A stretch of DNA of 9,251 nucleotides, taken from a virus. Taxonomy: Duplodnaviria; Heunggongvirae; Uroviricota; Caudoviricetes. Below the pieces are notes generated by a model. The model did not search any database. It saw nothing but the letters and a program-made list of their open reading frames with translations, and was not told the DNA's origin. The position numbers and the translations under genes are program-made. Shown here in pieces: positions 1 to 9,251 of this stretch. Where the stretch lies: the IMG/VR virus record IMGVR_UViG_2529293246_000005; one strand, 5' to 3'. Numbering within the stretch: position 1 is the first letter of the stretch; every line of letters starts with the position of its first letter.

Positions 1-258
1 ATGCAAACCGTTATTTTTGGTCGTTCGGGTTGCCCTTACTGTGTGCGTGCAAAAGATCTGGCTGAGAAATTGAGCAATGAACGCGATGATTTTCAGTATC
101 AGTATGTAGATATTCGTGCGGAAGGGATCACTAAAGAAGATCTACAACAAAAGGCAGGTAAACCCGTAGAAACCGTGCCGCAGATTTTTGTCGATCAGCA
201 ACATATCGGCGGCTATACCGATTTTGCTGCATGGGTGAAAGAAAATCTGGACGCCTGA
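1..258 (+). CDS. grxA: Glutaredoxin 1
   Basis: 85-aa ORF with CPYC active-site motif (GCPYCVRAK); translation matches my recollection of E. coli GrxA along its full length; stop at 256-258, followed by a hairpin terminator. Confidence 0.93.
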   Translation: MQTVIFGRSGCPYCVRAKDLAEKLSNERDDFQYQYVDIRAEGITKEDLQQKAGKPVETVPQIFVDQQHIGGYTDFAAWVKENLDA

Positions 259-267
259 TCGTCTGAC

Positions 268-300
268 AAGCCCTCGCGTTGAGGGCTTTACTGATTTTTT
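268..300 (+). terminator. Rho-independent terminator downstream of grxA (overlaps the 3' end of convergent ybjM)
   Basis: Stem AAGCCCTC (268-275), loop GCGTT, stem GAGGGCTT (281-288), then a T-rich tail ending in TTTTTT (295-300). Confidence 0.6.
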
Positions 301-665
301 CTGTGCTGTGGTTTAAACAAACTACTGATAAATAAGAAACACAGTGCCCCCAGCGCACACCAGAACACCGCGCTTAGTAACCATGCCAGCTCTTGCCAGA
401 ATGAGCGCGTCGGTGAAAAAAACAGCCGCATAATGAGCATCGAACAGGGTGCCGCCAGCATTGCGCCAAACAGAGGTTTCAGGACTTCTCTACGCTGTGA
501 AAAGAAGCTGGCCACTGCTCCAGGAAGAATGAAAAATAGCAAGCCGATTTCAGGATGCCCGGCAGCCCGAAAAGCGCCTTTCATGTGCGTCGCCAGAAAA
601 AGGCACACCACAATGAAGAGGACAAAACAGCAGATTGCCCCCGCCCAACGTTGTTTATGTTTCAC
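288..665 (-). CDS. ybjM: Inner membrane protein YbjM (DUF-type small multi-pass membrane protein)
   Basis: 125-aa strongly hydrophobic ORF convergent with grxA, as in the E. coli grxA-ybjM-ybjL neighbourhood; strong SD AGGAGG 5 nt upstream of a GTG start at 663-665 (minus strand). Confidence 0.8.
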   Translation of the reverse strand: MKHKQRWAGAICCFVLFIVVCLFLATHMKGAFRAAGHPEIGLLFFILPGAVASFFSQRREVLKPLFGAMLAAPCSMLIMRLFFSPTRSFWQELAWLLSAVFWCALGALCFLFISSLFKPQHRKNQ

Positions 666-934
666 TCGTTCCTCCTGACACTGCGTCTATCGAACACATT
701 TTTCGCCAGTGTGGCGTTCAGTAAGATAAAGCCGCTTCGCATTCCATGCTAATATAGGCCAACGCAATTCATATAGCCGTTGATACCTAATGTGATTACA
801 CTAGTAAAATATATTGTTACTTTACTATCGTTTAGGTGCGCTGAATGAATCTGCGCCCTGAATTCTGGTAAAAAACATTATCGTAAATTACCATTTCTTT
901 CAACAGCTTACTAGTAAACAAGAAGTTAGCCTCC

Positions 935-2620
935 GTGAATATAAACGTCGCCGAATTGTTAAATGGGAATTACATTCTGTTATTATTTGTGGTCCTCGCG
1001 CTTGGGCTATGTCTCGGAAAGTTACGACTTGGTTCGATCCAACTGGGTAATTCCATTGGCGTTTTAGTCGTATCGCTGTTATTAGGCCAACAACATTTCA
1101 GCATTAACACCGATGCGCTTAATCTTGGCTTTATGCTGTTTATTTTCTGCGTCGGGGTCGAAGCCGGACCGAACTTTTTTTCCATTTTTTTTCGCGATGG
1201 GAAAAATTACCTAATGTTAGCACTGGTGATGGTTGGCAGTGCGCTGGTGATCGCCTTAGGGTTAGGTAAGCTGTTTGGCTGGGATATTGGCCTGACGGCC
1301 GGTATGTTAGCAGGCTCTATGACGTCGACACCGGTTCTGGTCGGTGCTGGCGATACACTGCGTCATTCCGGCATGGAAAGCAGGCAGCTCTCACTGGCAC
1401 TGGATAATCTGAGCCTCGGGTATGCCTTAACCTATTTAATCGGTCTGGTGAGTTTGATTGTTGGTGCGCGTTACTTGCCGAAATTGCAGCATCAGGACTT
1501 ACAGACCAGCGCCCAGCAAATCGCCCGCGAACGTGGCCTGGACACTGATGCCAACCGTAAGGTTTATTTACCGGTGATCCGCGCCTATCGCGTCGGCCCG
1601 GAGCTGGTGGCCTGGACCGACGGCAAAAATCTGCGTGAACTGGGTATTTATCGACAAACCGGCTGCTACATTGAACGTATTCGACGTAACGGGATTCTGG
1701 CAAATCCAGACGGTGATGCCGTGCTACAAATGGGCGATGAAATAGCGTTGGTAGGCTATCCCGACGCCCATGCCCGACTCGATCCCAGCTTCCGTAACGG
1801 TAAAGAAGTTTTCGATCGTGACCTTCTCGACATGCGTATCGTCACTGAAGAAGTGGTCGTTAAAAACCATAACGCTGTAGGTAAACGTCTCGCACAACTG
1901 AAGTTGACCGATCACGGTTGCTTCCTTAACCGCGTCATTCGTAGCCAGATTGAGATGCCGATAGATGACAACGTCGTGCTTAACAAAGGTGACGTTTTAC
2001 AAGTCAGCGGTGATGCCCGTCGCGTAAAAACCATCGCCGATCGCATCGGCTTTATCTCGATTCACAGCCAGGTCACTGACCTGCTGGCATTTTGCGCCTT
2101 CTTTGTTATTGGGCTGATGATCGGGATGATCACCTTCCAGTTCAGCACATTCAGTTTCGGCATGGGGAACGCTGCCGGGTTGTTATTCGCCGGAATTATG
2201 CTGGGCTTTATGCGTGCTAACCACCCGACCTTCGGTTACATTCCGCAAGGTGCATTAAGCATGGTGAAAGAGTTCGGCTTGATGGTGTTTATGGCAGGCG
2301 TTGGTCTGAGCGCCGGTAGCGGTATTAATAACGGCCTGGGCGCGATTGGCGGTCAGATGTTGATTGCCGGATTAATTGTCAGTCTTGTGCCCGTGGTTAT
2401 CTGTTTCTTGTTCGGTGCTTATGTATTGCGAATGAACCGCGCACTGTTGTTCGGCGCAATGATGGGCGCACGCACCTGCGCGCCGGCAATGGAGATCATC
2501 AGTGATACAGCTCGCAGTAACATCCCTGCGCTGGGCTATGCGGGCACCTACGCAATCGCCAACGTCCTGCTGACGCTGGCAGGGACAATCATCGTCATGG
2601 TATGGCCAGGATTAGGATAA
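935..2620 (+). CDS. ybjL: AAE-family (aspartate:alanine exchanger-like) putative transporter YbjL with two central RCK_C/TrkA-C domains
   Basis: 561-aa ORF; hydrophobic N- and C-terminal halves flank a soluble central region (approx. aa 190-370); translation matches my recollection of E. coli YbjL ([13 protein letters not shown]...). Apparent GTG start at 935, TAA stop at 2618-2620. Confidence 0.92.
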
Positions 2621-2732
2621 AACTGAAGTTGCCCTGAAAATGAAATTTTTTTGCACAACCGCAGAACTTTTCCGCAGGGCATCAGTCTTAATTAGTGCCA
2701 CTGCTTTTCTTTGATGTCCCCATTTTGTGGAG

Positions 2733-2779
2733 CCCATCAACCCCGCCATTTCGGTTCAAGGTTGATGGGTTTTTTGTTG
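2733..2779 (+). terminator. Rho-independent terminator downstream of ybjL
   Basis: Perfect 10-bp stem CCCATCAACC (2733-2742) / GGTTGATGGG (2760-2769) with a 17-nt loop, followed by TTTTTTGTTG (2770-2779). Confidence 0.55.
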
Positions 2780-2855
2780 TCTGAAATTTATGCCGTTTAA
2801 AATCATGACGTTAGAATCACTGTTTTTTAACGATGGCGACAAAATGGCGGCAGCG

Positions 2856-3074
2856 TCAAAGAGAGAGCGCCACCTGTCCTGATTTCATTGGATGCGGCTG
2901 AACCGGATTTGACTCTTTTGGCGTTGCAATCGAACGAACAAAAGTTTCATGGGTTACAAAAGTATGGCTGCAGTTAATATTCTGGCACTGGTTGTAACGC
3001 TCTTTGGTCAATGAAGATACCTGAAAACTGCTGCGAGTATGGGCGGCACTTCCACACAGTGGGCAAATCATCAT
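2856..3074 (-). CDS. ogr: Ogr/Delta-family zinc-finger late-gene transcriptional activator (phage 186 B / P2 Ogr homologue)
   Basis: Translation MMICPLCGSAAHTRSS...KERYNQCQNINCSHTF has the C-x2-C...C-x4-C zinc-finger spacing and resembles P2 Ogr. Position directly after gpD matches P2/186 order. Start chosen at ATG 3072-3074, with a GGGAGA SD upstream on the minus strand; the ORF track's longer 83-aa start is probably an extension. Confidence 0.85.
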   Translation of the reverse strand: MMICPLCGSAAHTRSSFQVSSLTKERYNQCQNINCSHTFVTHETFVRSIATPKESNPVQPHPMKSGQVALSL

Positions 3075-3164
3075 TTTTCGAGTTCTCCCCATTTTTGCTA
3101 AATTCACAATAATGATACCGCATTATTCCATTTTGCAAACTTAAAAGTTCTCCATTGCGAAGAA

Positions 3165-4265
3165 TCATTCCATTTCGAAATCATCAATCCTCACTTCAAG
3201 CTCCAGACTGGTCGTAAAACCGTTATCCGGGCTGACGGTATGCGTCAGAGTCGTAATGGTCCATTCCGCATCATCTATCGGCTGTTTAAAACCACTGACC
3301 TTCACAGGCATTTCCGTGTAGAGATCTGCCCGCCCTTCTGCCAGTTGTAGCGAAAATGACGCAACGCCGCGTTGCAGGCGTTCCCACTGCATTTTCGCCG
3401 CTCGTTCGGCGTTGCTCCGGTTGGCATAAGTGCGATTAAGTACCAGCACGTTTTCATCCGTACCCACCAGGTAATCGCCCTGCTTCGCTTCCGGCTCTTT
3501 CTTCTGCTTCTTAGTTCTGCGCTTACGCTTCACCGTGGTGCTTTCTTTCTTCGCAGGTTCGCGGGTATGCAACCAGCTGGCAATTACGCCCGTGTAGGCT
3601 CCGCGATCTGCCAGGGTAAATCGGTGACTGTCGCCGTCCTTGCGTGTGATAGTGATCACTGGCAGAGGTTTACCAGTGGCGCTTTTGCCCTGCCCCTGCC
3701 GGATGAATAACAGATTGCCATTTTTCACCGACGCGATGGCACCGTACTGTCGCGCCAGCCGCATCAGAAAACTGCCGTCACTCTCATTAGTCTGGTCTAT
3801 ATGCTCCACGGGCTTATCCGACAGGTCTTTACCCAGTGCCATCTTCAGCTTGTGCCGCGCGGCTATTTCCTTCACCACTTCCCCGACGGTGGTCTTATGC
3901 CACGATTTTTCACGGCGGGTATTCAGCGTTTCCCGAAAATCAGCACTTCGCGCCCGGATAGTCAGGCGGTCCGGTGCGCCAGTGTGTTCAATCTCGTCCA
4001 CCGTGAATGCCCCTTTCGGGAAAAGCGGCTGCCCCTTCCAGCCCAGCGCCAGCGTAATAACCGCACCACGGCGCGGCAGCACGATTTTTCCGTCAGCGTC
4101 ATCCAGCTCCAGATCAAGCTGGTCCGCTTCAAAGCCCCGGTTGTCCGTCAGCGTCAGACTCATCAGGCGGTTATCCAGCACAGTGGTGATATCCCTGCCC
4201 TCAATACTGATGCTGAATGCGGGAGTTTTGTTGCCTTTGTTAAGCAGTTCAGAGCTGAAATTCAC
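3165..4265 (-). CDS. D: Phage tail protein D (P2 gpD-like late control/tail protein)
   Basis: 366-aa ORF; translation resembles P2 gpD-family proteins; lies between gpU and ogr as in P2/186; 4-bp ATGA overlap with the upstream gpU. Confidence 0.88.
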   Translation of the reverse strand: MNFSSELLNKGNKTPAFSISIEGRDITTVLDNRLMSLTLTDNRGFEADQLDLELDDADGKIVLPRRGAVITLALGWKGQPLFPKGAFTVDEIEHTGAPDRLTIRARSADFRETLNTRREKSWHKTTVGEVVKEIAARHKLKMALGKDLSDKPVEHIDQTNESDGSFLMRLARQYGAIASVKNGNLLFIRQGQGKSATGKPLPVITITRKDGDSHRFTLADRGAYTGVIASWLHTREPAKKESTTVKRKRRTKKQKKEPEAKQGDYLVGTDENVLVLNRTYANRSNAERAAKMQWERLQRGVASFSLQLAEGRADLYTEMPVKVSGFKQPIDDAEWTITTLTHTVSPDNGFTTSLELEVRIDDFEME

Positions 4266-4747
4266 GACAGCAGCCCTCCCACCGTTTTACTGATATCGCT
4301 TAAGGCAGACGTTGCCGTATCCTGCAGATTATTCAGTTGCGCACTGAGATCACCGAACATATCGGACAGGGATTCATCCACTCGTTTGAGCGACAGGGTG
4401 AACTCAATCCGGCGCGGCATACCGTCGCGGAAAAACTCCGTTTTAGTCTGATTCAGTCCCTCAATCACATACATGCCGTAAATCGTGCCGCTGCCTTCAA
4501 TCAGGGGCCATGCTTTCCCCTGTTCTGCCATCTGCTCCAGTGCCAGCAACGACAGCCTGCCGCCTGTTATCTCCGGCATAAGAACACCGGAAAGCGTCAG
4601 CATGTCGTTGTCCGGTCCCAGAAACTGCGTGGACGGACGACGATTTACCCGGCTGTTAGCCACATGTCGCCAGCTGCGCTGATACTGCAGTTCCTGATAC
4701 GGCACGGTGCGCAGCATAAACACGTACAATCCCAGCACCATCATCAT
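4262..4747 (-). CDS. U: Phage tail protein U (P2 gpU-like)
   Basis: 161-aa ORF starting [10 protein letters not shown]..., resembling P2 gpU; translationally coupled (ATGA overlap) to the upstream tape-measure remnant and to the downstream D. Confidence 0.85.
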   Translation of the reverse strand: MMMVLGLYVFMLRTVPYQELQYQRSWRHVANSRVNRRPSTQFLGPDNDMLTLSGVLMPEITGGRLSLLALEQMAEQGKAWPLIEGSGTIYGMYVIEGLNQTKTEFFRDGMPRRIEFTLSLKRVDESLSDMFGDLSAQLNNLQDTATSALSDISKTVGGLLS

Positions 4748-6144
4748 GCGTCGTATCCCCCCTGATCGCTGTAGTTACTCCTGGCTTTTGCCTTCAGCCT
4801 GCGTTCACGTTCATCAAGCTGGCGGGCCACCTCCCGCGCAATATCCTGCGCACTTTGTCCTGGCTGTGTCTGGATGATGATCTGCGTCGGTGCTTCAATC
4901 CGGTAAATGGGCGGCACAGTAGCTGCACGACTCACCATCGCTTCACCGCCTTTTGCGGGAAGCGCCAAAGGATGCAACGGTGGAAGCTCTGCTGGCGCGG
5001 CAGCAACACCCATCATTCCGGCGACAACGGCAGCCAGTGCAGCTGTATTTCTCCGGCTGGTCACATTTGCCGGGCCGTTAACAATTTCCGGCCCGTTTTC
5101 ACCGACGATGCCAAACTGCCCGCGCGGGATATACCCGCCGCTGTCATACATCCCCGCAAAGCCATATCCCCATGATGGAAAACCACCCGATGGCATCATC
5201 ACTTTACCGTCTGCATTCACCGTCGCAGGTTGCTGACGCGTCACGCTTTCCGGCAGTTTTGCCTTTGCGGCCTCTTTACTGACAATGCCGAGCTTCTCCA
5301 GCAACCAGGAAACGCCGGATTTCAGGGAGTCCAGCGGATGCATGACCATATTCAGCCCTTCCGCCAGTGCCTCCCCGAATCGCCGCCCCATTGCCGCTGC
5401 GCTCTGCAGTTCGGCAGAGGTCGACTTAACGGGCGTCAGCAGATCAGTAAACCAGCCCCACAGCGCCTGCACTTTGTCGCCAATCCACTGGAACACGGGC
5501 TTAAGCGGTTCGAACGCTGCACTGATGGGACCTGCCGCCGCTTTGAATCCTTCCACCACGCCACCGAGAAATGCGGTGATGGGTTGCCAGTATTTCCAGA
5601 CAACCAGCGCCACGCCCGCCAGTGCAGTAACCACAAGACCTATCGGACTGAGCAGAGCACCTAACAGACCAGATATGGCATACAGGGCAACGCGCAGCAT
5701 CGCCAGTGGACCAGATGCCAGTACTCGCAGCACCGTGCCTGCGGCGGCCAGTCCACCGCGCAGTACCGCCAGAGGATTCATAAACATCACAGCAACAGCA
5801 CGTAAACCGGATACCGCACCTGCTGCAACACGTCCGATCTCTGCAGTTGCGCTCATGACGTAATGCGGCAGTTTCTCTTTTGCAACCTCATTAATCGGTA
5901 CACATGGCAGGCAGTGAATCTGTGCCAGAAAACCATCTACCAGCGTTGAATCTTCAGTCAGATCGGTAAGCAGCCAGATTTCTGGTGCGGTTAATAAATG
6001 AGGCTGAGCTGGGTTCAGCTTGTTCCGCAGAATCTGCACATTCATGCCTGCACGTTCTGCCAGTTGCACCAGATTGTGGCGCAGTGCAAATGCACGACAG
6101 GCTTCATCAAAATGTGGATGTTTGGAAACTTGGTAATCAAACAT
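4744..6144 (-). CDS. Chimeric ORF: phage 186 CII-like N-terminus (approx. first 100-115 aa) fused in frame to a tail tape-measure (gpT-like) C-terminal region; deletion scar, likely non-functional as either protein
   Basis: N-terminus [24 protein letters not shown]...[24 protein letters not shown] matches my recollection of the 186 CII (Phage_CII family) N-terminal domain. The remainder is Gly/Ala-rich with hydrophobic segments and ends in a basic tail ([21 protein letters not shown]), sitting immediately upstream of U and D where gpT belongs. Start set at ATG 6142-6144; the ORF track uses an upstream TTG. Confidence 0.72.
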
Positions 6145-6176
6145 GGTCAATGCCTCTGATGTATTTCAGAATCGAA

Positions 6177-6398
6177 CTAATTAAGGTTTAGATTGCATTC
6201 TGAAAGCGCATCAACGGTCATGGCTGCTATGTTGATCATCACTTTTTCGCGTTTTTTATCTTTGCGCAAACGGTGACGGATAAGGCGTCCATCAGCCAAC
6301 ATGTCATTGATGGTATCGATGGACAGTCCTGTCAGCTCGCTATAGCGTTCAATAGTCACATGAGGCGTGGTAAGAGTGATTGAAATGTTAGGTCTCAT
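6177..6398 (-). CDS. apl: Apl/Cox-like small DNA-binding protein (excisionase / lytic-switch repressor-type)
   Basis: 73-aa ORF directly upstream of the cII-like gene and divergent from cI, the 186 apl position. Translation ([35 protein letters not shown]) has an HTH-like segment resembling Apl/Cox-family proteins. GAGGA SD about 10 nt upstream. Confidence 0.65.
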
Positions 6399-6523
6399 GA
6401 TGCAACATTCCTCGTTTAATGATGATTAATCAGGACGAATACGGATCGTTTGTATTTTGTGAACACCATAAACATACGATCGCACTATGAAATCGTCAAG
6501 ATAAAAGTTCACTTGGAGTGACC
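6399..6523. promoter_or_regulatory. Immunity switch region between divergent apl and cI (predicted lytic and lysogenic promoters and operator sites)
   Basis: 125-bp AT-rich divergent intergenic region. It contains a 10-bp inverted repeat with one mismatch, GATCGTTTGT (6444-6453) / ACATACGATC (6472-6481), and a TTAAT-gatg-ATTAA palindrome-like element (6416-6429). Confidence 0.5.
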
Positions 6524-7093
6524 ATGAATTTGGAGAAAGGCGGACGAGGCGCTATAGAGCGCATGGTAGAAGCTTATGGATTCAAAACTCGACAGGCGTT
6601 GTGCGATCATTTAGGAATCTCTAAAAGTACACTCGCTACACGCTACATGCGTGACTCATTCCCAGCAGAATGGGTAATCCAGTGCGCCCTTGAAACGGGC
6701 ACCTCGCTTAATTGGCTCACAACTGGACATGGTTCAAAGCAAACTTCAGGTAATACAAATACGATGGAAGTTGCTAAATATGTATTATCTGATGGTGCCT
6801 TGCGTGAAGACGGTTTTTATATTTTTGATAAGGAATTTCTACCCTCTACGTTTAAAAAACCTTTTGTCATCACAGATAACAATTCTGAATTTATTTGTGA
6901 TAAAGAATTTGATGATATACGTGATGGTAAATGGGTAATAAGTATTGATGGCGAAATAACAATCCGCGACATTACTCGTTTACCCGGTGGAAGAATCTTC
7001 GTTGAAGGTGGAAACAGATCCTTCGAGTGCAAGATAGAAGATGTTGAAATAATTGGAAAAATTATAAGTTTAACAATTAAGTACGTTAGGTAA
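6524..7093 (+). CDS. cI: Phage 186-type CI immunity repressor
   Basis: Translation (IERMVEAYGFKTRQALCDHLGISKSTLATRY...CALETGTSLNWLTTGHG...ITIRDITRLPGG...FECKIEDVEIIGKI) resembles 186 CI, with an N-terminal HTH and a C-terminal oligomerisation domain. Start chosen at ATG 6524 with GGAG 5 nt upstream; the ORF track starts at GTG 6518. Confidence 0.85.
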   Translation: MNLEKGGRGAIERMVEAYGFKTRQALCDHLGISKSTLATRYMRDSFPAEWVIQCALETGTSLNWLTTGHGSKQTSGNTNTMEVAKYVLSDGALREDGFYIFDKEFLPSTFKKPFVITDNNSEFICDKEFDDIRDGKWVISIDGEITIRDITRLPGGRIFVEGGNRSFECKIEDVEIIGKIISLTIKYVR

Positions 7094-7108
7094 TACCGGG
7101 AGGAAACT

Positions 7109-7300
7109 ATGCTTGGTAAGGTATTTTTTGTGGTTTTATCATGTTCTTTGTTATTAAACCCACTAACTACCTATGCTAAAAATTATCCTTGTTCTGGGAA
7201 AAAGGGAGGTGTCTCTCACTGTACCTCCGATGGAAAGTTCGTTTGCAATGATGGAACTATTAGTAAATCAAAAAAAATCTGTACTAAAAACTCGCGATAA
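7109..7300 (+). CDS. Small secreted cysteine-rich protein of unknown function (putative moron)
   Basis: 63-aa ORF with a strong SD (GGGAGG, 5-nt spacer) only 15 nt after the cI stop. The N-terminus [23 protein letters not shown] looks like a type I signal peptide. The predicted mature part is about 40 aa, Lys-rich, with four Cys. Visibly AT-rich relative to flanking phage genes. Confidence 0.6.
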
Positions 7301-7486
7301 TTTTTGCTTTTATATCTGCGCCTAATATAACAATGAGCCGCAGGCTAACCGCAAAAGTCACATACTCACATAGCAAAAAATAGCCAACTTCATTATGGCT
7401 TCAGTGAGATGTATGGTCGCAAGATTTCATACATTGACACTGGTTATACATACAGTAAAAATGCTCTCTATTGGAGGGCATTTTTT

Positions 7487-8518
7487 ATGGCAGTACGAAA
7501 ACTCACCACAGGAAAATGGCTTTGCGAATGTTACCCCGCCGGACGTAGTGGGCGTCGTGTGCGTAAACAATTCGCCACCAAAGGCGAAGCACTGGCTTTT
7601 GAGCGTCACACGATGGAAGAAACCGAAGCAAAGCCCTGGCTGGGCGAATCAGTAGATCGTCGAACCCTGAAAGACGTGGTTGAGCTATGGTTCAAACTAC
7701 ATGGTAAATCTCTGACTGCTGGGCAGCATGTCTATGACAAATTGCTGCTGATGGTTGACGCTCTGGGCAATCCCCTTGCAACCGATCTCACATCTAAAAT
7801 GTTTGCCCATTATCGAGATAAACGACTGACAGGTGAGATCTACTTCAGCGAGAAATGGAAGAAAGGGGCCAGCCCGGTCACCATTAACCTGGAGCAAAGC
7901 TATCTAAGTAGTGTTTTTAGCGAACTATCCCGCCTGGGCGAATGGTCGTATCCAAACCCACTGGAGAACATGCGAAAATTCACCATCGCAGAAAAAGAGA
8001 TGGCATGGCTTACCCATGAGCAGATTGTTGAACTGCTGGATGATTGCAAACGTCAGGACCCAATTCTGGCACTGGTAGTCAAGATATGCTTAAGCACAGG
8101 CGCACGCTGGCGAGAAGCAATAAACCTTACCCGATCACAGGTGACCAAATACCGAATTACCTTTGTAAGAACGAAGGGGAAGAAAAACAGAAGCATCCCT
8201 ATCAGTAAAGAGCTTTATGAAGAGATCATGGCGCTTGATGGGTTCAATTTCTTCACAGACTGCTATTTTCAATTTTTATCCGTGATGGAAAAAACGTCTA
8301 TCGTGCTCCCTCGCGGTCAACTTACACACGTTCTGCGTCATACGTTTGCGGCGCATTTCATGATGTCGGGTGGAAACATCCTTGCTTTGCAAAAAATCCT
8401 CGGACATCACGACATTAAAATGACTATGCGTTATGCTCATCTATCACCTGATCACTTAGAGACAGCTCTTCGTTTCAATCCACTAGCAACTTTGGATGTT
8501 ACTAAATCAGATTCTTAA
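7487..8518 (+). CDS. int: Tyrosine site-specific integrase (P2/186 Int family)
   Basis: Translation from MAVRKLTTGKWLCECYPAGRSGRRVRKQF resembles P2 Int. Catalytic signature present: STGARWREA (Arg), HVLRHTFA (H-x-x-R), MRYAHL (Tyr nucleophile). Start at ATG 7487 with a GGAGGG SD; the ORF track's start at 7409 is an upstream extension. Confidence 0.9.
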   Translation: MAVRKLTTGKWLCECYPAGRSGRRVRKQFATKGEALAFERHTMEETEAKPWLGESVDRRTLKDVVELWFKLHGKSLTAGQHVYDKLLLMVDALGNPLATDLTSKMFAHYRDKRLTGEIYFSEKWKKGASPVTINLEQSYLSSVFSELSRLGEWSYPNPLENMRKFTIAEKEMAWLTHEQIVELLDDCKRQDPILALVVKICLSTGARWREAINLTRSQVTKYRITFVRTKGKKNRSIPISKELYEEIMALDGFNFFTDCYFQFLSVMEKTSIVLPRGQLTHVLRHTFAAHFMMSGGNILALQKILGHHDIKMTMRYAHLSPDHLETALRFNPLATLDVTKSDS

Positions 8519-8528
8519 AGGTTCAAGC

Positions 8529-9251
8529 ATGGTTAAGTTTTTGTTTCAATTCCCAATATTCGACTTCTCCTTAACATTTGATATTATCGAGACGTTAATC
8601 ACTCATAGCGAATCATCAATCGCTAAGGGCATAGCAGAATATAAAGACAAAGGACCTGAAGAATATATAATTGAAATATCTCCGGAAGATGGTGTATATC
8701 AGTCAATTGATCATTACATGGGACTCACCAGCTCATCGCTAGATCTCGATGAAATGTTTTTAGAATACTACCCAAGTATTATCCGCAGGTCAGTATTCTT
8801 AACTATATTCGGAATTTTTGAGCACGAAATAGAAAAATTCTGTAACAACTTTGCTAATAGACATCATTCTCCTATAAATGTTTCAGATCTCAAAGGAAGT
8901 GGATTTGAGAGGAGCCATCTATTTATCAAAAAAATGATAGGGATGAAGTCAACATCCCACTATTCGAATATCAAAAAAATAACAAAATTAAGAAACAGTT
9001 GTGCGCATAATGATGCAAAATACTTAGAAAACGATGGGCAAAATATTAAAAGCATTATTGAACTTATAGAAAAATATCCTGATTTTTTTAAAAAAGATGG
9101 AAAACAGGTCCTATTTATGGGGGGCTCGTTAAGCATGATCTTGAACTCATTCAAAGAGTATCTTTCTGATGTTGAAAGAGCCTTAGATGAATTCGAAAAA
9201 CAAAGCACTAGTGGCGACAAAGTGGCGGCAGCGGTTGGCATTACCCCGTAA
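8529..9251 (+). CDS. Hypothetical protein with an HEPN-like R-x4-H motif (candidate RNase toxin / abortive-infection-type cargo); function unverified
   Basis: 240-aa AT-rich ORF beginning 10 nt after the int stop on the same strand; AAGG SD-like element upstream of ATG 8529. Motif K-L-R-N-S-C-A-H at nt 8985-9008 (Arg codon 8991-8993, His codon 9006-9008). Sequence looks predominantly helical. I do not recognise it as any characterised protein. Confidence 0.55.
   Translation: MVKFLFQFPIFDFSLTFDIIETLITHSESSIAKGIAEYKDKGPEEYIIEISPEDGVYQSIDHYMGLTSSSLDLDEMFLEYYPSIIRRSVFLTIFGIFEHEIEKFCNNFANRHHSPINVSDLKGSGFERSHLFIKKMIGMKSTSHYSNIKKITKLRNSCAHNDAKYLENDGQNIKSIIELIEKYPDFFKKDGKQVLFMGGSLSMILNSFKEYLSDVERALDEFEKQSTSGDKVAAAVGITP

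Follow-up and report, generated by a model that had tools for sequence, protein, structure and literature searches.

The prophage junction downstream of ybjL is a known attachment site of 186-type P2-like phages

Results

The host/prophage junction downstream of ybjL in the window (the whole stretch of 9,251 nt of DNA that was analysed) is an ordinary, known attachment site of 186-type P2-like phages. The ogr-side copy of its core, attR in the arrangement B-O-P', is the 27-nt sequence ATGGGTTTTTTGTTGTCTGAAATTTAT at 2765-2791, as identified by empty host sites, a four-way alignment of att sequences and the annotated attR of phage 4LV2017. With the second copy found beyond the window end in near-identical genomes, the boundaries of the element are settled and the HEPN-like gene at the right end of the window is phage cargo, not host DNA. 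The gain is a clean annotation of attR, of the arm-type sites and of an IHF-like motif; related prophages from several genera of enterobacteria occupy the same site, and no new biology is involved.

Gene content of the window

Genes were assigned from open reading frames, profile matches, PHROGs and the RefSeq annotation of near-identical loci. Host DNA comprises grxA (1-258), ybjM (288-665, minus strand) and ybjL (935-2620). The last prophage gene on the ybjL side encodes an ogr/Delta-like late activator (2856-3074, minus strand; PF04606, E = 5e-22) and is followed, also on the minus strand, by gpD (3165-4265), gpU (4262-4747), a chimeric ORF (4744-6150) in which the N-terminus of CII (PF06892, Phage_CP76) is fused to the C-terminus of a tape-measure protein, and the gene of a Cox/Apl-like excisionase and repressor (6177-6398; phrog_575, E = 6e-31). 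The plus strand carries the CI repressor gene (6518-7093; Phage_CI_repr and Phage_CI_C), a 63-aa ORF between the repressor gene and int (7109-7300; phrog_6000, in some RefSeq records given as YdcA family protein), the gene int of a 186-type tyrosine integrase (7487-8518; Int_N and Phage_integrase domains) and a HEPN-like cargo ORF of 240 aa (8529-9251). The Cox/Apl-type excisionase and the CI/CII switch genes are thus all present, cII as part of the fusion ORF.

Bases 2792 to the window end are, with high confidence, what a deletion has left of a 186-type P2-like prophage. The window matches the grxA-to-tape-measure region of full prophages over 1-5813 and the cII-to-cargo-ORF region over 5806-9251; as read from these two alignments, the 8-nt overlap ACCGGATA at 5806-5813 marks a deletion of ~25 kb by microhomology. 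The resulting tape-measure::cII junction had 0 matches in 5426 complete E. coli genomes and a one-genome-per-species set. The remnant has a size of ~6.5 kb, without head genes and without other tail genes, but retains int, apl, the ogr-side att site, both pairs of arm sites and the HEPN-like gene. Its extent, judged by comparison with near-identical loci, is from 2792 (with the core from 2765) to ~100 nt past the window end.

Attachment core and prophage boundary

A query of 901 nt across the ogr-side junction was compared with 5426 complete E. coli genomes, of which 5419 matched. In 1115 of the 5426 genomes ogr adjoins ybjL, so that the site is occupied in about one fifth. In the unoccupied genomes listed, the match stops at query position 492, which is window position 2791; by this comparison the host/phage boundary is 2791/2792. 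The empty site of E. coli K-12 reads ...GGTTCAAGGTTGATGGGTTTTTTGTTATCTAAAACTTAT-CTA-CTA, the final CTA being the stop codon of rcdA on the opposite strand. The original prediction, which had noted that the ybjL terminator hairpin is closely followed by the ogr stop codon (2856-2858, minus strand) and had put the att junction at about 2780-2855 or overlapping the terminator, was right on both points.

The window ends before the int-side copy of the core, which was therefore deduced for this prophage from 24 complete E. coli genomes that are 99.5-99.8% identical to window 5806-9251. Most of the IMG/VR int relatives end ~45 nt after int and were of limited use for junctions. In the 24 genomes a second core copy, ATGGGTTTTTTGTT(A/G)TCT(A/G)AAATTTAT, was found ~74 nt past 9251, next to the rcdA stop codon. 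In one of them (L003) the stop codon of the cargo ORF is followed by 73 nt of phage DNA, ATGGGTTTTTTGTTATCTAAAATTTAT, CTA-CTA and rcdA; this int-side copy (attL) is at L003 10520-10546, outside the window. A query for the right junction sorted the 5426 genomes into three classes: full matches, in which cargo, junction and rcdA are contiguous (n = 24); matches that start at a 22-mer described below, from prophages with another cargo gene or none; and matches that start at query position 271/272, the first base of ATGGG (= L003 10520), from empty sites. Since empty sites match up to 2791 and resume at the second core copy, the core corresponds to window 2765-2791. It is duplicated at both prophage ends, where the second copy was read in the near-identical genomes, and single-copy in unoccupied host sites. 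The alignment of attB, attR, attL and attP gives the textbook pattern B-O-B', B-O-P', P-O-B' and P-O-P'.

These data very probably reflect site-specific recombination by the tyrosine integrase into the terminator common to the convergent genes ybjL and rcdA. The 27-bp core would be ATGGGTTTTTTGTT(G/A)(T/C)CT(G/A)AAA(T/C)TTAT, with the int-side copy directly before the rcdA stop codon. Past base 9251 of the window we would expect TAACCACCACTGACC...CATAA, then ATGGGTTTTTTGTTATCTAAAA(T/C)TTAT and then CTACTA with the rcdA stop codon, all within ~105 nt.

The octamer pair

The original prediction had proposed the octamer GGTTCAAG, at 2754-2761 and 8520-8527, as a possible degenerate att core. The octamer indeed occurs exactly twice, but the first copy is at 2753-2760, one position off; the blocks of G plus a T-run described behind both copies are present at 2769-2779 and 8537-8547. 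With an att core at 2753-2779 and 8520-8547 the element would stop just behind int, and the HEPN-like ORF would belong to the host or to independent DNA. The exact 8-mer at both places, the T-rich blocks after each and an extended match of 26 nt with 73% identity speak for this, but the left copy is unchanged in empty sites such as that of K-12, and Klebsiella phage KP12 lacks the right copy in its contiguous, cargo-less attP, as does a prophage that carries another cargo gene. Moreover, the right "T-run" falls within codons 3-7 (KFLFQ) of the cargo ORF, and homology to empty sites resumes only after this ORF, not at 8520-8547, in the very comparison that had been suggested as a check. Matches of this kind are also frequent: 9 of 200 shuffles contained at least two copies of GGTTCAAG, 11.5% of all 60-nt windows in the sequence have some exact 8-mer in common with 2733-2855, and the extended match is no better than a dozen fortuitous families in the window. 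We give an octamer core practically no chance of being correct; by these counts the pair is a product of chance.

The second copy (8520-8527, plus strand) is located in the 10-nt spacer from the int stop codon to the start of the cargo ORF. It is 805 nt within the boundary of the element and is no att element. A longer and unambiguous direct repeat beyond the window had been named in advance as evidence against the octamer pair, and such a repeat, of 27 nt, is found in the near-identical genomes. Because this longer repeat is located beyond the window end, the HEPN-like ORF is inside the integrase-defined element and not outside, as had been considered.

Repeated 22-mers flanking the core

The best direct repeat in the window, which the original prediction did not contain, is a sequence of 22 nt, TGGCGACAAA(A/G)TGGCGGCAGCG, at 2834-2855 (TGGCGACAAAATGGCGGCAGCG) and 9212-9233 (TGGCGACAAAGTGGCGGCAGCG); the copies are identical at 21 of 22 positions and no such repeat was found in 200 shuffles (0/200). 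Each 22-mer consists of two TGGCGRCA units with a spacing of 11 nt. The copy in the P' arm, TGGCGACA-AAA-TGGCGGCA-GCG (2834-2855, plus strand), abuts the ogr stop codon, the copy in the P arm reads TGGCGACA-AAG-TGGCGGCA-GCG (9212-9233, plus strand), and both are predicted pairs of arm-type sites. [quoted passage not shown] The consensus of 186-type arm sites is tgccGCCActt (Nilsson et al. 2011, PMC3448106); its exact reverse complement, AAGTGGCGGCA, occurs in the P-arm copy. By homology with phage 186, the 22-mers would be the P' and P arm-type sites bound by the N-terminal domain of Int.

The spacing of these sites is highly constant. The P-arm 22-mer and the core are separated by a constant distance of 113-114 nt, independent of the cargo. 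Nine genomes of other species, including Escherichia spp., Dryocola, Citrobacter, Silvania, Enterobacter and Buttiauxella, also carry a prophage at this ybjL terminator. In these nine, in the window and in KP12 (11 sequences), the P' arm pair begins 69 nt from the start of the core, and the offsets are unchanged although the P' spacers of the nine prophages are strongly diverged. The P' arm also contains an IHF-like motif, AATCATGACGTTA (2801-2813, plus strand), which differs from WATCAANNNNTTR at position 6 (T, not A); the relaxed pattern WATCANNNNNTTR, with position 6 free, is present at offset 37 from the core start in all 11 sequences. This predicted IHF-like site would sit between the core and the P' sites.

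The 22-nt repeat was also considered as the recombining att core itself, as no direct repeat in the window is better, its copies are close to the two ends of the prophage DNA and it is far beyond chance. But empty sites have neither copy, and their homology breaks off at 2791 to resume at the 27-nt core; moreover, both copies are found 183 nt apart in one contiguous attP, and the repeat resembles the arm-type and not the core-type sites of phage 186. This candidate was dropped, since the empty sites end at 2791 and a single attP holds both copies; the probability that it is the core is close to nil. Very unlikely, too, is that the repeat has no function and arose as a by-product, such as a duplication caused by cargo insertion or a remnant of int coding sequence. 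The P-arm copy does overlap coding sequence, the tail of the ancestral int and here the tail of the cargo ORF, but the 22-mer is also present in cargo-less phages and the P' copy is non-coding. Furthermore, the pair and its 69-nt spacing are conserved in the nine other species despite the diverged spacer, and the pair is also found in relatives that integrate at ssrA and in phage 186. The P-arm 22-mer is non-coding in a prophage with a different cargo gene (L005).

P2-like prophages at the 3' end of ssrA (tmRNA), seen in L094, L096-L099, L102, L105 and L111, have the same arm pair in swapped order (TGGCGGCAAAATGGCGACAG) next to ogr; the same pair beside a different core is as expected for arm-type sites.

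The P arm of L003 contains the 15-mer CTAACTTATTGTTTT twice, 18 nt apart, at 10468-10482 and 10486-10500 (22-36 and 40-54 nt past the window end). By analogy with the Apl sites annotated in the int-side part of the 186 attP, these tandem copies between the arm-type sites and the core may be sites for an Apl/Cox-like excisionase or for IHF. A comparison by eye of the tandem 15-mers with the cI–apl intergenic region revealed no convincing shared motif of the Apl type.

Crossover region and terminators

Two positions of the core differ between attP (G.CTG) and attB of E. coli (A.CTA). At these positions the ogr-side junction is phage-type and the int-side junction is host-type, whereas the 14-bp segment ATGGGTTTTTTGTT (2765-2778) is identical in attB, attP and both junctions. 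The distribution of the polymorphisms thus points to strand exchange, in this lineage, within or at the edge of ATGGGTTTTTTGTT, and the predicted overlap of 6-8 bp would be placed within TTTTTTGTT.

Two IMG/VR records (L078 and L079) have the phage-type core variant GCCTGAAATTTAT at the int-side junction (~3628-3654), beside an rcdA with slight divergence. Either the attB of a host lineage would be the same as attP at all 27 positions, or the crossover would have been more to the right; the crossover position deduced from the polymorphisms is therefore not valid for every lysogen, or the host attB was different. In a further IMG/VR contig (L013, 4339-4460) the stretch that follows the int-side core (GATGTTTAAAATTATTCGGTTAC...) looks like the P' arm of the phage and not like rcdA; the element may be a tandem or a remnant one, or the flank in this host may be different.

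The core overlaps the intrinsic terminator of ybjL. The original prediction of a terminator hairpin was correct: a strong hairpin with a T-run is present, but the stem is located at 2729-2773 (plus strand) instead of 2733-2779; the fold has an energy of -23.3 kcal/mol (z = -3.75) and the T-run extends to 2775. The hairpin was seen by folding, and a simple terminator scan of 2500-3200 reported no terminator, probably because the hairpin loop is large and branched. The terminator is host DNA, and K-12 has the same sequence in its empty site. The final 5 nt of the 3' stem arm and the T-run belong to the core, which extends 13 bases further; the ybjL terminator is complete after integration. On the int side, the half-hairpin AACCCGTTTACATAA of the phage folds together with the core at -9 kcal/mol and a T-run follows. 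The AACCCGTTTACATAA brought by the phage would thereby rebuild a hairpin with T-run at the int-side junction while ybjL retains its own terminator, and the rebuilt hairpin is presumably the terminator of the int/cargo transcript.

Relation to known phages

An attP was rebuilt from the two prophage ends and searched against phage records. Klebsiella phage KP12 (OM835953) gave a match in one piece from the 22-mer to ogr with 97.2% identity. Its attP has the order int end, TGGCGACAAAGTGGCGGCAGCG, 91 nt, ATGGGTTTTTTGTTGTCTGAAATTTAT, 42 nt, TGGCGACAAATTGGCGGCAGAG and ogr stop codon, with a core identical to window 2765-2791. The annotated attR of phage 4LV2017 (Elveevirus, KY271398), ATGGGTTTTTTGTTGCCTG, starts at the same base as the core in the window. 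Identity to the reconstructed attP is ~97% both for the KP12 attP and for the ogr-side junction and P' arm of 4LV2017. However, both are complete phages of Klebsiella hosts without the HEPN-like cargo, and the int of KP12 has retained the original tail, which extends through the P-arm sites.

Published work already covers the site itself, the core and the type of arm sites, and the public record of 4LV2017 also has the core annotated as attR. Prophage ΦECO1 is located at 916812-948276 of E. coli HS and shares its integration site with ΦECO2, ΦECO3 and ΦSEN1 (Nilsson, Karlsson & Haggård-Ljungquist 2011, Bacteriophage 1:207, PMC3448106, Table 1); ΦECO2 is the prophage of E. coli ATCC 8739 and ΦECO3 that of CFT073. 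In the HS genome, the ends of ΦECO1 are between rcdA and ybjL, both on the edge of the 14-mer. ΦECO1, the prophage in the window and its near-identical relatives are all flanked by the 3' ends of rcdA and ybjL, and each has AACAAAAAACCCAT/ATGGGTTTTTTGTT at its two ends. The ΦECO1 group has in common with the window the rcdA–ybjL site, the core 14-mer, the 186-type switch genes (cI, apl/cox and cII) and the type of integrase and arm sites. ΦECO1 has an ORF of 89 aa in the slot behind int, whereas the copy in the window is a ~6.5-kb remnant with HEPN-like cargo.

In the record of coliphage 186 (NC_001317), Int arm-type sites with the consensus YAYCGCCAYTY and the crossover region are annotated as predicted, together with IHF and Apl sites, the Apl sites being on the int side of attP. 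Read in the direction from int to B, the arms of 186 are ATGGCGATAAAGTGGCGGTAG on one side and GTGGCGATAGAATGGCGGTGG on the other, with the same paired design of 11 nt: TGGCG(A/G)(T/C)A units are paired in both arms and in the same orientation as in the window. Phage 186 also has an ORF (Orf69) in the slot between int and attP and a terminator within attP. It differs by a third site on one arm, by TA where the arm units of the window read CA, and by its core, since the core in the window is the terminator of a protein gene, unlike that of 186. The attP of P2 is similar in having int beside it, paired direct arm repeats on both sides of a core, and an excisionase of the Cox type, but has the arm consensus tgTGGaCa, the residues Y/D/R in the N-domain of Int where the window has W/E/Y, and another core and other host sites.

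Integrase and cargo gene

The integrase encoded next to attP contains the domains PF24624 (Int_N, E = 2.7e-32) and PF00589 (E = 4e-22) and is 55% identical to Int of phage 186 over the full length. In its N-domain, GKWLCECYP is aligned with GGWICELYP of 186, and W11, E14 and Y16 are conserved. The residues W, E and Y were proposed to discriminate the 186 type from P2, which has Y, D and R (Nilsson et al. 2011, PMC3448106).

Cargo is lacking in KP12 and at least 62 of 80 IMG/VR relatives, where int continues across the P-arm sites and ends with ...LPSGDKVAAAVGITP. The int in the window stops early (...LDVTKSDS), so that its C-terminus differs from that of KP12 Int; the last 13 codons of the cargo ORF, SGDKVAAAVGITP*, correspond to the ancestral int tail. 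By this alignment, the ancestral C-terminal tail of int is replaced in the window, and the cargo ORF reads through the ancestral tail and the P-arm sites. The HEPN-like ORF is cargo that was inserted between int and the P arm and is therefore inside the element.

In another prophage (L005, 4273-4542) the same slot contains an unrelated ORF of 89 aa, which is also present in E. coli HS, and homology resumes at the 22-mer; two IMG/VR records (L018 and L069) have two further cargo lengths. From these sequences, the slot between int and the P-arm sites looks like a small hot spot for cargo. The cargo ORF in the window has the motif RNSCAH at residues 155-160. Its only match in Pfam is HEPN_RiboL-PSP (E = 0.004, below the curated cut-off), the HEPN models of PADLOC gave sub-threshold matches, and in PHROGs it belongs to phrog_21382, a family of unknown function. 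We tentatively suggest that the recurrent slot between int and the P arm holds here an uncharacterised single-gene cargo of the HEPN-like (Rx4H) type, perhaps a new prophage-borne anti-phage or abortive-infection toxin. The HEPN-like module is carried by 24 of the 5426 complete E. coli genomes.

Follow-up and report, generated by a model that had tools for sequence, protein, structure and literature searches.

A defective 186-type prophage at the rybB locus of Escherichia coli and a recurrent deletion endpoint in cII

The window, a stretch of 9,251 nt from a virus record (IMG/VR IMGVR_UViG_2529293246_000005), passes from E. coli core genes into phage DNA. The sRNA gene rybB (2700-2778, plus strand; Rfam RF00110, 105.3 bits over model positions 1-79 of 79), intact and with the same sequence as in K-12, sits between ybjL and the phage genes. 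The first three of these, all intact and on the minus strand, are ogr (2856-3074, 72 aa; PF04606, E 6.7e-22; NF007241), the homologue of 186 B encoding a zinc-finger late-gene activator; gene D for the tail/baseplate hub (3165-4265, 366 aa; PF05954); and the tail gene U (4262-4747, 161 aa; PF06995, E 7.6e-44). Ogr and U are 100% identical, and D is 99.7% identical, to their counterparts in the near-complete prophage of strain 639, the identity of D to 186 D being 55%. The adjoining ORF (4744-6144, minus strand, 466 aa) is an in-frame fusion, cII'-T', of a CII N-terminus with a tape-measure C-terminus, and the exact fusion product is encoded by 5 public contigs. Its 5' part, cII' (5814-6144, minus strand), comprises the first ~112 codons of a 186-type CII activator gene (PF06892 on aa 12-113; 77% identity to 186 CII), and its 3' part, T' (4744-5813, minus strand), the ~356 codons at the 3' end of the tape-measure gene (phrog_5690/phrog_28 on aa 97-466), which follow intact T genes collinearly as far as 5813.

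Beyond the fusion lies the intact apl (6177-6398, minus strand, 73 aa; phrog_575, E 6e-31), encoding a Cox-like excisionase and repressor 100% identical to that of intact prophages. The intact immunity repressor gene cI (6524-7093, plus strand, 189 aa; PF07022 and PF16452) diverges from apl-cII, forming a 186-type switch; its product is 98.9% identical to CI of a prophage in strain DSM 103246 and only 32% identical to 186 CI, and is therefore of a different immunity. Between cI and int, a 63-aa YdcA-family ORF (7109-7300, plus strand; NF007463, 116 bits; phrog_6000) occupies a position that is variable among related phages and that holds a 1.7-kb ATPase gene in Klebsiella phage KP12. The intact int gene (7487-8518, plus strand, 343 aa; PF24624 and PF00589) encodes a tyrosine integrase 100% identical to that of prophages ending at rcdA and 55% identical to 186 Int. 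The last ORF, in the cargo slot between int and att, encodes a HEPN-like protein (8529-9251, plus strand, 240 aa).

The initial annotation had read this block as a decayed remnant of a 186/P2-like prophage consisting of its two ends, ogr-D-U-T and apl-cI-int, with the middle lost. The gene identities bear out this reading and place the element among 186-type Peduoviridae: by Pfam and PHROG, the tail genes T-U-D and, after them, the gene of an Ogr/Delta zinc-finger activator stand at one end, and a tyrosine integrase beside att together with a 186-type switch at the other. The genes run in the same order as in 186 and in a near-complete relative, a 31-kb prophage at the rybB site. Complete replication, head, lysis and tail modules are lacking, as the segment between reference coordinates 6076 and 30083 of the strain 639 prophage (~24 kb) is absent, and we therefore class the element as a defective remnant rather than a phage. 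'Decayed' is apt insofar as this one deletion is concerned, which is the sole lesion of the remnant; no retained gene differs in length from its counterpart in intact prophages, and the identity between the two is 95-100%. The gene list, accurate as far as it went, had overlooked the in-frame fusion, the YdcA-family ORF and the cargo gene.

The attachment sites, for whose definition alignment to an unoccupied locus had been proposed at the outset, share a 14-bp core, ATGGGTTTTTTGTT. In K-12 the arrangement is ybjL-rybB-rcdA without a prophage, with rybB annotated, and the homology of the window to K-12 ends at 2791. The core at the ogr-side junction, attR (2765-2778, plus strand), is the last 14 nt of rybB, 145 nt downstream of the ybjL stop codon, and comprises the 3' side of the terminator stem and the U-tract. 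The attL core lies outside the window and was taken from a public scaffold, L285 (157 kb, 100% identical to the window), on which a second copy of ATGGGTTTTTTGTT is found at window coordinates 9326-9339, 75 nt past the window end and just before rcdA; the element extends ~88 nt past the window. The core at 2778 is followed by phage-type gtctgaaattt and the second copy by host-type atctaaaactt, after which rcdA-ybjJ-ybjI-mdfA run in normal order. Such a duplicated core overlapping the rybB 3' end, with the element between rybB and rcdA, is the configuration of the rybB-integrating prophages of hotspot #29. rybB stays intact because the phage copy of the core restores its terminator. The start coordinate first assigned to the element, 2780, is right to the base, with the core ending at 2778; the insertion point had been misplaced to the 3' end of ybjL, with phage genes directly after that gene, and the initial statement that rcdA follows ybjL in K-12 was correct about the missing prophage and omitted rybB from between the two genes.

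Of the complete E. coli genomes surveyed, 5,426 in number, the site is empty in 4,294 (79%) and occupied with the same rybB-ogr junction in 1,105 (about one fifth); the int-HEPN end adjoins rcdA in four of five genomes inspected. This survey upholds the initial view of an insertion relative to K-12, at a polymorphic site, and shows that 'strain-specific' understated the case, since rybB is a frequently occupied, published hotspot for Felsduovirus prophages with defence cargo (hotspot #29; Hochhauser, Millman and Sorek 2023, PMC10121019). Kpn38RybB of Klebsiella pneumoniae is likewise a rybB-integrated prophage (PMC4048246). The element studied here shares with these prophages its site (rybB 3' end, ybjL/rcdA), its family and the presence of variable cargo beside int, but it has lost ~24 kb and is defective, and its cargo is a single HEPN-like gene. 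Thus, the element and its site were already known in kind, and with site, phage group and defence cargo all described, the remnant at rybB in itself adds little.

The cargo DNA spans about 8491-9209, and the end of the cargo ORF (9210-9251, plus strand) is the ancestral 3' end of int (SGDKVAAAVGITP and stop); its 42 nt match the end of the 350-aa int gene of strain G3/10, which is without cargo, at 100% identity. This segment carries the P-arm repeats: the pair GTGGCGACA/GTGGCGGCA at 9212-9234 is similar to two repeats, GATGGCGACA/AATGGCGGCA, read from the sequence of the P' arm (2826-2850), which are candidate Int arm-type sites; the arm-type consensus in the 186 record (NC_001317) is YAYCGCCAYTY. 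Cargo genes are inserted into the int 3' end with the arm sites undisturbed. The cargo protein contains an Rx4-6H motif in a four-helix HEPN fold, with no curated HEPN profile above threshold (the best Pfam match was HEPN_RiboL-PSP at 17.2 bits against a cut-off of 28.4; NCBIfam gave none) and no PADLOC model above threshold (best E 0.0047). Related prophages carry Panacea-domain, retron or GmrSD genes. The HEPN-like gene may provide defence.

At the deletion junction (AAACCGGATA/CCGCACC, the slash marking the joint), the parental sequences have only the 4-nt microhomology GATA (5810-5813) in common. The T/cII junction is non-homologous, and homologous recombination was rejected as its origin given this minimal overlap. 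The identical junction 21-mer, with 800 bp of identical T' sequence, occurs in an ssrA-located remnant of strain HH107 that has another cI/int module, and both are present also in the IMG/VR contig L132. The cII' sides of the window and HH107 diverge from 11 nt beyond the junction, a pattern that speaks for two separate events, or for subsequent recombination, more than for the spread of a single element.

Taken together, these data lead us to conclude, with a probability of roughly 90%, that a 186-type Peduoviridae prophage at rybB was reduced to the present remnant by a single ~24-kb deletion. A 186-type P2-family phage (Peduoviridae; the rybB group is called Felsduovirus) integrated through recombination of attP with the 14-bp rybB core by Int, after which one deletion removed cII from codon 113 onward, fil, the replication genes, cos, the head and lysis genes and the bulk of the tail genes, ending at the last third of T, and so joined cII' to T' in the frame seen in the fusion ORF. 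The product is a 6,561-bp immobile remnant that retains cI, apl, int, ogr, D and U intact, together with both att cores and the HEPN-like cargo gene. Such a remnant should be incapable of replication, packaging and lysis, and would no longer be SOS-inducible because tum is gone. It probably still confers CI immunity against homoimmune phages, and could in principle excise if Apl and Int were expressed.

Coliphage 186 (Eganvirus ev186, NC_001317) has the same organization, with int-cI leftward and apl-cII rightward and B/ogr-D-U(F)-T(G) at the other end, and it too targets the 3' terminus of a small-RNA gene and restores that terminus; the gene, however, is the tRNA gene ileY, and its late genes are 49-55% identical to those of the remnant. 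For these genes, the nearest sequenced phages are the Klebsiella phages 4LV2017 (Elveevirus) and KP12, with 94-97% DNA identity. The defective P2-like prophage of E. coli B and BL21 shares the rybB-rcdA site, the phage group and a deletion endpoint at cII codon 112, but its deletion removes only ~3.6 kb, from cII to the middle of the replication gene A, leaving the late genes and a retron (St85-family RT) in place, and its int-side cargo is different. The K-12 P2-family remnant ogrK-yegZ, beside the 3' end of the sRNA gene cyaR, retains ogr and part of D and is without the int-cI end, whereas the remnant in the window retains both ends and both att cores.

Other origins for the block can be weighed against the same data. 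That it is ancestral core content of the region, a possibility raised in the initial annotation should the block prove to be present in essentially all related genomes, would accord solely with its presence in about one fifth of genomes; ybjL-rybB-rcdA is contiguous in 79% of complete genomes, K-12 included, and the block consists of phage genes flanked by a duplicated 14-bp core, such that we dismiss this explanation almost entirely. The window could also be a rearrangement junction at which recombination had joined two prophages, one at rybB contributing the left half and a related one elsewhere, such as at fhuE/ptsG, contributing the right half (cII'-int-HEPN). An inversion or chimera of this kind was brought to mind by strain DSM 103246, in which a prophage end adjoining a truncated fhuE next to ptsG is 99.6% identical to the right half; other prophages match the left half at 99.8% identity. 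Yet scaffold L285 runs through the int-HEPN end into the second core and the normal host genes, which refutes a rearrangement for this sequence; rcdA stands beside the int-HEPN end in four other genomes, and the T/cII junction is non-homologous with microhomology of just 4 nt. We accordingly regard a rearrangement as very improbable.

A different type of element, namely a P4-like satellite or an autonomous mini-element spreading as such, would account for the occurrence of one T/cII junction at rybB as well as at ssrA, as in the window, HH107 and L132, and would be in keeping with the retention of int, apl and both att cores. The remnant is, however, without cos, a replication gene, a primase, or capsid-size or helper-manipulating genes, and its genes are collinear with, and 95-100% identical to, the ends of full-length rybB prophages. 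All ORFs are helper-type genes or cargo, and the cos region lies inside the deleted segment. The early divergence of cII' between the window and HH107 also speaks against spread as a unit. The change of element type that the initial annotation had envisaged as a possible refutation is very improbable, and reduction of a resident rybB prophage by deletion is the reading we retain.

In this remnant, the cII side of the deletion falls at a point that is broken repeatedly. The same endpoint (TA/CCGCACC, codon 112), within 2-3 nt, is common to at least 13 distinct junctions with 13 distinct left flanks, the partners lying in T, U, D, the portal gene, gene A and other regions, and the cII' alleles involved are 80-100% identical to one another. 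Such junctions are found in diverged phages, some integrated at rybB and some at ssrA, including the defective prophage of E. coli B; the endpoint was found in six of nine inspected E. coli remnants, in four further metagenome contigs, in four IMG/VR contigs found without forcing TA, and in BL21. Microhomology at the junctions is 2-7 nt and always overlaps TA, from which it can extend to either side; our earlier notion that TA is required in the partner site was dropped when better parent sequences revealed this extension. A second cII site (reference 30209, ATCTA/CCAGCG) and a site in T (CCAGATA/TGG) behave similarly, and further cII endpoints exist at reference 29940, 30021 and 30419. An unbiased 400-bp query found truncated cII in only ~77 of 1,307 genomes, many of them probably B-strain derivatives that represent one event, and the single relevant match in a scan of the contig collection was an intact cII. 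Nothing specific was found in the literature on this deletion pattern or on the B-strain prophage defect.

Several candidate causes of the breakpoint were considered and rejected. The fixed cII endpoint is not an IS or transposon end: there is no inverted copy of the terminus, no IS adjoins the site in the ~330 cII copies inspected, and the IS1-associated deletions of related remnants are located elsewhere. Cleavage by the phage A protein (HUH) at a pseudo-origin was rejected because the cII site is unlike the ori of P2, of 186 or of the reference prophage; the nick sequence of P2 and 186 (CTCG^GAGTCCTGTCAATAAC), like the corresponding one in this phage group, lies in gene A without resembling that site, and gene A contains no copy of the cII-site motif. 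A stalling hairpin or cruciform was discounted since ssDNA folding is no better than in shuffled sequences on either strand (z ~0), and a gyrase cleavage site because the quinolone-type preference for cutting before G (PMC6379681) is not obeyed at the cII site. Inspection by eye only gave no convincing match to Chi, dif/Xer, Ter, hix/gix, relaxase nic, or type IIS or type III restriction sites. Illegitimate recombination at rolling-circle nick sites, the M13 and pC194 origins, was reportedly described by Michel and Ehrlich in 1986, and the cII pattern resembles it in having a near-fixed endpoint with many partners that share a few nucleotides with the sequence around the fixed site; unlike for those origins, we know of no nickase for the cII site.

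A near-fixed endpoint joined to many partners through short microhomology would be less typical of random decay than of a localized site at which DNA is nicked or broken or replication is arrested. It is conceivable, albeit on balance doubtful, that in 186-type Peduoviridae breakage, nicking or replication arrest takes place sequence-specifically at cII codon 112 (sense GCAGGTGCGGTA/TCTGG). Such a point would repeatedly yield deletions from cII into the replication and late genes and turn prophages at rybB, at ssrA and perhaps elsewhere, including that of E. coli B, into immune, non-lytic remnants. The similar behavior of the second cII site and the T site would then point to an unrecognized TA-centered DNA breakage-and-joining activity of phage or host. 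The shared breakpoint might instead reflect one or a few old deletions moved between prophages by homologous recombination, together with microhomology and selection for cI, with no mechanistic hotspot, an account to which we likewise give only tentative credence. The left endpoints T6075, T5937 and D3542 each recur in more than one remnant, and some junctions may indeed share ancestry through recombination between prophages. The cII site lies within a 7-mer, CCAGATA, that has 8 copies on that strand of the reference prophage, and six of nine co-directional fusions are in frame, which hints at selection. Furthermore, the scans of the collections took the retained cII side as their anchor and can therefore find junctions only there, and the apparent one-sidedness could come from selection for keeping cI. 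Against this account, several of the 13 left flanks have only TA or AT as microhomology and still meet the cII endpoint within 2-3 nt; the diverse cII' alleles are found in phages with different integrases and attachment sites; recombination cannot join the cII endpoint to new non-homologous partners; and just two of the eight CCAGATA copies serve as endpoints.

The remnant is a clean case of a phage that exploits the terminator of a regulatory sRNA under sigma-E control and restores it exactly. As a deletion derivative, it is rare, and it is otherwise ordinary apart from the start of its deletion at a recurrently broken spot. If a specific mechanism does act at that spot, part of the 'domestication' pattern of P2-like remnants would be explained, and the mechanism would represent a way of disarming temperate phages that is open to experiment and leaves their immunity and cargo in place.

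The element is integrated at rybB, the sRNA gene that lies between ybjL and rcdA in the K-12 annotation. E. coli core DNA fills the left third of the window, comprising grxA (1–258, plus strand), ybjM (288–665, minus strand) and ybjL (935–2620, plus strand), with rybB (2700–2778; full-length Rfam match, 105 bits) situated between ybjL and the phage genes, and identity to K-12 is 99.5% through position 2791. Five public contigs encode the exact 466-aa fusion protein of the remnant. Among them, the 157-kb scaffold L285 is 100% identical over all 9,251 window bases and extends past the window end by 74 nt, ATGGGTTTTTTGTT and K-12-type sequence, followed by rcdA-ybjJ-ybjI-mdfA. The 14-bp ATGGGTTTTTTGTT is also found at window positions 2765–2778, where it makes up the final 14 nt of rybB. 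The left copy of this core is followed by phage-type sequence (gtctgaaattt...) and the right copy, on L285, by host-type sequence (atctaaaactt...), so that the crossover occurred inside the 14-bp core; the phage copy rebuilds the rybB terminator without any change. In total, the remnant measures 6,561 bp. The initial annotation started it at 2780, which is exact, and correctly read a defective P2/186-like prophage built from the two prophage ends, which is real at that level, but took the 3' end of ybjL as the target, where the target is rybB.

Occupation of this site is common in complete E. coli genomes: a 701-bp K-12 probe across the site is contiguous, that is, the site is empty, in 4,294 of 5,426, and the rybB–ogr junction of the window was found in 1,105 genomes of this set. 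Strain 639 and others carry full-length or nearly full-length prophages at rybB, and rcdA lies next to the end carrying int and the 240-aa gene in four of five genomes inspected. The present remnant at rybB was not found in any complete E. coli genome of the collection. Hotspot #29 has been described as occupied solely by Felsduovirus prophages in rybB, each with no more than two defence systems (Hochhauser et al. 2023, PMC10121019), and a 2014 report describes the Klebsiella island Kpn38RybB (PMC4048246). The rybB site is therefore already published; the window adds a deletion derivative that is new and rare but belongs to a known prophage type. Separately, strain DSM 103246 (NZ_CP019944.1; L004 12780–12900) carries a 100% identical int–HEPN prophage end in which ...cataaatgg is followed by a 5'-truncated fhuE beside ptsG, instead of the rybB core and rcdA, an arrangement reflecting either secondary-site integration or rearrangement. 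Damage to nearby core genes in two related strains, an IS1A interrupting grxA in P276M (L289 201–1235) and an internal stop in nfsA of LR-27 (L001 4848–5570), is unrelated to the prophage.

From 2856 on, every ORF is phage-type. On the minus strand are ogr (2856–3074), D (3165–4265), U (4262–4747), a 466-aa cII'::T' ORF (4744–6144) and apl, encoding a Cox-like excisionase (6177–6398); on the plus strand are cI (6524–7093), a 63-aa YdcA-family ORF with a hydrophobic N-terminus (7109–7300; NF007463), int (7487–8518) and the 240-aa HEPN-like cargo ORF (8529–9251). Phage 186 proteins are 77% (CII), 55% (Int), 55% (D), 49% (U), 54% (Ogr/B) and 32% (CI) identical to those of the remnant, whereas matches to P2 itself are limited to Ogr and Int, which identifies the element as a 186-type member of the P2 family. 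For the late genes, the nearest sequenced phages are the Klebsiella phages 4LV2017 (Elveevirus) and KP12, at 94–97% DNA identity.

The cargo DNA (~8491–9209) interrupts the 3' end of int at codon ~334 (window 8491–9251 compared with L002 17760–17870). The int gene of the window has gained a new 9-residue end, and its ancestral tail (SGDKVAAAVGITP, then stop) now closes the cargo ORF; in strain G3/10, which has no cargo, int ends in the identical sequence. This tail stretch bears GTGGCGACA and GTGGCGGCA repeats, mirroring a pair in the ogr-side arm; they are putative P-arm Int-binding repeats, overlapped by the int tail of the cargo ORF. In other prophages, the slot holds an 89-aa ORF, a Panacea-domain pair or a 110-aa ORF. 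Between cI and int, phage KP12 has a 1.7-kb ATPase gene where the window has the 63-aa ORF, which hints at a second cargo slot.

The window is collinear with the near-complete prophage of strain 639, whose coordinates serve as reference below, from the rybB side to reference 6075 in T, and collinearity resumes at 30078–30084 in cII. The ~24 kb missing by comparison held fil, cos, the genes for replication, head and lysis and most of those for the tail. At the joint, ...AAACCGGATA/CCGCACC... (the slash marks the breakpoint here and below), GATA alone is common to both parents; the resulting ORF runs from CII residues 1–112, without a frameshift, into the last ~354 residues of the tape-measure protein T. 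Since no retained gene differs in length from its counterpart in intact prophages, and identity to these is 95–100%, this single deletion is the sole visible lesion.

Related remnants at rybB differ in their left endpoints but share the cII endpoint. The left endpoint lies at T 5937 in LR-27 and in BE2-5, the latter with an inverted 374-bp filler, at U 4831 in ETEC1706, at D 4183 in A134_1EC and at D 3542 in E3. The exact T/cII junction of the window, together with 800 bp of identical T' sequence, also occurs in a remnant adjoining ssrA in strain HH107 (L009, NZ_CP116405.1) and in the IMG/VR contig L132. In the ssrA remnant, the Rha-type regulator, cI and integrase differ, and cII' diverges beginning 11 nt beyond the joint. 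E. coli B has a well-known defective P2-like prophage, located at rybB–rcdA and carrying a retron St85-family RT and effector; its defect is the loss of 3.6 kb between cII codon 113 and mid-A, which leaves an in-frame cII'::A' fusion with the same cII breakpoint; in BL21 (BL21 TaKaRa, L290, NZ_CP010816.1 839655–848859) this gene-A junction is at locus position 4506, and the metagenome contig L024 has an identical junction flank. In a metagenome scan, cII was further found joined to gene A, to the portal gene and to two more positions in D, and an IMG/VR scan with a pattern not forcing TA returned 116 intact contexts and four junctions, all four at TA/CCGCACC.

Altogether, 13 distinct left flanks, judged against best-matching parents, join cII within a 2–3-nt interval, with the endpoint TA/CCGCACCTGC at codon 112. 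Besides the window (5810–5823), this endpoint is present in loci L001, L009, L012, L014, L016, L017, L024, L033, L073, L084, L127, L132, L136, L226 and L290. At least 13 different junctions share it, joined to T, U, D, gene A, the portal gene or still other regions, in diverged phages at both rybB and ssrA. The junctions show 2–7 nt of microhomology, in every case overlapping the TA in codon 112 (GTA). The cII' alleles are only 80–100% identical to one another, which argues for independent events. Co-directional fusions at the breakpoint are in frame in six of nine cases versus one third expected, which is weak evidence, as not all of these events are independent.

Other endpoints also recur. 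A second one in cII, at reference 30209 (...CATCTA/CCAGCG), is used in P276M (L289) and NT1N28 (L291), with partners at reference 16409 and D 3829 and TA microhomology at both junctions. T 5937 (ACCAGATA/TGG; reference 5931–5937, window 5669–5675) is a recurrent left endpoint (L001, L012, L289) with three partners, namely, cII, an inverted gpP-region filler and reference 13792. Yet other cII endpoints occur in D97-1, ZYB62, P276M and ETEC6333.

Because the retained cII side served as anchor in the collection scans, these can detect junctions only on that side. With the anchor on the deleted side, the continuation was intact in 120 of 120 cases, which is only weak evidence for one-sidedness, and the apparent one-sidedness might instead reflect counter-selection against deletions that remove cI. 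With an unbiased query of 400 bp that had the site at its centre, cII was intact in 1,230 of 1,307 genomes and truncated in ~77, and the truncated cases sampled included both hotspot endpoints, in B strains, and non-hotspot endpoints.

Several candidate causes of the recurrence lack support. There is neither an inverted repeat nor an IS at the cII endpoint, as an IS or transposon end would entail; the P2 and 186 nick sites of the A protein and the homologous region of the reference prophage are unlike the cII site, and no copy of the cII-site motif was found within gene A. Nothing unusual in ssDNA structure is apparent at the cII site, which also lacks the quinolone-type preference of gyrase cleavage. 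The T 5937 and cII codon-112 sites have the 7-mer CCAGATA in common, and of the eight copies on that strand of the reference prophage just two coincide with endpoints; microhomology alone therefore fails to explain endpoint choice. No description of a recurrent cII breakpoint was found in the literature searched. In illegitimate recombination at rolling-circle nick sites, one end is fixed, and the partners share a few nucleotides around the fixed site. The cII pattern formally resembles such recombination.

Follow-up and report, generated by a model that had tools for sequence, protein, structure and literature searches.

Sequence analysis of an apparent recent deletion remnant of a P2/186-type prophage between ybjL and rcdA in Escherichia coli and of its recurrent cII breakpoint

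Related prophages and content of the window

Coliphage 186 (NC_001317) integrates at a tRNA-Ile gene and carries int, cI, and then the divergent apl and cII genes, with orf69 situated between int and attP and a CI repressor that serves as fold template (2FJR) for its two-domain family. Prophages between ybjL and rcdA of E. coli include the P2-like prophage of strain HS (rcdA/ogr; "Phollow" imaging) that is active, SOS/Tum-inducible, and lysogenizes (bioRxiv 10.1101/2024.06.12.598711). Full-length prophages at the same attB occur in E. coli F437 and in DSM 103246, and all three elements keep the replication, lysis, and virion genes as well as tum. The defective, retron-Ec86-bearing P2-like prophage of BL21 is inserted at the same site and lost just 3,358 bp (cII to mid gene A) with the late genes kept. 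Deletion remnants keeping the integrase and often the repressor are also represented by the cryptic prophages of K-12 (e14, Rac, CP4-57, and others), which are old and common to the K-12 lineage. Phenotypes are documented for these elements, some of which can still excise or exclude phages.

The window, defined as the whole stretch of 9,251 nucleotides that was analyzed (IMG/VR record IMGVR_UViG_2529293246_000005), contains what is best read as the lysogeny end of a P2/186-type prophage inserted between ybjL and rcdA (Table 1). It is best described as a recently formed deletion remnant of an ordinary, common E. coli P2/186-type (Peduoviridae) prophage, retaining ogr-D-U-'T on the left and cII'-apl-cI-orf63-int-cargo on the right; attR and the two Int arm regions are likewise intact. 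The proteins were identical or nearly so to RefSeq entries from dozens of genomes, consistent with one further cryptic P2/186-type prophage, and the sole unusual feature is its recurrent cII-side breakpoint. The first-pass annotation had described a gutted prophage and this was borne out by the ~27.6 kb missing between T and cII relative to the F437 prophage. Its statement that the structural and replication genes were gone held for most of them, including replication gene A, but ogr, D, and U persist, as do the 3'-terminal 1.07 kb of T. The ORFs that it named all exist at full length in the ORF list.

Gene order and orientation were shared with 186, as were the CI family, the position of a cargo ORF (compare orf69), and similar Int arm-type repeats, while CII and Int were 57 and 55% identical to their 186 counterparts, respectively. 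In contrast to 186, the window contains an additional small gene between cI and int and has lost tum along with the C-terminal third of CII. A tRNA-linked attachment as in 186 was rejected, as no tRNA was present in the window and attB is the ybjL-rcdA intergenic region. The HS, F437, DSM 103246, and BL21 prophages all had the immunity type of the window; F437 and DSM 103246 further shared the 343-aa Int and the HEPN-like cargo (99.6% DNA identity), whereas BL21 had a different post-int cargo and exactly the same cII-side boundary. Compared to the K-12 cryptic prophages, the window remnant is recent and occurs in no complete genome. In the complete E. coli set, the ybjL-attR-ogr junction was found in 1,110 genomes, int matches at any locus in 1,134, and the module/immunity type in 594 of 5,426 (~11%).

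The left boundary was placed by homology to phage KP12 beginning at 2765 and by empty-site genomes such as K-12, which were alignable up to 2791; the direct repeat common to attR and attL was 14 nt in G3/10. Arm-type sites of the P' arm recurred in the P arm and were similar to the 186 arm consensus YAYCGCCAYTY, such that the attR core and both sets of sites are present, with the attL core, observed in relatives only, falling past the window end. The adjacent ogr gene is annotated in relatives and its product was 54% identical to 186 B.

Table 1. Features of the 9,251-nucleotide window (slash, boundary).
Feature	Position	Strand	Details
attR core	2765..2794		ATGGGTTTTTTGTT, repeat in common with attL; attP-attB similarity reaches ~2791
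Two Int arm-type sites, P' arm	2832..2852		GATGGCGACA, AAATGGCGGCA
ogr, late-gene activator, 72 aa	2856..3074	-	Ogr/Delta zinc finger; Pfam Ogr_Delta E=7e-22
Tail gene D, intact	3165..4265	-	"Phage late control D family protein" in relatives
Tail gene U, intact	4262..4747	-	Phage tail protein in relatives
CII-T fusion ORF	4744..6144	-	CII residues 1-111 (5814-6144) and last ~355 residues of T (4744-5806), in frame
Deletion junction	5807..5813		CCGGATA microhomology; cII-side boundary TA/CCGCACCTGC
cII sequence at hot spot			GGTGCGGTATCTGG
Putative excisionase/lytic-switch repressor gene (Cox/Apl-like), 73 aa	6177..6398	-	PHROG 575 E=6e-31
Weak candidate lysogenic promoter	TTGAAA 6380-6385, N17, CAACAT 6403-6408	+	Putative; found by hand
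Direct repeats in switch	6392-6402 and 6414-6424		
Switch region	6399..6523		
Candidate CI operator	6444-6481		18-nt imperfect inverted repeat over lytic -10
Candidate lytic promoter	-35 TTGACG 6499-6494, -10 TATGTT 6476-6471	-	9/12 sigma-70 match; promoter scan
cI, immunity repressor, 186-CI family	6524..7093	+	189 aa from ATG; 191 aa from GTG at 6518
63-aa signal-peptide, Cys-rich protein, YdcA family	7109..7300	+	PHROG 6000 E=5e-34; NCBIfam NF007463 E=4e-34
int, tyrosine integrase, P2/HP1 family, 343 aa	7487..8518	+	Pfam Int_N and Phage_integrase
HEPN-like cargo gene, 240 aa	8529..9251	+	RNSCAH, an Rx4H motif
Two Int arm-type sites, P arm	9210..9233		AGTGGCGACA, AAGTGGCGGCA

Immunity switch, repressor, and integrase

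The first gene of the predicted lytic transcript was assigned to Cox/Apl solely by its PHROG profile ("Cox-like excisionase and repressor"), having no match in Pfam, NCBIfam, or PDB and resembling 186 Apl not significantly (8 of 20 residues aligned). Its size and its place, first on the lytic transcript and divergent from cI, fit this assignment, and the protein was 100% identical to WP_001247707.1 of intact prophages. In the promoter scan, the lytic promoter alone reached the threshold and promoter-like sites in the region were no more numerous than in shuffled sequence, the lysogenic promoter and CI operators being putative. The transcription starts predicted for the two promoters are near 6464 (minus strand, lytic) and near 6415 (plus strand, lysogenic). 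The operator half-sites were unique in the window, and additional CI operators, e.g., one at the ogr promoter like that of 186, were rejected since the pR half-site motif was confined to 6444-6481. The switch had no differences from the complete-looking DSM 103246 prophage and two from HS. Homology to KP12 stopped at 6412 and restarted at 7427, and as 6413-7426 had no KP12 alignment, the switch and cI appear to be one swapped, immunity-specific block.

The CI repressor matched Pfam Phage_CI_repr (PF07022, E=2.8e-33) and Phage_CI_C (PF16452, E=9.5e-29), both above the curated cut-offs, giving a full-length 186-type CI with an N-terminal HTH domain and a C-terminal oligomerization domain that aligned to 186 CI (PDB 2FJR) at residues 10-183 (E=1e-31). 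Residues 1-93, including the DNA-binding domain, were identical to CI of the HS prophage, whereas the best match among 50,697 phage records was 54.6% identical and none of the sequenced phage isolates had a CI above 55% identity. Both cI base changes compared to the intact prophages were replacements, with G104E also found in the HS and B alleles and A166S in none of the four other alleles compared. Homoimmunity to 186-like phages had been suggested for this module; with a CI only 32% identical to 186 CI, 186 itself is excluded from such immunity. From this identity value, phage 186 is heteroimmune to the window element and would not share its operator specificity, the switch and cI being unalignable even to the related KP12 type. 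The remnant probably confers immunity only to phages with its own repressor type.

The integrase starts with the ATG at 7487 rather than at 7409 and aligned to the catalytic domain of HP1 integrase (1AIH, E=2e-56) and the integrase entry 5C6K (E=7e-46). These alignments supported the earlier claim of conserved catalytic residues, the full set being R207, the TKGKKNR hairpin (229-235), H281, R284, H307, and Y316. A C-terminal truncation of Int by the 719-bp insertion was discarded, as the alignments run to residue 334 of 343 and the conserved domain ends there at NPLA in HP1, 5C6K, and 186 Int; the 350-aa form simply reads on into the attP arm and full-length prophages have the 343-aa form. The intactness claimed for cI, the apl-like gene, and the integrase was confirmed by full-length ORFs and by family profile matches far above chance. 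The immunity-integration module is intact and very probably functional, given a switch identical to that of the DSM 103246 prophage, CI residues 1-93 identical to the active HS prophage, and the presence of attR and of Int arm-type sites on both arms.

If the switch works as in 186, the lysogenic promoter would supply CI, which would repress the facing lytic promoter and silence apl together with the CII-T fusion. A single transcript would then cover cI, the small secreted protein gene, int, and the HEPN-like gene. The window contains no LexA-controlled tum (DinI-like) gene as is characteristic of an SOS-inducible prophage, and in the F437 prophage tum (29289-29522) lies inside the interval that was deleted. 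With tum gone, SOS would be unable to lift repression and Apl would not be made, which would leave the remnant in place despite the apparent competence of Int and the att sites. Deletion of this antirepressor gene suggests that the element is probably locked in. As a by-product, resident CI would block superinfecting phages with the same operators.

Deletion junction, recent origin, and cargo genes

Alignment to the full-length F437 prophage gave two blocks (1-5813 and 5807-9251), with the missing interval corresponding to F437 coordinates 6765-34352. One deletion mediated by the CCGGATA microhomology would have removed everything from cII codon 112 to mid-T, including fil, a dhr-like gene, dam, replication gene A, tum, cos, and the head, lysis, baseplate, fiber, sheath, and tube genes. 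The resulting fusion ORF is 466 aa from the native ATG at 6144 (468 aa in the ORF list, 4744-6150, from TTG at 6150), with Pfam Phage_CP76 at residues 12-113, tape-measure PHROGs at residues 99-468, and long hydrophobic tape-measure segments. The fusion protein had no entry in the protein collection and the exact remnant and junction was in none of the 5,426 complete E. coli genomes, with the one other copy of the junction (IMG/VR L108) belonging to an element whose ogr and int differ from those of the window.

Full-length prophages at the ybjL-rcdA site differed from positions 6151-9251 (3,101 bases) at four bases of this module, and 5807-9251 was 99.6% identical to intact prophages. The full-length F437 prophage at this site shares its apl, orf63, int, and cargo proteins with the window, cI differing by the two replacements. 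The deletion is therefore dated as recent and gene intactness is taken as the null expectation, as four differences in 3,101 bases need no selection to be explained. It is likely that a single recent microhomology deletion, intactness without demonstrated selection, and an endpoint at a recurrent cII hot spot together explain the locus.

Selective retention by domestication had been proposed instead, in which the host keeps cI (and int) by purifying selection since CI protects from homoimmune P2/186-type superinfection. This was consistent with intact apl, cI, and orf63 in 14 of 14 other remnants of the same immunity type and intact int in 13 of 14, with an immunity type frequent enough in complete genomes that such phages should be common, and with a ybjL-attR-ogr count near that of the int matches, although the latter were not limited to the locus. 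However, the remnant sample was seeded with cI-int or cII probes and is biased to elements keeping them, the one exception among the sister remnants had a stop codon in int, and BL21 demonstrates that such remnants arise within decades. Four substitutions in 3.1 kb leave no time for decay, the remnant is absent from all complete genomes, and the same architecture arises repeatedly via the hot spot; a domesticated prophage would be expected to show one defective allele throughout a clade together with signs of purifying selection after inactivation. Domestication is accordingly considered unlikely, and the case cautions against reading it from intact regulatory genes where a remnant is only a few substitutions from live phages. 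An intact cI in 14 of 14 independent remnants is also expected under purifying selection.

A form of addiction would also maintain cI if its loss was harmful, with derepressed Apl, the CII-tape-measure fusion, U, D, and possibly Ogr being toxic or triggering excision. In favor of this reading, the in-frame fusion ORF with its hydrophobic segments comes immediately after apl, and Int and the att sites appear intact. It is nevertheless purely inferential and appears highly improbable, with cI still kept in other remnants having out-of-frame or much shorter junctions.

The inferred lysogenic operon contains two cargo genes with products of 63 and 240 aa; the former gene, between cI and int, and the 719-bp insertion after int were missing from the earlier description. 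The slot between cI and int was variable, with relatives encoding an ATPase (KP12), a KAP NTPase, or a DUF4041 or GmrSD protein, and the post-int slot of relatives held a Panacea-domain protein or other ORFs. The 240-aa gene sits on the insertion (8491-9209), which separates int from the attP arm, its last 13 codons reusing the old int 3' end, and was found in 25 E. coli genomes, full-length prophages among them, with no match in sequenced phages. Its product had weak matches only, to Pfam HEPN_RiboL-PSP (E=0.005; 17.2 bits compared to a cut-off of 28.4), PADLOC HEC-01A (E=0.005), and PHROG 21382 (E=3e-9). It could be proposed that the block was kept for an anti-phage or fitness role of the HEPN-like and/or YdcA-like cargo with cI and int as passengers in the operon, for which the hypervariability of both slots, the Rx4H motif with the weak HEPN and PADLOC matches, and the description of int-att and int-primase as minor defense hotspots of P2-like phages in a published survey (PMC13586616) can be cited. 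This is very doubtful, as every defense-family match to the cargo was below curated thresholds, the HEPN-like cargo is without counterpart in sequenced phages, the same architecture occurs in remnants with other cargo or none, and the recency of the deletion counts against cargo retention also.

Recurrent breakpoint in cII

The right end of the deletion is interpreted as reflecting a recurrent hot spot in cII, since at least 16 different sequences were found as left partners of the boundary TA/CCGCACCTGC among strains and phage lineages that are unrelated. The cII-to-A deletion, one reuse of this boundary, arose in the laboratory BL21 lineage, with E. coli B ATCC 11303 and REL606 having native cII at the position of the BL21 deletion. 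Identity by descent was rejected as the cause from the number of left partners, the two integration sites, and the several immunity types.

Further candidate causes were discarded. No Chi sites were nearby, DNA folding at the boundary was no better than in shuffles with the predicted stem 13 nt away, and no likeness to the 186 ori nick site was found by eye. Inspection by eye also gave nothing convincing at the hot spot for Type IIS, Dcm/Vsr, or EcoKI/EcoBI sites, XerCD/dif, IHF, DnaA boxes, REP-like half sites, or the topoisomerase I or gyrase consensus. Adjacent deletion mediated by IS elements was likewise dismissed, with no IS at the junctions bar one IS66 fragment in one case.

We tentatively suggest that GGTGCGG/TA/TCTGG (cII codon 111) and a near-identical site in T form a sequence-specific fragile or cleavage site that repeatedly turns P2/186-type prophages into locked-in "repressor + integrase + cargo" cassettes, although this has less than an even chance of being right. 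Speculatively, a constitutively expressed integrase may cut the pseudo-core TATCTGG (compare TATCTAA in attL) or, alternatively, the position may be a site of replication stalling and template switching. If the fragile site is real, a directed decay pathway, not random erosion, would have produced the retained module, and decay via a nucleotide-precise hot spot sparing the immunity-integrase end would explain why such cassettes are common. If the hot spot is real, BL21 compared to E. coli B, or induced HS lysogens, would offer a tractable system for prophage inactivation. Some junction pairs looked sequential, with that of A134_1EC apparently derived from an L9-type junction via TACCG, E3 from a ZYB62-type, and HL15 from a BL21-type.

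Structure of the remnant and its deletion

The element in the window is a cryptic P2/186-type prophage, a kind already well known, and its remnant extends from approximately position 2765 to the window end beside three Escherichia coli core genes (see table). No tRNA gene was detected in the window, and in relatives rcdA lies approximately 100 bp beyond the arm sites. The int/cargo end of the DSM 103246 prophage (L005 20835-21734) adjoins a truncated TonB-dependent receptor gene beside ptsG rather than rcdA, which implies either that this prophage type has a second integration site or that the chromosome was rearranged through the prophage.

Features of the remnant and its host site
Feature	Position	Strand	Remark
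grxA	1-258		E. coli core gene
ybjM	288-665	minus	E. coli core gene
ybjL	935-2620		E. coli core gene
attR core and two Int arm-type repeats	2765-2852		
ogr	2856-3074	minus	
Tail gene D	3165-4265	minus	
Tail gene U	4262-4747	minus	
Fusion ORF	4744-6144	minus	in frame, 466 aa
Cox/Apl-like gene (apl)	6177-6398	minus	73 aa
cI	6524-7093	plus	
orf63	7109-7300	plus	secreted, Cys-rich, 63 aa
int	7487-8518	plus	
HEPN-like gene	8529-9251	plus	240 aa; stop codon ends on the last base of the window

The full-length E. coli F437 prophage (locus L014; ~34 kb) occupies the same attB, and the window aligned to it in two separated pieces (1-5813 to L014 952-6764 and 5807-9251 to L014 34353-37797), so that ~27.6 kb is missing. 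The missing segment contained the remainder of cII, fil, two DUF genes (DUF5347 and DUF2732), traR, dam, replication gene A, the DinI-like antirepressor gene tum, accessory genes, E, the 5' two-thirds of the tape-measure gene T, and the genes for portal, terminase, capsid, lysis, baseplate, fibres, sheath, and tube. The first-pass annotation was right that the prophage is gutted but not that the structural genes are gone, as the tail genes D and U are still there; a further correction is that cII has been truncated and joined to T. The junction microhomology is CCGGATA (5807-5813), which would match perfectly over 7 nt given a parental cII of the CCGGATA variant present in ZYB62 and several viral contigs. 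After the deletion, CII residues 1-111 run in frame into the final 355 residues of the tape-measure protein, and a comparable in-frame fusion of 420 aa with another T breakpoint occurs in LR-27. The fusion product of the window, which lacks the C-terminal third of CII and carries a hydrophobic tape-measure fragment, would not be expected to switch on the establishment promoter.

Of the 12 differences from the DSM 103246 prophage, eight were concentrated in the 337-bp cII fragment (5814-6150, compared with 6151-9251). The ogr-to-T side (1-5813) showed 99.8% identity to prophages, such as that of strain 2452, whose cI-int allele differs. The remnant is thus a mosaic, and its parent phage was a recombinant.

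Recurrent breakpoints in cII and elsewhere

Comparison of remnants with the intact L014 reference revealed an identical cII-side endpoint, between ...CC(A/G)GA TA and CCGCACCTGC, after cII nucleotide 333 in codon 111 (window 5813/5814; L014 34358). The left partners, in L014 coordinates where numbered, include T at 6764 (the window) or 6631 (LR-27), U at 5520 (ETEC1706), D at 4872 (A134_1EC and ET896) or 4228 (E3), sheath at 10601 (HL15), an inverted capsid-region piece (BE2-5), accessory genes near the portal gene (IAL7254), gene A (BL21 and derivatives), and, in ECL27829, an IS66 fragment within a distinct P2-like prophage that differs in immunity type, integrase, and chromosomal site. Exact-match scans with the 28-mer right of the boundary added six further partners from metagenomes and IMG/VR. 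This endpoint has no fewer than 16 distinct left partners, drawn from various strains and immunity types and from two integration sites. Besides the window, the boundary is carried by loci L002, L010, L011, L013, L015, L018, L019, L022, L032, L063, L073, L101, L102, L104, L108, L110, and L176. The element L108, detected in these scans, shares the T6764 junction of the window but differs from it in ogr and int. With a 71-nt site-spanning probe, complete E. coli genomes gave 941 matches, of which 58 start at the boundary; BL21-derived laboratory strains are among those listed. As E. coli B ATCC 11303 and REL606 retain native cII at the site, BL21 acquired its 3,358-bp deletion within the laboratory lineage.

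Junction microhomology ranged from 2 nt (TA) to 12 nt, and some junctions look like second-step deletions from an older junction to the cII site. The DNA sequence of the core GGTGCGGTATCTG is retained in 186 cII, where its flanks have diverged. No Chi site, significant hairpin, or convincing known recognition site was found near the boundary. We regard the cII hot spot as real; it accounts for the exact start of the surviving block and makes the retention of apl, cI, and int a recurrent outcome rather than a strain peculiarity. A T site (CCAGATAC before the break and GGCA after it; L014 6620-6631) differs from the cII site at one of 12 positions and was reused with four partners (LR-27, BE2-5, metagenome L032, and IMG/VR L110), suggesting that the sequence motif is itself break-prone; its equivalent falls inside the segment deleted from the window. 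Separately, the G3/10 and TUM10008 remnants have early-region breakpoints within 4 nt of each other with different partners (L001 ~11124 and L020 7346; L014 33338-33342), in traR near the DUF2732-gene boundary, which may be another minor hot spot.

The immunity and integration module

The module had been described as intact, and this was confirmed by strong family assignments. CI matched both 186 CI-family Pfam domains (E=3e-33 and 1e-28) and aligned to the 186 CI structure 2FJR (E=1e-31). Int matched Pfam Int_N and Phage_integrase and aligned to the catalytic domain of HP1 integrase (1AIH; E=2e-56) and to integrase entry 5C6K (E=7e-46). All catalytic residues of Int are kept (R207, the lysine hairpin TKGKKNR, H281, R284, H307, and Y316), in agreement with the earlier reading of a complete enzyme; the int start is corrected from 7409 to 7487. 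The 73-aa divergent product matched PHROG 575 'Cox-like excisionase and repressor' (E=6e-31); it had no match in Pfam, NCBIfam, or PDB, and its resemblance to 186 Apl was not significant. Ribosome-binding sites (GGAG or GGAGG) lie 7-10 nt 5' of cI, orf63, and int, which with the cargo gene are arranged head-to-tail on one strand.

By analogy with 186, CI made from a promoter near or inside the apl start would repress the facing lytic promoter, for which the candidate is TTGACG-N17-TATGTT (6499-6471, minus strand) with an 18-nt inverted repeat (6444-6481) overlapping its -10. The switch region and cI (6413-7426) gave no alignment to Klebsiella phage KP12 while the apl and int flanks aligned, the signature expected of an immunity-specific module. 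Since tum is deleted, SOS would be unable to inactivate CI, Apl would not be made, and the element should neither induce nor excise; Int, attR, and both arm regions look competent. Immunity would target only phages sharing this CI specificity. The proposed homoimmunity is thus plausible as a function but not with 186 itself as its target, given only 32% identity to 186 CI, and no isolate among 50,697 phage records has a CI more than 54.6% identical.

The retention of the module had also been attributed to selection and domestication, a reading left unsupported. Only four base differences separate 6151-9251 from the complete-looking DSM 103246 prophage, and apl, the switch region, and the cargo gene are identical in the two. 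Two of the differences change CI: G104E, a residue shared with the E. coli HS and B alleles, and A166S, a conservative change in the C-terminal domain; CI residues 1-93 were identical in 5/5 alleles examined. The HS prophage at the same attB is active in experiments, SOS-inducible via Tum, produces virions, and lysogenises a cured strain with rebuilt attB (bioRxiv 10.1101/2024.06.12.598711). Near-identity to intact prophages and this active relative therefore make the module very likely functional and its intactness uninformative on selection. The exact remnant was found in 0/5,426 complete genomes and the fusion protein is absent from the protein collection, while the module type is common (at least 80% of it in 594 genomes) and the prophage end at the ybjL attR junction occurs in 1,110. 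The evidence favours recent origin over selective retention. Among 14 other remnants of the same immunity type, a sample biased to loci found with cI-int or cII probes, apl, cI, and orf63 were intact in all and int in 13, the exception being that of strain E3, interrupted by a stop at codon 51. This pattern fits selection and recent origin equally.

Variable cargo slots

A 719-bp insertion (8491-9209), placed after int codon ~336 and before the attP arm repeats, carries the HEPN-like gene, whose 3' end runs through the final 13 codons of the int frame in its longer, ancestral form. The protein contains an Rx4H (HEPN-like) motif, with every match to HEPN/defence models sub-threshold, and its gene, absent from sequenced phages, occurs in 25 E. 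coli genomes. In other relatives the same slot holds an 89-aa ORF, a 110-aa ORF, a Panacea-domain gene, or nothing. The cI-int slot is likewise variable, containing here the signal-peptide YdcA-family protein of orf63 and in relatives an ATPase, a KAP NTPase, or a DUF4041 protein. Among P2-like prophages, a 2026 survey reported int-att and int-primase as minor defence hotspots (PMC13586616).

Follow-up and report, generated by a model that had tools for sequence, protein, structure and literature searches.

The window analysed here, a stretch of 9,251 nt from the IMG/VR record IMGVR_UViG_2529293246_000005, is Escherichia coli chromosome carrying a deleted, defective 186-like prophage (Table 1). 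The prophage is flanked by ybjL/rybB on one side and rcdA on the other, and carries no secretion-system genes. Its repressor is matched by the Pfam models Phage_CI_repr (2.8e-33) and Phage_CI_C (9.5e-29) and is called 'phage repressor protein CI' in RefSeq, while the divergent apl/cox-like gene gives a weak match to TIGR01764 and is 100% identical to a 73-aa gene of intact prophages. The counterpart of the CII-fusion ORF in strain LR-27 is 420 aa long and is labelled by RefSeq only as a CII family protein; a 'phage tail tape measure protein' is among the RefSeq features of related genomes at the matching region. LR-27 has a similar prophage remnant, with a small protein identical to that of the window. 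Intact prophages with the same order, cI-small ORF-int, also exist, and the small gene, a member of the YdcA family, has been kept intact in the deleted remnants of at least two strains.

Table 1. Genes and sequence elements of the window, with positions counted from its first nucleotide.
Feature	Position	Strand	Remarks
Host genes grxA, ybjM, ybjL, then sRNA gene rybB	rybB at 2700-2778		In this gene order
ogr	2856-3107	minus	
gpD and gpU		minus	Between ogr and the CII-fusion ORF
468-aa fusion ORF	4744-6150	minus	First ~113 residues are CII (Phage_CP76)
apl/cox-like excisionase-repressor gene	6177-6398	minus	Divergent from cI; position as in 186 apl
cI repressor gene of the 186-like prophage	6524-7093	plus	RefSeq start; mechanical ORF begins at GTG 6518
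Shine-Dalgarno GGGAGG	7098-7103	plus	Read from the sequence; 5 nt 5' of the YdcA-family ATG
YdcA-family ORF	7109-7300	plus	63 aa plus stop; identical to RefSeq WP_001321204.1
Predicted Sec signal peptide of the YdcA-family ORF	7109-7177	plus	Residues 1-23; cleavage predicted after T-Y-A
Mature 40-aa domain of the YdcA-family ORF	7178-7297	plus	Net +7; four invariant Cys (28, 38, 46, 58)
AT-rich non-coding spacer 3' of the YdcA-family ORF	7301-7456	plus	
Putative promoter-like site TTGACA-17-AAAAAT with LexA-box-like site	7434-7462	plus	Upstream of int
13-bp hairpin and U-run	7457-7486	plus	Terminator-like or RBS-occluding element between cI-ydcA and int
Tyrosine integrase gene int	7487-8518	plus	Pfam Int_N and Phage_integrase; 55% identical to 186 Int
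AT-rich ORF leaving the window at its end	8496->9251	plus	

The earlier note had described a 63-aa ORF that begins 15 nt after the cI stop codon behind a strong GGGAGG Shine-Dalgarno sequence, and the coordinates agree, the gap being exactly 15 nt. At its N-terminus a lysine (K4) precedes a hydrophobic segment (V5-L16), which is followed by N17-P18, and positions -3 to -1 are T-Y-A; a signal peptide was predicted from such heuristic sequence features. The wider family points the same way: in the family alignment A23 is present in at least 90% of sequences and residues 1-22 are unconserved, and in all homologues a divergent hydrophobic N-terminus ends in an alanine right before the conserved domain. 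Among the best 149 of 454 cluster representatives, that domain nearly always starts 20-40 residues from the N-terminus (20-39 residues in 106 of them). The predicted mature part (residues 24-63) is lysine-rich, as had been noted, containing 8 Lys, 1 Arg and 2 Asp, and its cysteines are spaced C-x9-C-x7-C-x11-C. A fifth cysteine, C12, lies inside the signal peptide. A lipoprotein reading was rejected, C12 being too near the N-terminus, preceded within six residues by K4, and unconserved; also rejected was an overlapping ORF in another frame (7173-7325, 50 aa), the substitution pattern fitting the frame that starts at 7109.

Membership of the YdcA family and constraint on the gene

NCBIfam model NF007463 (PRK10040.1-2) matches the protein with 116.1 bits, against a cut-off of 93, over profile positions 1-58 of 58, and phrog_6000, a PHROG without an assigned function, matches it with 117 bits. 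Pfam PF27300 ('YdcA'), which is newer than the local Pfam copy that was searched, is precomputed for 58 of 64 homologues. WP_001321204.1 is labelled 'YdcA family protein' or 'hypothetical protein' in RefSeq, and the exact protein sequence occurs on at least 1000 contigs. Every invariant column of the family alignments is present, comprising the four cysteines and the core PCSG-KGG / F-x-C-x-x-G-x-x-S-x-S, and across 38 diverse YdcA domains the invariant residues are, in order, P, C, S, G, G, C, F, C, G, S, S and C. The element is already catalogued as a YdcA-family member and is not new as an object. The earlier note had not recognised the family. A literature search found no function reported for a YdcA-family protein.

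Like the window protein, K-12 YdcA (b1419) has a domain of ~36-40 aa behind a signal peptide, and the two have in common, with the rest of the family, the motif PCSG-KGG-x-x-C...F-x-C-x-D-G-x-x-S-x-S-K-K-x-C. The K-12 gene adjoins rydC/cybB, whereas the window gene lies in a prophage lysogeny unit. Since the equivalog model for K-12 YdcA (NF007462) gives the window protein 68 bits, below its cut-off of 118, the latter is best regarded as a paralogue of K-12 YdcA and not as its orthologue.

Several other matches and names were set aside. A GULLO2-like match in the local Pfam copy (13 bits, sub-threshold) was taken as noise, and a match to lpg1681_fam (E 0.11) was disregarded. Matches to LDL-receptor class A, hepsin and lysozyme (E 0.014-0.6) covered only C-x-F-x-C-x-x-G, had no Foldseek support, and were judged to reflect cysteine spacing or composition. 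The UniRef name 'Conjugal transfer protein' was checked against plasmids, where 58 records, mostly of Acinetobacter and Rhizobium, showed no evident association with conjugation genes, and the name was taken to be a mis-annotation. The gene called 'ydcA' in the gonococcal genetic island and on plasmids has only the name in common.

Comparison with a variant from Escherichia/Citrobacter (L088) gave 18 synonymous and 3 non-synonymous differences in the mature part (pS 0.77, pN 0.03, from Nei-Gojobori counts), as against pS 0.76 and pN 0.52 in the signal-peptide part. The same combination of a constrained mature part and a drifting signal is seen in the copies from Klebsiella, Yersinia, Buttiauxella and Haemophilus phage HP2, and the 16 sites that segregate among 80 near-identical IMG/VR contigs comprise 14 synonymous and two non-synonymous ones (V5I and K24R). 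Purifying selection is strong and acts on the mature peptide only, a pattern such as would be expected if the protein is exported and works through its mature part. A short, AT-rich ORF in an AT-rich spacer, unannotated in HP2/S2 and in some phage records, could be suspected of being spurious, but this is refuted by the substitution pattern, synonymous differences far outnumbering non-synonymous ones in both comparisons (18:3 and 14:2). The score above the curated NF007463 cut-off, the strong ribosome-binding site, and the 454 cluster representatives of the domain at E<=1e-3, which range over alpha-, beta- and gamma-proteobacteria, speak against it as well, and the chance that the ORF is spurious is negligible.

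Position in the lysogeny unit and distribution

The cI stop codon lies 15 nt before the YdcA-family ATG in all 80 of the IMG/VR loci, with int downstream in 78. At the cI-int junction the gene recurs in Escherichia, Klebsiella and Yersinia prophages of the 186-like type and in the Haemophilus phages HP2 and S2. Variants from Escherichia, Citrobacter and Klebsiella, with cI ~71% identical, have the order cI-YdcA-KAP NTPase-int, and Yersinia prophages, with cI 35% identical, have cI-YdcA-int. In HP2/S2 (NC_003315, complement of 2486-2668) a 60-aa homologue, absent from the annotation, starts with an ATG that overlaps the cI stop codon; it matches phrog_6000 with 81 bits and its mature part is ~68% identical, while the HP2 cI and Int are 33% and 49% identical. 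It occupies the same position as the window gene, upstream of a further cargo gene, which specifies a 254-aa Sie-like protein, and then int. The identities of the mature peptide (~92%, 80% and 68% for the Escherichia/Klebsiella variants, Yersinia and HP2/S2, respectively) rank in the same way as those of cI (71%, 35% and 33%), which would fit a long co-residence of the two genes, an alternative being independent insertion at the same spot.

Phage 186 (NC_001317) has no YdcA gene, its cI stop overlapping the int start, and the earlier note was right in giving it no such gene at this junction. There is likewise no YdcA gene between cI and int in ESSI2_ev129, and Klebsiella phage 4LV2017 has other cargo in its place. 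Genes resembling defence genes share this slot, namely the Sie-like gene of HP2 and, in related prophages, the KAP NTPase, which matches PADLOC model PDC-S20. Because the gene recurs after 186-type cI genes, is absent from 186, ESSI2_ev129 and 4LV2017, and sits in a slot that holds defence-like genes, its reading as accessory lysogenic cargo outside the canonical 186/P2 gene set, already proposed in the earlier note, is supported. With respect to moron criteria, the gene is present in some and absent from other close phages at the same position, and the 15-nt gap contains no promoter-like site that would belong to a promoter and terminator of its own. Base composition had been advanced as a further sign, and it does not mark out the ORF alone: the ORF has 34.4% GC, compared with 46.5% in int and 54% in the late genes, yet cI is just as AT-rich in its C-terminal half (33.3%), as is the spacer (37.1% over 7301-7486), and the AT-rich block is the whole stretch from ~6700 to 7430, of which the ORF is only a part.

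The gene can be compared with accessory genes of other temperate phages. The rexA and rexB genes of lambda are co-transcribed with the phage repressor, and P2 has the lysogenic-conversion genes old, tin and fun(Z). Like the YdcA-family gene, rexAB lie directly 3' of cI in the same orientation, and rexAB, 186 orf69 and the three P2 genes resemble it in being non-essential cargo expressed in the lysogen, as it too would be. Their products reside in the cytoplasm or the membrane and have known exclusion phenotypes, whereas the YdcA-family protein is a tiny, predicted-exported domain that is far more conserved across hosts.

Beyond this slot the family has many settings. Phage_CI_repr is the commonest upstream neighbour family, found at nine of 77 species-level YdcA loci, and the remaining neighbours are a mixture of chromosomal genes, phage tail genes, Mu Gam and P22 antirepressor. 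The gene lies in the late region of Moraxella and Acinetobacter phages, and Moraxellaceae have a chromosomal copy between hom and cysS. Nearly full-length copies of the module itself (6400-7500) are present in 592 of 5426 complete E. coli genomes, and 747 have it when less complete matches are counted as well; it is also seen on at least 535 IMG/VR viral contigs, and no isolated enterobacterial phage of the phage collection carried it.

The 15-nt gap is too small for a promoter or terminator, and the gene would ride on the cI transcript; as no promoter of its own was found, its expression would depend wholly on read-through from cI. Of the linkage to cI claimed earlier, co-transcription is the sounder reading, and calling the ORF translationally linked goes too far, since it has its own ribosome-binding site after the 15-nt gap. 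The sole terminator-like element downstream is the hairpin that starts 157 nt 3' of the ORF. It has a fold energy of -18.5 kcal/mol (z -4.4), shows compensatory changes between loci, includes the int Shine-Dalgarno sequence in its 3' arm, and was not flagged in a scan for consensus terminators. Just before it, the promoter-like site has 10 of 12 matches in a promoter scan and encloses a LexA-box-like sequence, CTGG-N8-ACAG (7440-7455), which is conserved and occurs as a perfect CTGT-N8-ACAG in L088, ESSI2_ev129 and the Yersinia locus L012. Similarity to the int module of 4LV2017 starts at ~7429, marking a mosaic junction. Rfam had no match in 7094-7486, and the spacer 7296-7400 folds no better than shuffled sequences (z -1.6). 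In 186, by the annotation of its record, the lysogenic operon is cI-int-orf69, transcribed from pL/pE. For the window, it would be a reasonable reading that transcripts from cI-ydcA stop at the hairpin or leave int untranslated, and that int has its own SOS-controlled start, in which case cI and the YdcA-family gene would form a two-gene unit. The identity of the protein, the reality of its gene and its placement in the repressor unit can be accepted with high confidence.

Nuclease fusions and the probable relationship to Dis2

The new leads are fusions to nucleases and a probable homology to Dis2 (Lpg0823), a protein of the Legionella Dot/Icm secretion system. Domain architectures were counted over the same best 149 of the 454 representatives. 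Five of these have two or three YdcA copies in tandem, 15 have a C-terminal CxC...CxGPRGGxYC extension, and 21 have other long extensions, of which five are nucleases belonging to three unrelated folds: Endonuclease_NS (P0185, P0161 and P0193), SNase (P0115) and a PLD-type domain (P0183). In the nuclease fusions the YdcA domain follows the signal peptide; one further long extension is VasL-like. That the same small basic domain has been fused independently to different secreted nucleases suggests that it may bind substrate or tether the enzyme in the envelope, and these few fusions (5/149) could mean envelope anchoring equally well as DNA binding.

Dis2 was the best PDB match in an hmmsearch with the YdcA profile, both with the full profile including the signal peptide (E 2.9e-4) and with the mature part only (E 6.1e-3). 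A comparison with Legionella Dis2-like proteins by hhalign gave 78% probability over 21 columns, and one of these proteins carries PF27300. The AF2 model of the mature domain has a pLDDT of 80.6, and in Foldseek searches Dis2 was the top match for both models, with a probability of 0.80-0.94. Both lobes of Dis2 can be aligned to the YdcA core. Dis2 belongs to the Dot/Icm cap, where it faces the outer membrane and touches DotK, DotC and DotD (PMC8486379; PMC12716638), and its two similar lobes are pinned by five disulfides with clear density (PMC8486379). It has been described as Legionellales-specific and without structural neighbours (PMC8486379; PMC12716638). Each Dis2 lobe has in common with the window protein the core C-x-K-x-GG-[VI]-x-x-C-x(3-5)-G-x-[FL]-V-C-N-[DN]-G-x-x-S, and both are periplasmic and disulfide-stabilised, in the case of the window protein by prediction. 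They differ in that Dis2 is Legionella-encoded, is not lysine-rich, and has two lobes, ten cysteines and a structural place bound to DotC, DotD and DotK, whereas the window protein has a single lobe and four cysteines and comes from a prophage without secretion-system genes. Homology between the YdcA domain and the Dis2 lobes is likely. As Dis2 is dispensable and without known function (PMC12716638), the homology gives a location at best.

The nature of the four cysteines can be considered in the same light. A periplasmic peptide that binds zinc or copper through the four invariant cysteines and the histidine of an 'SHC' motif (His37) might be envisaged, as at least 90% of close homologues retain this histidine. 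In distant members it is replaced by K, R, Q, Y, A or S while the cysteines stay invariant, and since His37 is not invariant in the wider family, disulfides are favoured over metal binding. The periplasm is, moreover, oxidising, and the cysteines of Dis2 are seen as disulfides, which together make metal binding highly improbable. Export of the protein and its disulfides are predicted with good confidence.

Roles considered for the peptide in lysogens

A working model can be put forward, in which the ORF is a phage-borne YdcA member whose product, made by lysogens alongside the repressor, acts in the periplasm as a binding module stabilised by disulfides; this model is given about an even chance of being correct. 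Going by the gene order, the 15-nt gap and the operon model of 186, cI and the YdcA-family gene would be transcribed together from the lysogenic promoter or promoters, and the peptide would be made whenever repressor is made. A defective remnant that keeps cI, such as the one described here, would be expected to go on making it. The precursor would be exported by Sec and cleaved after Ala23, and the 40-aa product, once in the periplasm, would become a small beta-hairpin domain that two disulfides hold in shape, a fold suggested by the four invariant cysteines and the disulfide-pinned lobes of Dis2. The domain would be a generic extracytoplasmic binding module, the partner of which would most likely be a conserved polyanionic ligand and not a fast-evolving phage protein, because the peptide is very basic and near-invariant from alpha- to gamma-proteobacteria. 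The best guess for this ligand would be a phosphorylated polymer, nucleic acid or another, or else a partner on the inner side of the outer membrane. Within the lysogen the peptide might serve as a constitutive periplasmic accessory factor that hinders incoming DNA or conditions the envelope. The ligand and the benefit to the lysogen are the tentative parts of this model.

Alternatively, the peptide could be a dedicated superinfection-exclusion factor that blocks a specific step of adsorption or DNA injection by competing phages from the periplasm, for instance by hiding a receptor or by inhibiting a tail enzyme. Such a role would suit a gene in the lysogenic unit, in a slot that in relatives holds the KAP NTPase and the Sie-like protein of HP2, and one that also floats as a late-region moron in the Moraxella and Acinetobacter phages. 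It is less easily reconciled with a mature peptide that is near-invariant across three classes of proteobacteria and that is encoded also in chromosomes among housekeeping genes, a pattern that does not resemble that of factors caught in an arms race against phage proteins; in addition, the PADLOC defence models gave no match for the YdcA-family protein at E<=0.01. Near-invariance across distant hosts, together with presence outside phages, argues that a conserved target may be favoured over a factor aimed at particular phage proteins, and a dedicated exclusion role is considered unlikely.

The chromosomal paralogue offers a different perspective, that of a factor for host fitness under envelope, acid or stationary-phase stress, of which the prophage would supply an extra, constitutive copy. 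E. coli W becomes sensitive to 300 mM 3-hydroxypropionate when ydcA is deleted, and acid induction of ydcA via YdcI is cited in the same work (PMC7642389). An RpoS-type constitutive promoter site has been placed in the rydC/ydcA spacer (PMC5493296), and ydcA expression rises as cells pass into late growth (bioRxiv 10.1101/310961). This paralogue phenotype, the only one in the family, points to stress tolerance and not to DNA, and survival of the gene in deleted prophage remnants would agree with a benefit to the host. Against this, each phenotype is indirect and known from a single study, the window protein is not the orthologue of K-12 YdcA (68 against 118 bits), and the nuclease fusions would be left without explanation, so that the host-fitness role has a rather small probability.

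A small protein with a charge of +7 and four cysteines also recalls defensin- or bacteriocin-like peptides, and in Pseudomonas protegens antimicrobial activity has been statistically associated with a set of genes that includes a YdcA-family member (PMC13541209), which raises the question of a secreted cationic toxin that harms competitors. However, export by a Sec signal peptide leads no further than the periplasm, no immunity or export gene is adjacent in the contexts examined, single chromosomal copies reside among housekeeping genes, and the same domain is a structural lobe in Dis2. An antimicrobial function is very unlikely.

Returning to the binding-module model, a more specific version of it can be speculated upon. 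The YdcA domain would be a hitherto unrecognised extracytoplasmic mini-domain, highly basic and with two disulfides, that on the periplasmic side of the outer membrane binds nucleic acid or some other phosphorylated polyanion, and which has been attached to secreted nucleases by bacteria, duplicated as Legionella Dis2, and expressed as a free copy by temperate phages from several families, with their repressor, as a constitutive periplasmic barrier to incoming DNA. Such a barrier, if real, would act on the genomes of superinfecting phages and on transforming or conjugating DNA. In this specific form the proposal has a low probability of being right.

Whatever the role, the cI-YdcA module is found in about one in eight complete E. 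coli genomes, and because it is so prevalent, has been retained in deleted remnants, and is under strong purifying selection, lysogens very probably make the peptide constantly. A YdcA homologue is missing from the records of the classical Haemophilus phages HP2 and S2, an annotation gap that can now be seen. Dis2 has been described in the literature as without relatives outside Legionellales, and the probable link to YdcA bears on that description. The interest that remains is in the role of a very common peptide that appears to be made by lysogens and is predicted to be exported, and for which the nuclease fusions and the probable homology to Dis2 provide the first testable hypothesis for the YdcA family, that of a binding module acting near the outer membrane.

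Prophage remnant and its insertion site

The features surrounding the YdcA-family ORF are listed in the table. The prophage is a deletion remnant that lacks the replication genes and most late genes, since a CII domain (Phage_CP76) lies within a long in-frame fusion ORF, and the corresponding region in related genomes is annotated with genes for tail tape measure proteins. The remainder of the fusion ORF, beyond the CII domain, gave no Pfam match at a threshold of 1e-4. Strain LR-27 carries a comparable remnant, with a fusion of 420 aa. The element is flanked by ybjL/rybB on one side and rcdA on the other, with rybB directly outside its ogr end; this placement makes the 3' end of rybB the probable attachment site.

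Features of the window and of related loci
Feature	Location	Strand	Remarks
RybB sRNA gene	window 2700-2778	+	Rfam RF00110, 105 bits
In-frame fusion ORF, 468 aa	window 4744-6150	-	residues 12-113 match CII domain
Promoter-like site	within window 7434-7486		TTGACA-17-AAAAAT; upstream of int
LexA-box-like site	window 7440-7455		CTGG-N8-ACAG; inside promoter-like site
13-bp hairpin and U-run	within window 7434-7486		downstream of promoter-like site; int Shine-Dalgarno in 3' arm
AT-rich ORF (28-38% GC), >251 aa	window 8496-9251, runs off window	+	overlaps int 3' end by 23 nt
KAP-family NTPase, 443 aa	L088 and L092 (related loci), 5198-6529 in each		between YdcA gene and int
HP2 orf1(S), 254 aa	L002 (Haemophilus phage HP2) 3112-3876		after HP2 YdcA homologue

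The int upstream region

The promoter-like site with its LexA-box-like sequence, together with the U-run and the hairpin, whose 3' arm holds the int Shine-Dalgarno, suggests that int expression is SOS-controlled and insulated from the cI transcript. In related prophages the LexA-box-like site is a perfect CTGT-N8-ACAG, and it is absent from phage 186. The hairpin shows compensatory changes between loci. A mosaic junction was observed at window position ~7429. From there onward the int module shares 95% identity with Klebsiella phage 4LV2017, and similarity is lacking upstream of the junction. The repressor of 4LV2017 differs, and a 349-aa hypothetical gene lies between repressor and int in that phage.

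YdcA domains in other proteins

Elsewhere, the YdcA domain follows a signal peptide and is fused to Endonuclease_NS, SNase, PLD-type and VasL-like domains (cluster representatives P0185, P0161, P0193, P0115, P0183 and P0100). A C-terminal CxC...CxGPRGGxYC domain is present in 15 of the 149 representatives, its match to PF08789 being marginal. Dis2 (Lpg0823; PDB 7MUC/7MUD, chain AN), a Legionella Dot/Icm component described as having no homologues outside the Legionellales (PMC8486379, PMC12716638), seems to be built from two YdcA-type lobes. The observation also covers P0214 and P0215.

Cargo genes around int

The ORF downstream of int matched phrog_21382 and showed weak similarity to HEPN (RiboL-PSP), Abi_2 and an 'abortive infection' PHROG; it is probably defence cargo. 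Phage 186 differs in having orf69 at this position, and other strains carry an 89-aa gene there. SocA_Panacea is also found 3' of int in Klebsiella loci. Between the YdcA gene and int, the Escherichia, Citrobacter and Klebsiella relatives carry the KAP-family NTPase gene, the product of which strongly matches PADLOC candidate system PDC-S20 (1.3e-171). HP2 orf1(S) has a signal-peptide-like N-terminus and matches the 'superinfection exclusion Sie-like' PHROG phrog_8545 (8.6e-9). The slot between repressor and int is a cargo hotspot.

Follow-up and report, generated by a model that had tools for sequence, protein, structure and literature searches.

HEPN domains carry an Rx4-6H motif at the end of core helix 3 or the start of the next loop, in which the arginine is usually followed by a polar N, D or H; near the motif, helix 2 contributes a further conserved acidic residue, mostly in the form Ex3[KR], and RNase activity is metal-independent, with a composite site formed by paired domains (PMC3710099). 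Some of these proteins act without a partner. HepS, a solo prophage HEPN protein from a lambdoid phage ('HEPN Solo' of Gifsy-1, PDB 9oik), provides self-sufficient abortive infection: it senses a phage protein, cleaves tRNA and is non-toxic at rest, and its trigger (siphovirus tail-tip J), its tetramer and its tRNA anticodon targets have been demonstrated (PMC13043305). The lactococcal abortive-infection proteins AbiD-AbiF (Abi_2, PF07751) are HEPN proteins that are likewise encoded by single genes, and their R-N-x-x-A-H-type motif is close to the C-terminus. HepT toxins, in turn, have ~130 residues and always occur with an MNT antitoxin. As for location, a recent survey describes the int-att region of P2-like elements as a minor, 'atypical' defence hotspot that accounts for 3% of P2 systems (PMC13586616).

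Here we describe a 240-aa protein encoded next to the integrase gene of a P2-like prophage; this is a different type of phage and a different slot from those of HepS. Its kind is already well known from HepS and AbiD/F, and its cluster has been listed before among predicted defence proteins. Of the 1,041 clusters that Table S10 of DefensePredictor (Science 2026) gives as predicted and uncharacterised in defence, one is represented by WP_032173749.1, the L002 allele, which differs by one residue; the mean log-odds of the cluster is 10.42 (stringent cutoff: 4), and HHblits in that study names PD-T4-2_B (RiboL-PSP-HEPN) as the closest known defence protein, with a coverage of 0.33 and a probability of 78.4 (PMC13092281). 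The accession is absent from the cloned and validated tables of the same study, searched by accession and by signature peptide (PMC13092281). A link to its validated GNAT-partner HEPN protein from E. coli (WP_014639476) was considered and dropped: hhalign matched 16 columns, covering the motif only.

Prophage setting of the gene

The window, i.e. the whole stretch of 9,251 nucleotides analysed here, consists of E. coli chromosome and the remnant of a P2/186-like prophage. Its features are:

1-258: grxA
288-665, minus strand: ybjM
935-2620: ybjL
2700-2778: rybB sRNA gene (Rfam RF00110, 105 bits)
2765..2791, plus strand: att core ATGGGTTTTTTGTTGTCTGAAATTTAT, ogr-proximal end, shared with L002 13902-13928
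2834..2855, plus strand: second copy of the 22-nt element, between att core and ogr
2856-3107, minus strand: ogr
3165-4265, minus strand: gpD
4262-4747, minus strand: gpU
4744-6150, minus strand: chimeric ORF of 468 aa, CII regulator N-terminus joined to the C-terminal part of the tape-measure protein
6177-6398, minus strand: apl/cox-like gene
6518-7093, plus strand: cI
7109-7300, plus strand: orf63, 63 aa
7487-8518, plus strand: int, P2/186-type tyrosine integrase of 343 aa, directly 5' of the HEPN ORF
8338..8518, plus strand: diverged low-G+C 3' part of int, ~60 codons plus stop, with the new ending DVTKSDS; left part of the exchanged module
8529..9251, plus strand: HEPN ORF, 240 aa plus stop (RefSeq WP_000238244.1, 'hypothetical protein')
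9210..9251, plus strand: ancestral int 3' end (SGDKVAAAVGITP plus stop), translated as the disordered C-terminus of the HEPN protein; cassette boundary on the right
9212..9233, plus strand: 22-nt element TGGCGACAAAGTGGCGGCAGCG, inside the last codons of the HEPN ORF

In the chimeric ORF (4744-6150), residues 11-112 are a CII regulator (Pfam Phage_CP76) and the remainder is the C-terminal part of the tape-measure protein. The fusion marks one large deletion, with the replication, lysis, head and most tail genes gone; the remnant measures ~6.5 kb and its cI-int-HEPN ORF arm is intact. A second variable slot is found between cI and int. It is occupied here by a 63-aa Cys-rich ORF with a signal-peptide-like N-terminus (7109-7300). 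The other occupants are a 314-aa membrane-like protein (L002, 11027-11971), a 289-aa protein that weakly matches a TIR effector (L008, 3966-4835) and a KAP-NTPase (L009, 3458-4909; PADLOC PDC-S20, E 1e-85). We dropped orf63 as a candidate partner, since prophages without the HEPN gene have it as well.

The att core at 2765-2791 overlaps the rybB terminator, so this phage type integrates into the 3' end of rybB; in a literature search on rybB as a P2-like att site, none of the papers listed contained both terms. On the int-proximal side, L002 has a replacement terminator-like hairpin at 13887-13908.

The HEPN ORF starts with the ATG at 8529 and stops with the TAA at 9249-9251, leaving a gap of 10 nt after the int stop (8516-8518). 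We thereby recovered the coordinates given in the preliminary description of this DNA; coordinates and strands also agree with its statement that the ORF shares the direction of cI, the small orf63 and int (plus strand). An AAGG lies 7 nt 5' of the ATG, and 8529 is also the start chosen by RefSeq in sister genomes; together with homologue N-termini, these two points favour it over an alternative 251-aa ORF from the ATG at 8496, which was dropped. The ORF had further been described as richer in AT than the neighbouring phage genes. By a scripted count its G+C content is 0.346, compared with 0.465 in int and 0.54-0.56 in the tail genes, but it is low in cI (0.392) and orf63 (0.344) too: the contrast holds versus int and the structural genes only, not versus all neighbours.

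Between int and the HEPN ORF we found neither a promoter-like nor a terminator-like site. The nearest upstream plus-strand promoter-like site is at 7434-7462, and a terminator-like hairpin follows the HEPN ORF at the att site (L002). Given the 10-nt gap with no promoter or terminator after int, the HEPN gene should be co-transcribed with int, its likely transcription unit. The lysogenic promoter of P2 and 186 drives the repressor gene together with int, so lysogens should make the HEPN protein.

A cassette inside the 3' end of int

In L018, a sister prophage that lies at the same site and has no cargo, the integrase is 350 aa long and ends in ...ALRFNPLATLPSGDKVAAAVGITP. The integrase of the window matches it up to ...NPLATL and then ends with DVTKSDS and a stop, and it is the HEPN ORF that ends in ...EKQSTSGDKVAAAVGITP. 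Because the L018 integrase tail matches the end of the HEPN ORF, we read the last 13 codons of the latter (9210-9248) as the original int 3' end, kept in frame; the assignment agrees with the disordered end of the AlphaFold2 model. By the same alignment, the int stop at 8516 is a new stop made by the insertion. The 42-nt tail (9210-9251) is present in 1125 of 5426 E. coli genomes, where it is mostly annotated as an integrase end. On the other side, mismatches relative to the cargo-free int increase from ~3% to ~17% from position 8338 on, almost all of them synonymous, and G+C falls from 0.52 to 0.41. This shift at 8338 and the int tail at 9210 delimit an exchanged module of ~8338 to 9210. With its breakpoints mapped and the full HEPN ORF found in 25 of the 5426 complete E. 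coli genomes, the cassette bears out the earlier suggestion of horizontally acquired cargo.

Four states of the slot were observed: the HEPN ORF (the window), empty (L018), an 89-aa ORF (L019) and a Panacea gene with a 251-aa gene (L020). In L019 and L020 alike, the divergence of int begins directly behind NPLAT[L/M], and the tail DNA remains 3' of the cargo. The L020 cargo (NZ_CP182387.1, 1275-2503) consists of a SocA/Panacea antitoxin-domain gene followed by the 251-aa gene, which has no family match; the pair resembles a PanA-type toxin-antitoxin system with an undescribed toxin.

The pair of int and HEPN ORF recurs in intact prophages at two sites, namely in fhuE by ptsG (L001) and at rybB/ybjL-rcdA (L002). 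As this pair is found at two chromosomal sites, the HEPN ORF travels with the phage. A location of the gene outside the prophage was therefore dropped, since the gene accompanies the phage to the second att site and is placed inside the att arm. In L001 (NZ_CP019944.1) the identical-integrase phage occupies a secondary site within fhuE, so that this TonB-dependent receptor is truncated; in the same prophage the classical hotspot, flanked by replication gene A and the portal gene, encodes a 525-aa HEPN protein of the LA2681 family (coordinates given for these observations: 3479-5056 and 13926-14825).

With an att core ~75 nt 3', four slot states and two att sites, the locus is an int-att hotspot, in the same position as the published P2 one (PMC9122126, PMC13586616), and its cargo varies among close prophages. 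The preliminary description had expected a variable prophage locus of the kind that holds defence genes, and the alternative cargos fit that picture. The accessible text of the two reports describes the P2 slot as lying 'between integrase and att' (PMC9122126, PMC13586616), whereas here the cargo sits inside the 3' end of int: the int ending is replaced, the old int tail is kept 3', and the cargo belongs to a family without PADLOC recognition.

The att core is flanked by two copies of a 22-nt direct repeat, TGGCGACAAA[A/G]TGGCGGCAGCG, one per phage arm (at most 1 mismatch; 0 expected by chance). Following the shorter alleles of L008 and L012, the element persists as non-coding DNA. The two copies are probably Int arm-type binding sites; such candidate sites would explain why cargo enters 5' of the int tail and why the tail is always kept. 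Between the HEPN ORF stop and the att core, L002 also has a tandem direct repeat of CTAACTTATTGTTTT, in two units (13851-13883), kept in the E. coli, Enterobacter, Salmonella, Serratia and Rouxiella copies; it is probably another protein-binding element of the att arm.

We propose that homologous recombination probably brought in the cassette, with the last ~50 codons of int as the left arm and the int tail with the attP arm as the right arm. Such a right arm would account for the 13 former integrase residues in which the HEPN ORF now ends. The retained tail, probably with its Int arm site, would explain how int-att cargo is carried without broken recombination. It also provides a signature for mining the slot: int up to ...NPLAT[L/M], then cargo, then AGTGGCGACAAAGTGGCGGCAGCGG.

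Conserved residues and predicted fold

Two segments of the protein are of particular interest:

8784..8822, plus strand: second conserved block, part of long helix 2, with invariant R86; R87-S88 and E98 conserved in at least 90%
8991..9008, plus strand: R155-N-S-C-A-H160, motif predicted to form the HEPN RNase active site, at the C-terminal end of helix 145-161

Checked by hand and by script, the RNSCAH reported earlier at nt 8991-9008 corresponds to codons 155-160, and it has the Rx4-6H form with a polar residue after the arginine. By itself, such a motif is weak evidence for HEPN: among shuffles of the 240-aa protein, Rx4-6H arises in 45%, Rx4H in 18% and R[NQ]x3H in 1.1%. What gives R[NQ]x3H its weight is conservation among relatives. 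Forty close clusters were found, all of them in Enterobacterales; in the 24 that were aligned, LRNxCxH is invariant, as is the second block PSxxRRSxxLT. An exhaustive profile search (E<=0.001) extended the family to 2086 representatives (50% identity), nearly all standalone and 210-250 aa long. When 77 representatives with 20-49% identity to the query were compared, the sole invariant residues were R86, R155 and H160, with E28, P82, E98, C105 and N156 conserved in at least 90%. The initial reading of R-[NQ]-x3-H as a HEPN signature, including its R-x4-H residues, is thus upheld among distant homologues. E98 is a candidate for the conserved helix-2 acidic residue of HEPN domains and is not in the Ex3[KR] form.

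The AlphaFold2 model of the protein (pLDDT 85.7, pTM 0.81) has long helices at 14-41, 73-111, 145-161 and 200-227, two small beta-hairpins, and disordered ends at residues 1-8 and 229-240 (pLDDT <50 at 229-240). In this prediction the protein forms the four-helix up-down bundle of the HEPN superfamily, and helix 145-161 ends at the motif (155-160) and gives way to a loop, in keeping with the helix-3 position; the motif had already been placed in the C-terminal half amid helices on sequence grounds. HEPN proteins come out on top of the fold search, in line with the HEPN character proposed in the preliminary description: the best structural matches are HepT-type toxins of MNT-HEPN toxin-antitoxin systems (HI0074, SO_3166, 7ae2, 8xdj), at 8-13% identity. 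The 240-aa protein differs from HepT in its added beta-hairpins and its long C-terminal helix, and at no locus is an MNT gene its neighbour. The BFVD fold search returned two uncharacterised phage proteins only, and the family profile run against PDB sequences gave nothing genuine: no solved relative is detectable by sequence. Taken together, motif, conservation and predicted fold make it very likely that the protein is a member of the HEPN superfamily.

Its place among curated families is another matter. In Pfam, RiboL-PSP-HEPN (PF18735) scores 17.4 bits (E 0.0043, residues 141-188; gathering cut-off 28.4 bits) and Abi_2 (PF07751) 14.7 bits (E 0.038, residues 133-162; cut-off 25.6 bits). HEPN_Cthe2314 (PF18730) has no match to the 240-aa protein at E<=10; it matches 3 of 24 relatives (best E 0.063), and UniRef gives this name to two relatives (P0022, P0227). 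When members are scanned singly, seven HEPN-clan Pfam families recur as sub-threshold matches, most commonly RiboL-PSP-HEPN (15/24 and 16/77 members, best E 1.1e-5). PADLOC-DB v2 has no significant model (best HEC-01A, E 0.0047; Cas13a, 0.014; RTasHEPN, 0.023; all in the motif region), an NCBIfam scan gave zero matches, and in PHROGs the protein matches phrog_21382, of unknown function (E 2.9e-9). By these profile scans, the protein is below every curated family cut-off and in no curated family; the preliminary description had not assigned it to a named family either.

The nearest described families differ from it in several respects. The weak Abi_2 alignment falls exactly on the motif (residues 133-162 versus profile positions 153-180 of 184), only 9 of 24 family members match Abi_2, and the N-terminal architecture differs. 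For RiboL-PSP-HEPN and PD-T4-2_B, all scored matches are below the gathering cut-off and the C-terminal third alone aligns, and PADLOC does not match the protein to PD-T4-2. PD-T4-2 is a two-gene system, whereas the 240-aa HEPN gene stands alone. HepS has no sequence homology to it, the family profile having no match to HepS even at E<=10.

Not every HEPN fold cleaves RNA. Domains fused to nucleotidyltransferases act in binding (PMC3710099), and the ~110 residues that the model places outside the minimal HEPN core, the two beta-hairpins included, could belong to a protein that binds a nucleotide or another protein, or that serves as sensor or adaptor for an unlinked effector; the recurrent pairings of homologues with DUF4238 in a P4 satellite and with hsdR-YgjP would suit such a role. 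However, the pairings are not universal, the gene being alone in the P2 slot, and non-catalytic domains typically lose Rx4-6H (PMC3710099), whereas the invariance of R155 and H160, with N156 nearly so, extends across the 77 distant relatives. We consider a non-cleaving protein very unlikely.

Relatives and their genomic contexts

In Serratia marcescens, Salmonella, Rouxiella and Enterobacter, this int-att slot is likewise filled by alleles of the gene, at 45-75% identity. The HEPN gene is intact both in Salmonella L012, where the integrase is frameshifted, and in Rouxiella L013, where the last 59 int codons alone remain. With a dN/dS of 0.11 between these two genes and of 0.06-0.18 in the other measurable pairs, the HEPN gene is under purifying selection.

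A tblastn search of 50,697 phage records gave no match to the HEPN protein. On plasmids, tblastn found the family in 113 cases at 25-51% identity, including Klebsiella, Salmonella, Vibrio and Leptospira; a related-locus search with closer alignment comprised 9 loci. In Pantoea and Enterobacter the homologues are plasmid-borne, with psiB and ssb close by; those of L003 (6001-9688), L004 and L010 are 1-3 kb from the leading-region genes psiB, ssb and DUF905, on the strand opposite to psiB/ssb and adjoining an IS element.

This vicinity to leading-region genes, as well as the embedding of the HEPN gene in the int transcription unit and its overlap with the candidate Int arm site, would be compatible with a protein serving the element itself, either as a counter-defence or establishment factor or through RNA processing that tunes int or lysogeny expression. 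Against this, the plasmid copies are opposite in strand to psiB/ssb and sit beside IS, and homologues are also found in chromosomal restriction-modification (R-M) operons and defence islands without an integrase. Moreover, most prophages with this integrase are without the HEPN gene, which is hence dispensable for integration and lysogeny. In the NAR 2026 survey, anti-defence systems are counted in only 28 P2 elements and in none of P4 (PMC13586616). An element-serving role appears improbable to us.

Other contexts are rich in defence genes. In type I R-M operons of Alteromonadaceae and Aliivibrio, copies lie 3' of hsdR and a YgjP-like gene: in Aliivibrio fischeri (L023, 63-7699) the homologue directly follows the YgjP-like metallopeptidase gene after a 12-nt gap, and in Alteromonadaceae (L016, 1055-6645) a 239-aa gene stands between the two. 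The placement recalls that of PrrC in the EcoprrI locus. The Serratia inhibens copy adjoins Dsr1 and an LA2681-HEPN protein; further neighbours of homologues are the KAP-NTPase PDC-S20 and the DUF3800 protein PDC-M04A; and a 30%-identical copy from a MAG is part of a dense island with ThsB-TIR, AbiU2-HEPN, an MmeI-type enzyme, and UvrD with OLD-TOPRIM. The context of a Terriglobales copy has no telling genes.

In Raoultella, the homologue is carried by a P4-like satellite, beside the primase and after a DUF4238 gene. This copy (L006 4869-6687, L007 263-2081) is 41% identical, has the same strand as DUF4238 with a 125-nt gap, and lies outside the main psu-int hotspot; DUF4238 and the homologue could form a two-gene unit.

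Across all contexts examined there is no shared neighbour gene, which suggests that the HEPN protein works alone or with varying partners. The observation bears on whether it could be an addiction toxin, stabilising the prophage or plasmid for the benefit of element retention. Its structural proximity to HepT-type toxins, the presence of the family on 113 plasmids, the Panacea-type pair in the same slot of L020 and the survival of intact HEPN genes in decayed prophages all speak for this reading. Its antitoxin would have to be of an unrecognised kind, e.g. a small RNA or an intramolecular inhibitory segment. However, the slot offers no room for a partner gene, with 10 nt 5' and ~75 nt to the att core, after which sister genomes continue into host DNA; the preliminary description had seen no partner before position 9251, and there is none beyond it either. 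No MNT protein is encoded next to any homologue, the gene here having int 5' and att 3', and the 5' and 3' genes differ at every locus examined. Rfam finds no RNA within or beside the HEPN ORF, and HepS shows that a solo HEPN protein can be harmless without a partner (PMC13043305). An addiction toxin is thus unlikely.

Proposed function

We now propose a mechanism for the 240-aa protein, whose defence or toxin role is inferred, as it was in the preliminary description. It would be a standalone HEPN-superfamily protein acting as a metal-independent RNase, with a predicted active site of R155, N156 and H160 in which R86 and E98 would assist. Its gene is a one-gene cassette placed between int and att in the P2/186-like prophage, a phage type that inserts at the 3' end of rybB. 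Co-transcribed with int, it would be present in lysogens. As there is no antitoxin-like partner, the protein is probably kept latent at rest, like the solo HEPN proteins HepS, AbiD and AbiF. Infection by an unrelated phage would then activate it, and its paired HEPN domains would cut tRNA, mRNA or rRNA, so that the infection is aborted. We hold such a latent RNase, aborting infection by other phages, to be the most likely mechanism, with moderate confidence.

As far as profile comparison can tell, the protein is the E. coli representative of a large unnamed family of solo HEPN proteins. A broader view of this family is tentative, and we offer it as a possibility: the protein may be the founding member of a widespread family of self-contained sensor-plus-effector HEPN RNases, with its own phage trigger. 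It would spread by an unusual route, via the cassette slot in the int 3' end, with the last codons of int and the Int arm site as recombination arms. Elsewhere, behind type I R-M operons, it could serve as a PrrC-like back-up if restriction is disabled.

If the protein is an active abortive-infection RNase, it would add to the known anti-phage repertoire a large unnamed HEPN family, whose 2086 representatives extend from Enterobacterales as far as Acidobacteriota and escape Pfam, NCBIfam and PADLOC. Beside HepS, there would then be a second tractable solo HEPN protein in E. coli with which to study how a partner-less nuclease is silenced and switched on.
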